DNA from: Roseomonas sp.
Lineage (GTDB): Bacteria > Pseudomonadota > Alphaproteobacteria > Acetobacterales > Acetobacteraceae
Direction: 5' to 3'
DNA length: 58,557 bases
Assembly (NCBI GenBank): GCA_040398485.1
Contig: JBBAUC010000001.1
Coordinates: 1 to 58,557 of the forward strand
Part shown: in pieces, positions 1-58,557 of the stretch
Layout: each line of letters begins with the position of its first letter
Position numbering within the stretch: position 1 is the stretch's first letter
Translations under genes and position numbers: made by a program
Notes under the pieces: model-generated
Databases searched by the model: none
What the model was told of the DNA's origin: nothing
The model's input: the letters and a program-made list of their open reading frames with translations, nothing else

Positions 1-18
1 GAGTTGTTCCGGAAATGA
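1..18 (+). CDS. 3' end of an upstream gene, probably bchM (truncated by window edge)
   Basis: Reads ELFRK-stop with TGA overlapping the lhaA ATG (ATGA). bchM normally precedes lhaA; identity is from synteny only. Confidence 0.35.
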   Translation, partial: ELFRK

Positions 19-1478
19 GCGAGGTGAATGACCGTTTGGCGCGACTTTGGACAGGGATCAGCCTGAATGTGCTGCCCTTTGCCGAGTCCACCAGCGGACC
101 CTTGCCGATGAAAAGGCTGTTGCGCCTTTCACTGTTCCAGATTTCCTGCGGCATGACCGCGGTGCTGATGGTTGGCACACTCAACCGCGTCATGATTGTT
201 GAAATGGGTGTGGCGGCAAGCCTGGTTGCCATCATGGTCGCGCTGCCGCTGCTTTTCGCGCCGCTGCGCGCCCTGATTGGGTTTCGTTCCGACTCGCATC
301 GCTCTGTACTCGGTTGGCGCCGCGTGCCCTATTTGTGGCTCGGCAGCATCATCCAGTTTGGTGGGCTGGCGATGATGCCCTTTGCCCTGATCATCTTGTC
401 CGGCGATACCTGGGCGCCGCCCTGGGTGGCACAGCTTGCCGCGGCACTGGCCTTCCTGATGGTGGGTGTGGGCATGCATACCGTTCAGACGGTGGGCCTG
501 GCTTTGGCGACTGATATTGTGCCGCGCGACGCGCAACCAAACGTCGTTACGATGCTCTCGCTCATGCAGTTGATTGGCATGGTGATTTCAGCGATCGCTT
601 TTGGTGCATTCCTTGCTGATTTCTCGCAGATCAAGCTGATCCAGCTTGTGCAGGGCATGGCGGCTGCAACGCTGGTGATCAACCTTGTCGCTGCCTGGAA
701 GCAGGAACCGCGTCGGCCGGATCTCACTGTGGGACGCGCCAAAGGGGATCCAGGTTTTCGTGAAAGTTTAAGGCTTTTGCGTAAGTCAGGCCCGTGGGAT
801 CGCCGCTTGCTTGCTGCCGCGCTTGGTACAGCGGCCTTTGGCATGCAGGATGTGCTGCTGGAACCTTATGGTGGGCAAATTCTTTCACTTGGCGTTGGTG
901 CGACAACGGCCTTGACGGCACTTTTTGCGAGCGGCGCGGTTCTGGGCTTCCTGCGCGCGGCACCCTTGCTTAGCCGAGGGATGCATGCGCAGCGTGTTGC
1001 CAGTGCCGGGGCGATGGTGGGCATTTCCGGTTTTGTGCTGGTGATTTTCGCGGCGCCACTTGATTCAACCATTGTCTTCGCGGCTGGAACTGCAGCTGTC
1101 GGTTTTGGTGCGGGGCTGTTTGCGCATGCCACATTGACTGGCTGCATGCAGGCGGCGCCAGAAGGGCAGATCGGCCTAACACTTGGCGTTTGGGGTGCTG
1201 TGACCGCGACAGCAGGCGGCGCTGCCGTCGCCCTCGGCGGTGTGATCCGTGATGTTGTTTCTTCACTTGCTACAGCGGGCATACTTGGTGCGGGTTTGGA
1301 CGCCCCAAGCACCGGGTATGTTTTCGTGTATCTCGTCGAAATTCTCCTGCTGTTCATGATGCTTGCCGTTGTGGGCCCCCTACTGCGGGCAAACGACAAT
1401 ACTTCTTCAAGGTCTCAACACGATGCAGGCCGGCCGGTCCTGGCTGGGCTGCAAAACCAACATGGAGCATTGCCATGA
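15..1478 (+). CDS. lhaA: PucC/LhaA family (BCD) MFS protein, LH1 assembly factor
   Basis: RLLRLSLFQ, GTLNRVMIVE, GWRRVPY and QDVLLEPYGG motifs; about 12 hydrophobic segments; directly upstream of puhA. Confidence 0.93.
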   Translation: MSEVNDRLARLWTGISLNVLPFAESTSGPLPMKRLLRLSLFQISCGMTAVLMVGTLNRVMIVEMGVAASLVAIMVALPLLFAPLRALIGFRSDSHRSVLGWRRVPYLWLGSIIQFGGLAMMPFALIILSGDTWAPPWVAQLAAALAFLMVGVGMHTVQTVGLALATDIVPRDAQPNVVTMLSLMQLIGMVISAIAFGAFLADFSQIKLIQLVQGMAAATLVINLVAAWKQEPRRPDLTVGRAKGDPGFRESLRLLRKSGPWDRRLLAAALGTAAFGMQDVLLEPYGGQILSLGVGATTALTALFASGAVLGFLRAAPLLSRGMHAQRVASAGAMVGISGFVLVIFAAPLDSTIVFAAGTAAVGFGAGLFAHATLTGCMQAAPEGQIGLTLGVWGAVTATAGGAAVALGGVIRDVVSSLATAGILGAGLDAPSTGYVFVYLVEILLLFMMLAVVGPLLRANDNTSSRSQHDAGRPVLAGLQNQHGALP

Positions 1479-2257
1479 CAACACCCGCAACGCCGGTCTT
1501 TTTGGATTTGGCAGCCGTTTCTCTCTATATCTTCTTCGCCTTCTTCGCTGGGCTGGTCTACTATCTAATCCGCGAAGGTAGGCGGGAAGGCTTTCCGTTG
1601 GTTGCCGAATTGCCGGATCGTCTGGGCGTCGCCACGTTGCACGGCTCCCCTGAAATGCCTGCCGCGAAAGTATTCCGTCTGCATTACCCAGAAGGTGCGA
1701 CGGTTGTGCAGGGTGTTCGGCCGGAACGTGACGTTGATGCGCAGCTTTCGCCGGATTATCCTTATCCGGGCACAGCTTTCGTGCCGACTGGTGACGCCAT
1801 GCAGGATGGCGTTGGGCCGGCTTCCTACGCTGATCGCGCCGATACGCCGGATTTGGCTTTTGATGACAATAAGCCGAAAATCGTGCCGCTTCGTGCCGCG
1901 CCTGGCTGGCACATCGCCCATGAGGATCCGGACCCGCGCGGCAAATCGGTGATTACCTTGGATGGCGTTGTAGCCGGAACAGTTGTTGACCTTTGGGTTG
2001 ATCGTTCTGAATACATCCTGCGCTATGTGGAAACTGAGGTTCCTGGCGGGCGGCGCGTTCTGGTCCCGATTTTCCTCTGCACATTCACTGATGAGGGCAC
2101 AGCGCGTGTGATTTCCGTCACGGCGGCACAATTCGCTGCGGCGCCGGGCATTGCGCGTCCTGAACAGATCACCCTGCTCGAGGAAGATCGTATTTCGGGT
2201 TACTTCGGTGGCGGCCATTTCTACGCCACGCCTGAGCGTAGCGAGTCCTGCCTGTGA
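1475..2257 (+). CDS. puhA: Photosynthetic reaction centre H subunit
   Basis: Single N-terminal TM helix followed by RREGFPL; GVGPASYADRAD; DPDPRG; PRC-barrel DLWVDRSE; ITLLEEDRISGYFGGG. Confidence 0.97.
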   Translation: MTTPATPVFLDLAAVSLYIFFAFFAGLVYYLIREGRREGFPLVAELPDRLGVATLHGSPEMPAAKVFRLHYPEGATVVQGVRPERDVDAQLSPDYPYPGTAFVPTGDAMQDGVGPASYADRADTPDLAFDDNKPKIVPLRAAPGWHIAHEDPDPRGKSVITLDGVVAGTVVDLWVDRSEYILRYVETEVPGGRRVLVPIFLCTFTDEGTARVISVTAAQFAAAPGIARPEQITLLEEDRISGYFGGGHFYATPERSESCL

Positions 2258-2925
2258 GCAAGCCCGCCCGCCCCCGCCTGACTGAGCATGGTTTGGAGCC
2301 AGTGCGCGGTCTTCCGGAAGCGCTGCCTCCCGGAGAGGTCTTGCTTTGGCAAGGGGCGCCAACATGGGCGGAGATCGCCCAGCGTGTTTTCCTTGTGCGC
2401 TGGGTCGTTGGCTATTTCTTGATCTTGGCGCTCTGGGAAATACTCAGTGCCGCCATGCAGGGGAGGGAATTGGTTGCGGCATTTGGCGCTGCGGCTGTAA
2501 TTCTCCTTGGCGGTGGGGTCGCGATTGGCATACTTGCCTTGCTTGCCAAAATTGTAGCACGCAGCAGTGTTTATTCCATCACCTCGCGGCGCTTGGTGCT
2601 GCGCGTTGGTGTCGCCTTGCCGATTACGATCAATATCCCCTTTGTCGCTATCGCGGGGGCATATTTGCGCAATCGCAAGGATAGCAGTGGCGATATAGTG
2701 CTGGAATTGCTCCCTTCACATCGCATTTCATGGATTGCTCTGTGGCCGCATTGCAGTGGCTGGAGCCTTGGTCGGCCAAAGCCCATGCTGCGCGGTGTGG
2801 CGAATGCGGCGGAAGTGGCTAAGATTTTGGGTGATGCAGTTGCTGCCACTTCAGGGGCAGGTATCAGCCGCAGCGTATCAGGGCCAGAAGCCGCGATGCC
2901 TAGTGGCGCGACGGCGATGGCGTAA
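2254..2925 (+). CDS. puhB: Photosynthetic complex assembly protein PuhB
   Basis: EPVRGLPEALPPGEVLLWQGAP, YSITSRRLVLRVGVALP and LWPH..W...PKPMLR motifs; follows puhA with GTGA overlap. Confidence 0.92.
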   Translation: MSKPARPRLTEHGLEPVRGLPEALPPGEVLLWQGAPTWAEIAQRVFLVRWVVGYFLILALWEILSAAMQGRELVAAFGAAAVILLGGGVAIGILALLAKIVARSSVYSITSRRLVLRVGVALPITINIPFVAIAGAYLRNRKDSSGDIVLELLPSHRISWIALWPHCSGWSLGRPKPMLRGVANAAEVAKILGDAVAATSGAGISRSVSGPEAAMPSGATAMA

Positions 2926-2935
2926 GGGGACAGAA

Positions 2936-3391
2936 ATGGCATCCAAGGCAATAGCGCCGCGCGCTGACTACCTGGGCTATGGCCTTGGGGCGATTATGGC
3001 CTTTGTTCTTGCGTTTGTCGTGCTGAGCGCTGGCGAAAAGAATCAGGACCGCCGTCCTGTGAATGAGGCAACCTTCGCGCGCAGTGTTCTATTTAGCGAT
3101 CGGCTTGATGGCGGGATTTCCATCCGTGATGCCTCGACCGGCCAAATGATTGGCGAAATCTCGCCCGGTGAGGGCGGCTTTGTGCGCGGTGCCCTGCGCG
3201 GCTTTGCGCGCGAAAGAAGACTAGAAAATCCTGGCGTGGAAAGCGCTTTTCGGTTGGCTGCTGTGCCGGGTGGAGCTATCATTCTGGAAGACCCGGTAAG
3301 CGGGCGCTGGACGGATCTGCGGGCTTTTGGCGCGACAAACGTGCAAAGCTTCGCCGATATTCTTTTCAAAAAAAATGAGGAAGGCAAATGA
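2936..3391 (+). CDS. puhC: Photosynthetic complex assembly protein PuhC
   Basis: ATG at 2936 after AGGGGA RBS; N-terminal TM; F.DR.DG, GFVRGALRGFARERR and DLRAFGATNV.F motifs. Confidence 0.9.
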   Translation: MASKAIAPRADYLGYGLGAIMAFVLAFVVLSAGEKNQDRRPVNEATFARSVLFSDRLDGGISIRDASTGQMIGEISPGEGGFVRGALRGFARERRLENPGVESAFRLAAVPGGAIILEDPVSGRWTDLRAFGATNVQSFADILFKKNEEGK

Positions 3392-3693
3392 ACGAAAGAA
3401 ATGAAAGGCGGAGGGGAAGACGCTTCGACGTTCCCTGTACCGTTGAAATCGAACGCAGCTTTGATAGTTTTCACGCCTATGCGGTGCCTGAAGACGTTAT
3501 GCTGCGTCCTGGTGATCAGGTGATCGTGCATGGCGCGCCTGCCCAGGTGGCATTCGGTGAAAAATACAGCTTCGAAACCTCGGCGACCGTCATTCGGGCA
3601 GGTTTCTTTCGCCGGCATTGGACGCAGTTTTGTTCGATCCTGGAGCTTACCGAACTCTATCACGTTGGCTTTGAGCCGAAGGAGGCCACATGA
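3388..3693 (+). CDS. Conserved hypothetical protein of photosynthesis clusters (between puhC and acsF)
   Basis: ATGA overlaps at both ends; [13 protein letters not shown] and [13 protein letters not shown] pattern typical of this position. Confidence 0.8.
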
Positions 3694-4766
3694 ACGCGGT
3701 GAGCCATCCGATGCGGGAAAACCTCTCGCGTGAAACAACAGAATTGGCGCTGACCGAAACCCCTCTTTCGCCGCGCTTCTACACCACTGATTTTGCCGCG
3801 ATGGACGCCATCAATGTGGAGCCCGTTCGCGCCGAGTGGGATCGCCTGATGGAGGAATTCCATCGCGACCCCAATAAGGGCCACTTTGTCCGCGATGAGC
3901 GTTTTGACGCTTTTCGGCTGGATGCGTTGCCAGAGGGCTTGCAGAAAGAATTGGTTGATTTTCTGGTGAGCAGTGTGACAGCGGAATTCTCCGGCTGCGT
4001 ACTCTACGCAGAAATCAAGAAGCGCGTGAAAAACCCTGACATACGCGAGCTGTTTTCAGTCATGGCGCGTGATGAAAGCCGCCATGCTGGCTTCATCAAT
4101 GACGCGTTGAAGGACCTTGGCATTGGCGTTGATCTTGGCTTTCTAACGCGCGCCAAGAAGTATCACTACTTCCAGCCGAAATTCATCTTCTACGCTACCT
4201 ATCTGAGCGAGAAGATCGGCTACGCGCGCTACATCACGATCTTCCGTCAATTCGAACGTCACCCGGAACTTCGTTTCCATCCTATTTTCCAGTGGTTCGA
4301 GAATTGGTGCAATGACGAATTCCGCCATGGGGAAGCCTTTGCGCTGCTGATGCGCGCAAATCCAAAGCTTCTGACTGGTGTCAACGCGTGGTGGTGCCGT
4401 TTCTTCCAGCTTGCGGTATTTGCCACAATGTATGTGCGCGACCATGGGCGCCCGGAATTCCATAAGGCGCTTGGCATGACGCCAACGGAATATGATCGGC
4501 AAGTGTTCAAAATCACGGAGGAGATTTGCCGTCAGGTATTCCCCGTGACTTTGGATGTCGATGCGCCTGGCTTCATGGAAGACATGGATCGGCTCCTGCA
4601 GGTATCCGAGAAAATGAGCGATGCGCGCCGGCAAGGTGGCATTGGCGGAGGGGTGCGTCGGATCGGTCTCGGCATTTCTGCGGCGACCACATTTGCGAAG
4701 CTATTCTTCCGTCGCCCGAGGAGGCAACCGCTTCCTGCCGAAATTCGTCTCTCACCGGTTTGGTAA
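3690..4766 (+). CDS. acsF: Aerobic Mg-protoporphyrin IX monomethyl ester cyclase
   Basis: [19 protein letters not shown], di-iron ExxH motifs RDESRHAG and [19 protein letters not shown]. Confidence 0.97.
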
Positions 4767-4775
4767 CGAAGCGCC

Positions 4776-5834
4776 ATGCCTGAGAGCGTGACCGCCGCCC
4801 TGATCGCCATCTTTCTTTGGTGGCTGACGACTGGCGTCATTCTGTTCGCGGTCGCGACACTTGCGCATCAGCGCCTGACCCTTGGCGCGGCCTCGATGAT
4901 GTTGCTTTCTGCTGGTTTGATCACACTGCATCAGACCGCAGAGGATGTGAGCGCCGCCGGGGCCTATCTTTCCTTCCTGGCTGCCTTGGCGATTTGGGGA
5001 GCGGTGGAGATCAGCTTCCTTGGTGGGCTGATCACTGGGCCCAATCGCAAGGAATTGGCGTCTGATCTCACGGGCCTGCAACGCTTTTGGTCCGCAACGC
5101 GCGTTGTGCTCTGGCACGAAATATTCATTCTGGCATTGGGCTTCCTGTTGATTATCGCTTTCGCGCATGGACCCAACCGTATTGGCCTGATGACCTATGG
5201 CATTTTGTGGGTCATGCGTCTCAGCGCCAAGCTCAATTTGTATCTGGGCGTGCGCAATACGGGCGAGACGCTGCTGCCGGAGCATCTGCGCTACATGAGT
5301 AGCTATTTTGCCCATCGGCCAATGAATCTTCTTTTCCCCTTTTCCATCACGCTCGGCACGCTTTTGAGTGCCTGGCTGTTCCACCAGGCTTTTGCCGTTG
5401 GCGCGGATGCACATCAGCTGGTTGGCTTTATGTTGATCGCGACGATCGCCTCGCTCGCCGTGATTGAACATTGGTTCCTGATGCTTCCGCTGCCGATTGA
5501 AGCGCTTTGGCGTTGGGGAATGCGCGACAAGCATGCGCCAGCACAGACGGCGACCTGGTTCACCGATCGGAGCGGCCCTTTTGATACGCGGCCTTTGGAT
5601 GCGCTTTTAGCGCGCATCACCGCTGGCGCTTATGGATCGATTGAGAGCCTGAGAGGTTCCATTCGGTCGCCCGAAGGATGGCTCTCGCTCGATTTTGTAG
5701 ATGGTACCATGCATCTGCGGCGCGCTGCCGCAACCGAGGCCTCACGGACTGGCATTATAGTCACAGGTCGGCTGTTGGATATGCATGGTATTCAGTCAGA
5801 GTTTGAAGATTATGCGCTGAGGCATGGCGCATGA
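4776..5834 (+). CDS. puhE: PuhE (DUF3623) membrane protein with an extra C-terminal CobW_C-like domain
   Basis: WWLTTGVIL, SFLGGLITGP, RLSAKLNLYLGV, LPEHLRYMSSYF and EHWFLMLP motifs; about 95-aa soluble tail. Confidence 0.88.
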   Translation: MPESVTAALIAIFLWWLTTGVILFAVATLAHQRLTLGAASMMLLSAGLITLHQTAEDVSAAGAYLSFLAALAIWGAVEISFLGGLITGPNRKELASDLTGLQRFWSATRVVLWHEIFILALGFLLIIAFAHGPNRIGLMTYGILWVMRLSAKLNLYLGVRNTGETLLPEHLRYMSSYFAHRPMNLLFPFSITLGTLLSAWLFHQAFAVGADAHQLVGFMLIATIASLAVIEHWFLMLPLPIEALWRWGMRDKHAPAQTATWFTDRSGPFDTRPLDALLARITAGAYGSIESLRGSIRSPEGWLSLDFVDGTMHLRRAAATEASRTGIIVTGRLLDMHGIQSEFEDYALRHGA

Positions 5835-5948
5835 GGAAAAGCATCACCAAAGGCATGGCGTGGGGCCTTTTTTCGGGGAGTTGGACCGAAAGCGACCTGC
5901 GCACAATCGCAAGACCTGGAAAGTTATTCTGGGCAAGGAGAATGTGAC

Positions 5949-7160
5949 ATGAATTACGAGGAATTCTTCCAAGGACAGCTTGATAGCCTTCGCCGTGAGG
6001 GCAGATACCGCGTCTTTGCCGATTTGGAACGTCGCCGCGGCGAATTCCCGCGCGCCACACGCCATGACAAGGGTGTTCGTGGTGAGGTAACGGTGTGGTG
6101 TTCGAATGACTACCTTGGCATGGGTCAGCACCCTGATGTGCTGGATGCCATGCATGAAGCGCTGGATCGCTGCGGGGCAGGTGCGGGTGGTACGCGCAAT
6201 ATCTCTGGCACCAATCACGAACATGTTCTGCTTGAACGCGATCTGGCGGCACTGCATGGGCGTGAATCGGCCCTGCTGTTCAATTCCGGCTATATGTCGA
6301 ATTGGGCGTCGCTTTCTACGCTCGGGTCGAAGCTTCCGGGTTGCATCATTGTTTCTGATGAAATGAACCATGCCTCCATGATTGAAGGCATCCGTCACAG
6401 CAAAGCGAAGCGGGTTCTGTTTAAGCATAATGATGTGGCGGATTTGCGCCGCGTGCTGGCGGAACTGCCGAAATCAGCGCCGAAATTGGTGGCGTTCGAA
6501 AGTGTCTATTCCATGGATGGCGATATCGCCCCCATCAGCGATATCTGCGATGTGGCTGATGCCCATGGTGCCATGACCTATTGCGATGAAGTGCATGCGG
6601 TTGGGCTTTATGGCCAAAGCGGCGGCGGCATTACGGAACGCGATGGTATTGCGGGTCGCGTGACGGTGATTGAAGGCACGCTTGCCAAGGCGTTCGGCGT
6701 GATTGGCGGCTATATCGCTGGCAGCGCTGCCATGTGTGATTTTGTGCGTTCCTACGCCTCAGGCTTTATTTTCTCAACGGCGCTGCCGCCGGCGATTGCG
6801 GCAGGTGCCCGCGCCGCAATACGCCATTTGCGTCAGAGCAATCTTGAACGGGAACGCCTGCATGAACGCGCCGCGACGCTTCGGCAGCGCTTGAACGCCG
6901 TTGGCGTGCCGCATCTTGATAACCTCAGCCACATTGTCCCGGTGATGGTGGGCGATCCAACTCTCTGCAAGCAGCTCAGTGATACCTTGCTTGATGAGCA
7001 CGGCATTTACGTGCAGCCCATCAATTATCCAACCGTCCCGCGCGGTACGGAAAGGCTGCGCATTACGCCATCGCCCGTCCACACTGATGCGGATATGGAT
7101 CATTTGGTGGAATCACTGGAACGGGTTTGGGCGCAGTTTCGGTTGCGGCGGGCCGCGTGA
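5949..7160 (+). CDS. hemA: 5-aminolevulinate synthase
   Basis: [33 protein letters not shown] lysine in [22 protein letters not shown]. Confidence 0.97.
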
Positions 7161-8305
7161 TGGACGGCGCAGTGTCGGGTTTCCAGCCGGCCAATAGGTC
7201 CGGCCCGGAAGCGCAGATTTCTCGTCGAGCAGCGCCACGCCAGAGTGCAGACAAAGCCGACCACGCAATCCCGTCACCCCGTCGCAACGCCTACCCCTTC
7301 AGCGCCATTGTCGGCCAGGAGGAGATGAAGCGTGCGCTGATGATTGCCGCTGTTGATCCAAGCATTGGTGGTGTTCTGGTGTTCGGGGATCGCGGCACCG
7401 GCAAATCTACGGCAGTGCGCTCACTTGCGGCGCTATTGCCCGAAATGGCTGTCGTCGCCGGCTGTCCTTTTGCTTGCGATCCAGCGGCACCGCTTGCGTC
7501 CTGTTCGCATTGCGGCGCACTGCCCAAGGGCAAAAAAGCGGAAAAGCGGATGGTCCCGGTGCCGGTGGTGGATTTGCCCCTTGGTACCACGGAAGATCGC
7601 CTGGCTGGCGCGCTTGATATCGAAAGGGCCTTGGCGCAGGGCATCAAGGCTTTCGAGCCTGGGCTGCTTGCCGCGGCGCATCGCGGGTTTCTCTATATTG
7701 ATGAGGTGAACCTGCTTGAAGATCATTTGGTTGATCTTCTGCTGGATGTCGCGGCTTCGGGCGAGAATGTTGTGGAGCGCGAAGGCATCAGCCTGCGCCA
7801 CCCTGCACGCTTTGTGTTGATTGGCAGCGGCAATCCTGAAGAAGGTGAATTGCGCCCGCAATTGCTCGATCGCTTCGGCCTTTCGGTTGAAGTCTCAACA
7901 CCAACAGACCTTGCCAGCCGGGTTGAAGTGGTTTGTCGGCGCGATGCCTATGACCGGGATGCTTCTGGCTTCATCAAACAATGGGCGGAGGACGAAGCGC
8001 GTACGCGTGAGACAGTCCTTGCCGGCAGAAAGCGACTGAGTTCAGTCACGCTCCCGCTTGGCACGATTGAACAGGCCGCCAAGCTTTGCATGGCGCTTGG
8101 CACGGATGGGTTGCGGGGTGAATTGACCCTTGTGCGCGCAGCACGAGCACTTGCCGCACTTGAAGGCGATTTGGAAGTCGGAACGGTGCATCTGCGCCGT
8201 ATTGCGGCTTCCGCGTTGCGGCATAGATTGCGCCGCAATCCCCTTGATGAAACCGTTGCGACGACGCGCGTGGAAAAGGCGCTCGAAGACGTCTTCGGGC
8301 CATGA
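7160..8305 (+). CDS. bchI: Magnesium chelatase ATPase subunit I
   Basis: YPFSAIVGQEEMK, Walker A GDRGTGKS, YIDEVNLL, NPEEGELRPQLLDRFG; start placed at the ATG overlapping the hemA stop. Confidence 0.96.
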   Translation: MDGAVSGFQPANRSGPEAQISRRAAPRQSADKADHAIPSPRRNAYPFSAIVGQEEMKRALMIAAVDPSIGGVLVFGDRGTGKSTAVRSLAALLPEMAVVAGCPFACDPAAPLASCSHCGALPKGKKAEKRMVPVPVVDLPLGTTEDRLAGALDIERALAQGIKAFEPGLLAAAHRGFLYIDEVNLLEDHLVDLLLDVAASGENVVEREGISLRHPARFVLIGSGNPEEGELRPQLLDRFGLSVEVSTPTDLASRVEVVCRRDAYDRDASGFIKQWAEDEARTRETVLAGRKRLSSVTLPLGTIEQAAKLCMALGTDGLRGELTLVRAARALAALEGDLEVGTVHLRRIAASALRHRLRRNPLDETVATTRVEKALEDVFGP

Positions 8306-8330
8306 GGATGCGGCGCCGGAGCCTCAACCG

Positions 8331-10130
8331 ATGAGCGGTCTGGCCGCAACCAGCGCCGATGCAAAGCGCATCGAGGCTCCGGATGCGGAGAATGTTGCGC
8401 TGCAGATTGCAGCGTTGCTGGCCGTTGATCCTGCTGGCCTCGCGGGTGTTGTGCTGCGCGGGCCGGCCGATCCTAGGCGTGATGAATGGCTTGAAGCCTT
8501 GCGCAAGATGCTGCCGGCCGGGGTGCCGTGGCGGCGTGTGCCTTTGGGTATCGCCGATACCCGCTTGCTGGGCGGGCTTGATCTTACCTCAAGCCTGAGT
8601 GCCGGGCGACCCATCGCGCAACAGGGCCTGCTGGCCGAGGCTGACGGCGGGATCATCATCCTGCCCATGGCTGAGCGCGTGGAAAGCCAGCTGATTGCGC
8701 GCATCGCCGCCGTGTTGGATCACGGTGCGCTGCGCGTGGAGCGTGAGGGCATTACGCTTGCGCGCGATACGCGCTTCGGAGTCGTTGCGCTTGATGAAGG
8801 CGCCGGCGAAGACGAGCAGGTAACTGAAGCGCTTTCAGATCGTCTTGCCTTCCGGCTTAGCTTCGAACCTTTTGGATTGCAGCGCGCGGTGCCTGATATG
8901 CCGACCCGTGCGGAGATTGAGGCAGCGCGGTTGCGCCTCGCGCATGTCGGAATACCGGCCGATCTGCCGCAAGCCTTTTGCGCGGCAGCCTTGGCGCTTG
9001 GTATTCTATCCCTGCGTGCGCCTATTTTTGCACTGCGTTGCGCCCGCGCTGCCGCGGCGCTTGCGGGGCGCGCGGAAGTAACCCGGGAAGATGCGGCGCT
9101 TGCGGCGCAACTCATTCTGGCACCGCGCGCGCGGCAAGTGCCCGAGGCGCCCGCTGAAGAACAGGAACAACCGCCCGAACAACAGCAGGAAGAATCATCC
9201 AATTCGGACACGCAGCAGCAGCAAGACCAGCCATCGCTGGAAGACCTTGTGCTTGCGGCGGCGCAGGCAAGCCTGCCGGCGGGATTGCTCGCGGGGCTTG
9301 GTGTCGCGGCACGGCAAATGGCGCGTCAGGCGGCATCTTCCGGTAGATCCGGTATGATGCGCCGTTCTGCCCAGCGCGGTCGGCCCATTGGTGCGCGCCC
9401 GGCGGCGTGGCGTGCGGGGTTGCGTTTGGCCTTGGTGGAAACGCTGCGCGTTGCCGCACCTTGGCAGGAATATCGCCGCCGCGAAAAACCGCATCACGCG
9501 GCGCTGGTGCATATCCGCCGAGAGGATGTGCGCATTCGCCGCTACAAGCAGAACAGCGAAACCACCACCATCTTCCTGGTGGATGCTTCAGGTTCGGCTG
9601 CGTTGCATCGCCTGGCGGAAGCCAAGGGCGCGGTGGAATTGCTGCTGGGCGATTGTTATGTGCGGCGCGATCGCGTGGCAGTGATTGCCTTCCGTGGCCG
9701 CAGCGCGGAAGTGCTGCTTGAACCTACACATTCGCTGGTGCGCGCCAAGCGCAGCCTGGCCGCCTTGCCTGGTGGCGGTGGTACGCCGCTCGCGGCCGGA
9801 ATGGTGGCCGGTTATGCTATGGCGGAAGCCAGTCGCAAGCGCGGGCAAACCCCCGTGATTGTCGCGCTGACAGATGGTCGCGCCAATGTCACGCGCGATG
9901 GTTCGGGCGGGCGTGCCACGGCGGAATCGGAAGCGCTGGATTCGGCGCGGTTGTTCAGGGCTTCTGGCATTGCCGCGTTGTTGATTGATACGGCGCCACG
10001 GCCGCATCCTTTCTCACGAGACCTCGCTTCTGCCATGGGCGCGCGCTATGTGCCGCTGCCTTTTGCCGATGCCGCGCGTATGTCGGCTGCCGTGCGCCAA
10101 GCCGCGCTTGCGCCAGCGTCGGGGTCTTGA
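8331..10130 (+). CDS. bchD: Magnesium chelatase subunit D
   Basis: Degenerate AAA domain, acidic Pro/Gln linker (PAEEQEQPPEQQQEE), vWA domain with DASGS MIDAS and GGGGTPLA; start uncertain. Confidence 0.94.
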   Translation: MSGLAATSADAKRIEAPDAENVALQIAALLAVDPAGLAGVVLRGPADPRRDEWLEALRKMLPAGVPWRRVPLGIADTRLLGGLDLTSSLSAGRPIAQQGLLAEADGGIIILPMAERVESQLIARIAAVLDHGALRVEREGITLARDTRFGVVALDEGAGEDEQVTEALSDRLAFRLSFEPFGLQRAVPDMPTRAEIEAARLRLAHVGIPADLPQAFCAAALALGILSLRAPIFALRCARAAAALAGRAEVTREDAALAAQLILAPRARQVPEAPAEEQEQPPEQQQEESSNSDTQQQQDQPSLEDLVLAAAQASLPAGLLAGLGVAARQMARQAASSGRSGMMRRSAQRGRPIGARPAAWRAGLRLALVETLRVAAPWQEYRRREKPHHAALVHIRREDVRIRRYKQNSETTTIFLVDASGSAALHRLAEAKGAVELLLGDCYVRRDRVAVIAFRGRSAEVLLEPTHSLVRAKRSLAALPGGGGTPLAAGMVAGYAMAEASRKRGQTPVIVALTDGRANVTRDGSGGRATAESEALDSARLFRASGIAALLIDTAPRPHPFSRDLASAMGARYVPLPFADAARMSAAVRQAALAPASGS

Positions 10131-10134
10131 TGCC

Positions 10135-11043
10135 ATGGCCGCGTCCGGAGATTTTCCAAGCTGGGAAAGGGATGGGCGCGATTGGCCGAGCCGGGAATCG
10201 AGCCAGTTTATCGAAGCCGGCGGGCTGCGTTGGCATGTGCAGCGCATGGGGCAGGGGCCTTGCCTTTTGTTGCTGCATGGCACCGCGGCGGCCACGCATA
10301 GCTGGCGCGATCTGGCGCCATTGCTCGCGCCACATTTCACGCTTATTGCGCCAGATCTGCCGGGGCATGGCTTTACTGCCAGCCTGCCGCAAGCTCGAGT
10401 TTCACTGGCGGGTTTTTCGGCGGCCTTGCATGCACTGCTGCAGAAGCTTCAGGCCTCACCCGATGTGGTGCTTGGCCATTCGGCGGGGGCGGCAATTGCG
10501 CTGCGTATGGCATTGGATGGTACCATCGCGCCCCGCGCCATCTTCAGCCTGAATGGTGCATTGCTGCCGTTGGGTGATGAGCATTCGGCGTTTTTCACGC
10601 GGGCCGCGCAGTTGATGGTGGGCTTGCCCTTTGTTTCTAAGCTTTGCGCCTGGCGCGCTTCAAAGCAGGAAGTGGCGGCAAAGCTGCTGCGTGATACGGG
10701 TTCTGATATCGGGCCGCGCGGTGTGGAATTATACACGCGGCTTTTTGGCTATTCTGGGCATATCCGCGCGGCGCTGACGATGATGGCGCAATGGGAATTG
10801 CGCCCTTTGCTGCGTGATTTGCCGCGTCTTGGCACAGCGCTGTTCCTGATGGTGGGCAGCCGCGATCGCGCCGTGCCGCCCATGCAGGCGCGGCGCATCC
10901 AGGCCATCCTTCCCGCCGCACGCATCATCACCCTGGAAGGGCTTGGCCATCTGGCACATGAAGAAGCGCCGGAACTGGTCGCTGATGCGCTGCGTAAGGA
11001 ATGGTCGCGCCTTGCGCAGAATGTCACCGGGGCGGCAGCATGA
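10135..11043 (+). CDS. bchO: Alpha/beta hydrolase BchO
   Basis: W...GRDWP, LLHGTAAATHSW, GHSAG nucleophile elbow, GHLAHEE; follows bchD. Confidence 0.9.
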   Translation: MAASGDFPSWERDGRDWPSRESSQFIEAGGLRWHVQRMGQGPCLLLLHGTAAATHSWRDLAPLLAPHFTLIAPDLPGHGFTASLPQARVSLAGFSAALHALLQKLQASPDVVLGHSAGAAIALRMALDGTIAPRAIFSLNGALLPLGDEHSAFFTRAAQLMVGLPFVSKLCAWRASKQEVAAKLLRDTGSDIGPRGVELYTRLFGYSGHIRAALTMMAQWELRPLLRDLPRLGTALFLMVGSRDRAVPPMQARRIQAILPAARIITLEGLGHLAHEEAPELVADALRKEWSRLAQNVTGAAA

Positions 11044-12338
11044 GCTTCGATAACGTGCTTCCCCCATCCTATGCCAAGCGCGTCGAGTTGAATGATGAGG
11101 TGCATGCGCGCCCGCCGGAGATCCTTTTTTCCCCTAGCCGCGTTTCGCAGATTGCGTTGTTGCCGACAGCCGATGAAGCGCGGGATGCGCCCTGGGCTGC
11201 ACTTTGCGCGCTGGCGCAGCGCTTTTCCGTGCCGCCGCCAGCGCCAGGGGCCAATCATTACAGTGCGGATTTCGGGCCGTTTCGCCTGAAATGGGAAAGG
11301 CATGGCGAATTCAGCCGCTTCATGGTGGTGGTTGCGGGCGCAGAGCCCGAGCCTTTTTCGGCAGCCGCGATTCACGCCCTGCCAGCGGAATGGCTGAAAG
11401 TCTTGCCAGGTCAGGTGATCGCTGCCGCACATGTCACGTTGCTGGCTTCCAAGGATGTACCGCTGGCCATCAGTGAAATCTCGCGGCGTTATTTTCGTGA
11501 TCACATGCTGGTGGGCGGTCCACTGGCTGGCGGCCAAGCACATGCCTTCACGGATTTTCGCATCCAGGATGATGGTTTCAGCCGTTTCCTGATTTATGAT
11601 GGCGGCATGTCGCCCTATCAAGCGGGGCGGCTTACGCAGCGCCTGCTTGAGATGGAAACCTACCGCATCATGGCGCTGTTGGCGCTGCCGGTCGCGCAGG
11701 AAGTAGCGCCGAAAATCGGTGCGCAGGAACGCGAATTGGCGGAAATCAGCGCGGCGCTGGTGGAAGCGCAGGAAGCGGATGAACCGTTGCTGCTGCAACG
11801 CCTGACGCGCATGGCGGCGGAAGCGGAAAGCCGCGAATCGCGCCATCGTTTCCGCTTTTCCGCCGCCGCCGCCTATTACGAATTGGTCCGCAACCGCATT
11901 CAGGAGTTGCGGGAGACGCGCATGGAAGGCATGCAGACCTTCGGTGAATTCACCGAACGTCGCCTGGCGCCGGCCATGAATACCTGCCAGGCGGTCGGCG
12001 CACGGCAGGAAATGCTCTCCCAACGCGTGGCCCGCGCGACGCAACTTCTCTCCACACGTGTTGATATTACGCGAGAAAGACAGAACCAGGCCTTGCTCGC
12101 TTCCATGGAACGGCGCGCGCGCCAGCAGCTTCGGTTGCAGCAGGCGGTCGAAGGGTTTTCCGTGGCCGCCATCACCTATTACGTGGTTGGGCTTGTTGCC
12201 TATTTGGCCAAGGGTTTGGCCATTTCTGGGGCCAACTTCCGCGAAGAAATCGTCACCAGTATCGCCATCCCAGTCGTTGCTTTGGTTGTGGCGCTTGGTG
12301 TGCGCCGCTTCCGGCGCCGGACGGCAGAAAATGACTGA
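11040..12338 (+). CDS. DUF3422 family membrane-anchored protein
   Basis: EVHARP, LKWERHGEF, GRLTQRLLEMETYR, LLSTRVDI and QLRLQQAVEGFSVAAITYY motifs; two C-terminal TM helices. Confidence 0.82.
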   Translation: MSFDNVLPPSYAKRVELNDEVHARPPEILFSPSRVSQIALLPTADEARDAPWAALCALAQRFSVPPPAPGANHYSADFGPFRLKWERHGEFSRFMVVVAGAEPEPFSAAAIHALPAEWLKVLPGQVIAAAHVTLLASKDVPLAISEISRRYFRDHMLVGGPLAGGQAHAFTDFRIQDDGFSRFLIYDGGMSPYQAGRLTQRLLEMETYRIMALLALPVAQEVAPKIGAQERELAEISAALVEAQEADEPLLLQRLTRMAAEAESRESRHRFRFSAAAAYYELVRNRIQELRETRMEGMQTFGEFTERRLAPAMNTCQAVGARQEMLSQRVARATQLLSTRVDITRERQNQALLASMERRARQQLRLQQAVEGFSVAAITYYVVGLVAYLAKGLAISGANFREEIVTSIAIPVVALVVALGVRRFRRRTAEND

Positions 12339-12374
12339 AGTAAGAAATTTACGCCAAAGTCTGAGGGGGCACGC

Positions 12375-13412
12375 ATGTCTGGACTGACTGGTATTTCTGC
12401 CGAAGATCTCGCGGCTTGCAACAAGCTGCTGGCGGGTGGTTCCAAAAGCTTCCGCGCCGCATCCTTCCTTCTGCCGCGCCGTATCGCCGCCCCGGCTGCC
12501 GCGCTTTATGCCTTTTGCCGTGTTGCGGATGACGCGATTGACATGAGCGATGACCCCACGGCGTCACTCGCGCTGCTGCAACAGCGCCTGGATGGCGCCT
12601 ATGCCGGGCGGCCTTGGAATCACGTGGCAGATCGCGCTTTCGCGGCGGTTGTTGAGCAATATGGCGTACCGCGCGCCCTGCCGGCGGCGCTGCTGGAAGG
12701 CTTCGCCTGGGACGCCAAAGGTCAATTCTATGAAGATATCGCCGCGCTGGAATCCTATGCTGCGCGCGTCGCGGCGACCGTCGGTGCCATGATGACGCTG
12801 CTGATGGGCGTGCGCTCACCGGAAGCCATTGCGCGCGCGTGCGATCTTGGCCTTGCCATGCAGTTGACCAATATTGCCCGTGATGTCGGCGAAGATGCCA
12901 AGGCAGGGCGCGTTTATCTGCCCCAGTCCTGGCTGGCTGAGGAAGGGCTTTCGGCAGAAGGGCTGATTGCCAATCCTGTATTTTCCCCCGCGCTGGGTCG
13001 CGTGGTCGCGCGGCTGCTGGGGGCCGCGGAAGCACATTATCGCCGCGCTTGGCCCGGCATTGCGCTGCTGCCATGGGATTGCCGCCCAGGGATTGGTGCG
13101 GCGCGCTTGGTTTATGCCGAGATCGGGCGAGAAGTTGAACGCCAGGGGCTCGATTCCGTCTCTCGCCGTGCGGTGGTGTCCGGCCGGCGCAAGGCCTGGC
13201 TTTTGGCGCGTGCCGCCGGTGCGCTGGCCGCGCAACAGGATGGTGCTGATGAAGCGCCATCGCACGCCACGCGCTTTCTGGTGGATGCGGTGCGCGCGGC
13301 ACCTGCACCGGAAGGACCGCCGATTGGTGCTGGCTACGGCGAAAGGCTGGTTTGGGCGCTGGAATTGATGGACCGCGCGGATCGTGACACGCGATTTGCC
13401 GCGCGTGCATGA
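12375..13412 (+). CDS. crtB: Phytoene synthase
   Basis: GSKSF, LYAFCRVADDAID, LGLAMQLTNIARDVGED, GRVYLP. Confidence 0.95.
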   Translation: MSGLTGISAEDLAACNKLLAGGSKSFRAASFLLPRRIAAPAAALYAFCRVADDAIDMSDDPTASLALLQQRLDGAYAGRPWNHVADRAFAAVVEQYGVPRALPAALLEGFAWDAKGQFYEDIAALESYAARVAATVGAMMTLLMGVRSPEAIARACDLGLAMQLTNIARDVGEDAKAGRVYLPQSWLAEEGLSAEGLIANPVFSPALGRVVARLLGAAEAHYRRAWPGIALLPWDCRPGIGAARLVYAEIGREVERQGLDSVSRRAVVSGRRKAWLLARAAGALAAQQDGADEAPSHATRFLVDAVRAAPAPEGPPIGAGYGERLVWALELMDRADRDTRFAARA

Positions 13413-13429
13413 AAAAGCCTTGACATGAG

Positions 13430-13472
13430 TGTCAAGATAACTGGACAATCAATAAGTATCAAAAAACTTACA
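13430..13472. promoter_or_regulatory. Tandem PpsR/CrtJ boxes upstream of crtE
   Basis: Perfect TGT-N12-ACA (TGTCAAGATAACTGGACA, 13430-13447) plus AGT-N12-ACA (13455-13472), 7 bp apart, in an AT-rich intergenic region. Confidence 0.8.
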
Positions 13473-13517
13473 TAGGGCTGCCGCGACATGATTGCGTCAC
13501 CCCTTGGGAGGTAACGC

Positions 13518-14384
13518 ATGGACGCCTTGGCCCGTATTGAGAGCAGCCTCGCAGACGCGGTGCTCTCCGCCGAGACGAGCGGCACCCCGCCCCGCCTCGC
13601 CGCCGCCCTGCGGCACGCGGTTTTCCCGAAAGGGGCGCGTATTCGCCCACGCCTGACGCTTGCTGTTGCCGCGGCTTGCGGTGATGACCAACCAAGGCTT
13701 GCCAGCGCTGCTGCGGCAGCGATTGAGCTGTTACATTGCGCCAGCTTGGTGCATGATGACCTGCCCTGTTTTGACGATGCGGATATGCGCCGGGGCCGGC
13801 CTTCTGTGCATCGTGCCTTTGGCGAACCGCTGGCGGTGCTCGCCGGGGATGCCTTGATTGTGCTGGCCTTCCAAACCGTGGCGCGGGCCGGCTGCGGCGC
13901 GCCGGAACGGCTTGGCCCGGTGATCAATGCCATTGGCGATGGCGTGGGCGTGCCCTTTGGCATTGTTGCCGGGCAGGCCTGGGAATGTGAACCGCGCGCC
14001 GATCTTTCCGAATATCAGCGGCAAAAGACCGGCGCGCTTTTCGCCGCCGCATCGGTTGCCGGCGCTGCGGCGGCGGGTGTGGCCGATGCCGAAGCCTGGC
14101 GCTTGCTGGGGGATCGGCTGGGTGAGGCGTTCCAGGTTGCCGATGACCTGCGTGATGCGGTGGAAGATGAAGCCAGCATTGGCAAGCCCGTTGGGCGCGA
14201 CAAGGCACTCGGTCGGCCAAGTGCCGTGCTGCAATTGGGCCTGGATGGCGCGGTCGCGCGGCTGAAAACGCTTGCCAATGCGGCGGTGGAGTCGATTCCC
14301 GACTGCCCCGGCCGCACCTTGCTGCGCGCGGCCATGCTGGAAGAAGTGGGCCGGCTTTTGCCGCGCAAACTGGCCGCGGCCTGA
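13518..14384 (+). CDS. crtE: Geranylgeranyl pyrophosphate synthase
   Basis: GARIRP, first Asp-rich motif SLVHDDLPCFDD, RRG, FQVADDLRD, GKPVGRD; GGGAGG RBS. Confidence 0.95.
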   Translation: MDALARIESSLADAVLSAETSGTPPRLAAALRHAVFPKGARIRPRLTLAVAAACGDDQPRLASAAAAAIELLHCASLVHDDLPCFDDADMRRGRPSVHRAFGEPLAVLAGDALIVLAFQTVARAGCGAPERLGPVINAIGDGVGVPFGIVAGQAWECEPRADLSEYQRQKTGALFAAASVAGAAAAGVADAEAWRLLGDRLGEAFQVADDLRDAVEDEASIGKPVGRDKALGRPSAVLQLGLDGAVARLKTLANAAVESIPDCPGRTLLRAAMLEEVGRLLPRKLAAA

Positions 14385-14387
14385 ACC

Positions 14388-15554
14388 ATGGCGAGGGCCT
14401 TGCCGCTGCCCCCGCAAAGGGCTGACGGGGATCAGGGGGTGTCCTGGTCTGATCGTTTCAGCGCCTGGCGCGAATCACTGACCGCGCGCCCTGGCTTCCG
14501 TGCCTGGGCCGCGCGTTTTCCGCTGACCCGCCCTCTGGCACGCCGCCGCGCGCGGGAATTATTCGATCTCTGCGCGGGCTTTGTTTATTCGCAGGTGCTG
14601 GCCGCCTGTGTGCGGCTGAAGCTGTTTGAGGCTTTGCACGAAGCCCCGGCGGAAGAAGGCGCCTTGGCGGCGCGACTCGGGCTTTCGCCTGAAGCGATGA
14701 GCCGGTTGTTGGTGGCTGCCGAATCGCTCCGGCTGGTGCGCCGGCGGGCAGATGGCGCCTGGGTGCTTGGCGAATTGGGCGCGGCCATGATCGGCAATCC
14801 CGGCATCGCCGCCATGGTGGAACACCATGCCATGCTCTACGCCGATCTGGCGGACCCGGTGGAATTGCTCCGCCGCGAAAGGGGTGGCACGGCGCTCGCG
14901 CAATACTGGGCCTATGCCGGCGCCGCGCAGCCAGGGGCGCTGCCGGGCGAGAAAGTTTCTGAGTACACGGCCTTGATGGCGGCCAGCCAGCCCATGGTGG
15001 CGCAGGAAGTATTGGCGGCTTACCGCTTTGGCCAGCATCGGCGGCTGATGGATGTGGGCGGCGGCAGCGGCGCCTTTCTGACCGCCGTTGGTAAGGCGAA
15101 CCCCTGGCTTGATCTGCTGCTGTTTGACCTGCCGGCGGTGGCCGAACAGGGCCGGCAGCGCTTTGCCCGTGAAGGGCTTTCCGATCGCGCGATGGCGATG
15201 GGCGGGGATTTCACCACCGATTCGCTGCCCTTGGGCGCCGATATCATCAGCCTGGTGCGCGTGCTGCACGATCATGATGATGATGTGGTGCAAGCCCTGC
15301 TGCGGCGCGTGCGCGCAGCCCTGCCAAAGGGCGGACGGGTGCTGATTGCCGAACCCATGGCTGGCACCGCGGGCGCCGAGCCCATGGGCGGCGCTTATTT
15401 CGGCTTTTACCTGCTTGCGATGGGTAGGGGGCGCCCGCGTCGGCCGGATGAACTGGCCGCGATGCTGACCTCCGCCGGCTTCACCGGGGCGCGCTTGATG
15501 CCCACCGATACGCCGCTGTTGACCCGGGTGATGCAGGCCGATGCGACAAGTTGA
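14388..15554 (+). CDS. crtF: Hydroxyneurosporene/demethylspheroidene O-methyltransferase
   Basis: LFDLCAGFVYSQ, SAM motif MDVGGGSG, VRVLHDHDD, YFGFYLLAMG.G; lies between crtE and bchC. Confidence 0.94.
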   Translation: MARALPLPPQRADGDQGVSWSDRFSAWRESLTARPGFRAWAARFPLTRPLARRRARELFDLCAGFVYSQVLAACVRLKLFEALHEAPAEEGALAARLGLSPEAMSRLLVAAESLRLVRRRADGAWVLGELGAAMIGNPGIAAMVEHHAMLYADLADPVELLRRERGGTALAQYWAYAGAAQPGALPGEKVSEYTALMAASQPMVAQEVLAAYRFGQHRRLMDVGGGSGAFLTAVGKANPWLDLLLFDLPAVAEQGRQRFAREGLSDRAMAMGGDFTTDSLPLGADIISLVRVLHDHDDDVVQALLRRVRAALPKGGRVLIAEPMAGTAGAEPMGGAYFGFYLLAMGRGRPRRPDELAAMLTSAGFTGARLMPTDTPLLTRVMQADATS

Positions 15555-15573
15555 AGTGACATGATTCTTTTAT

Positions 15574-15617
15574 TGTCAATTTGACTTGACAGAGACAAGC
15601 GTCACAGTAGAGTTACA
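15574..15617. promoter_or_regulatory. Tandem PpsR/CrtJ boxes of the bchC promoter
   Basis: TGTCAATTTGACTTGACA (15574-15591, perfect, containing TTGACA) and CGT-N12-ACA (15600-15617), 8 bp apart, the classical bchC arrangement. Confidence 0.88.
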
Positions 15618-15639
15618 AAACCCAAGGGGGAGTCCAAGA

Positions 15640-16581
15640 GTGGAAACACTCGCTATCCTGCTCAGCGCACCCGAACAGCTCTCGCTGTCGCGTCTGACAT
15701 TGTCGCCGCCAGGCGTGCAGGATGTTGTTGTGGACATTGATTGGAGCGGCATCAGCACCGGAACGGAACGTCTTCTCTGGTCCGGGCGCATGCCATCCTT
15801 TCCCGGTATGGGTTACCCGCTGGTGCCTGGTTACGAATCCGTGGGCCGAGTGGTCCAGGCGGGCGCGGAAGCCGGCAGGCAATTGGGTGAAGCGGTTTTT
15901 GTGCCTGGCGCACGTTGCTTTGGCGATATTCGCGGATTGTTTGGTGGCGCTGCTGCGCGGCTTGTTGTGGCTGGCGCGCGCGTAACACCGGTGGACCCTG
16001 CGCTTGGCGCGGACGCGGTGTTGTTGGCGCTGGCAGCGACGGCGCATCACGCCATTGTACTGCCGCACGCCGCCATTCCGGAATTGATCATCGGTCATGG
16101 CGTCTTGGGGCGCCTGCTGGCACGCATTGTTATCGCTGCCGGCCATCCCGCACCCATGGTGTGGGAAAGCAATCCCGCGCGGCGCGATGGTGCCCAGGGC
16201 TATGTGGTGTGCGATCCGGCGGAAGATACGCGGCGCGATTATCGCGCGATTTGTGATGTAAGCGGCGATTCCGCGCTGTTGGATACGCTGATTTCGCGGC
16301 TCGCGCCCGGTGGCGTGGTGACACTGGCTGGTTTTTACAGCGCACCGCTTTCCTTCACTTTCCCGCCGGCCTTCATGCGTGAAGCGCGTATCGCCATCGC
16401 CGCGGAATGGAAACAACCCGATCTGGATGCGGTGAATGCGTTGATATCGTCTGGCCGGCTTTCGCTGGCTGGGCTGATCACGCATCACGCCGCCGCTGAT
16501 GACGCGCCGCAAGCCTATCGTCAGGCTTTTGAAGATCCTGCCTGCCTCAAAATGGTTCTGGACTGGAGAAACAAACAATGA
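15640..16581 (+). CDS. bchC: 3-hydroxyethyl bacteriochlorophyllide a dehydrogenase
   Basis: SGISTGTERL, FPGMGYPLVPGYE, FPPAFMRE, CLKMVLDW; GTG start after AGGGGGAG. Confidence 0.95.
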   Translation: METLAILLSAPEQLSLSRLTLSPPGVQDVVVDIDWSGISTGTERLLWSGRMPSFPGMGYPLVPGYESVGRVVQAGAEAGRQLGEAVFVPGARCFGDIRGLFGGAAARLVVAGARVTPVDPALGADAVLLALAATAHHAIVLPHAAIPELIIGHGVLGRLLARIVIAAGHPAPMVWESNPARRDGAQGYVVCDPAEDTRRDYRAICDVSGDSALLDTLISRLAPGGVVTLAGFYSAPLSFTFPPAFMREARIAIAAEWKQPDLDAVNALISSGRLSLAGLITHHAAADDAPQAYRQAFEDPACLKMVLDWRNKQ

Positions 16582-17594
16582 ATGCTGTCCCGGGGAAGCC
16601 AAACGTTCCATCCATCAGTGGTATGCATGATGCGCTGCGCGCAGAAGCATCGCTGGCGCCTGATCCTGTGCAGACCTCACCGGCTGCCAAGCAAACCCAG
16701 ATCATCGCCATTTATGGCAAGGGTGGCATCGGCAAATCCTTCACGCTCGCGAATCTGAGCTACATGATGGCGCAGCAGGGCAAGCGCGTTTTGCTGATTG
16801 GCTGCGACCCGAAAAGTGATACGACGTCCTTGCTGTTTGGTGGACGTTCCTGCCCGACCATCATTGAGACATCATCGAAGAAGAAAGCCGCCGGTGAGGC
16901 TGTTGCCATTGGCGATGTCTGCTTCAAGCGCGATGGCGTTTTCGCCATGGAATTGGGCGGCCCGGAAGTGGGCCGTGGCTGCGGTGGGCGCGGTATCATC
17001 CATGGCTTCGAATTGCTGGAAAAACTTGGCTTCCATCAATGGGATTTTGACTACGTCCTGCTGGACTTCCTGGGCGATGTGGTCTGCGGTGGCTTCGGCC
17101 TGCCGATTGCGCGCGATATGTGCCAGAAGGTGATCGTTGTCGGGTCCAATGACCTTCAATCGCTTTATGTCGCGAATAATGTGTGTTCTGCGGTGGAATA
17201 TTTCCGCAAGCTAGGCGGCAATGTTGGTGTGGCCGGCATGGTCATCAACAAGGATGATGGCACGGGTGAGGCCCATGCCTTTGCTGCCGAAGCTGGCATT
17301 CCCGTACTCGCGGCCATTCCGGCGGATGAGGATATCCGGCGCAAATCCGCGAATTACGAAATCATCGGCACGCCTGGTGGGCGTTGGGCTTCGGTGTTTG
17401 AGCAATTGGCGACTCAGGTGGCTGAAGCGCCGCCGCTGCGCCCGAAGCCTCTCACCCATGAAAATCTGCTTGGCCTTTTCAAGGGCGAAGCGGTGGGCCG
17501 TGGCGTGGTGTTGAACCCCGCAACCATGGAAGACATGTGCTCGGCTGAAGTGCTGAATAAGCCTTCGCTTGAAGTGGTTTATGAGGGCGTCTGA
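16578..17594 (+). CDS. bchX: Chlorophyllide a reductase iron protein subunit X
   Basis: NifH-like YGKGGIGKS, GCDPKSD, GPEVGRGCGGRG, DFLGDVVCGGF. Confidence 0.97.
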   Translation: MNAVPGKPNVPSISGMHDALRAEASLAPDPVQTSPAAKQTQIIAIYGKGGIGKSFTLANLSYMMAQQGKRVLLIGCDPKSDTTSLLFGGRSCPTIIETSSKKKAAGEAVAIGDVCFKRDGVFAMELGGPEVGRGCGGRGIIHGFELLEKLGFHQWDFDYVLLDFLGDVVCGGFGLPIARDMCQKVIVVGSNDLQSLYVANNVCSAVEYFRKLGGNVGVAGMVINKDDGTGEAHAFAAEAGIPVLAAIPADEDIRRKSANYEIIGTPGGRWASVFEQLATQVAEAPPLRPKPLTHENLLGLFKGEAVGRGVVLNPATMEDMCSAEVLNKPSLEVVYEGV

Positions 17595-17598
17595 GGGA

Positions 17599-19113
17599 AT
17601 GGACACGCTTCCCCCTTCTTCGCCGCCTGCTGCCGCTGAAGGCGCTGCCTGCCATGGCGGTCGGGAAACGCTGGAAGCTGCCGCGCGCGCTGCGGGCAAG
17701 TCCGAAGTGATGGACAAGCTTGCTGCTGATTATCCGCGCGGGCCGCATGACCAGCCGCAATCCATGTGCCCGGCTTTTGGGTCTTTGCGCGTTGGCTTGC
17801 GCATGCGCCGAGTTGCGACGATCCTTTCCGGCAGTGCCTGCTGCGTCTATGGCCTGACCTTCACCAGCCATTTCTATGGTGCGCGCCGCACGGTGGGCTA
17901 TGTGCCCTTTAATTCGGAAACGCTCGTCACCGGCAAGCTTTTCGAAGATATTCGCGACGCTGTGCATGATCTGGCGAAGCCAGAAGATTATGACGCGGTC
18001 ATCGTCACCAATCTTTGCGTGCCCACGGCTTCCGGCGTGCCGCTCGATCTGCTGCCAAAGCAGATCAATGGCGTGCGCGTGATTGGCATAGATGTGCCAG
18101 GCTTTGGTGTACCGACCCATGCGGAAGCCAAGGATGTGCTGGCCGGCGCCATGCTGCGCTATGCGCGCAATGAAGCCGAGGCCGGTCCAGTAGCCAGGCC
18201 ACGCAATCACGCAGAGGATCAGCGCAGCATTGCGGTGATTGGTGAATTATTTCCCGCCGATCCGCCGGGCATTGGTGCGCTGATCCAGCCCATGGGGCTG
18301 ACGCTTGCGCCACAAACCCCAGCGCGTGAATGGCGCGATCTTTATGCGGCCTTGGATAGCGTGGCGGTGGCCGCGGTGCACCCCTTCTACACTGCCAGCA
18401 TTCGCGAATTCCGCGCGGCTGGCCGGCCTGTAGTTGGCTCTGCGCCGGTTGGCGTGGAAGGCACCGATGCCTGGCTTTCCGCTATTGGCGCTGCGGCGGG
18501 TGTGAAGCCCTCAGAAATCGAAGCCGCCAAGGCGCGCGCATTGCCTGCCATTCGCGCTGCGCTCGCGGGTAATCCGGTCAAGGCGCGCATTACGGTCTCC
18601 GGTTATGAAGGTTCGGAATTGCTGGTGGCGCGCTTGCTGATCGAAGCGGGCGCAGAAGTGCCTTACGTTGGCACCGCCGCCCCGCGCACGGAATGGAGTG
18701 CTGCGGATCGCGAATGGCTCGAAGCCCATGGCTGCCATGTGCAGTATCGCGCCAGCCTGGAACAGGACATTGCTGCGATGAAGGAAGCGCGGCCTGATCT
18801 TGCCCTTGGAACGACGCCCTTGGTGCAGAAGGCCAAGGAAATGGGCACGCCCGCGCTGTACTTCACCAATATGGTTTCTGCCCGGCCGTTGTTTGGCCCT
18901 GCTGGTGCGGCTTCCATGGCGGGGATTGTGGCGGCGCAGACCAATGGGCGTGAACGTTTTTCGCGCATGGTGTCCTTCTTTGAAGGTGTCGGTACGCCTG
19001 ATGGCGCCGGTTACGGCTTCCGTGACAAGCCAAGTGATCCCCCTGGCTTTCGTGACCGTCAGCGCAAGCTGCGCGCCGCCAAGGCCAAGGCCGAAGAAGC
19101 GGTGGGGACCTGA
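17599..19113 (+). CDS. bchY: Chlorophyllide a reductase subunit Y
   Basis: [45 protein letters not shown]. Confidence 0.96.
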
Positions 19114-19115
19114 GC

Positions 19116-20552
19116 ATGCTTGTTCTCGATCATGATCGCGCCGGTGGCTACTGGGGGGCGATCTATGCTTTCTCGGCGGTGCGCGGCCTGCGTGTTGTGA
19201 TTGATGGGCCGGTTGGTTGCGAAAACCTGCCCGTGACAGCCGTGCTGCATTACACGGATGCGCTGCCGCCGCATGAATTACCAATTGTGGTGACTGGTCT
19301 GGATGAGGACTCACTCTCCCAGAACGGTACGGAAGGCGCTTTGAAGCGCGCCGCTGCCACGCAGGATGCTGAATTGCCCGCCGTGGTGGTGACGGGTTCC
19401 ATCGCCGAAATGATCGGCGGTGGCGTGACGCCGCAGGGGAGCAACCTGCAGCGCTTCATCTGCCGCACGATTGATGAGGATCAGTGGCAAGCCGCTGATC
19501 GGGCCATCATGTGGCTTTGGACTGAATTTGGCGCGCGCGGCCGCAAGCCGAAGCCGCGCACGCGCAAGGAAGGCGAAAAGCCACGCGTGAACATCATTGG
19601 CCCCATCTATGGCACTTTCAATATGCCATCAGACCTCGCGGAGATTCGCCGCCTGGTCGAAGGCATTGGCTGTGAGATTAATCTGGTCTTCCCGCTGGGC
19701 AGCCATGTCGAGGATATCTCGAAGCTGCCTGATGCAGATGTGAATATCTGCATGTACCGCGAATTTGGCCGCAAGCTTTGTGAAGAACTCGAACGGCCGT
19801 ATCTGCAAGCCCCAATCGGGTTGTTTGCGACGACGAATTTGCTCCGCAAGCTTGGTGAATTGACTGGGCTGGATCCGGAACCTTTCATCGAACGTGAAAA
19901 GCACACCACGGTGAAGCCGCTTTGGGATTTGTGGCGCAGTGTGACGCAGGATTTCTACGCCTCCGCATCCTTTGCGGTGGTAGCGACCGATACCTATGCC
20001 CGGGGCCTGCAGCGTTTTCTGAATGAAGAAATGGGCATTCCCTGTGCCTTCGCCTTCTCACGCATGGCAGGGCAGAAGCCTGACAATGCGGCGGTGCGTG
20101 AGGCTTTGCGCAAGACACCTCCCTTGGTGCTGTTCGGTTCCTATAATGAACGCATGTATGCAGCGGAAATCAAAAGCCGCGCCATGTATATTCCCGCGAG
20201 TTTCCCCGGCGCCATCATCCGCCGCGCCACCGGCACGCCTTTCATGGGCTATGCCGGCGCCACCTATATCATCCAGGAATATTGCAACGCGCTGTTTGAC
20301 GCGCTGTTTCATATTCTGCCGCTGGGCACTGATCTCGATCGGGTTGATCCAACGCCGGCACGTGCCGCTGAACCCTGGGATGCAGCCGCGGTTACGCTTC
20401 TGGATGAACGCGTTGAGCAGGAGCCCTTCCTGCTACGTATTTCCGCGGCCAAGCGGCTGCGCGAACAGGTTGAACGCGCCGCGCGCGATGCGGCGGAGCC
20501 GCGTGTGACGGCTGATCGCGTTCGAAAGACTTTGGCGGAGGTCATGGCATGA
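19116..20552 (+). CDS. bchZ: Chlorophyllide a reductase subunit Z
   Basis: [33 protein letters not shown] and a C-terminal PCP_red-like W...A...P...RISAAKRLR segment. Confidence 0.96.
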
Positions 20553-20712
20553 AGCCGCTTCGCTATTCCTCATCTTGTCTGCGGGCGTACCGCGGCAATC
20601 GCCGTCGGGGCGTATCCGATGACAAGAAGGCTTGGGTGGAATTCCGCCTCTGCCGTCCCTGCCGCGCGGGTGGACGCGGTAATGGCCGCAAGGCCAAGTC
20701 GGAGGTCTGCTA

Positions 20713-20889
20713 ATGGCCGATACAAGAACGCGCCTGACAGAAGCTCAGGCGAAGGAAGTCCACAACTTGGTGGCCCAGGGATGGGCTTTCTCAATCTTCG
20801 CTTCGATGGGCGCGCATGTCCTGGTCTGGTTGTGGCGGCCGCTTGTCTTTACCGGACAAGTGGTTCCACCCGACTGGCGTTTCTTCTGA
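20713..20889 (+). CDS. pufB: Light-harvesting LH1 beta subunit (58 aa, below the ORF-track cutoff)
   Basis: Translated by hand: MADTRTRLTEAQAKEVHNLVAQGWAFSIFASMGAHVLVWLWRPLVFTGQVVPPDWRFF. Has LTE..AKE.H and AH...W.WRP motifs, a GGAGG RBS, and sits before pufA. Confidence 0.92.
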   Translation: MADTRTRLTEAQAKEVHNLVAQGWAFSIFASMGAHVLVWLWRPLVFTGQVVPPDWRFF

Positions 20890-20942
20890 AGGATGTTCCG
20901 GGTTGAGGGATTTTCCCGACATCTGGAACGAGGAAAAGGAGA

Positions 20943-21131
20943 ATGTTCAATATGCATAAGATTTGGATGGTGATTGACGCTCGTCGTGTCGGGTTTCTCG
21001 GCGCGGCGGGTGTGGTGGCGATCGCGGCAGTGATTCACTTCGCTGTGCTGAGTTCGCCACGCTACTGCGATCATCTCGGTTGGTGCGCAACTTCACCGAC
21101 CTTCACCCCTGGCGCGAAGCTGGGTGGTTGA
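20943..21131 (+). CDS. pufA: Light-harvesting LH1 alpha subunit (divergent)
   Basis: MHKIW...D.RR N-terminus, TM helix with A.VIHFAVLSS (BChl His), AAGGAG RBS, between pufB and pufL. Confidence 0.88.
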   Translation: MFNMHKIWMVIDARRVGFLGAAGVVAIAAVIHFAVLSSPRYCDHLGWCATSPTFTPGAKLGG

Positions 21132-21135
21132 GCAC

Positions 21136-21195
21136 GGGGCGCGGCCTAGGCCGCGCTCCAGCGAAATGGGCGAGGCAGCCGAAACTGCCTCGCCC
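21136..21195 (+). other. Two pufA-pufL intercistronic stem-loops (mRNA stability/attenuation elements)
   Basis: Perfect palindrome GCGCGGCCTAGGCCGCGC (21139-21156) and GGGCGAGGCAG-ccgaaa-CTGCCTCGCCC (21168-21195). Hairpins at this position are known to stabilise pufBA mRNA in Rhodobacter. Confidence 0.75.
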
Positions 21196-21259
21196 GCACA
21201 GAACATCATGAGGGACCGCCAGGCGGGCATAGCCCCCGTCGGGAGAGGAGCATCAAGCG

Positions 21260-22084
21260 ATGGCGATGTTAAGCTTTGAGCGGAAATACCGCGTCCGCGG
21301 CGGAACCCTGATAGGGGGTGACCTGTTCGATTTCTGGATAGGGCCTTTCTATGTCGGGTTCTTTGGCGTGACCACGGCGTTTTTCAGCTTTGTTGGAACC
21401 GCCCTGATCCTCTACGGCGCGGCGATTGGCGGGACGTGGAATCCCTGGCTGATCAATATCGCGCCGCCGGATCTGAAATATGGCCTACGCCTGGCGCCGA
21501 TGCGCGAAGGCGGGTTGTGGCAGATGATCACCATCTGCGCACTTGGGGCCTTTGTTTCCTGGGCACTGCGCCAGGCAGAAATCTCGCGCAAGCTTGGCAT
21601 GGGGTATCACATACCCATCGCTTATGGCGTCGCGGTTTTCGCCTATTTCACCCTGGTCGTGATCCGGCCGGTGCTGATGGGTGGATGGGGACATGGCTTC
21701 CCCTACGGCATTTTTAGTCACCTGGATTGGGTGTCCAATGTCGGGTATCAATATCTGCACTTCCACTACAATCCGGCGCATATGATCGCGGTGACATTCT
21801 TCTTCACCACGGTATTGGCGCTGTCGTTGCATGGCGGCTTGGTTCTCTCGGCGCTTAACCCGCCGGAAGGTGAACCGGTGAAGACGGCAGAGCATGAAAA
21901 TACCTTCTTCCGTGACCTGATCGGTTATTCGATCGGCACGCTTGGTATCCACAGGCTCGGTCTTTTCCTTGCGCTGTCAGCTGGGATTTGGAGTGCAATC
22001 TGCATCGTGATTAGTGGTCCGTTCTGGACGCGCGGCTGGCCCGAATGGTGGGGCTGGTGGCTTAACCTGCCGATTTGGCACTAG
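21260..22084 (+). CDS. pufL: Photosynthetic reaction centre L subunit
   Basis: [54 protein letters not shown]. Confidence 0.99.
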
Positions 22085-22105
22085 GCGAGGGGAGGGAAAA
22101 ATCCC

Positions 22106-23086
22106 ATGGCCGAATATCAGAACATCTTCACCCGGATACAGGTGCGCGGACCAGTACCCTATCCTGGTGTGCCCCTTCCCGCCGATAACTCTCCGCGCGA
22201 TGGCACACCAAGCGAGGTGCACCTTTTTGGTCGCCTTGGTGATGCGCAGGTGGGTCCGATTTATCTTGGCTATCTTGGCATTCTCTCGCTGCTCTTTGGC
22301 TTCATTGCCTTTGAGATCATCGGGCTTAACATGCTTGCATCGGTCAACTGGAGTGTGAGCGAATTCATCCGTCAGCTTTTCTGGCTGGCGCTGGAACCGC
22401 CACCGCCGGAATATGGCTTGCGCATTCCGCCGCTGAATAAGGGTGGCTGGTGGATCGTTGCAGGCTTCTTCCTGACGCTTTCCATACTGCTTTGGTGGGT
22501 GCGCACCTATCGCCGCGCCCGTCAGCTTGGCATGGGCACGCATGTGGCTTGGGCCTTTGCCGGCGCCATCTGGCTTTACCTGGTGCTGGGCTTTATCCGC
22601 CCGGTTGCCATGGGAAGCTGGAGCGAAGCAGTGCCCTTCGGCATCTTCCCGCATCTGGATTGGACGGCGGCTTTCTCCATCCGTTACGGCAATCTGTTCT
22701 ACAATCCCTTCCACGCGCTTTCGATCGTGTTCCTTTATGGTTCCGTCTTGCTCTTTGCGATGCACGCGGCAACCATTCTGGCGCTAGGGCGTTATGGTGG
22801 TGAGCGTGAAATTGAACAGACGCTAGACCGCGGCACGGCTGCGGAACGTGGTGGCTTGTTCTGGCGCTGGACCATGGGCTTCAACGCCACGTTTGAAAGC
22901 ATCCACCGCTGGGCCTGGTGGTTTGCCTTCCTCTGCCCTGTCGCGGGCGGGATTGGCATTCTGCTGACCGGTACTGTGGTTGATAATTGGTACCTCTGGG
23001 CGGTGGATCGGCACTTTGCGCCGGCCTACACAATGCCTTGGACACCGGCTGTTGATCCCTCCATCGTTCAAGGAGCGCCGCGATGA
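22106..23086 (+). CDS. pufM: Photosynthetic reaction centre M subunit
   Basis: [52 protein letters not shown]. Confidence 0.99.
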
Positions 23087-24159
23087 GCAAGTTTTCACTC
23101 AGCATCGCTGCCTTTGTGGTGGCGCTGCTATGTGGGGTGATCTTCGTCACCACCTTCGAACGGCCACCGGTGCTTTCCTCGCAAGGCGGCTTCCGCGGGC
23201 TTTCAATGGGTGATGTTCAGAACCCACGCACCATCCCCGCGCGCCTTGCGGCCAATCAGGTGCCTGAAGCATCTGAAGCGGCCGATACGACAGGCCCAAG
23301 GGCACATGAAGCCTATCAGAATGTGCAAGTGCTGCGTGACGTGAGTGAAGCGCAATTCAACCGCATCATGCTGGCCATGACGGAATGGATCGCGCCCAAT
23401 CAAGGCTGCGGCTATTGCCACAATGTCGAGAATATGGCGTCCGACGAGGTTTATACCAAAGTTGTCGCTCGGCGCATGTTGCAGATGACGCATAAGATCA
23501 ATTCGGAATGGGCGACCCATGTCGGCCAGACCGGCGTGACCTGCTACACCTGCCACCGCGGCAATGCGGTGCCAACCATGGTCTGGTCAACCGAACCCAA
23601 TAGCCGTGCTGGCCTGCAAGCGCCGCGTGGGCAGAATCATCCCGCCGCTTCCGTGGGTGATAGTTCTTTGCCTTCGGATCCCTTCACCCCCTTCCTTTTG
23701 GGTGATCAGCAAATCCGTAATATCAGCACCACTTCGCTGCCTGGGCGGAATAGTCAGGGTACCATGTCAACGGAATGGACCTATGGGCTGATGATGCATA
23801 TGTCCACGTCGCTTGGCGTGAATTGCACCCATTGCCATAACAGCCGGTCCTTCGCTGAATGGGCGCAAAGCCCACCGGCGCGGACAACTGCCTGGCACGG
23901 CATCCGCATGGTGCGGGACATCAACATGTCCTACATCGAACCGCTGAAGCCGCTTTGGGTAAGCAATCCCAATGGTCCGGCGGAAGGCCCGCATGGCCCG
24001 CGCTTGGGTGCAATGGGTGATCCGCTGAAGGTGAATTGCGCCACCTGCCACCAGGGCGAAAATCGTCCCCTGAATGGAGCACCCATGCTGCGTGACTTCC
24101 CGGAACTGAAGCAGGTCAATCAAGGCCCGCTGCGTTCCGCCGATGCAACGCCGCGATAA
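23083..24159 (+). CDS. pufC: Reaction-centre-bound tetraheme cytochrome c
   Basis: Four CxxCH motifs (CGYCH, CYTCH, CTHCH, CATCH), ERPP and GFRG N-terminal motifs. Confidence 0.97.
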
Positions 24160-24166
24160 TGGGCTT

Positions 24167-24199
24167 GGGCGGGATGATTGATCCCGCCCGTCTTTCTTG
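24167..24199 (+). terminator. Intrinsic terminator after pufC
   Basis: GGGCGGGAT-gattg-ATCCCGCCC followed by GTCTTTCTT. Confidence 0.75.
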
Positions 24200-24213
24200 C
24201 GTAAGCTTTGGAG

Positions 24214-24244
24214 CCTCCGCGTATCGCGCGGAGGTTTTCCTTTT
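24214..24244 (+). terminator. Second terminator-like hairpin upstream of crtI
   Basis: CCTCCGCG-tatcg-CGCGGAGG followed by TTTTCCTTTT. Confidence 0.6.
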
Positions 24245-24297
24245 CCGGGACTTCAATATGGTGTTTCATGTTAGATAATATGCAGTCTGAAACGAGC

Positions 24298-25809
24298 ATG
24301 ATGGAAAGCACCAAAGACCCGCGCCCGCATGCGATTGTGATTGGCTCTGGTTTTGGTGGCTTGGCGGCAGCTGTTCGGCTTGGTGCGCGTGGTTGGCGTG
24401 TGACAATCCTTGAAAAGCTTGATGCGCCAGGTGGGCGCGCTTATGTTTTTCGTCAGGATGGTTTCACTTTTGACGCCGGCCCCACTATCATCACCGCGCC
24501 CTATTTGCTGGAAGAACTCTGGTCGCTCGCCGGCCGCAAGCTTGCGCAGGATATTGATCTGCGCGCGATGGACCCCTTCTATCTGATCCGCTTCGATGAC
24601 GGCGACGTGATGCGCTGTTCCGCTGACCTTGATGTGACGCGGGCCGAGGTCGCGCGGATTGCGCCGCAAGACAGTGCAGGCTTCGAGCGTTTCATTCTTG
24701 AAAGTGAACGCATCTTTCGCGTGGCCTTCGCCGATCTGGCCGATAAGCCCTTTCATAGTCTTGCAAGCCTGATCAGTGCCGCGCCGGATTTGATCCGGCT
24801 GAAGGGCTATCGCACCGTCTATAGCCGCGTCTGTGATTACTTCACCAGCGACAAGCTGCGCGTTGCCTTCAGCTTCCACCCGCTGCTGATCGGCGGGAAT
24901 CCCATGACCACCACCGCCTATTACTGCCTGATCGCGCATCTGGAACGGCTGCATGGTGTGCATTACGCCATGGGTGGCATGGGCGCGTTGGTTCAAGGCA
25001 TCGTTGATCTCGCGACAAGTCTGGGTGGTAGCATTCGCTACAATACCGAAGTGAAGCGCATCACCACCGAAGGCCGCCGCGCAACAGGCGTTGAGCTGGC
25101 CGACGGTGAAAGGCTTGCCGCCGATATCGTTGTCTCCAACGCTGATGTTGCCTGGACTTACAGCAAGCTTCTGCAGGATTTCCCACGTCGGCGCTGGACT
25201 GATCGCAAGATCGCGCGGGCGCGTTATTCCATGAGCCTTTTCGTCTGGTATTTCGGCACCAAGCGCCGGTATGATGATGTCTATCACCACACCATGGTGC
25301 TCGGGCCGCGCTACCAAGAATTGCTGCACGATATCTTCACGCGCAAGCACCTCGCAGAAGATTTCAGTCTTTACCTGCATCGCCCGACCGCGACGGATGA
25401 CTCAATGGCGCCGCCGGGCTGTGATTCCTTCTACGTTCTCGCCCCCGTGCCGCATTTGGGCGGCAAGGTAGATTGGGCCAAGCATGCCGAACCCTATCGC
25501 AAGGCCATTGAAAAGCGCCTGGAAGAAACAGTCTTGCCGGGCCTTGGTGAGGCGCTTGTCACATCACGCATGATCACGCCGCAGGATTTTCAAGATAGGC
25601 TGCTATCGGTGAATGGCGCTGCCTTTGCGCTGGAACCACAGCTTTTCCAAAGCGCCTGGTTTCGCCCGCATAATGTGAGCGAAGAAGTGCAGGGGCTTTA
25701 TCTTGTTGGTGCCGGCACGCATCCGGGCGCGGGTGTCCCGGGCGTGATTTCCTCAGCCAAGGTCTTGGATCAGCTTGTGCCGCATGGTGATACGCTAAGG
25801 CGAAGTTAA
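24298..25809 (+). CDS. crtI: Phytoene desaturase
   Basis: FAD motif IVIGSGFGGLAAA, FDAGPTIIT, SLYLHRP, YLVGAGTHPGAGVPGV; start uncertain (24280-24301). Confidence 0.95.
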   Translation: MMESTKDPRPHAIVIGSGFGGLAAAVRLGARGWRVTILEKLDAPGGRAYVFRQDGFTFDAGPTIITAPYLLEELWSLAGRKLAQDIDLRAMDPFYLIRFDDGDVMRCSADLDVTRAEVARIAPQDSAGFERFILESERIFRVAFADLADKPFHSLASLISAAPDLIRLKGYRTVYSRVCDYFTSDKLRVAFSFHPLLIGGNPMTTTAYYCLIAHLERLHGVHYAMGGMGALVQGIVDLATSLGGSIRYNTEVKRITTEGRRATGVELADGERLAADIVVSNADVAWTYSKLLQDFPRRRWTDRKIARARYSMSLFVWYFGTKRRYDDVYHHTMVLGPRYQELLHDIFTRKHLAEDFSLYLHRPTATDDSMAPPGCDSFYVLAPVPHLGGKVDWAKHAEPYRKAIEKRLEETVLPGLGEALVTSRMITPQDFQDRLLSVNGAAFALEPQLFQSAWFRPHNVSEEVQGLYLVGAGTHPGAGVPGVISSAKVLDQLVPHGDTLRRS

Positions 25810-27335
25810 GCGCGCCCCGCCCCAATCCTAATCGCACCGCGCGCGCCGGCCCAATCTTCCAAAAGCCGCGCTGCGGCAATGCGCCCAGACATCGCCGCCA
25901 TGGGAATACCAGGTCCGGGATGCACTGAACCGCCGGCCAGATATAGCCCCTGCAAGCGCGTCACCGCACCCGGGCGCGCGAAAGTTGCACTTGAGCCATG
26001 GCCAGCGCGGCCATAAAGCGCACCACCTGAACCCGGGAAAAGCCGCGCGAAGCTTTCCGGCGTGGTGACAACTTCGTCACCTGCGTTGCGCGTCACGTCC
26101 AGACCACAGGCTTTCAGCAGGCCAAAGCCACGTTCACCAAGTTCAGCGACCTCATCAGGCGTATGGCCGCGCTGATCACCATCAGGCGGCGCATTGATCA
26201 AAACGAGCATGCGTTCCGGCGTGCCCTGGGCGGGGCCAGGCCCGGCTTCGCGATCCTGCGCGCAAATATACACTGTCGGTGCGGCGGTGATGTCTCGCCT
26301 GCGAAAAATAGCGTCGAATTCCGCCGCGTAATCCTCGGCGAAAAAAACATTGTGATGCACCAGCGGAAAACCAGAAGTAGGCGCCTTCACGCACCAGGTG
26401 ACCGCGGAAAGGGACCGCGCGGCGCGCGGCGTATCCTCGGCAGCGTTGCGTGGCGCTTGCCCCAAAAGGCTCTGCGCCAAGGCCGCCACATCGCCATTGA
26501 AGACCACGGCATCGGCGGGGATTTCCTCGCCATTCGCCAAGCGCACACCGCTGGCGCGGCCTTGGCGGCTCAGAATCTCAGCAACCTCGGCCCCAAAGCG
26601 GAATTTAGCACCTTTGGCTTCCGCGAGGCGTTGAACTGCATCCGCCACGCGCCGCATGCCGCCATGCACGAACCACACGCCATCCTGTTCCACATGCGCC
26701 ACCAGCATCAGCGTGGCCGGCGCCAACCAGGGGGAGCAGCCGCAATAGGTTGCGTAGCGCCCGAATAGCTGGCGCAGGCGCGGGTCGCGAAAATGCTCGC
26801 CTAAGGCATCCCACAGCGTCTTCATGGGCGCGGTGCGGATCAGCGCGGCGATATTCGTGATGCCAACGCGCTTGACCAGATCAAGCGGTGATGGGCGTTC
26901 GGCGGCAATGAAGGAACCGCGTAGCGTGCGGAAGATATCGGCGCTGCGCGCGCAAAAGGCGCGATAGCCGCGCGCCTCGGCGGCTCCCGCAAAATCACCG
27001 ATGGCATCAGCGGAACGTGCAATATCGGCGAAAAGATCAAGCCTGCCGCCAGCGCGCCAGGCATGCCGCGCCAGGATATCTGCTTTTTGTAAAGGCAGCG
27101 CAGCTTCAAGGGAGGCACCGGCATCCGCAAATAGCCCCTCAAAAATCCAGCGCATGGTAAAAACCGTGGGGCCGCCATCAATCGGGCTGCCGCCTACCAT
27201 CACTTCGCGCATTTTGCCGCCTGGTGCTGCGGCGCGTTCCAACACCGTCACCGCCGCACCGCGCCGCGCAAGATCAGCGGCAGCGGCAAGCCCGCCCATG
27301 CCGGCGCCAATCACCAATACGCGTGGGGCAGCCAT
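25806..27335 (-). CDS. crtD: 1-hydroxycarotenoid 3,4-desaturase
   Basis: VIGAGMGGLAAA, DGGPTVFTMRW, LFGRYATYCG.SP, LVHHNVFF, GGALYG, GGSVHPGPGIPMA. Confidence 0.92.
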   Translation of the reverse strand: MAAPRVLVIGAGMGGLAAAADLARRGAAVTVLERAAAPGGKMREVMVGGSPIDGGPTVFTMRWIFEGLFADAGASLEAALPLQKADILARHAWRAGGRLDLFADIARSADAIGDFAGAAEARGYRAFCARSADIFRTLRGSFIAAERPSPLDLVKRVGITNIAALIRTAPMKTLWDALGEHFRDPRLRQLFGRYATYCGCSPWLAPATLMLVAHVEQDGVWFVHGGMRRVADAVQRLAEAKGAKFRFGAEVAEILSRQGRASGVRLANGEEIPADAVVFNGDVAALAQSLLGQAPRNAAEDTPRAARSLSAVTWCVKAPTSGFPLVHHNVFFAEDYAAEFDAIFRRRDITAAPTVYICAQDREAGPGPAQGTPERMLVLINAPPDGDQRGHTPDEVAELGERGFGLLKACGLDVTRNAGDEVVTTPESFARLFPGSGGALYGRAGHGSSATFARPGAVTRLQGLYLAGGSVHPGPGIPMAAMSGRIAAARLLEDWAGARGAIRIGAGRA

Positions 27336-27336
27336 G

Positions 27337-28080
27337 TTACGTTGCAGCGCTTAGTCGCCGACTGCGCCCGGCGAATTGCCGATCCACCACGCGGCGATGC
27401 CAAATTATCAGCGAAACACCCACGACCAACGGCACCGCCCACATGAAGGGATTAAGCGCCAATTCCGGAAAAATCCTGACGGAACCAAAGGCCATGAAGG
27501 CGGTGTAAACTGATATGCCGGCACCCACCAAAGCCTTGATATGTTCCTTGATCCAGGAACCTGGCCCTGGTTCGCGCGCCATCAGGAACCACAGGTTTGT
27601 CGCCGCCGTCGCCAGGCCCACCATGCAAATACCGATCATCAGCGGCTGACCAATCATCCAGCCCTGCCAGGCGCAATTCAAGGAAGCCGGAATCAGCGCA
27701 TATTGCAGGAAAAGATTGAGCCTTGTGCGATTCAATTCATGCCGGCGCTTGTTGCGAATGGAAAGCCAGCCATACCAAGCAAGGTTCACCGTCAGCAGCC
27801 CGGTCATCAGCATCATCCAGCCGAAAATGCCGCGGATGAAAGCCTCATCAAACCGGCCTTCCAGATGTGGGTGTGTTTCAATTGGCGCTGCCAGGGTCAG
27901 CAGACTCATGATCATGGCAAGGCAGCCGGTGATCAGCAGCGCGAAGGTGAAAACCTTTCCCCAGCGTGCGTGATTGACGCCGCCCTTGCGCCCGATCACA
28001 GGCACCCAGAAAGCGATGGCGCCAATGCTGCCCGTCACAATATGGGCGGCAACCAGCGCATGGAACAGGAACAGGACCAT
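27337..28080 (-). CDS. Multi-pass membrane protein (DUF2306-like), first gene of the crtD transcript
   Basis: HIVTG, RKGGVNHARWGKVF and WIKEHIKALVGAGISVYTAF motifs; about 7 hydrophobic segments; stop codon 1 nt before the crtD ATG; GGAGG RBS. Confidence 0.75.
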   Translation of the reverse strand: MVLFLFHALVAAHIVTGSIGAIAFWVPVIGRKGGVNHARWGKVFTFALLITGCLAMIMSLLTLAAPIETHPHLEGRFDEAFIRGIFGWMMLMTGLLTVNLAWYGWLSIRNKRRHELNRTRLNLFLQYALIPASLNCAWQGWMIGQPLMIGICMVGLATAATNLWFLMAREPGPGSWIKEHIKALVGAGISVYTAFMAFGSVRIFPELALNPFMWAVPLVVGVSLIIWHRRVVDRQFAGRSRRLSAAT

Positions 28081-28102
28081 CCGAGCCTCCCCAGCATTTA
28101 GG

Positions 28103-28146
28103 TGACAATTGCACTTGACATATATGGATGTAAAGCGTGGAAATCA
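28103..28146. promoter_or_regulatory. Tandem PpsR-like boxes in the divergent membrane-protein/P450 promoter
   Basis: TGA-N12-ACA (28103-28120, containing TTGACA) and TGT-N12-TCA (28129-28146), each one mismatch from consensus, 8 bp apart as at bchC. Confidence 0.65.
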
Positions 28147-28219
28147 GCTCATGTCAGGTCAAGGCATAAACAGCGCGCTTCCCCAAAGCGGCGCAGAGAT
28201 GGGTGAGGGCAGGGGGGGC

Positions 28220-29605
28220 ATGAATCACGCGCTGACCTTCCGCGCTTTTGCGCCGCCGCGCCCGGAACCCTTGCCCGCGGTCATTGCGCTGATGCGCTGC
28301 ATGATCCGCGGCGATGGAGATTTGCTCTCGCTTTTGCCGGCGGAAGCCTATCGCATGCCGATCGGGCCGCTGGGTTATTCCCGCCGGTCCACCATCATCG
28401 TCAATCGCCCCGATCTGGTGCGCGAAGTGCTGACTGATGCCAAGGGCATCCTGCCCAAAAGCGATCTGATGGTACATGCGCTGGATCCCTTGATTGGCGA
28501 TTCGATCTTTGTCTCCTCCGGCGCTACCTGGCGGCGCCAGCGGGCCATGATTGACCCGGCCTTGACAATGATGCGCGTCAACCGCGCCTTTCCCGCCATG
28601 GAAGCTGGCGCGGCGGCGGCGGAAGCAACCCTTGCCGATCATGCCGCGCGCGATACGCGCTTTTCGCTTGACCTGATGATGAGCCACATGACGGCGGATA
28701 TCATTTGCCGCACGGTGTTCTCCACCGGGCTCGAGACGCGTGTGGCGCATGAGGTCTTCGATGCCTTCACGGAATTCGAACATAGCGTCGCGCAGGTGGA
28801 AATCCGCCGGCTAATTTTTGACCGCGCCTGGAAGCGCATTCCGCAAAAGGAAAGCGTGCTGAATGCTTGCGGCCTGATCCGGCGTTATTTGGGCGAATTG
28901 CTGGATACGCATTTGGGCGATGGCGCCACCAGCTTTGACGATATCGCGAGCGCGATCATCGCCGCGCATGATGTGGAAGGCAAAGCCTTCACGCGCGAAG
29001 AATTGATTGATCAGCTTGGGGTTCTTTTCCTGGCCGGGCATGAAACCAGCGCCAGCGCACTAACCTGGGTGTTTTATCTGCTCGCGACGCAACCCGCTTT
29101 GGTCGCAAGGTTGCGCGCTGAAATTGATGAAATCGTTGGACCCGGCCCCATCCTGTTTGAACATACGCGCAAGCTTTTGTTTGTGCGTAATGTGTTTCGT
29201 GAAACGCTCAGGCTTTATCCACCCATCACCTTCCTGCCGCGCGTCGCCAATGAGGCAACGCGGATCGGTGACTACCCGGTTAAGAAGGGCGCGCTGATCA
29301 TGGTGGCACCTTGGGTGCTGCATCGGCACCAGGCCTATTGGCGCGATCCGCATTTGTTTGACCCAGACCGATTTCTGCCGGAACGCGAAGCGGAGATGAC
29401 CACGGGCGCCTATATTCCCTTCGGCATCGGCCCGCGGGTTTGCGCGGGTGCTGCTTTTGCACAGGTGGAAGCGGTGCTGCTGATTGCGCGGCTGTTTCGC
29501 CATTTTGATTTCCACATCGAAGCGCCTGGTGATGTGCGCCCCGCCGCGCGGCTCACCACGCGCCCGGCACGGCAGGTGATGTGCCGCGTCACCCGCGCGG
29601 CATGA
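28220..29605 (+). CDS. Cytochrome P450
   Basis: I-helix FLAGHETSA, ExxR (ETLR), FDPDRF and heme ligand PFGIGPRVCAG. Confidence 0.95.
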   Translation: MNHALTFRAFAPPRPEPLPAVIALMRCMIRGDGDLLSLLPAEAYRMPIGPLGYSRRSTIIVNRPDLVREVLTDAKGILPKSDLMVHALDPLIGDSIFVSSGATWRRQRAMIDPALTMMRVNRAFPAMEAGAAAAEATLADHAARDTRFSLDLMMSHMTADIICRTVFSTGLETRVAHEVFDAFTEFEHSVAQVEIRRLIFDRAWKRIPQKESVLNACGLIRRYLGELLDTHLGDGATSFDDIASAIIAAHDVEGKAFTREELIDQLGVLFLAGHETSASALTWVFYLLATQPALVARLRAEIDEIVGPGPILFEHTRKLLFVRNVFRETLRLYPPITFLPRVANEATRIGDYPVKKGALIMVAPWVLHRHQAYWRDPHLFDPDRFLPEREAEMTTGAYIPFGIGPRVCAGAAFAQVEAVLLIARLFRHFDFHIEAPGDVRPAARLTTRPARQVMCRVTRAA

Positions 29606-30726
29606 CGGGCAATGTGCTGCTGACACTCGGGCGTCTGCCCAAAGCGCTGGATGTGGCGCGCGGCTTTGCTGATCTTGGCTGGCGCGTGGTGGTGGCGGAA
29701 CCCTTCAAGCGCCATCTGGCGGGCGCGTCCCGCGCGGTGGCGCGTAGCCATCGCGTGACGGCGCCGGCGGAAGACAAGCAGGCCTATCTGGCCGACCTCA
29801 GGCGTATCATCGCGGATGAGAAGATTGATCTTGTCGTGCCGGTTTCGGAAGAAACCATGCATGTCGCCTTTCTGCGCGATGGTCTGCCTGCCACCACGGG
29901 GCTTTTCACCATGCCGCCCGAGAATTTGCTCCGCCTACACAACAAGCATGGCTTTGCGCAGCAGGCATTAGCTTGGGGCCTTGCCGTGCCGGAGACCCAT
30001 GCGCTCGGCGATCCAGCGGCCGAGGCTTTGGTGCAATCCGGCCCAGTGGTGGTCAAGCCGGTGCATTCCTGTTCCGGTCGCGGTGTGCGGCTTTTGCCCG
30101 GCGGCAGCGCCTTGCCCGCGCCTGATCCCGCGATTCCCACAATTGTGCAGCGCTGTGTGATGGGCGCGGAATATAGTTCGTGCTCCATCGCGCATGATGG
30201 CCGCGTTGCCTCCACCGTTATCTATCGTGCGGCGCAGAAATCAGGTTCGGTCGCGGTGGCCTTTGAACGGGTGGAACATCCTGCGATTGCCGATTGGATC
30301 ACGCGTTTCATCGCCGCCGCGCAATGGACTGGCTTCGTCGCCTTCGACATTATGGTGGATGAGGCGGGTCAGCCTTGGGGGATTGAATGCAATCCGCGCA
30401 CGACAAGTGGCCTGCATTTCTGGCAGCGCGAAGATATCGCGCGCGCCATTGTGGAACCGGGCTTCATCCCGCGCTATCGACCTGAAACACGCTTGCAGCA
30501 ATTCTATTCGGCGTTGACGGAAACGCAGATGTCGTTGTTCCGGCGCGGCCCGTTTCGCGAAAATCTGCGCCAATTGTTTTCTACGCGCGACGTCACTTGG
30601 GACCGGCGGGACCCCATGCCCTTCCTGACCATGACAGCAACGTCATGGCCCATCATCCGCATGGCCATGGCGCGCGGTGTACCCTTCGGGGAAGTCGCGA
30701 CACTTGATGTCGGCTGGTATGATTAG
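29602..30726 (+). CDS. ATP-grasp domain protein
   Basis: LHNK, VVVKPVHSCSGRGV, IVQRCVMGAEYS and AFDIMVD....WGIECNPRTTSG motifs; ATGA overlap with the P450 stop. Confidence 0.85.
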   Translation: MTGNVLLTLGRLPKALDVARGFADLGWRVVVAEPFKRHLAGASRAVARSHRVTAPAEDKQAYLADLRRIIADEKIDLVVPVSEETMHVAFLRDGLPATTGLFTMPPENLLRLHNKHGFAQQALAWGLAVPETHALGDPAAEALVQSGPVVVKPVHSCSGRGVRLLPGGSALPAPDPAIPTIVQRCVMGAEYSSCSIAHDGRVASTVIYRAAQKSGSVAVAFERVEHPAIADWITRFIAAAQWTGFVAFDIMVDEAGQPWGIECNPRTTSGLHFWQREDIARAIVEPGFIPRYRPETRLQQFYSALTETQMSLFRRGPFRENLRQLFSTRDVTWDRRDPMPFLTMTATSWPIIRMAMARGVPFGEVATLDVGWYD

Positions 30727-31673
30727 CCTCGCGCCCGCGGCACCTTGAAGGGCAGCATCAGCGCTTGCACCGCCAGATTGTCAAAGCGGTTCAGCGCCAG
30801 GCTTTCATGTACGGCAACAGCGTTCTGCCCCAGAAGCCGCGTGCGGATTTCGGATCGCGTATAAAAGGGCGCATCCACCAAAGCGCGCACCAGCTCTGCC
30901 TTGCCATCCTCGGACCGTGTCGGGCGCGGCACGCGCCAAAACCCAGGCGGAATGGTGGCGGGCGCGGGAATTGGCATATCCGCGACTTCTCCGGCGCGGT
31001 TCACTTGAAGCGCCAGGGATTGCGCTGATCCATCGCGCCGCGATGCATTGTATAAAATCGCGGTCGCTTCCGGCATGGGCGCGCGGCACCAATCCCAGAA
31101 AAGGAAATCCTCTTCCAGCGGCGCAGTGCCGGTATTGGTGTCAAAATATGAAAAGCCGGACCAACGCAATGAAGGATTGTCAAACGCCACTTCCACGCGG
31201 GAACGAGGCGCAATCGGCTGCCAATGATGCCGCCCCGCGCCATCCAACTGAAAGTGGCGATGCGATAACGCTTCGGGGTAAAGCGTCACGCGCCCGCGCA
31301 GGCGGCCAGGGATAGGTGCGGTGATCTCCGCCAATTCCACTGTAAGTTTGCTGCCATCCCATCGCATGGCACTCGGCCCGATCTGCAGAAAATCCGCGCC
31401 ACGCCGCAAAGCACCCCGCGGGCGATCCGTCATCGCCCAGCGTGCGGGCTTGCCGTAAAGCGCCACATGCATGCAGCAATGGTTCAGCGGATCACCGCCA
31501 CCACCGCGCCGCGCAAAGGCGTACCAGGGGGAAAACACCGTGCCCAGAAAGGCAATGATGGTGATCCCATGCGCGCCATCATCGGATAGCGCATCCAAAT
31601 ACCACCAGCGATAACCGCGCTCAGCCACGGGCAGGGTGAAATCCAAGCCCGTCGCGCTTAAACCTTCATTCAT
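30723..31673 (-). CDS. crtC: Carotenoid 1,2-hydratase (hydroxyneurosporene synthase)
   Basis: GYRWWYLDALSDDG, IAFLGTVFSPWY, HHWQPIAP, YFDTNTG..PLE, DAPFYTRS, VHESL. Confidence 0.93.
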   Translation of the reverse strand: MNEGLSATGLDFTLPVAERGYRWWYLDALSDDGAHGITIIAFLGTVFSPWYAFARRGGGGDPLNHCCMHVALYGKPARWAMTDRPRGALRRGADFLQIGPSAMRWDGSKLTVELAEITAPIPGRLRGRVTLYPEALSHRHFQLDGAGRHHWQPIAPRSRVEVAFDNPSLRWSGFSYFDTNTGTAPLEEDFLFWDWCRAPMPEATAILYNASRRDGSAQSLALQVNRAGEVADMPIPAPATIPPGFWRVPRPTRSEDGKAELVRALVDAPFYTRSEIRTRLLGQNAVAVHESLALNRFDNLAVQALMLPFKVPRARG

Positions 31674-31728
31674 TGCAAAAGCCGCCTTATCACGCGGCCA
31701 TTTCCGTCCGCATCGCGCTCTGGGTCAA

Positions 31729-31752
31729 GCCGGGCGGCACGCACCGCCCGGC
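31729..31752 (-). terminator. GC-rich hairpin after fbaB
   Basis: GCCGGGCGG-cacgca-CCGCCCGGC just downstream of the aldolase stop; weak U-tract. Confidence 0.45.
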
Positions 31753-31760
31753 GCCGGCCC

Positions 31761-32681
31761 TCAGGCCTTGCCCTTATAAACCTCAATCATCTGGCCCAGC
31801 AGCTTCAGCGCCTCATCCTTTGGGCGCTGGAAGGCATTGCGCCCAACGATGGACCCATTGCCGCCACCCGCATGAATGGCGCGCGCTTCAGCCAGCAGCG
31901 CATCCGTGCCCTTCGCCTCACCGCCCGAGAACACCACCAGGCGACGGCCATTGAAGCAGGCCTGCACCACATGGCTGATGCGCTTAGCCAGATCGCTGCC
32001 GTCAATCTTGCGATCAATATAAACCTTCTTCGCGGCATCCAGGCTCAGCACATCGGTGGGCGGCTTCACCTTGATGATATGGGCACCCATCAGCGCGGCC
32101 ATGTGTGCGGCATAGGCGCAAATGTCGAAGGCGGTTTCGCCATTCTTGTCGAGCATCGGCCCGCGCGGATAGGACCAAACCACCACGGCAAGCCCCGCCG
32201 CCTTGGCTTCTTCCGCCAATTCGCGGAGTTCTTCCATCATCTCAAACTGATATTCGGATGAAGGATAGATGGTGAAGCCAATGGCGGAACAGCCAAGGCG
32301 GAGCGCATCGGCAACGCTGCCGGTCACTGCCTGATCCTTGGTGGTGGAAAGGCTGTTGGATGAATTGACCTTCAGGATGGTCGGGATGGCACCCGCGAAA
32401 GTGGCGGCGCCGGCTTCAATCATGCCAAGCGGCGCGGCATAGGCATTCAGCCCCGCTTCAATCGCCAATTCGAAATGATAATGCGGATCGTAAGCCGCCG
32501 GATTGGGTGCGAAGGACCGCGCCGGGCCGTGTTCAAAGCCCTGATCCACCGGCAGAATCACCATGCGCCCCGTGCCACCAAGCTTCCCTTCCATCAGGAT
32601 GCGGGCGAGATTCGCCTTGGTGCCTGGTGTATCGCTTTCATACCAGGAGAGGATTTCCTTCACGCGGCGCGTCAGCTTCAT
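31761..32681 (-). CDS. fbaB: Class I fructose-bisphosphate aldolase (DhnA/FbaB)
   Basis: ILPVDQGFEHGP, VVWSYPRG, Schiff-base AHIIKVK, VVFSGG, GSIVGRNAFQRP. Confidence 0.93.
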   Translation of the reverse strand: MKLTRRVKEILSWYESDTPGTKANLARILMEGKLGGTGRMVILPVDQGFEHGPARSFAPNPAAYDPHYHFELAIEAGLNAYAAPLGMIEAGAATFAGAIPTILKVNSSNSLSTTKDQAVTGSVADALRLGCSAIGFTIYPSSEYQFEMMEELRELAEEAKAAGLAVVVWSYPRGPMLDKNGETAFDICAYAAHMAALMGAHIIKVKPPTDVLSLDAAKKVYIDRKIDGSDLAKRISHVVQACFNGRRLVVFSGGEAKGTDALLAEARAIHAGGGNGSIVGRNAFQRPKDEALKLLGQMIEVYKGKA

Positions 32682-32753
32682 CTTGGGTTCCTTTTCTTTG
32701 CTCAAAGGGCGAATGCGCCGATAGCGCAGCCGGCATTTCCTGTCACGGGTGCG

Positions 32754-33203
32754 CTATGTCGGCTGATCCTGTGGCGGCACTGTGGCGAAAAGCGCGGAAA
32801 TGCGCCTCTCATCATCCCGCCGGCGCGGATCAAGCGTGCCCAGGTCCAGCGCTGCCGGCCTTATGCCCAAAACCTCGGCCCCCACTTCCTTGGCGGCGCC
32901 CAGTACGCTTACCGCTGAAGGGTGCCCCAGATCGAAAATGATCAGCTTGAAGCCAGCGCGCAAAGCCGCCAGCGCGGCCCCAGGGGCGGCGGCGCAATCC
33001 AGCGCGGCGCTGAAGGGCGCGCCGGGATGGGCGGCGGCGGCCTGTTCCAAAATGCCCCTGAACCAGCCCGGCCCCGCATTCAGCGCCGCCCCGGGGGCAG
33101 ACAGCAGCAGCAAGGGACGCCCGGCCGCGACCCGCAGCGCCCATTCGGCCTGCGCGCGCCCATGCACCACCACGGCGGGAAGCTTAAGAAACGCCTTTAC
33201 CAT
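32754..33203 (-). CDS. Conserved hypothetical protein
   Basis: PAVVVHG, LLSAPGAALNAGPGWF and LDCAAAPGAALAALRAG pattern; upstream of fbaB; start uncertain. Confidence 0.6.
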   Translation of the reverse strand: MVKAFLKLPAVVVHGRAQAEWALRVAAGRPLLLLSAPGAALNAGPGWFRGILEQAAAAHPGAPFSAALDCAAAPGAALAALRAGFKLIIFDLGHPSAVSVLGAAKEVGAEVLGIRPAALDLGTLDPRRRDDERRISALFATVPPQDQPT

Positions 33204-33284
33204 TGACCCAAAGGCCCTTGCATGCCAAGCATTTCGTAAGCGCATAGCCCTTAGGTCCTGTGGCGCCAAGGCGTCTGGAGAAGC

Positions 33285-33491
33285 ATGAGCGAAGGTCAAC
33301 CCGAAACGATTGGGTCAGCGATGATCCGGCTGGAAGCAGCCCTGGATCGTCTCGGCCGTGCTGTGGAAGCCCGCCGCGCCGCCGCCCCGCCGATTGAAGG
33401 CGATATGGTGCCCAAAGCCGCCGTGGCCGCGCTGGCAAACCGCCTGGATGTCACTATCGCGCGGCTGCGCAGTCTTGAGGATCAGGGCTGA
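33285..33491 (+). CDS. Small coiled-coil protein (DUF4164-like) upstream of zapA
   Basis: RLEAALDRL and RLDVTIARLR heptads; GGAG RBS; TGATG coupling to zapA. Confidence 0.7.
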   Translation: MSEGQPETIGSAMIRLEAALDRLGRAVEARRAAAPPIEGDMVPKAAVAALANRLDVTIARLRSLEDQG

Positions 33492-33826
33492 TGGCGCAGG
33501 TCACGGTTCGCATTGGCGGCTATGCCCATCCGGTGGCCTGCCAGGATGGTCAGGAAAAGCACCTGACCAATATGGCGGCCGAGGTGGATAAGCGCATTTC
33601 CGCGCTCAAGGGGATGGGTATCCAGTTTGGTGAGACGCGGATGTTGCTGCTTGCTGCTTTGCAATTGGCCGATGAAGCGGTGGATCTGAAGGCCGAGAAT
33701 GACGCGCTGAAGGCCGGCGGTGCCGTTGCCGCCGAAGCCCCCGCGCCCGACCCGGCGCTGGCTGATGGCCTGGTGCGGCTTGCTGAAAAGCTTGAGGCCA
33801 TTGCCGCGCGGCTTGAGGAAGCCTAA
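33491..33826 (+). CDS. zapA: Cell division protein ZapA
   Basis: MAQVTVRIGG...VACQDGQEKHL and RMLLLAALQLADE; precedes 6S RNA. Confidence 0.9.
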   Translation: MAQVTVRIGGYAHPVACQDGQEKHLTNMAAEVDKRISALKGMGIQFGETRMLLLAALQLADEAVDLKAENDALKAGGAVAAEAPAPDPALADGLVRLAEKLEAIAARLEEA

Positions 33827-33834
33827 CTAGAAGC

Positions 33835-33990
33835 TGCGGGGCTGCCAGGTGCGCCAGGCAATTCATCCCCGGGGCCAATGCACATCCTCCGGGAACTGGC
33901 TCTGTCCGGACCGTGGTTCGGGTATCTGGTGCCCACCTGCCAACGCAGGCCTTGGGAGGATGATAGGCCAGCGGCCATGGTGGCTCCGCA
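33835..33990 (+). ncRNA. ssrS: 6S RNA
   Basis: Conserved zapA-ssrS-ygfA synteny; ends pair (TGCGGGGCTGCCA with TGGTGGCTCCGCA); alphaproteobacterial-type CCCCGGGGCC and GGTGCCCACCT segments. Confidence 0.85.
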
Positions 33991-34015
33991 CTCTTTTTGC
34001 CAGCAGGAACCCTGC

Positions 34016-34609
34016 GTGACCGAGGCCCAAGCCGCCGCATCGGATGTTGTTTTGCAGGCAGCGAAGGCGGCGGCACGCAAGCTGGCGCGGGCAAAGCGCG
34101 CGACACTCGCAAATGTCGAAGCGCCGGAGCGTTTGGCGGAAGCCATGCTGGCGCAGCACGCGCCGCCCAAGGGCGCCATCATAGCGGGCTATTGGCCAAT
34201 GGGGGATGAGATGGACCCGCGCCCCTTAATGCTGGCCTTGGCCGCACGCGGTCATGCCTTGGCCTTGCCAATAACCCCGCCGCGCGGTCAGCCGCTTGCC
34301 TTTCACGCCTGGGCGCCAGGCGCGGCGCTCAGCCCCGGCCCCATGGGTACCTCGGAACCGGTTGCTGGCGAGGCACTCCGCCCTGATGTGGTGCTCGTGC
34401 CGCTTTTGGCCTTTGACCGCGCGGGGCGGCGGCTTGGCTATGGCGGGGGCTATTATGATCGCACGCTGGCGGCGCTGCCGGCTGCAAAAGCCATCGGCAT
34501 CGGCTATGCCGGTCAGGAAATGGCCGAAGTGCCGGCGGGACCGCAGGATATGCGCCTGCCCCTGATCGCCACCGAAGACAGCGTCATTGTTTGTGGAGAC
34601 CCTGCGTGA
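34016..34609 (+). CDS. ygfA: 5-formyltetrahydrofolate cyclo-ligase
   Basis: AGYWPMGDEMD and PDVVLVPLLAFDRAGRRLGYGGGYYDRTL; GTG start after AGGA. Confidence 0.93.
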   Translation: MTEAQAAASDVVLQAAKAAARKLARAKRATLANVEAPERLAEAMLAQHAPPKGAIIAGYWPMGDEMDPRPLMLALAARGHALALPITPPRGQPLAFHAWAPGAALSPGPMGTSEPVAGEALRPDVVLVPLLAFDRAGRRLGYGGGYYDRTLAALPAAKAIGIGYAGQEMAEVPAGPQDMRLPLIATEDSVIVCGDPA

Positions 34610-35427
34610 GGCTGCTTTTCCTTGGCGATATTGTTGGCCGCGCCGGGCGTGACGCGGTGATTGCCGCGCTGCCTGGGCTGCGCGAAAAGCTCAGGCTCGA
34701 TCTTGTGGTGGTGAATGCTGAAAACGCCTCCCACGGGTTCGGCCTGGCGCCGGAGATGGCGCGCGCCCTTTTCATCGCGGGCGTAGATGTGCTGACGCTT
34801 GGCAACCACGCCTGGGACCGCAAGGAAATCATCCCCTATATTGAGGGCGAATCGCGGCTGATCCGCCCGTTGAATTACCCACCCGGCACGCCGGGCAAGG
34901 GCGCGGTGGTGGCGGTGCTGGCCGATGGCAGGCGCGCCTTGGTGCTGCAGGCCATGGGGCGGTTGTTCATGGAACCGCTCGATGATCCCTTCCGCGCCAT
35001 TCAGGCGGAATTGGCGCAGCATAGGCTGGGACTGCAGGGCACGGTGCAGGCCATCATCATTGATTTCCATGCCGAGGCTTCATCGGAAAAACAGGCCATG
35101 GGCCATAGTTTCGATGGCCGCGTGAGCCTTGTGATCGGCACCCATACCCATGTGCCAACCGCCGATCATCGCATCCTGCCCGGCGGCACGGCGTTTCAGA
35201 CCGATGCCGGCATGTGCGGCGATTATGATAGCGTGATCGGCATGCAAAAGGCCGGCGCTTCCATTCGCTTCTGGCGCAAGGTGCCTGCGGAACGGCTTGC
35301 ACCGGCTGAAGACGAGGCGACGATGTGCGGGCTTTTTGTTGAAACCGATGACGCAACGGGGCTTGCGCGCCGTGTCGCACCTTTGCGCATCGGGGGTGGG
35401 TTGGATGCGGTCATGCCGCCAGTCTGA
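34606..35427 (+). CDS. YmdB/TIGR00282 family metallophosphoesterase
   Basis: FLGDIVG, NAENA, TLGNHAWD, DFHAEASSEK, GTHTHV, DAGMCG. Confidence 0.92.
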   Translation: MRLLFLGDIVGRAGRDAVIAALPGLREKLRLDLVVVNAENASHGFGLAPEMARALFIAGVDVLTLGNHAWDRKEIIPYIEGESRLIRPLNYPPGTPGKGAVVAVLADGRRALVLQAMGRLFMEPLDDPFRAIQAELAQHRLGLQGTVQAIIIDFHAEASSEKQAMGHSFDGRVSLVIGTHTHVPTADHRILPGGTAFQTDAGMCGDYDSVIGMQKAGASIRFWRKVPAERLAPAEDEATMCGLFVETDDATGLARRVAPLRIGGGLDAVMPPV

Positions 35428-35519
35428 ACAGCTTAGCGGCGGGCGCGCTTGGCGCCCTTCCGATGGCCGGATATAAGCGGCTCCGATTCCTCCCCCTTAC
35501 ATGAACGAGAGTCACGGCA

Positions 35520-36242
35520 ATGGCCGGCCATTCCCACGCGAAAAACGTCATGCACCGCAAGGCTACCCAGGGTGCGAAAAAGGCGCAGGCCTTTGGCAAG
35601 CTTATTCGTGAAATCACCGTCTCCGCCAAAATCGGCATGCCTGATCCTGCTGCCAATCCGCGGCTGCGTGCTGCCGTCAAGGCCGCGCTGACCGCGAATA
35701 TGACGCGCGATACGATTGATCGCGCCATCAAGCGCGCGGTGACCGCCGGCCAAGGCGAGGATTACGAAGAAGTCCGCTATGAAGGCTATGGCGCGCATGG
35801 CATCGCCATCATCGCCGAAGCGCTGACCGATAATCGCAACCGCACCGGTGGTGATTTGCGTTCCATGTTCGCCAAGAATGGCGGCGCGCTTGGGGAGACG
35901 AATTCGGTCGCCTTCCAATTCGAACGCAAGGGCGTGCTGCGCTACAAGCCCGATGTCGCCTCGGCCGATGCCATGCTTGAAGCCGCGATTGAAGCGGGGG
36001 CCGAGGATGTGGAAAGCACCGAAGACGGCCATGAAATCTCCACCAGTGTGGAGGATTTCGCCACGGTGCGCGATGCTTTGGAAGCGCGCTTTGGTACGGC
36101 GGAAGCGGCCAAGCTTGAATGGTGGTCCACCAATGACATCAAGCTTGACGAAGAACGCGCCAAGGATGTGGTGAAGCTGCTCGATCTTCTGGATGATCAC
36201 GATGACATCCAAAACATCTACGCGAATCTTGAGGTGGAATAG
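35520..36242 (+). CDS. yebC: YebC/PmpR family protein
   Basis: [31 protein letters not shown]. Confidence 0.94.
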
Positions 36243-36251
36243 GGCTGGCAC

Positions 36252-36695
36252 GTGACTGACGCCGCCGCAATGGAAGCGCGCCTGCGCGGGAGTTTCGCGA
36301 AGCAAGGACTGATGCAGCTTTTTGGCGCCAGCATCACGCGCATCGCACCGGGGCAGGTAGAGATCAGCCTTGCGCCGAAGCCCGAGCTTTCGCAGCAGCA
36401 TGGCTTTGTGCATGGCGGCGCACTGACTGCCATTGCCGATAGTGCCGCGGGCTATGCCGCGCTCAGCCTGATGCCGGCCAATCGCGGCGTGCTGACGACC
36501 GAGATGAAAATCAATTTCCTGGCGCCGGCTGCGGGCGACCACATCATGGCGCGCGGCAAGGTGCTGAAAGCCGGGCGCACGCTCAGCCTGGTGCAGACGG
36601 AAATCTTCGCCGTCACCGCCGATCAGGAAAGGTTGATTGCCTTCCTGACCGCCACCTTCATGACCATCGAAAACCGCGATGGGATTGAGGATTAA
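36252..36695 (+). CDS. PaaI family thioesterase
   Basis: QQHGFVHGG...ADSAAGYA and TTEMKINFLAPA hotdog-fold motifs. Confidence 0.9.
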   Translation: MTDAAAMEARLRGSFAKQGLMQLFGASITRIAPGQVEISLAPKPELSQQHGFVHGGALTAIADSAAGYAALSLMPANRGVLTTEMKINFLAPAAGDHIMARGKVLKAGRTLSLVQTEIFAVTADQERLIAFLTATFMTIENRDGIED

Positions 36696-36701
36696 TTCGG
36701 A

Positions 36702-38597
36702 TTACCGCATCGCACCCTTCAGTACGATAGCGATCTCATCCAAGATCGCCGGATCATCAATGGTGGGTGGTACGGTATAGGGCTCGGCATCCGCGATTTT
36801 GCGCATGGTGGCGCGCAGGATTTTGCCGCTGCGTGTTTTGGGCAGGCGCGCCACTACCTTCGCATCCTTGAAGGCGGCAACAGGCCCGATCTTCTCCCGC
36901 ACCAGGCCGATCAATTCCCGCGCCAGTGTATCTTCGGGCTTGTTCACGCCGGATTTCACCACAACCAAACCCAGCGGTATCTGCCCCTTCAGCGTATCAC
37001 GCACGCCAACCACGGCGCATTCCGCGACATCCGGATGCGCGGCCAGGACTTCCTCCATCGCCCCCGTCGAAAGCCTATGCCCGGCGACATTGATGATGTC
37101 ATCCGTCCGGCTCATCACCGAAACATAGCCTTCCGCATCAATCATCCCGGCATCAGCGGTGCTGTAATGGCCAGCGAAATGCGAAAGATAGGCCTCCTTG
37201 AAACGCTCATCAGCATTGTAGAGTGTGGGCAGCGCGGATGGCGGCAAAGGCAGCTTCACCGCCAGGCTGCCAATCTGCCCGCGCGGCACGGGTTGCCCGG
37301 CCTCATCCAACACCACCACATCATAGCCAGGTGCGGGCTTACCGCCGGAACCGGCGCGTGTCGGGAACAGCCCCACACCGCGGAAATTGCCGGTGATGGT
37401 CCAGCCGGTTTCTGTCTGCCACCAATGATCCACCACCGGCTTTCGCAGCAGGCGTTCAGACCAGGTGATGGTATCGGGATCACAACGCTCACCGGCCAGA
37501 TAAAGCGCTTCCAGCTTGGACAAATCGTATTTCTTCAGGAACACGCCTTCAGGGTCTTCCTTCTTGATGGCGCGAATGGCGGTGGGTGCGGTGAACAAAA
37601 GCTTCACGCCATGATCCGCGCAAACGCGCCAGAAAGTGCCTGGATCAGGCGTGCCGACAGGTTTGCCTTCAAACAATACCGTGGTGCAGCCAGCGAGCAG
37701 CGGCGCATAGACAATATAGGAATGCCCCACCACCCAGCCAACATCGGAAGCCGCCCAATACACATCGCCGGGCTTCATGCCATAGACCAGTTCCATGGAA
37801 TGATGCAGCGCCACAGCATGCCCGCCATTGTCGCGCAAAATTCCCTTGGGCTGGCCCGTGGTGCCTGAGGTATACAGAATATAAAGCGGATCAGTGGCGG
37901 CGACGGATACGCAAGCATGCGGCGCGGCGGCTGCCTCGGCCACCAGCAAATCCTCATCTCGGCCCGCTATCATTTCGCACGGCGCTTCTGGCCTTTGCAG
38001 GATCAACACGGATGATGGCTTATGCGGCGAAAGCGCAATCGCTTCATCGATCAGCGGTTTGTATTTCACGACGCGCCCGGGCTCCAACCCGCAAGACGCG
38101 CTGATGATGGCCTTCGGCTTGGCATCGGCAATGCGGCTCGCAAGCTCCGCCGCCGCGAAGCCGCCAAACACCACGGAATGCACAGCGCCAAGCCGCGCAG
38201 ACGCCAGCATGGCAATCGCCGCTTCCGGCACCATGGGCATATAGATCACCACCCGGTCGCCCTTGCCGACACCGCGCGCGGCCAAGGCGCCGGCCAGCTT
38301 CGCCACACGGTTTTGCAATTCGGCATAGGTGATGCGCTGCACCCGTCCGGTCATGGGGCTGTCATAGATGATCGCTATCTGCTGCCCGCGCCCGGCGGCA
38401 ACATGGCGGTCCACGGCATTGTGGCAGGTATTCAAAGCCGCATCGGGAAACCAGCGGCCATAAACACCCATCGAGGCATCAAAAATACGCTTGGGCGCGC
38501 TGTCCCAATCAATGCCCCGCGCGGCTTCCGCCCAATAGGCTTCCGGGTCGCGCCGCCAGCGCGCATGGGTCGCGTCATATTGCGAAGCCTCGGACAT
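36702..38597 (-). CDS. prpE: Propionyl-CoA synthetase (acyl-CoA synthetase)
   Basis: YILYTSGTTGQPKG, SDVGWVVGHSY, DHWWQTETGW, NVAGHRLS, LPKTRSGKILR. Confidence 0.88.
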   Translation of the reverse strand: MSEASQYDATHARWRRDPEAYWAEAARGIDWDSAPKRIFDASMGVYGRWFPDAALNTCHNAVDRHVAAGRGQQIAIIYDSPMTGRVQRITYAELQNRVAKLAGALAARGVGKGDRVVIYMPMVPEAAIAMLASARLGAVHSVVFGGFAAAELASRIADAKPKAIISASCGLEPGRVVKYKPLIDEAIALSPHKPSSVLILQRPEAPCEMIAGRDEDLLVAEAAAAPHACVSVAATDPLYILYTSGTTGQPKGILRDNGGHAVALHHSMELVYGMKPGDVYWAASDVGWVVGHSYIVYAPLLAGCTTVLFEGKPVGTPDPGTFWRVCADHGVKLLFTAPTAIRAIKKEDPEGVFLKKYDLSKLEALYLAGERCDPDTITWSERLLRKPVVDHWWQTETGWTITGNFRGVGLFPTRAGSGGKPAPGYDVVVLDEAGQPVPRGQIGSLAVKLPLPPSALPTLYNADERFKEAYLSHFAGHYSTADAGMIDAEGYVSVMSRTDDIINVAGHRLSTGAMEEVLAAHPDVAECAVVGVRDTLKGQIPLGLVVVKSGVNKPEDTLARELIGLVREKIGPVAAFKDAKVVARLPKTRSGKILRATMRKIADAEPYTVPPTIDDPAILDEIAIVLKGAMR

Positions 38598-38779
38598 GGT
38601 TTCCCCCTATTTCAGCAACGTCGTAGCTTGAGCCTTACGGCGAGGGTGCCGCCTTGGCAGGGCGCAGCGCAAGCCCTGACGCAAGCTACCCGCCGCAATA
38701 TGTGGAAAGTAGCCGTCAAACCATGCGAGACTGTCGCCATGGCCCTGCCTCACCCAACCCTTAGCCGAAACGCCCGCAC

Positions 38780-39487
38780 ATGAGCGGCTTTCTCCGCCGC
38801 GCCTTGGGCGCACTCGGCAATGGGCTGAAACCATCCTTGCGCGACTTCCTCCGTGCCCGGGCGCATTTCCACGCCGCACTCCCCGCCGGCCCGCTGATCG
38901 CGCAAAACTATGTGGTGTTTGACCTGGAATCGACCGGGCTTGATGTCAGCGGCGGCGATCAATTGCTCTCCATCGGCGCCGTGCGGCTGCGCAATGGCGA
39001 ATCGCGCGAGCGTTTCACCACCCTGGTCAATCCTGGCCGTGCCATCCCGCCCGCTTCCATCCGCTATCACGGCATTACCGATGCCATGGTGGCCGATGCG
39101 CCGCCGGCTGCCGAAGCGCTGGCTCGCTTTCAGGATTTCATCGCCGATGATGTGCTTGTTGCACATAACGCTGCCTTCGACCGCGCTCTGATTTTTGCTG
39201 AGGAATTTCGCGGCGCGCCTGCCATCGGCAATCCATTCTTGTGCAGTGTCGCGACCTCGCGCTGGCTGGATCCTGATGAAGCGGATCATTCGCTCGATGG
39301 CCTTTGTGGCCGCGCAGGCATTGTGATTGCCGGCCGGCATCAGGCGCTTGGCGATGCGGAAGCCACCGCAGCCCTATGGGTCAGCCTAATGGCGCGTGCC
39401 GCGGCGCGCGGCGTGGATGATCTGGCGGAATTGGCGCGGCGCAGCCGCATGACCGCCGCCATGGCCGCGTCGGCAGAACATTTCTGA
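38780..39487 (+). CDS. DEDDh 3'-5' exonuclease (DnaQ-like), stand-alone
   Basis: ExoI VFDLESTG, ExoII VAHNAAFD, ExoIII HQALGDA. Confidence 0.9.
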   Translation: MSGFLRRALGALGNGLKPSLRDFLRARAHFHAALPAGPLIAQNYVVFDLESTGLDVSGGDQLLSIGAVRLRNGESRERFTTLVNPGRAIPPASIRYHGITDAMVADAPPAAEALARFQDFIADDVLVAHNAAFDRALIFAEEFRGAPAIGNPFLCSVATSRWLDPDEADHSLDGLCGRAGIVIAGRHQALGDAEATAALWVSLMARAAARGVDDLAELARRSRMTAAMAASAEHF

Positions 39488-39496
39488 GCGCGCTTA

Positions 39497-40951
39497 TCAC
39501 CAAATCTCGCCAGTAAAGCCCGCGAAGCTGCTGCGGGAAAAGCTCCGCACCGCCTTCAACGCCTCCCGCAATTCCTGCCGTGCATCTTTGGGCATGGCCG
39601 CCGTATCCACCAGATTGCCGGGGCGGTGGCCGGCAGCGTGATCAGCCAATTGCTGGCGCAACACCACATCCAGCAGGAGTGAGAAGGCGGCTTGCAAGGC
39701 GCTCGCTTCCCGCGCTGCGATGCTGCCACGCGCGGCCAAAGCGGCGATCCGCTGAGACGTCCCCGTTTCGGTAACGCCATCGCGCAGCGCCAAAAGCCGG
39801 GTTGCGGCCACCAAGGGCATCAGCCCATGCAGCTTTAAATCCGTCCGGCTGCCGGGGCCGGGCTCATCATCGGCAAAGCCGCCAAATAGTGTCAGCCCCA
39901 CCTGCAAGCTGCTATTCTGTGCTGCCATGGCGGCAAGCCAGGCCGGGCGCGCCGCCAATAGCCCCGCCAGATGTTGGCGCAGCGAAGCGGCCTCAGCCGC
40001 ATCGCCCTGCACTGGGCGGAAATCAAATACGATATCGCCAAACAGCAAGGCCGCACCCGCCCGGCGATTGGACCAGACGCCCATCTGATCCCGCCATTGC
40101 CGCGCGGTTTTCCGCCACAGCGGATTGCGCGCCATGATCCCGCCAGGACACAGTGGAAAGCCTGCCTGATCCAAGCGCAGGTTGAAATCCTCCGTGAAGG
40201 GGCGGAACCAGGCATCTACCGTGGCGTGATCCTGATCCGGGTAATCCTGCAGCATCAGCCCATTATCCTGATCAGGCGTGAGCAGGCTTTCGCCCCGCCC
40301 AAGGCTGCCCATGACCAACAGCGTAAAGGGCACTGGCGCGGGGCCGTGATCCACCAGTGTTTCCGCCAAAATCCGCCGATGCAGATCAAGGTTGATGCCA
40401 TTGACCAGCCGCACCACGGCTTCCGCACTCAGCCCTTCGGCCAGCAAGGCGCGGGCAATGCCGGCCTGGGCGGATTTGATGGCCGCGACATCGCCGGATA
40501 GCGCTTCCAGATGGGTCAGCAACCCGCCCGAGACGGCAGCCAAAGCCTCTGCCCGCTGCAGCATGCCAAGGCAGCGCCCGCCTTCATCCAGCACCGGCAA
40601 ATGCCTGAGCCCATGCTGGCGGAGCAGAGCGATGGCGCGCCACAGGCCTTCTTCCGGGGCGCAGGCGATCAGCGGCGCGGTCATGGCGGCGGCGAGTGGT
40701 GCTTCGGGGCCAAGCTGAAAAACAACGCGGCGCACGATGTCCTGTTCGGTCAGAATGCCGATGGCGCGGCCGGCGCCATCCAGCGCCAAAACGGCCGAAG
40801 CTCGCGCCGCTGCCATGGCGGCGATGGCCTGACCCAGTGGGGTTTCAGCCGGTAGCGCGGGCGGTGCCGCACCCATGGCAGCGCTCGCCGGGCCAGTCAG
40901 CGCGGCGATGGGAGCATGGCCTGATGGGGTGGCGGGGGGCGTCATGGTCAA
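39497..40951 (-). CDS. CBS-pair + DUF294 (GlnD/GlnE-like) nucleotidyltransferase with C-terminal helical domain
   Basis: CBS motifs GILTEQDI and RHLPV; NTase motif MGSLGRGE...PDQDNGL; GFPLCPGGIMARNPLW; DLKLHGLMP. Confidence 0.88.
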   Translation of the reverse strand: MTMTPPATPSGHAPIAALTGPASAAMGAAPPALPAETPLGQAIAAMAAARASAVLALDGAGRAIGILTEQDIVRRVVFQLGPEAPLAAAMTAPLIACAPEEGLWRAIALLRQHGLRHLPVLDEGGRCLGMLQRAEALAAVSGGLLTHLEALSGDVAAIKSAQAGIARALLAEGLSAEAVVRLVNGINLDLHRRILAETLVDHGPAPVPFTLLVMGSLGRGESLLTPDQDNGLMLQDYPDQDHATVDAWFRPFTEDFNLRLDQAGFPLCPGGIMARNPLWRKTARQWRDQMGVWSNRRAGAALLFGDIVFDFRPVQGDAAEAASLRQHLAGLLAARPAWLAAMAAQNSSLQVGLTLFGGFADDEPGPGSRTDLKLHGLMPLVAATRLLALRDGVTETGTSQRIAALAARGSIAAREASALQAAFSLLLDVVLRQQLADHAAGHRPGNLVDTAAMPKDARQELREALKAVRSFSRSSFAGFTGEIW

Positions 40952-41004
40952 GCCTTACGACCTTTCAAGCTCGCAAGATCGCCTTATGCTCTGCGCAGAT
41001 TGAG

Positions 41005-41613
41005 CTATGCGTTATTGCGCCAACGCAAACTCAGCCCGGCCGGATCGAAGCCACGCTCCATTTCCTGTTGCGTAGAAAGAATATGAAACCGCAAGGCGCC
41101 GCGGATCGCGGGGCCTTCATCCTTCCGTTGATCGGGATGGATCGGCAGGGTCGCAAAAAGTGGCGCCTCGGCGAGCAGGGGCAGGGTCCGCGCGTCACGC
41201 GGCGCGGCCAATTGCAGGCGCGCCAGATGCCCGGGCAGGGCAATCAGGCTTGCCTCGAAGGCGTGTTTTTCGTCTTCCGGCGGCGTGTCCGTCGCCATGA
41301 AATCTGCGTGCAGCGAAACAAGGCATTCCAGCAAAAGCTGCTCCTGCCTTGGCCAGAAGGGCCGCAGCCAAGCCTCGGCCAACGCCATCACATCGCTTTG
41401 TGCCGTCAGAAAAACCTGCCAACGGCAATGGTTTAGCGCGGCCATGAAGTCAGCATTGCCGAAGAAATCTCTCTCATTCCGCCCGATCTTGACCCGGCAA
41501 TAATCCAGCACCGTCTTCTGCGCGACGAAGGCGCCCTGCCGGTGCAGGAATGCCCCAAATGCCCCTGGTTCCTGGGAGGGCTGGCGGCCCAGCAATTGGC
41601 GAAGGTAGCGCAT
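41005..41613 (-). CDS. Hypothetical protein
   Basis: 202-aa ORF with plausible composition (FLHRQGAFVAQKTVLDYCRVK; LPIHP) filling the gap between two genes. Confidence 0.65.
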   Translation of the reverse strand: MRYLRQLLGRQPSQEPGAFGAFLHRQGAFVAQKTVLDYCRVKIGRNERDFFGNADFMAALNHCRWQVFLTAQSDVMALAEAWLRPFWPRQEQLLLECLVSLHADFMATDTPPEDEKHAFEASLIALPGHLARLQLAAPRDARTLPLLAEAPLFATLPIHPDQRKDEGPAIRGALRFHILSTQQEMERGFDPAGLSLRWRNNA

Positions 41614-41778
41614 GAAGGGGCCAAATCCTTAAAAAGTTTGTTGCAGCTATGTTACTGCCATGTTATCGGACACGGCGAATCGGGCTGTCAAATGCCCGAA
41701 TCATGTCACGAAGGAACGTGACAGGGGCAGGTCAAACAGGTCGTCCGCAAGGGCCGATCATGAGGAGGAGGCAAATTC

Positions 41779-42084
41779 ATGCCATTGGTTGAATCTGGGG
41801 GAGCGCAGTCTAATACGGAAGCCCCCGCGGTGGATAAGGCCACCGCTAAGGCCCATTGGGCCAAAACATCCAGCCTGATGCTGCTTGTTTTGGGCATTTG
41901 GTTTTTCTTCAGCTTCGTGGTGCATATTTTTGCCCCTTCACTCAACAGCATTCGCATTCTTGGCTTCCCCTTCGGCTTTTACATGGCCGCGCAGGGCAGC
42001 TTGATCGTCTTCGTCGTCGCGCTCTTCTGGTTCGGCAAGCGCCAGAATCAGATCGACGAAGAATTCGGCGTGCAGGAGGATTGA
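41779..42084 (+). CDS. DUF4212 small membrane subunit of a solute:sodium symporter
   Basis: HWAKT, GFPFGFYMAAQGSL and IDEEFGV motifs; GAGGAGG RBS; directly before the symporter. Confidence 0.9.
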   Translation: MPLVESGGAQSNTEAPAVDKATAKAHWAKTSSLMLLVLGIWFFFSFVVHIFAPSLNSIRILGFPFGFYMAAQGSLIVFVVALFWFGKRQNQIDEEFGVQED

Positions 42085-42088
42085 TCCC

Positions 42089-44146
42089 ATGAGCGGTGCT
42101 GCCAAGGAAAAAGACCCCTTTATCGCCTCGCTCGGCAAGATTTATGCCGGCTATACGGGCGGTTTCGCGGCCTTCGTGATCCTGATCGCCATTCTGGAAC
42201 AGATGGGCGTGCCGGATCGCATTCTGGGCTACATGTTTGTTGGCCTGACCATCGGCGTCTATGCCTATATCGGTATTATCAGCCGCACCCAGGCCGTTGC
42301 TGAATACTACGTTGCCGGTCGGCGTGTGCCCGCGATTTACAACGGCATGGCAACCGGTTCCGACTGGATGTCGGCCGCAAGCTTCATCGGCATGGCGGGC
42401 AGCCTTTACGCCCTTGGCTATGGCGGGCTTGCCTTCATCCTGGGCTGGACCGGCGGTTACATGCTGGTCGCCATTCTGCTTGCGCCATATTTGCGGAAAT
42501 TCGGCCAATATACAGTGCCGGACTTCCTGGGCGCGCGGTTTGGCGGCAATGCGGCCCGCCTGATTGGTGTGGTGGTCCTGATCACCGCGTCCTTCGTTTA
42601 TGTCGTGGCGCAGATCGTGGGCGTTGGCATCATCACGCAGCGCTTCCTGGATGTGTCCTTCGGCATCGCGGTGTTCGTGGGCCTTGCGGGCATTCTGGTC
42701 TGCTCCATGCTGGGAGGCATGCGCGCCGTCACCTGGACACAGGTGGCGCAGTATATCGTGCTGATTATCGCCTATCTGGTCCCGGCCATCCTGATGTCGG
42801 TCAAGGTCACGGGCGTGCCACTGCCGCAGCTTATGTATGGCTTCGCGCTGGAACGCATTGCGGAGCTTGAAAACGGCTTCCGCGCTTCGGGCATGACCCC
42901 ACCGCCTGGCGTGACTGGCTGGCATAGCGCACCCTTCATTGGGGCGAATGGGCAATTCTCCTTGCCCGCAGCCATCAATTGGTTCGCGCTGGTCTTCTGC
43001 CTCATGGTTGGCACGGCTGCGCTGCCGCATATCCTGATGCGTTACTTCACCACGCCTTCGGTGAAGGAAGCGCGCCAATCCGTGGCCTGGTCGTTGTTCT
43101 TCATCTTCCTGCTTTACTTCACGGCGCCGGCCTATGCCGCCTTCGCGAAGGTGGAAATCTACCAGAACATTATCGGTCAGCCGATCGCGAGCCTGCCGGA
43201 CTGGATCAAGAACTGGCAGATCATGTCGCCCTATGGGGTGCCGTGGATCAACATTGTGGACGTCAATCGCGACGGTATTCTGCAATGGAATGAATTCCGC
43301 ATTCATCCGGACGTGGTGGTGCTTGCCACGCCGGAAATCGCAGGCCTGCCTTATGTGATTGCGGGTCTGGTGGCGGCGGGTGGTTTGGCCGCGGCGCTTT
43401 CCACCGCCGATGGTCTGCTCCTGGCACTTGCGAATGCGCTGTCGCATGACGTGTATTACAAGATGATTGACCGCAACGCGCCGACCGCGCGCCGGCTGAC
43501 TGTCTCGCGCGTCTTGTTGCTGACCGTGGCGGTTGCCGCGGCTTGGGTCGCGGGGAATGCAGGGGCGGATATTCTGTTCCTGGTTGCTTGGGCCTTCTCC
43601 ATCGCTGCCGCTGGCCTATTCGCGGCGCTGGTGATGGGGGTTTGGTACAAGAAAACCACCAATACCGCCGCCGTTTGGGGCATGGCCGTGGGTTATGTGG
43701 TCACCTTCGGCTACATGATCTATTCCGAATGGTTCGGGCTGGATTTTGTGCAGTTGTTTGGATCGAAGGATGCGATCATTGCCGCGGCGCGGCAGGTGGG
43801 CGCCATCAACCAGAACTTCACCTCGCCTGAATTGCGGGCGGAAGCGGCCGGTATTCTTGCCAATACCGCAGCGGTGAAGGATGGGGCGCTTGCTTGGCTC
43901 GGTAACATCTGGGGTAGCCCAATGACGACCGATACCGTGGTGCTGCGTAATCGCGTGACCGGGCGCATGTGGGGAATTGGCAGCATTTCTGCCGGTATCT
44001 TCGGCGTGCCGATTTCCTTCCTGGTCATCTATGTTGTGTCGCAATTCACCGCGGCGCCAAGCCAGGCGATGCAGGATTTCATTGATGATATCCGCATCCC
44101 GAAGGGTGGCGTGCGTCTTGCTGACAAGCGCGACGCGGTGGAATAA
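42089..44146 (+). CDS. Sodium:solute symporter, ActP-like (VC_2705-type) carboxylate transporter
   Basis: YYVAGR, NGMATGSDWMSAASF, LRKFGQYTVPDF, GGMRAVTWTQVAQY, GTAALPHILMRYFT, AAALSTADGLL. Confidence 0.92.
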   Translation: MSGAAKEKDPFIASLGKIYAGYTGGFAAFVILIAILEQMGVPDRILGYMFVGLTIGVYAYIGIISRTQAVAEYYVAGRRVPAIYNGMATGSDWMSAASFIGMAGSLYALGYGGLAFILGWTGGYMLVAILLAPYLRKFGQYTVPDFLGARFGGNAARLIGVVVLITASFVYVVAQIVGVGIITQRFLDVSFGIAVFVGLAGILVCSMLGGMRAVTWTQVAQYIVLIIAYLVPAILMSVKVTGVPLPQLMYGFALERIAELENGFRASGMTPPPGVTGWHSAPFIGANGQFSLPAAINWFALVFCLMVGTAALPHILMRYFTTPSVKEARQSVAWSLFFIFLLYFTAPAYAAFAKVEIYQNIIGQPIASLPDWIKNWQIMSPYGVPWINIVDVNRDGILQWNEFRIHPDVVVLATPEIAGLPYVIAGLVAAGGLAAALSTADGLLLALANALSHDVYYKMIDRNAPTARRLTVSRVLLLTVAVAAAWVAGNAGADILFLVAWAFSIAAAGLFAALVMGVWYKKTTNTAAVWGMAVGYVVTFGYMIYSEWFGLDFVQLFGSKDAIIAAARQVGAINQNFTSPELRAEAAGILANTAAVKDGALAWLGNIWGSPMTTDTVVLRNRVTGRMWGIGSISAGIFGVPISFLVIYVVSQFTAAPSQAMQDFIDDIRIPKGGVRLADKRDAVE

Positions 44147-44173
44147 TCCAACCGCCGCTGTGGCGTGATGGTT

Positions 44174-44203
44174 TGGGGCGGTTGCGGTAACGCAGCCGCC
44201 CCA
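44174..44203 (+). terminator. Hairpin after the symporter gene
   Basis: TGGGGCGGTTGCG-GTAA-CGCAGCCGCCCCA, a 13-bp stem with a GNRA loop. Confidence 0.65.
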
Positions 44204-44217
44204 TCAATTAGGGCGCT

Positions 44218-44538
44218 ATGGAAAGCAATTTCATCCTCGGCTACCTGCCCTTTTGGGTGGTGACCTATTTGCTGGCGCTGACCGCCTGGGGCTGCCTTGG
44301 GCGTTTCATGATGCAATTCTTCATGACGCCGGCGAATACCAATTACATCTGGCGCGGCTTTCAGATGCTGACGGGCTGGGCGGTCTGGACCGCCGAGCGT
44401 TTGGTGCCTTCCTATGTCTCGCCGCACTTCCTGCCGCTGGTCGCGGCCTTTTGGCTTTTCGCGGTGCGGATGATCTTTGGTTTGATCATGGTTGGGCTTG
44501 GCTATGCGCCGCGCATCAGCCCACCGGGGGCTGGGTAG
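44218..44538 (+). CDS. Small membrane protein (YggT-like)
   Basis: LGRF, NYIWRGF..LT and hydrophobic segments. Confidence 0.7.
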   Translation: MESNFILGYLPFWVVTYLLALTAWGCLGRFMMQFFMTPANTNYIWRGFQMLTGWAVWTAERLVPSYVSPHFLPLVAAFWLFAVRMIFGLIMVGLGYAPRISPPGAG

Positions 44539-44543
44539 CCGCC

Positions 44544-44834
44544 ATGACACCGCAGAACCTATTTGTCGCAACCGTCGCAACCTGTTTGCTGAACGGCATG
44601 ATCAGTCCAACCCTGCCCGTGGTCTGGCACCTTTATCCCGTCTGGCTGCCGGAGCTTTTGCCGCCGACGAAGGAGGTTGTGTATTACGGTGCCTCCCTGA
44701 TTGTCTCCACCGCCACGCTGTTGCTGTCTGCCGTGCCAGCCGCGATATCGGAACGCTTGGGCCTCAGCCTAAAAAGCGCGATGGGGGTCTGGTTCGGCGC
44801 GGCGCTGTTGCTGGTGCTGATGGGTTTGGGCTGA
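44544..44834 (+). CDS. Small hypothetical membrane protein
   Basis: MTPQNLF...LLNGMISP..WLP...YYGASLIVST..LLLSAVPAAI.ER; three hydrophobic segments; 5 nt after the previous stop. Confidence 0.65.
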   Translation: MTPQNLFVATVATCLLNGMISPTLPVVWHLYPVWLPELLPPTKEVVYYGASLIVSTATLLLSAVPAAISERLGLSLKSAMGVWFGAALLLVLMGLG

Positions 44835-44956
44835 ACCGCGCCTTTCGCCCTGGGGAGTATTCATCCGCCCAGGAGTCGGGCTAGGCTTCCCTTGAGGGCG
44901 CCTAGCTATCCTGGGGGCCCCCGCATGAGGGCCAAGGCTTGGAACGGCTTGAGGCA

Positions 44957-45304
44957 ATGGCGGACCTGGTCATCCGGCGCGCGATCGGCTTTGCAGGTTT
45001 GGCCATTGTGCTTGTTGTGCTGTCGCTTTCCTTCCAACTTGCCTTGGCGCTCCGTTCCGGTGCGATATTGGTGACGCTGCTTTGGCTGATTGTGCTGCTG
45101 AAACTCGCCTATGTGCCAAGCCAGGATATGCGCCATAGCGAGCTTTGGCTGATGGTGGCTGAACGCCATTCCCCGGATGCGCTGCCCATGCAGGCGGCGA
45201 TGCGCATGGCCTTCGCAGCCAGGCTGCGCTGGCATGCGGATAGGATCGGCGCCTTTGCAATGACCTTGTGGGGGATGTATTTATTGGTGAGTCTTGTGAC
45301 GTAA
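44957..45304 (+). CDS. Small hypothetical membrane protein
   Basis: RRAIGFAGLAI, SELWLM and three hydrophobic segments; start uncertain. Confidence 0.6.
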   Translation: MADLVIRRAIGFAGLAIVLVVLSLSFQLALALRSGAILVTLLWLIVLLKLAYVPSQDMRHSELWLMVAERHSPDALPMQAAMRMAFAARLRWHADRIGAFAMTLWGMYLLVSLVT

Positions 45305-45453
45305 CCGAAACGACCAATGCGCCCGCTGATGCGAACGGCCTGAATTGACCAATTCCAGCGCCAGATGCGACAGATAACATCCTATCCTTAAAGCCATGCC
45401 CCGAAGTGGATTGCCTTGAAAAACCCGAAGCATCAACCGCTTGACCATCGCCT

Positions 45454-47313
45454 ATGACGCTACGGCCGCAAAATGCCTCGGCGCAATTTCTGTCGGCGAT
45501 TGCTTTGCTCAAGCAGGGCAATCTTGCAGCCGCTGAGGCCGCTTGCCTTGTGGTACTAAAGCGCGACCCGCGTCATGCCGATGCGCTGCATCTTGCAGGG
45601 ATGCTCGCAACACAGCTTGGGCAGCTTGATGAGGGCATCAGCCGGCTCCGCCGCGCCGTGGCGATCAAACCGAAAGATGCAGCGATTCATGGTCATTTGG
45701 GCCTTGTCCTGGTGAAACGCGGCCATGACGCTGAAGCCATGGCCAGTTTCGAAAAATCCCTGGCATTGAACCCCAACTCACCCGAAACCGTCTTGAATTA
45801 CGGCCAGCTTCTTCTGCATCTTGGCCGCGCAGCCGATGCCCTACCGGTCTTTGATCGCCTGATAGCCGATAAAGCGAATGACGCCGAAGCGCATCACCAA
45901 CGCGGCCGCGTCCTGATGGAGCTCGGGCAGCTGGAAGCGGCGCTCGCAACCCATGAAAAGGCGCTTGGTCTGCACCCGGATTCTCCCGATTATCTCGTCG
46001 GGATCGCCATGACCCTTTGCGAATTGGGGCGCGCAGCTGAGGCCCTGCCCTTCGCGGAGAAAGCCTTGCGCCTGAAGCCAGGCTTCGACTTGGCCATGCT
46101 GAGCCGGGCAGAGATTTTGCTCGCCCTTGGTCAACGCCACGAAAGCCTGGTCGTGGCGGAGGAAGTACGCCGTGCCGCGCCGCAAACGCGGCGGAGCAGA
46201 AGATGCCTCGGCAAGTTGTTGATGGCGCTGGGACAGCCGGAAAGCGCGCTGATTGTTTCGACGCTTGATTGCACAAGCGATGTTGATGACCCCGTCGCGC
46301 ATATCAATCACGGCACCATCCTGACCGCGCTGAACCGGCTACAGGAAGCGTCGCTTTCCTATGAACGCGCCTTGCAACTGAAACCAGACCATGCGGAAGC
46401 ACGATATAATCGTGCCTTTACGCTGTTGGCGCTTGGCCGCTTTGAGGATGGTTGGCGTGATTACGAATACCGTCATCTGCGACCAAAAGCGCAGTCCCGG
46501 CGCAAGTTTTCTCAACCAATCTGGCAGGGCAGGGAACCGCTCAAGAATCAACGGCTTTTGATTCATGCTGAGCAGGGATTTGGCGATACCATTCAGTTTG
46601 CGCGTTATGCCTTGCTGGCCGCCGCCGCCGGGGCGGATGTCATTCTTGCCGTACAGAAGCCTTTGGTCCGGCTTTTCAGGGATTTTCACCCTGGAGTGCT
46701 GGTGGTTGACGAACATGAGGCGACAGCGGAGTTCGATCTGCATTGCCCAATGCTCAGCCTGCCACTTGCCTTCGGTACCAGGCTTGAAACCATCCCGGCC
46801 TGGCCTGATGGCTACCTGAAGGCGCCGGTCGCAGAAGCCGCGCGGTTTGCCGCGCGCTTACCCAAGGGCCGGCGGCGTATTGGCGTGGTCTGGAGCGGCA
46901 GCACGATCCACACCAATGATGCCAATCGTTCCATGGCGCTTGCGCGCCTGTTACCGCTGTTTCAATCGGGCGATGTCTGGGTTTCGCTGCAGAAGGAAGT
47001 GCGCGCAGCGGACCAGTCCGCGCTGCAAGCATCGGCCCTCTGCGATCTGACCCCTGAGCTTGCTGATTTTGCCGATACGGCGGCGCTGATCGCGGCACTT
47101 GATCTGGTGATTGCGGTGGATACATCGGTCGCGCATTTGGCCGCTGCGCTTGGCAAACCGGTTTGGCTGATGCTGCCCTTCGCGCCGGATTTTCGCTGGC
47201 TGCTGGAACGCGAAGACTCGCCCTGGTATCCCGGCATGCGGCTGTTTCGGCAGCAAGGGCTTGGCGATTGGGACGGCGTTATTGCGCGGCTTGGTGCGGC
47301 GCTTCAGCCATGA
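45454..47313 (+). CDS. TPR-repeat protein with C-terminal GT-B (GT9-like) glycosyltransferase domain
   Basis: About 8-9 TPR units, then GWRDYEYR, EQGFGDTIQFARY, IGVVWSG, LDLVIAVDTSVAHLAAALGKP and SPWYP.MRLFRQ. Confidence 0.88.
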   Translation: MTLRPQNASAQFLSAIALLKQGNLAAAEAACLVVLKRDPRHADALHLAGMLATQLGQLDEGISRLRRAVAIKPKDAAIHGHLGLVLVKRGHDAEAMASFEKSLALNPNSPETVLNYGQLLLHLGRAADALPVFDRLIADKANDAEAHHQRGRVLMELGQLEAALATHEKALGLHPDSPDYLVGIAMTLCELGRAAEALPFAEKALRLKPGFDLAMLSRAEILLALGQRHESLVVAEEVRRAAPQTRRSRRCLGKLLMALGQPESALIVSTLDCTSDVDDPVAHINHGTILTALNRLQEASLSYERALQLKPDHAEARYNRAFTLLALGRFEDGWRDYEYRHLRPKAQSRRKFSQPIWQGREPLKNQRLLIHAEQGFGDTIQFARYALLAAAAGADVILAVQKPLVRLFRDFHPGVLVVDEHEATAEFDLHCPMLSLPLAFGTRLETIPAWPDGYLKAPVAEAARFAARLPKGRRRIGVVWSGSTIHTNDANRSMALARLLPLFQSGDVWVSLQKEVRAADQSALQASALCDLTPELADFADTAALIAALDLVIAVDTSVAHLAAALGKPVWLMLPFAPDFRWLLEREDSPWYPGMRLFRQQGLGDWDGVIARLGAALQP

Positions 47314-47593
47314 AGGCGCTTGATCACCTTCATTGAACCCGTATGCCGGGATCGCGAATGATGGCTGTCCAGCGGTTAATCTTACCTTGGATATGCGCGG
47401 CGATGCCAAAACGCCCAGGGCGCGCGATGTCCCTTGGAAGGCGGCCGAACGGCGGTTCAGTATGGCGCTGCCTTTCGGCGTTACTTGGTTGGAAAAGCTC
47501 CCGCATGAGGCGAGATTACTTGTGTGTCACATTTAAGCAACCTAAAACCTTGTGGGAAGCCCATGGGCGTGCATTCAAACAGGGAGATAAAGG

Positions 47594-48067
47594 ATGATTG
47601 AAACTTCACGCGGCAAGGCCGATAGCGTTGAGATGGCTCTGTTGCTTGGTGGGATAGCGGCCGTGCTTGTGGCCTATTTCCTGCCGGCGGTGACCTTTAC
47701 CGGCCAGCGCGGCGCGGCGGTTTATGGCCTTTCCATCTTCAGCAAGCTGCCGATCATGAGCGCGCTTGCCTTCGCCGCCATGGCGGCGGCGCTGGCCACG
47801 CGGGTTATCCCCTCGCTCGAAAAATACGCCGAACAGGCGGCGGTGATCGCCATTCTGCTGGTCCTGGCGCCGGCACTGCTGGGCTTCATGATGGCGCTCG
47901 ACCCCTGGACCGGGATCCGCCAGACCATGCTGAAAATGGCCAACGCCCGCACCGTGAAGGTGGACCCCAGCTTTGCCTATATTCCGCTATTCGCTGGCGC
48001 CACGATGATGGGCTTTTCGCTGCGCCGGCGCATGCGTCGCACGGCCCAGGGCGCCGTTCCGGCCTGA
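47594..48067 (+). CDS. Hypothetical membrane protein
   Basis: Four hydrophobic segments; GGAG RBS. Confidence 0.7.
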   Translation: MIETSRGKADSVEMALLLGGIAAVLVAYFLPAVTFTGQRGAAVYGLSIFSKLPIMSALAFAAMAAALATRVIPSLEKYAEQAAVIAILLVLAPALLGFMMALDPWTGIRQTMLKMANARTVKVDPSFAYIPLFAGATMMGFSLRRRMRRTAQGAVPA

Positions 48068-48177
48068 AGCGATAAATCCGCAGAAGGTTCTGCGATTTCT
48101 TGGCGTGAGGGCCATCGGGCACTGAGCGTTTATCCCGCTTCTGGACGAAGCGCTCTTTGCCCGTTACCACCACGCCC

Positions 48178-49485
48178 ATGAGCCCCGCCGCCATCATCCT
48201 CGCCGCCGGCCTTGGGACGCGCATGCGTTCCACCCAACCCAAGGTGCTGCACCCCCTGGCGGGGCGGCCCATGATCCAGCATTTGATCGGCGCTTGCGAA
48301 CAGGTTTTTGGGCGCATTGTGGTGGTGGTTGGGCCGGATATGCCGGCGCTGGAAGACGCTGTGGCACCGCGAGAAGTGGTGGTGCAGCGGGAGAGACTCG
48401 GCACCGGCCATGCGGCGCTGCAAGCGGCCCCTTTGCTTGGCGGGCATCAGGGTGATGTGGCGGTGCTTTATGGCGATAATCCGCTGATCTCTGCGGCCAC
48501 CTTGCAGGCGCTGGTGGCTGCTCGCCAAACCGCCGGGCTTGCGCTGCTGGCCATGCGGCCCGCTGATCCCGCGCGCTATGGGCGCGTGGTGCTGGATGAG
48601 GAATCCGAAGTCACGCGCATTGTCGAATGGGCGGATGCGACGAAAGAAGAACGCGCGATCGGCCTTTGCAATGCGGGCGTGATTTCCGCCCCGGCGCAGG
48701 ATCTGTTCCGCTGGTTGGGAGCGATCAGTAACAACAACGCCAAGGGCGAATATTACCTGACGGATGTCATTCAGCAGGCGCGGCTTGAAGGCAAGCGCGT
48801 GGTCGCGGTTGAAGCGCCGGAAGCTGAGCTTCGCGGCATCAATAGCCGCGCTGAATTGGCGCAAGCGGAAGCCGAAGTGCAGCGCAGCCTGCGTGCTGCC
48901 GCAATGGCGGGTGGCGTGACGATGTTGGCACCGGAGAGCGTGTATCTTTGCCACGACACGAAGCTTGGCGCGGATGTGGTGCTGGAACCGAATATCTTCT
49001 TCGGACCAGGGGTTTCAGTGGAAGATGGCGTTACCATTCGCGCCTTCAGCCATTTGGAAGGATGCGTCGTGAAGCATGGTGCCATCATTGGCCCTTATGC
49101 CAGGCTGCGCCCCGGAACAGTTATCGAACCTCATGCCCATGTCGGCAATTTCGTGGAGCTGAAAGCAACCACGCTCGGCCCCGGCGCCAAGGCAAATCAT
49201 TTGAGCTATCTGGGCGATGCCACGATTGGCGCGGGGGCCAATATCGGTGCCGGCACCATCACCTGCAATTATGATGGTGTTGCGAAGCACCGCACCGAAA
49301 TTGGTGAAGGCGCTTTCATTGGCAGTGATACGGCGCTTGTAGCACCGGTGAAAATCGGCGCGCGCGCGCTGGTAGCGGCGGGCAGCGTGATCACGGAAGA
49401 CGTGCCCGATGATGCGCTGGCGATTGCGCGCGGGCGCCAGGCGATGAAGCCGGGGCGTGGCTTCAAGGGCAAGGGGAGGCGCTAA
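48178..49485 (+). CDS. glmU: Bifunctional UDP-GlcNAc pyrophosphorylase/glucosamine-1-P acetyltransferase
   Basis: ILAAGLGTRMRS..PKVLH, GEYYLTD, GNFVELK, GAGTITCNYDG and hexapeptide repeats. Confidence 0.97.
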   Translation: MSPAAIILAAGLGTRMRSTQPKVLHPLAGRPMIQHLIGACEQVFGRIVVVVGPDMPALEDAVAPREVVVQRERLGTGHAALQAAPLLGGHQGDVAVLYGDNPLISAATLQALVAARQTAGLALLAMRPADPARYGRVVLDEESEVTRIVEWADATKEERAIGLCNAGVISAPAQDLFRWLGAISNNNAKGEYYLTDVIQQARLEGKRVVAVEAPEAELRGINSRAELAQAEAEVQRSLRAAAMAGGVTMLAPESVYLCHDTKLGADVVLEPNIFFGPGVSVEDGVTIRAFSHLEGCVVKHGAIIGPYARLRPGTVIEPHAHVGNFVELKATTLGPGAKANHLSYLGDATIGAGANIGAGTITCNYDGVAKHRTEIGEGAFIGSDTALVAPVKIGARALVAAGSVITEDVPDDALAIARGRQAMKPGRGFKGKGRR

Positions 49486-51308
49486 TGTGCGGCATTGTTG
49501 GTGTGGTTGGGCAGGCAGCGGCGGCGCCTCGGCTTTTGGAAGCGCTGCGGCGGCTGGAATATCGCGGCTATGACAGCGCCGGCATTGCGACCCTGATTGA
49601 TGGCAAGATTGATCGTAGGCGGGCTGAGGGTAAGCTTGGCAATCTCGCTGCCGTTTTGGACACCGCCCCATTGGATGGCACCACCGGCATCGGCCATACG
49701 CGCTGGGCAACCCATGGCGCGCCCACCACGCGCAACGCACACCCGCATGGCACGGCGCGCGTGGTTGTTGTGCATAACGGCATTATCGAAAATCACGCCG
49801 AGTTACGCGCCGAATTGGAAGCGCGCGGCCATGCCTTTCAGACTGAAACCGATACCGAAACCTTCGCGCTTTTGGTGGATGATTTTCTGCAAGGCGGCGC
49901 GACACCCGAAGCTGCCGCAGCGGCAGCGCTGAAGCGCGTGCATGGCGCTTTTGCACTGGCCATGATTTTCGCGGGCCACCCGGATTTGCTGATTTGCGCC
50001 CGCCAAGGCGCGCCGCTTGCCGTTGGTTTTGGTGAGGGCGAGATGTTTGTGGGATCGGATGCGCTGGCACTCGCCCCCCTCACGCGGCGCATTGCGTATT
50101 TGGAAGAAGGCGATTGGGCGGTACTGGATCGCACCAGCGCGCGGTTTCATGATGTGACAGGCGCGGAAGTGAAGCGCGAAATCAAGCTCACCGCTGTTTC
50201 GGGCGCCACCACCGGCAAGGGTAATTATCGCCATTTCATGGAAAAGGAATTGCACGAACATCCGGTGGTGCTGGGTGATACCTTGACGCAATATCTGGAC
50301 CCGGCGCAGCGGCGCGTTGTGTTGCCTGAATTACCCTTCGATCCCGTGACCGTGCCGCGCCTGACCATGACCGCTTGCGGCAGTGCCTATCTTGCAGGTC
50401 TGGTTGGCCGCTATTGGATTGAGGAATTGGCGCGGCTTCCTGTCGATGCTGATGTCGCCAGCGAATTTCGCTATCGTGATCCGCCCTTGCCCGTTGGCGG
50501 TGGTGCAGTGCTGGTGAGCCAAAGTGGCGAGACCGCCGATACCATGGCGGCGCTGCGCTTGTTGAAGGAGCGGGGCCAGCACGTGCTTTCGATAGTCAAT
50601 GTACCCGAAAGCACCATGGCGCGTGAAAGCGATGCGGCGGTGCTGACCGTGGCAGGGCCGGAGATTGGCGTCGCCTCCACCAAGGCTTTCACGGCGCAGC
50701 TTGCGGTATTGGCCTGCCTGGCCATTGGGCTTGGCCGTGCGCGTGGGGCGATTAGCGCCGCACAAGAAGCCGAACTGACCGCGGCGCTGCTGGAAGTGCC
50801 CTCCAACGCTGCAGCCGTTTTGGAACGCGATGGTGAAATCCGCGCCATGGCGGCGGAAGTGGCCAAGGCTCGGGATGTGCTTTTCCTTGGCCGTGGATCA
50901 CTTTACCCAATCGCCTTGGAAGGCGCGCTAAAGCTCAAGGAAATTTCCTATATCCATGCGGAAGGCTATGCGGCGGGCGAAATGAAGCATGGCCCGATTG
51001 CTTTGATTGATCCCGCCGTGCCGGTAATCGCGCTTTGCCCCTCAGGCCCGCTATTTGAAAAAACCGCGTCCAATCTTCAGGAATCCGCCGCGCGTGGCGG
51101 GCGCGTTATGGCTTTCACCGATGATCTAGGTGCAGAAAAACTGCGCGGCTTTGCCGAACGGATTGTGGTGCTACCGCGCGTACCTGCCTTCGCCGCGCCC
51201 ATTCTGCATACCATTCCCGTGCAATTCCTTGCCTATCATGTTGCGGTGCTGAAGGGCACGGATGTGGATCAGCCGCGCAACCTCGCGAAAAGCGTCACGG
51301 TGGAATAG
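49485..51308 (+). CDS. glmS: Glutamine-fructose-6-phosphate aminotransferase
   Basis: MCGIVG, LEYRGYDSAG, GHTRWATHG, SQSGETADT, PRNLAKSVTVE. Confidence 0.98.
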   Translation: MCGIVGVVGQAAAAPRLLEALRRLEYRGYDSAGIATLIDGKIDRRRAEGKLGNLAAVLDTAPLDGTTGIGHTRWATHGAPTTRNAHPHGTARVVVVHNGIIENHAELRAELEARGHAFQTETDTETFALLVDDFLQGGATPEAAAAAALKRVHGAFALAMIFAGHPDLLICARQGAPLAVGFGEGEMFVGSDALALAPLTRRIAYLEEGDWAVLDRTSARFHDVTGAEVKREIKLTAVSGATTGKGNYRHFMEKELHEHPVVLGDTLTQYLDPAQRRVVLPELPFDPVTVPRLTMTACGSAYLAGLVGRYWIEELARLPVDADVASEFRYRDPPLPVGGGAVLVSQSGETADTMAALRLLKERGQHVLSIVNVPESTMARESDAAVLTVAGPEIGVASTKAFTAQLAVLACLAIGLGRARGAISAAQEAELTAALLEVPSNAAAVLERDGEIRAMAAEVAKARDVLFLGRGSLYPIALEGALKLKEISYIHAEGYAAGEMKHGPIALIDPAVPVIALCPSGPLFEKTASNLQESAARGGRVMAFTDDLGAEKLRGFAERIVVLPRVPAFAAPILHTIPVQFLAYHVAVLKGTDVDQPRNLAKSVTVE

Positions 51309-51368
51309 CGCGCAACGCTTTTGCGGCTGACGGAATCAGCAATAGCGCAAGAAACAGAAGGCGCCGCA

Positions 51369-52157
51369 TCACTCCTCAATAATCGCAACGGCACGCGTCC
51401 AGCCGGCGGAACCGCGATGCACCTTCACGGGGAAGCAGGAAATCATGAAGCCATCCGGCGGCAGGCTTTCCAGATTCGTGAGCTTTTCCATGTGGCAATA
51501 GCCAATCTCTCGCCCCGCGCGATGGCCTTCCCAGATCAGGGACGCATCGCCGGTTTCCTGCACCTTCTTCTTCGTCAATGAAAACGGCGCATCCCAGGAC
51601 CAGCCATCAATGCCCGTCACGCGCACGCCCTGTTCCAGCAGCCAAAGCGTTGCCGCCTTGCCAACCCCGCAGCCACTATGGATGAAATCATCCTGCCCGT
51701 AACGGCTGGCGGCGCGCGTATTCACCACCACAATTTCAAGCGGTTTCAGCGTGTGGCCGATGCGCTTCAGCTCCGCCTGCACATCGCCCGGCGTCGCGAC
51801 ATAGCCATCCGGGAAATGCCGAAAATCGAGCTTCACGCCAGGCTGAAAGCACCATTCCAAAGGCACTTCATCAATGCGCCAGGAAGGCTCTCCACCCGGC
51901 ACGGTTCTTTCATTCATGCGGCTGAAGAAGTGATAGGGCGAATCAAGATGCGTCCCGCTATGGGTTGTGATGCGCACCACTTCACGCGCAGCGAACTGAC
52001 CTTCGGGCAATTGATCCACGCTGATGCCGAATTCCTGCGCCAGACGCGGCGCGGTCATGTGATGATCGTGATACTCAATTTCGGGCAGCATATGCGGCGG
52101 GTCGGATGCGATCCCGCCCTTGAGTGCAACCGAAATATCAATGAAACGGCGAGCCAT
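51369..52157 (-). CDS. Cyclase family metal-dependent hydrolase (kynurenine formamidase-like), copy 2
   Basis: HSGTHLDSPYH metal motif, GIDGWSWD, HMEKL, GSAGWTRAVA. Confidence 0.9.
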   Translation of the reverse strand: MARRFIDISVALKGGIASDPPHMLPEIEYHDHHMTAPRLAQEFGISVDQLPEGQFAAREVVRITTHSGTHLDSPYHFFSRMNERTVPGGEPSWRIDEVPLEWCFQPGVKLDFRHFPDGYVATPGDVQAELKRIGHTLKPLEIVVVNTRAASRYGQDDFIHSGCGVGKAATLWLLEQGVRVTGIDGWSWDAPFSLTKKKVQETGDASLIWEGHRAGREIGYCHMEKLTNLESLPPDGFMISCFPVKVHRGSAGWTRAVAIIEE

Positions 52158-52167
52158 GGCTTCCCCC

Positions 52168-52956
52168 TTATTCTTCAAAAATCGCGACAGCGCGGGTCCA
52201 GCCGGCGGAACCGCGATGCACTTTTACGGGCAGGCAGGAAATCGTGAAGCCGCTAGGCGGCAGCTTATCCAGGTTGGAGAGTTTTTCGATGTGGCAATAG
52301 CCGATCTCTCGCCCTGCACGATGGCCTTCCCAGATCAGCGAAACATCGCCGGTGGCCGCGACCTTTTTCTTGGTCAGTGAAAACGGCGCATCCCAGGACC
52401 AGCCATCCGTGCCGGTCACGCGCACACCCTGTTCCAACAGCCAAAGCGTTGCTTCCTTGCCCATGCCGCAGCCGGAATGGATGTAATCATCCTCCCCATA
52501 ACGTGCGCCGGCCGCCGTATTCACCACCACAATCTCCAGCGGCTTCAGCATATGGCCAATGCGCTTCAATTCCGCCTGCACATCATTCGCTGTGGCAACA
52601 TAGCCATGCTCAAAATGCCGAAAATCCAGCTTCACGCCAGGCTGCAAGCACCAATCAAGCGGAACTTCATCAATGCGCCAGGAAGGCTCGCCCCCCGGCA
52701 CCAGCCTTTCATTCATGCGGCTGAAATAATGATAGGGCGCGTCAATATGCGTGCCGTTATGGGTGCTGATCTGAACACGCTCCACCGCCGCATATTCGCC
52801 TTCGGGCAATTGATCCACGCTAATGCCGAAATCCTGCGCCATGCCAGGCGCGGTCATATGGTGATCCAGATATTCGATCTTCGGTAGCGCATGGGGTGGG
52901 TCACTGATGATGCCGGCACGGAGTGCAACGGATATATCAACAATGCGACGGGGCAT
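52168..52956 (-). CDS. Cyclase family metal-dependent hydrolase, copy 1
   Basis: HNGTHIDAPYH, GTDGWSWD, HIEKL; AAGGAG RBS. Confidence 0.9.
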   Translation of the reverse strand: MPRRIVDISVALRAGIISDPPHALPKIEYLDHHMTAPGMAQDFGISVDQLPEGEYAAVERVQISTHNGTHIDAPYHYFSRMNERLVPGGEPSWRIDEVPLDWCLQPGVKLDFRHFEHGYVATANDVQAELKRIGHMLKPLEIVVVNTAAGARYGEDDYIHSGCGMGKEATLWLLEQGVRVTGTDGWSWDAPFSLTKKKVAATGDVSLIWEGHRAGREIGYCHIEKLSNLDKLPPSGFTISCLPVKVHRGSAGWTRAVAIFEE

Positions 52957-52978
52957 GGGTATTCTCCTTCTTTTGAAA

Positions 52979-54265
52979 TCAAACAGGCCAGGCAATGGCG
53001 GGCGCGATGGCGCCGCGGCATTCGCCAAAGCCAATGGGAACAGCGCCGGGCGCTTCAGCGCGGGCGCGGAAAATCACCTCATCACCATCCTGCAACCAGC
53101 GGCGGGTTTCGCCATTGGGTAGGGTGATGGGGCCGGCAAGGCCAAGTTCGGCAAGACCGGCAGCGGCACTATCTTCCGGCCCGGAAACCGTGCCGCTGCC
53201 GAGCAAATCACCGGGCAGCAGATTGCAGCCATTGGTGCCGTGATGCGCCACCATTTGTGCCGCGGTCCAATACATGCGGGCGAAATCCGTATCGGTCAGA
53301 AGCGCGGGCGCGGCGCCTTCCGCGCGCATCTTGTTCGTCACCAACAAGGCCTGCATGCGAACGCCAAGCGCGCCCGCAGCACGGTTCCAGGCGCTATCCA
53401 GATAAGGCAGCGGCGGCGGCTCAATCGCTGGTGCCGCTTTCGCGAAAGGCTCCAGCGCTTCCGCTGTGATCACCCAGGGCGAGACGGATGTTGAGACACT
53501 CTTCGCCAAGAACGGTCCCAGAGGCGGCATTTCCCAGCGCTGGATATCGCGCGCCGACCAATCATTCAGAAGCCCGAAGCCGAAGATGCGCTGGTGCGCT
53601 TGCGCCATGGTCACGGGCGTACCAAGCGCGTTTTCGCCCGCGATCCAGATCGCCAATTCCAATTCATAATCCATCGCTTCCGATGGGGCGAAGCGCACTT
53701 CGCCATCGCTGCGCGCCCATTGGCCATGCGGGCGGATCACATCCTCGCCACTCACGCGCACGGAACTGGCACGAGAATGATAGGCCACCGGCAAATGGCG
53801 GAAGGCTTGGGGCAGGGGGTTCTTCGGATCCCGCCGCACGCCAAGCCGCGCGCAGTGATCATAACTCGCCATAAAATCAGAAAAATTCGCGACCGTTGCG
53901 GGCATGTGCATCTGTGCTTCGGCCATCGGCATCAGAATACGCGCGGCCAAGGGTTCAGCCGATGAACCCGCCGCCAGCAGTGCGGAAAGCTGTGCCCGCA
54001 AAGCAGCAGAGGCGCCCCTGCCCAGCGCCATCAGCGCATTCAGGCTTGGCCCTGCGGCGGCTTCCGCTGCGGCACCGGAAAGCAAGCCAGCCCCGATCGC
54101 GGCGCGGATATCCAGGATCATATCGCCAATGGCCACCCCGCCGCGCGGGGCCTCTCCGGCCCGGCTGAAAACACCGAAGGGCAGGTTCTGAATGGGGAAA
54201 TCATGCCCCGGCCGATTGGCCGAAGCGACCCAGCTTTTCAGGCCGGGGTCATGGGTGGCATCCAT
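52979..54265 (-). CDS. fahA: Fumarylacetoacetase
   Basis: FPIQNLPFGVF, PVAYHSRASS, DYELE, NDWSARDIQRWE..PLGPF, GDLLGSGTVSG, GFGEC.G. Confidence 0.88.
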   Translation of the reverse strand: MDATHDPGLKSWVASANRPGHDFPIQNLPFGVFSRAGEAPRGGVAIGDMILDIRAAIGAGLLSGAAAEAAAGPSLNALMALGRGASAALRAQLSALLAAGSSAEPLAARILMPMAEAQMHMPATVANFSDFMASYDHCARLGVRRDPKNPLPQAFRHLPVAYHSRASSVRVSGEDVIRPHGQWARSDGEVRFAPSEAMDYELELAIWIAGENALGTPVTMAQAHQRIFGFGLLNDWSARDIQRWEMPPLGPFLAKSVSTSVSPWVITAEALEPFAKAAPAIEPPPLPYLDSAWNRAAGALGVRMQALLVTNKMRAEGAAPALLTDTDFARMYWTAAQMVAHHGTNGCNLLPGDLLGSGTVSGPEDSAAAGLAELGLAGPITLPNGETRRWLQDGDEVIFRARAEAPGAVPIGFGECRGAIAPAIAWPV

Positions 54266-54394
54266 TTGGGCGTTCCTATGGCTTTCTTGGGGGCGATCAT
54301 GGCCCGCCGGGGCGCGAAGGCAAGCCCGCGCGCGCAAGGTTTGGGAAAAGCCGCCATTTCAGCCTATTCTGGCAGAAAGCCCAGGAGGACCCAG

Positions 54395-55873
54395 ATGCTC
54401 GACGCCACCACTAAGCTGCCCTTAAAGGACCCCGCCCTGTTCCGTCAGGCGAATTACATCGCCGGCGCCTGGGTGCAGGCCGATAGCGGCAAGACCATTG
54501 CCGTGCGTAACCCTGCTAGCGGGGAAGTGATTGGCGAAGTGCCGGCCATGGGCCAGGCGGAAACCCGCCGCGCCATTGAAGCCGCCAATGCGGCCTGGCC
54601 GGCCTGGCGCGCGATGCTGGCGAAAGATCGCGCCGTGATCTTGCACAAAATCGCAGCACTCATGCATGAGAATTCCGATGATCTGGCTGCGATCATGACG
54701 GCTGAGCAAGGCAAGCCCTTGGCCGAAGCGAAGGGCGAAGTGGTTTATGCCGCTTCCTTCATTGAATGGTTCGCCGATGAAGGCCGCCGCGTGCAGGGCG
54801 AGACGATTCCCCAAAACGCCAAGGGCCGCCGCATTCTGGTGACCAAGGAACCGATTGGCGTTTTTGCCGCCATTACGCCCTGGAATTTCCCTGCGGCCAT
54901 GATCACCCGCAAGGCTGGGCCAGGTTGGGCGGCGGGCTGCACCGGCGTGATCCGCCCGGCATCGCAAACGCCCTTTTCTGCGCTGGCTTTAGCGGTGCTG
55001 GCGGAACGCGCCGGTATGCCTTCTGGTGTGTGCAATGTGATCACCGGGCCTTCCAGCGAGACAGGCAAGGAACTGACGAGCAACCCGATCATCCGCAAGC
55101 TGTCTTTCACGGGTTCTACGGAAGTTGGCCGTGTGCTGCTCGCGCAATGCGCCGCGACCATCAAAAAGACCTCGATGGAATTGGGCGGCAATGCGCCTTT
55201 CATTGTGTTTGATGATGCGGATTTGGATGCGGCGGTGCTGGGTGCCATGGCGTCCAAATATCGCAATGCGGGTCAGACCTGCGTCTGCGCCAATCGCATC
55301 CTGGTGCAGGATAGCGTGTATGAAGCCTTCGCCGCCAAGCTGAAGACAGCGGTGGAAGGGCTGAAGGTTGGCCCCGGGATGGAACCTGGCGTCACGCAAG
55401 GTCCGCTGATCAATGCCGATGCGGTGGCGAAGGTGGAAGAACATATCGCCGATGCGCTGGCGCAAGGTGCAACCGTTATCACGGGCGGCAAGCGCCATGC
55501 GCGCGGCGGCAATTTCTTCGAACCGACGATTCTTTCGAATGTGCCGCGTGGTGCCAAGATTTTCGGCGAAGAGACCTTCGGTCCGGTAGCGCCTTTGTTC
55601 CGCTTCAAGACCGAAGAAGAAGCCATCCAGATGGCGAATGATACGGAATTCGGCCTGGCTTCTTACTTCTACGCCCGCGATGTTGGGCGCATCTTCCGTG
55701 TGGCGGAAGCTTTGGAATACGGCATCATCGGCATCAATGAGGGGATCATCTCCACCGCTGAAGTGCCCTTTGGTGGCTTCAAGCAATCCGGCCTTGGGCG
55801 CGAAGGCAGCCATATGGGGATCGAGGAATATCTTGAAGTGAAATACCTCGCCCTTGGTGGCATCGGCACGTGA
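54395..55873 (+). CDS. gabD: NAD(P)-dependent succinate-semialdehyde dehydrogenase
   Basis: ITPWNFPAAMITRK, SFTGSTEVG, MELGGNAP, NAGQTCVC, EETFGP, GLGREGS. Confidence 0.92.
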   Translation: MLDATTKLPLKDPALFRQANYIAGAWVQADSGKTIAVRNPASGEVIGEVPAMGQAETRRAIEAANAAWPAWRAMLAKDRAVILHKIAALMHENSDDLAAIMTAEQGKPLAEAKGEVVYAASFIEWFADEGRRVQGETIPQNAKGRRILVTKEPIGVFAAITPWNFPAAMITRKAGPGWAAGCTGVIRPASQTPFSALALAVLAERAGMPSGVCNVITGPSSETGKELTSNPIIRKLSFTGSTEVGRVLLAQCAATIKKTSMELGGNAPFIVFDDADLDAAVLGAMASKYRNAGQTCVCANRILVQDSVYEAFAAKLKTAVEGLKVGPGMEPGVTQGPLINADAVAKVEEHIADALAQGATVITGGKRHARGGNFFEPTILSNVPRGAKIFGEETFGPVAPLFRFKTEEEAIQMANDTEFGLASYFYARDVGRIFRVAEALEYGIIGINEGIISTAEVPFGGFKQSGLGREGSHMGIEEYLEVKYLALGGIGT

Positions 55874-56322
55874 GTGAGGCGATTTTCCTGGAAGACCTGT
55901 TTCCGGGCCGGCGCTTCACCGCGGGCTCGGTGATGGTTGATGCCGAGGAAGTCAAACGCTTCGCCGCGCTTTATGACCCTCAGCCCTTCCATATGGATGA
56001 AGAAGCGGGTACCGCGCATCCGCTTTTTGGACGGCTGGCCGCGAGTGGTTGGCACACTGCCGGCATGACCATGCGCATGGTAGTGCAGGCCATTGGCGGC
56101 ATTTCCGGCGGCATCGTCGGTGGCGGCGGGGAGTTGCAATGGACCAAGCCCGTCTATCCCGGCGATACGTTGCGCGTAGAGATCGAGGTGCTTGAAGTGG
56201 CGCCATCACGCTCTCGGCCGGATCGCGGTAGCGCGCTGATGCGTAACACAACCTTCAACCAACATGATGAGCCGGTGCAGATTTTCACCGTGCGCGTTGT
56301 TGTCCCGAAACGTCCCGTCTGA
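55870..56322 (+). CDS. MaoC family dehydratase
   Basis: FA..YDPQPFHMDEE, LAASGWHT and PVYPGDTL motifs. Confidence 0.88.
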   Translation: MSEAIFLEDLFPGRRFTAGSVMVDAEEVKRFAALYDPQPFHMDEEAGTAHPLFGRLAASGWHTAGMTMRMVVQAIGGISGGIVGGGGELQWTKPVYPGDTLRVEIEVLEVAPSRSRPDRGSALMRNTTFNQHDEPVQIFTVRVVVPKRPV

Positions 56323-56342
56323 CCGGTTTCCCTGAGGTTTCC

Positions 56343-57704
56343 ATGGCTTATGATTTTGATCTTTTCGTGATTGGTGGCGGTTCTGGTGGGGTGCGCTCCG
56401 CGCGTATTGCTGCCGGCCATGGGGCGCGGGTTGGTGTTGCCGAAGAACGCTTCTGGGGCGGCACCTGTGTGAATGTCGGCTGCGTGCCGAAAAAAATCAT
56501 GGTGAATGCCGCCGAATATGGCGCCTGGGCAGAAGATGCGGCGGCTTTTGGTTGGTCGTTTGAAAATCACGGACATGATTGGGCCAAGCTGGCCGCCGCA
56601 CGAGACGCTGAAGTGGCGCGGCTTTCGGGGATTTATGGCCGCTTGCTGGGCAATGCAGGTGTGACTTCCTTCGATGCGCGCACGACATTTCTGGATGCGC
56701 ATACGCTCGATGTCGGCGGCAAGCGCGTGACGGCTGAGCGTATCATCATCGCCGTTGGTGGAACCGCGACGCGGCTGGATATTCCGGGTGCGGAGCTAGG
56801 CCTGATTTCGGATGATCTTTTCACGCTGAAGGCATTGCCCAAGCGCGTTGCGGTGCTGGGCGCTGGCTATATCGCCGTGGAATTCGCCTGCATCCTGAAG
56901 GGGCTGGGGGCGGAGGTTGCGCTGGTGCATCGCGCGTTCCTGCCGCTGCGTGGCTTTGATGAGGATATTCGCAGCGCCGCCGCTGAAGCCTTGGTTGCAC
57001 AGGGCATCGCCTGCCATGCCGGCGTCAGCCCTGTCCGCATTGAAGCGCGCGGCGCGGAGCGTGTGCTGCATCTTTCTGATGGAACGACGCAAGTTTTCGA
57101 CGCGGTCTTTTTCTGCACCGGGCGCAAGCCCGCGACCGAGGGGCTTGGGCTGGAAAAGGCCGGCGTGCGCTTGTCTGACAATGGCGTAATCGCGGTGGAT
57201 GACAACCACGCGACAAGCCAGCCCCATATCTTCGCCATTGGTGATGTGCTGGACCGGGTGAACCTGACGCCGATGGCCACCGCCGTGGGGCACGCTTTGG
57301 CCGATACGCTGTTCGGCAATAACCCGCGCCGTGTCAGCTATGAAAACGTGCCAACCGCCGTTTTCATGAACCCGCCCATCGGCACGGTAGGCATCACGGA
57401 AGAAGAAGCCGCGAAACGCGGCCCCGCTGATATCTACGTCACGCGCTTCACCCCCATGCGGCACACCATCAGCAAGCGCGAAGGCCGTAAGACGCTCATG
57501 AAGCTCGTGGTCTGCCAACGCACGCAAAAAATCCTTGGCGCGCATATGATCGGCGAAGACGCGGGCGAGATGATGCAAGGCATCGGCATTGCCGTGGTGA
57601 TGGGCGCCACAAAACAGGATTTTGATCGCACCATTGGCATTCATCCCACGGCGGCAGAGGAATTCGTGACACTCCGCACCCGCACCCGCGTGGTGGGCGC
57701 GTGA
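56343..57704 (+). CDS. gor: Glutathione reductase
   Basis: IGGGSGG, redox disulfide GGTCVNVGCVPKK, GAGYIAVE, IHPTAAEE. Confidence 0.94.
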   Translation: MAYDFDLFVIGGGSGGVRSARIAAGHGARVGVAEERFWGGTCVNVGCVPKKIMVNAAEYGAWAEDAAAFGWSFENHGHDWAKLAAARDAEVARLSGIYGRLLGNAGVTSFDARTTFLDAHTLDVGGKRVTAERIIIAVGGTATRLDIPGAELGLISDDLFTLKALPKRVAVLGAGYIAVEFACILKGLGAEVALVHRAFLPLRGFDEDIRSAAAEALVAQGIACHAGVSPVRIEARGAERVLHLSDGTTQVFDAVFFCTGRKPATEGLGLEKAGVRLSDNGVIAVDDNHATSQPHIFAIGDVLDRVNLTPMATAVGHALADTLFGNNPRRVSYENVPTAVFMNPPIGTVGITEEEAAKRGPADIYVTRFTPMRHTISKREGRKTLMKLVVCQRTQKILGAHMIGEDAGEMMQGIGIAVVMGATKQDFDRTIGIHPTAAEEFVTLRTRTRVVGA

Positions 57705-58557
57705 TGCAGCCGGCGCAGCGCCTGATCATCAGCTTCGCCTCGGTCGGGCATTTCCTGCATCATGTGCTGACCGGGCTTTTTCTAACGCTGGCAGTGATTT
57801 TGGAAGGTGTCTGGCAAAGACCCTATGCGGAGATCATCGCGCTTTGGACGCTCGGAGCCGCCATGATCGGGGTTGGTGCGCCGCTGGCGGGCTGGCTTGC
57901 GGATCGCTTCGGCCATGCGCGCATGATGACGGTGTTTTTCCTGGGTATCGGGCTTGCTTCCATCATCGCCGGCTTTGTTGCCGATAGTGCTGAGATGGGG
58001 CTCGCACTCGCGCTGCTGGGTGGCTTTGGCGCGATTTATCATCCGGTCGCACTCGCCTGGGTTTCCATGACCGCGCCGCCCGATGCGCGCGGGCGACTGA
58101 TGGGTATTCTAGGCATTGCGGGCAGCATTGGCGTCGCCTGCGCTGCCGTTATTGCCGGCGGGCTGGCCGAGATTGCCGGCTGGCGCATGGCGATGATCCT
58201 GCCCGGTATTGTCACCATCATCGCGGGCTTGGCGCTGCTATTCTGCCTGCTTACGGGTCGTGTTGCCGCCAGCAATCACCAGCCGGGCCAGGAAGCGGCG
58301 CAGGCTGCGGCGGCTGAGGCCGCGCGCATTCCCTGGGGCGTGCTGATCGTGCTCGCCATCACCTTCATGCTCGGCTCCATTGCCTATACCGCCTATTCCA
58401 CTGCGCTTCCAAAGTGGCTGAGCGACATGCTGCTGCTTGATTCCACCAGGGCGGCGCAGCTTGGGTTGATTGTGGGTGCTGTCATGTTGATGGGTAGTGT
58501 GGGGCAATTGATTGGCGGGCGGCTCGCGGATCAGATGCCGATGAAGACGCTTTATGT
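57704..58557 (+). CDS. MFS transporter (runs off the window end; not in the ORF track)
   Basis: Open frame from the ATG overlapping the gor stop: MQPAQRLIISFASVGHFLHH..., with MFS motif A GWLADRFG, AIYHPV and a second GGRLADQ. Confidence 0.85.
   Translation, partial: MQPAQRLIISFASVGHFLHHVLTGLFLTLAVILEGVWQRPYAEIIALWTLGAAMIGVGAPLAGWLADRFGHARMMTVFFLGIGLASIIAGFVADSAEMGLALALLGGFGAIYHPVALAWVSMTAPPDARGRLMGILGIAGSIGVACAAVIAGGLAEIAGWRMAMILPGIVTIIAGLALLFCLLTGRVAASNHQPGQEAAQAAAAEAARIPWGVLIVLAITFMLGSIAYTAYSTALPKWLSDMLLLDSTRAAQLGLIVGAVMLMGSVGQLIGGRLADQMPMKTLY

Follow-up and report, generated by a model that had tools for sequence, protein, structure and literature searches.

Embedded among the pigment genes of a light-harvesting freshwater bacterium, Roseomonas sp., is a three-gene cassette that encodes a membrane protein (MP), a cytochrome P450 and an ATP-grasp enzyme, and that is conserved and, among the genomes searched, confined to phototrophs. 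Its gene content and surroundings indicate that the cassette very probably acts on the photosynthetic carotenoid. Our preferred but tentative reading, to which we give slightly less than an even chance, is that MP would form an in-chain aldehyde, the P450 a terminal acid and the ATP-grasp enzyme an amide. The window analysed is a stretch of 58,557 nucleotides, in which the relevant features are the following.

24268..25809, + strand: crtI, phytoene desaturase, convergent with crtD (TIGR02734, 620 bits)
25806..27335, − strand: crtD of a cassette-specific clade (CrtD2; NF045637, 691 bits, cut-off 580)
27337..28080, − strand: MP, 247 aa, helical, DUF2306-like; proposed in-chain methyl oxidase
28103..28120, no strand: PpsR/CrtJ-type palindrome TGACAA-N6-TTGACA in the divergent promoter region
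28220..29605, + strand: cytochrome P450, 461 aa (PF00067); proposed terminal-methyl oxidase
29602..30726, + strand: ATP-grasp enzyme, 374 aa, PRK06849-related (PF02655); proposed acid-amine ligase
30723..31673, − strand: crtC, carotenoid 1,2-hydratase, convergent (NF045922, 294 bits, under the cut-off of 400)

The order is crtI, crtD, MP, the divergent P450 and ATP-grasp genes, and the convergent crtC, and the tight packing described in the first-pass annotation is borne out to the nucleotide: the MP reading frame (27337-28080) stops 1 nt short of the crtD start (27335), the P450 TGA and the ATP-grasp ATG overlap as ATGA (29602-29605) in a pair that diverges from MP, and the ATP-grasp stop (30724-30726) overlaps that of crtC (30723-30725). 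The P450 most likely starts at ATG 28220, not at the TTG 28109 chosen by the ORF caller, because its homologues start there. GC3 of the cassette (0.69) is similar to that of its neighbours (0.63-0.71). In 66/66 metagenome loci that extend 700 bp or more upstream of MP, a divergent P450 lies there, which places the arrangement beyond chance. Among the neighbours of other cassette loci the commonest is a YqaA/DedA-like protein (16 loci; label read from the translation), and lycopene cyclase is absent among the genes identified in the cluster.

The adjoining crtD, a feature that the first-pass annotation had not distinguished, belongs to a lineage of its own. The genome holds a single crtD match, the MP-adjacent CrtD2 gene, which meets NF045637. 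A quick tree built without bootstrap, from which rows shorter than 430 aa and also all but two of those at least 90% identical to the window were omitted, groups the 24 crtD rows adjacent to MP in a single clade (SH-aLRT 100) separate from the 36 other rows. CrtD2 accompanies MP in 42 of 68 loci, not in all.

Also new relative to that annotation is a PpsR-type operator-like site in the MP-P450 intergenic region. The palindrome at 28103-28120 fits the TGT-N12-ACA type with one mismatch and, scored against what we take to be the PpsR/CrtJ consensus, ranks in the top three of the 58-kb window, together with sites upstream of crtE and bchC. A similar site occurs upstream of MP in 69/92 cassette loci; the corresponding rates for random 200-nt windows are 1.4% and 3.2% under two match rules. 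Published RNA-seq data on the light response of Sediminicoccus KRV36 (PMC10949492, Table S3) list, 144 kb away from crtC, a hypothetical gene of 744 bp and, divergent from it, a P450-ATP-grasp pair; this trio we equate with the cassette by layout and gene length only. At 2 h after a dark-to-light shift the three genes fall by log2 -2.0, -2.3 and -1.3 (FDR 3e-6, 0.005 and 0.023), crtC changes in the same direction (log2 -1.5), and three other P450 genes of the strain show no such fall; by 4 h the change in the ATP-grasp gene has vanished (-0.1), and two close neighbours of the trio fall by about 0.7 at single time points (PMC10949492). In two freshwater metatranscriptomes (shares 0.06 and 0.09), contigs cover MP and the P450 and few cover the ATP-grasp gene or crtC, a pattern in contigs that cannot show transcription.

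The proposal of a carotenoid-tailoring module tied to photosynthesis is supported by the surroundings of the cassette elsewhere, which include crt, bch or puf neighbours in 45/47 genome loci. The first-pass annotation had held that a trio found mostly outside crt or photosynthesis loci would count against it; the opposite was found, 58/60 metagenome loci of at least 4 kb being adjacent to crt, bch or puf genes. Of 151 Acetobacteraceae genomes, 42 carry pufM; an identical set of 15 among these 42 has MP and the P450 orthologue, and neither occurs in the 109 genomes that lack pufM. The ATP-grasp orthologue was present in 14/14 MP-positive and 0/20 MP-negative phototrophs tested in this family; one genome (G509) has MP and the P450 without it. 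A second family (f130, 301 genomes) has MP in 20 genomes, all pufM-positive, and in 0/234 without pufM, while 47 of its 67 phototrophs lack MP; none of the 20 carriers has a P450 or ATP-grasp orthologue. MP was likewise kept without a P450 orthologue in 5/5 further genomes tested. In an Erythrobacter-type genus (g319), whose MP proteins bear Erythrobacter names and whose MP gene sits far from the photosynthesis cluster, 67/76 phototrophs and 0/15 non-phototrophs carry MP, leaving nine phototrophs without it; one of the non-phototrophs (G864) retains a deleted remnant of the gene. All such tallies overstate the association because related genomes are not independent.

Named carriers of MP include Blastomonas, Sandarakinorhabdus, Parasphingorhabdus and Erythrobacter litoralis (P0406, 42% identical), and a protein from a Gemmatimonadales MAG falls in the core MP clade of a tree that was likewise quick and without bootstrap. 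A profile search for distant MP in MP-negative phototrophs (80 genomes, 74 of them phototrophs) gave weak partial matches in two, a plasmid search returned a single 27% match, in Hymenobacter, and a class-wide sample was positive in 4/400 genomes, too sparse for further testing. The first-pass annotation had also suggested that the carotenoid product might be matched to the unusual LH1: cassette and LH1 are linked within Acetobacteraceae, but the link is not obligate. MP occurs with or without pufC and with ordinary or unusual LH1. MP as a pufC partner was rejected, given that the g319 carriers lack pufC and that five of six fetched MP-negative phototrophs of that genus have it.

MP is DUF2306-like by shared predicted fold. 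Its AlphaFold2 model is entirely helical (pLDDT 93), and the Atlas model of a homologue (P0426) matches a DUF2306 cluster with TM scores of 0.66/0.76, which meets the tool's bar for naming. The window MP has no match to PF10067 (DUF2306) in Pfam; 27 of 52 homologues match it weakly (E up to 1, best 6.5e-5), and UniRef labels several homologues DUF2306. No match was found for MP in a PDB sequence search, and a fold search against solved structures (Foldseek, VIA), considered for likeness to di-heme cytochrome b and heme A synthase, returned generic helical bundles only (best Z 9.4). In an alignment of 52 homologues H13 and H180 are invariant and H37 and E179 are at least 90% conserved; the three histidines are kept in 51/51 rows of the core and outer family, which suggests a cofactor site, and MP likely binds heme or metal through H13, H37 and H180 and functions alone. 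Heme A synthase (CtaA/Cox15), a His-rich integral membrane protein that converts a methyl to a formyl group, parallels the proposed role of MP by analogy only, no sequence or fold match between the two having been found. DUF2306 has been named among predicted heme-binding families (10.64898/2025.12.11.692455). The fungal DUF2306 protein PraC (393 aa), which is required for pramanicin epoxidation, is, like MP, a multi-pass membrane protein from a biosynthetic cluster, linked to oxidation, with a hydrophobic chain as its proposed or known substrate (PMC12895699); MP differs in forming its own phototroph clade with a weak PF10067 score, and the likeness is one of family and description.

The P450 scores 252 bits against PF00067 (cut-off 22.8), reaches the cut-off of no NCBIfam P450 model, and constitutes its own orthologous family, with orthologues 57-99% identical and next relatives at most 38%. 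Its catalytic motifs (AGHET, ExxR, PFGxGxRxCxG) are intact, as first annotated, and the heme Cys, ExxR and I-helix Thr are invariant in 26 orthologues. The claim that no ferredoxin or reductase gene is adjacent also holds: the window has no 2Fe-2S ferredoxin match, six PF00111 matches lie on other contigs, and among 1424 neighbouring ORFs of other cassette loci there is no recurrent redox partner. The best PDB match is CYP97A3 (178 bits), which with CYP97C1 represents the plant carotene ring hydroxylases, of the same broad P450 class; kinship to CYP97 was nevertheless rejected as non-specific, since another P450 from this genome (C15), itself unrelated, scores 174 bits against CYP97A3. Conversion of a terminal methyl group to an acid, the activity proposed for the P450, is known from CruH (synechoxanthin) and from CrtP/CrtNb with AldH (C30 acids), which are different enzyme classes.

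The third enzyme belongs to the ATP-grasp superfamily, with the three-domain fold, the nucleotide-binding Lys and the metal-binding Glu and Asn. It scores 27.2 against PF02655 (cut-off 23.2), its motif residues (K152, D249 and E262-C-N-P-R266) are intact, as annotated, and invariant in 50 homologues, and its model (pLDDT 94) matches PurK, PurT, GAR synthetase, L-amino acid ligase and PylC with Z 22-25; a PDB sequence search gave no match. The PRK06849 equivalog NF005315 is hit at 244.9 bits, under its cut-off of 406. With PRK06849-type proteins, PylC and the L-amino acid ligases it has in common the fold and the ExNPR motif, and acyl-phosphate chemistry would be expected; no carotenoid role has been described for PRK06849-type proteins. 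To our knowledge the known carotenoid acids occur as sugar esters, not amides, and natural amides of carotenoids have not been described.

Cross-conjugated carotenals (bacteriorubixanthinal, gemmatoxanthin, lycopen-19-al, rhodopinal) share a C-19/C-20 oxidation step without a known gene; MP is a candidate for this step, though not by homology to a known enzyme. According to PMC8342508, no enzyme is known for this oxidation, and the gemmatoxanthin of G. phototrophica bears a 19'-aldehyde and a 16-acid; the bacteriorubixanthinal pathway is described as poorly characterised (PMC12696874). E. litoralis makes bacteriorubixanthinal (PMC6627997), and in the literature consulted it is the only named MP carrier with a carotenal record, none having been found for Blastomonas, Sandarakinorhabdus or Parasphingorhabdus. 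Extracts of 'Ca. Phycosocius spiralis' were assigned spirilloxanthin from spectra alone, which makes this organism a candidate counter-case only. In G. phototrophica a hypothetical gene of 750 bp precedes a P450 gene by 7 bp, and crtI is about 2 kb away (PMC11406998, Table S1); the pair is matched by annotation only and is not light-regulated with puf. A literature search covering few subscription journals found no paper that assigns the MP, P450 or ATP-grasp genes.

In the mechanism that we propose, for which we infer all substrates and products, MP would oxidize an in-chain methyl (C-19') to the aldehyde, an assignment about as likely to be right as wrong. The P450, drawing electrons from a general ferredoxin encoded elsewhere in the genome, would convert a terminal methyl (C-16) to the carboxylic acid, for which the chances appear a shade lower. 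The ATP-grasp enzyme would couple this acid, activated to an acyl-phosphate, with an amine, a step that is possible but doubtful. CrtD2 would desaturate the modified end, often in place of the ordinary CrtD, and the product would be a gemmatoxanthin-like acid, and an amide thereof, bound in RC-LH1. If MP works alone, this would account for its being the only one of the three genes kept in Erythrobacter, which has the aldehyde only.

Foremost among the alternatives, unlikely but with a modest chance of being correct, is a one-carbon route in which the C-19' alcohol or aldehyde formed by MP would be oxidized further to the acid by the P450 and then turned into an amide, ester or lactone by the ATP-grasp enzyme, so that no aldehyde would remain in cassette strains. 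The same distribution data apply to this route, and the P450 is never found without MP in the 151 Acetobacteraceae genomes, as expected if MP makes the P450 substrate. Carotenals typically give a single broad band, unlike the structured carotenoid peaks of KRV36 cells (483/508/540 nm), in which free membrane carotenoids dominate, and the one-carbon route fits this spectrum better. However, gemmatoxanthin retains its aldehyde, with the acid at the opposite end (PMC8342508), and G. phototrophica has a candidate MP-sized gene and a P450 beside its crt genes.

That MP is non-catalytic, serving carotenoid binding, delivery or RC-LH1 assembly while the P450 and ATP-grasp enzyme perform all the chemistry, we consider distinctly unlikely. 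Its position directly after pufC in 7/20 f130 loci and the unusual LH1 that accompanies the cassette in Acetobacteraceae would suit such a role, as would the scaffold function that the authors of the PraC study keep possible (PMC12895699); yet RC-LH1 is assembled without MP in most phototrophs searched (74 MP-negative), MP is found with or without pufC and with either LH1 type, and the conserved histidines suggest a cofactor. An improbable variant, favoured by the first-pass annotation, makes MP a dedicated partner of the P450, either as a heme b electron donor or as a scaffold in the membrane, consistent with the invariable divergent pairing, the lack of a recurring ferredoxin or reductase, and the conserved histidines with predicted DUF2306 heme binding. 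This role is unlikely because MP is retained without a P450 orthologue in 20/20 and 5/5 genomes; moreover, P450-free MP is still lost together with photosynthesis, and ferredoxin-domain genes exist elsewhere in the genome.

We regard it as very improbable that the cassette works on anything but a C40 carotenoid, be it a membrane lipid, the tail of bacteriochlorophyll or the C30 diapocarotenoic acids (C5 cluster). The genome does contain a separate cluster of crtN/crtP type for C30 acids that could provide a carboxylate, light harvesting by a C30 dioate has been reported for Roseococcus thiosulfatophilus (PMC12654162), and distant ATP-grasp relatives (32-35%) sit in fabH-SDR-MBL-adenylate-forming clusters (labels read from translations), a gene context absent from the window; but the cassette moves among the C40 genes crtI, crtD, crtC, crtF and crtB, has its own CrtD clade and was not found in non-phototrophs. 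Finally, the earlier suggestion that the P450 replaces CrtA (as a 2-ketolase), or its role as a CYP97/CYP175-like ring hydroxylase, is scarcely credible. In its favour, the genome gave no CrtA (NF045923) match, though the control set gave none either, and CYP97A3 is the best PDB match; against it, the CYP97A3 match is non-specific, MP would be left unexplained, and a ketone would offer the ATP-grasp enzyme no substrate.

Returning to the in-chain aldehyde and terminal acid amide, the broadest form of our proposal is that MP is a carotenal synthase of a new class of His-ligated membrane oxidases, responsible for bacteriorubixanthinal and gemmatoxanthin, and that the full cassette makes the first amide carotenoid, held in the unusual, blue-shifted LH1 of freshwater Roseomonas-type bacteria; taken together this is probably too strong, albeit with a real chance of holding. 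Cross-conjugated carotenals harvest light in abundant aerobic phototrophs, and according to PMC8342508 the genes for their aldehydes have yet to be named; the MP-only distribution singles out one candidate gene in a tractable genus. If correct, the proposal would give the DUF2306-like family a bacterial function and link a P450 to the formation of carotenoid acids, and, should the ligase step hold, amide formation would join carotenoid chemistry. Since freshwater Roseomonas-type genomes and metagenome contigs commonly carry the cassette, a pigment not yet described may occur widely.

A photosynthesis gene cluster makes up the window, in the order pufLMC, crtI (+), crtD (-), MP (-), P450 (+), ATP-grasp (+), crtC (-) and fba, where MP denotes a membrane protein and MP, P450 and ATP-grasp together form the cassette. 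Re-inspection bore out all gene junctions described in the first-pass annotation, as well as its claim of intact catalytic motifs, for the P450 and the ATP-grasp protein alike; for the P450, ATG 28220 is the most probable start.

25806-27335, minus strand: CrtD2, the crtD copy adjoining MP
27337-28080, minus strand: MP, DUF2306-like, 247 residues
28103-28120: PpsR-type palindrome between MP and P450 (sequence match)
28220-29605, plus strand: P450
29602-30726, plus strand: ATP-grasp

Elsewhere in the genome there is only one other P450, 29% identical to that of the window, ferredoxin domains are encoded on other contigs, and a C30 carotenoid acid cluster lies apart from the cassette; a genome profile search gave no CrtA match, with the control set equally silent. 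The C30 cluster (contig C5, 7348-16651) comprises, by our reading of the translations, two crtI-like genes, an acyltransferase, a glycosyltransferase, hpnCDE-like genes and an aldehyde dehydrogenase. The second P450 (contig C15, 3607-5073) has counterparts in Roseomonas-type genomes (loci L110-L114); these proteins share 29-35% with the P450 of the window, and in two cases a lipid acyltransferase-like gene is adjacent. Within the window, a membrane-anchored protein, presumably DUF3422-like, lies between bchO and crtB (11001-12338) and is found beside bchO in many related clusters, and a conserved 54-codon Cys/Arg-rich ORF occupies the pufQ position between bchZ and pufB (20549-20713).

The gene-neighbourhood survey suggested in the first-pass annotation found the cassette conserved, with a crt gene present in 45 of 47 genome loci located with the ATP-grasp protein, 28 of the 47 being close relatives (at least 89%) and the two remaining loci being contigs shorter than 2.7 kb. 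Others come from records titled Sphingomonadales, Hyphomonadaceae and Rhodospirillales, and their crt neighbours differ. The ATP-grasp gene follows the P450 gene, with starts overlapping or close. Of 477 metagenome matches to MP, the best 80 were analysed: the P450 gene is divergent and upstream of MP in 66/66 loci with room, ATP-grasp was found in 49/49, crtD follows MP in 42/68, and crt, bch or puf genes occur in 58/60 loci of at least 4 kb. A recurrent neighbour of the cassette is a small YqaA/DedA-like membrane protein (L059:13512-13946 and 15 further loci), in many cases located between crtI and pufC; a lycopene-cyclase-like gene is nearby in L026, L031 and L196, the last having divergent crtB (38%) and crtI (44%) copies, not of photosynthesis type, adjoining the cassette. 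Distant ATP-grasp relatives lie within fabH-SDR-MBL-adenylate-forming clusters (L106-L108).

Among the genomes searched, the cassette was found only in phototrophs. MP and P450 orthologues occur in the same 15 of 151 Acetobacteraceae genomes, all 15 with the phototrophy marker pufM, which is present in 42 of the 151, and neither occurs in the 109 pufM-negative genomes, although related genomes are not independent and kinship inflates these tallies; two additional MP matches are weak and partial. In the 34 Acetobacteraceae phototrophs searched for it, ATP-grasp is present in 14/14 MP-positive and 0/20 MP-negative genomes. Two pufM copies were seen in each of four genomes of genus g346 (G661, G736, G796, G844) and in G117, G136, G874 and G911.

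MP also occurs without its partners. In family f130, 20 of 301 genomes carry MP (34-46% identity), all with pufM and none with a P450 or ATP-grasp orthologue; MP is directly 3' of pufC in seven and apart from crt, bch and puf genes in 13, and its source names are Erythrobacter, Blastomonas, Parasphingorhabdus, Alterisphingorhabdus and Sandarakinorhabdus. In two Blastomonas-type loci (L087 in G552, L088 in G731) MP follows pufC, and crtD-crtC lie apart from the puf genes. In the Erythrobacter-type genus g319, full MP is present in 67/76 phototrophs, in varying chromosomal contexts, and in 0/15 non-phototrophs, one of which (G864, pufM-negative) retains only the gene ends (L218:3634-3877, about residues 1-45 and 193-235). 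Nine g319 phototrophs lack MP; five of six inspected have a different, pufC-bearing cluster, and two others are fragmented assemblies. This second cluster type is seen in L219-L221, L223 and L224. Five more g319 genomes contained no P450 orthologue. The proposal that MP serves as the P450's electron donor explains it poorly, because MP is lost with photosynthesis and yet kept without the P450. The present analysis contributes this MP-only distribution and a proposed division of labour.

The model of MP, a membrane protein, is helical throughout (pLDDT 93) and gave no clear match in fold searches against solved structures; weak Pfam matches and the predicted structure suggest that it is DUF2306-like. 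His13, His37 and His180 are kept in 51/51 rows of the core clade and outer relatives, the latter including Idiomarinaceae and Thalassotalea proteins. The core clade (31 rows, SH-aLRT 98) unites cassette and Sphingomonadaceae proteins with those of one Gemmatimonadales MAG and one Nannocystaceae MAG (P0423); phototrophic Myxococcota exist. PraC, described as the sole characterised DUF2306 protein, is required for an epoxidation (PMC12895699), and DUF2306 is listed among predicted heme-binding families (bioRxiv 10.64898/2025.12.11.692455).

The PpsR-type palindrome lies 5' of MP in 69/92 cassette loci versus 2/21 loci without a visible P450 (background 1-3%); further copies in the window lie upstream of crtE (13430-13447) and bchC (15574-15591). 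In Sediminicoccus KRV36, according to Table S3 of PMC10949492, a hypothetical gene of 744 bp is oriented divergently to a pair encoding a P450 and an ATP-grasp protein; this trio lies 144 kb from crtC, has no crt neighbour and is equated with the cassette by layout and length rather than sequence. As reported there, all three genes drop 2 h after a dark-to-light shift, like crtC, three other P450 genes show no such drop, and the ATP-grasp change is absent by 4 h. This response gives independent support for the tie to photosynthesis.

The crtD genes adjoining MP group in a separate clade (24 rows, SH-aLRT 100), and the genome of the window carries only this cassette copy. Where both copies are present, the ordinary crtC-linked one lies on long branches, as if under relaxed selection; they coexist in L058-L061, L105 and L117, with ordinary branches of up to 1.13.

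The suggested match to the unusual LH1 holds within Acetobacteraceae without being obligatory. The window encodes atypical LH1 beta and alpha (20713-21131; two Cys in alpha, YCDHLGWC; beta ending PPDWRFF), and such an LH1 occurs in 12/13 cassette-bearing loci or genomes versus 0/8 cassette-less Acetobacteraceae phototrophs, but L135 pairs the cassette with ordinary LH1, and the LH1 is likewise ordinary in five Sphingomonadaceae genomes with MP only. P. ruber, which carries MP, has a blue-shifted LH1 (856 nm; PMC12654162). The link may reflect shared descent of one cluster lineage.

Gemmatoxanthin carries a 19'-aldehyde as well as a 16-acid, and oxidation at C-19/C-20 of such pigments has had no enzyme assigned to it (PMC8342508). 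One half of bacteriorubixanthinal bears the methoxy, 3',4'-didehydro and 19'-aldehyde groups, as in gemmatoxanthin. E. litoralis carries MP and is reported to make bacteriorubixanthinal (PMC6627997); therefore, an aldehyde-only producer carries MP only. For the aldehyde-plus-acid producer G. phototrophica, Table S1 of PMC11406998 lists, inserted between clpP and clpX and ~2 kb from crtI, genes for a 249-aa hypothetical protein and then a 463-aa P450, likened to MP-P450 by size and position rather than sequence. The pair is not light-regulated with puf. The predicted ATP-grasp model shares its fold with PurK, PurT, PylC and L-amino acid ligases, which activate a carboxylate for amine attack, and by analogy the enzyme would need an acid substrate. 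In the most likely pathway, whose every chemical step we infer, MP would oxidise C-19' to the aldehyde, the P450 would turn a terminal methyl group into the acid, the ligase would amidate this acid and CrtD2 would desaturate the modified end. Against this pathway, an aldehyde appears in none of the pigment data for cassette strains, the carotenoid peaks of KRV36 cells are structured, and a carotenal is recorded for just one named MP carrier in the literature found; in addition, the pigment of 'Ca. P. spiralis' was read as spirilloxanthin (PMC10008586), a point that would weigh only if this organism carries the cassette. The strongest rival places all three steps on one carbon; a non-catalytic role for MP is possible.

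The literature searched yielded no published assignment of the MP, P450 or ATP-grasp genes. The proposed pathway would extend carotenoid tailoring by a new branch that employs two enzyme classes so far not described there, and deleting a single gene would put a long-standing question to the test.
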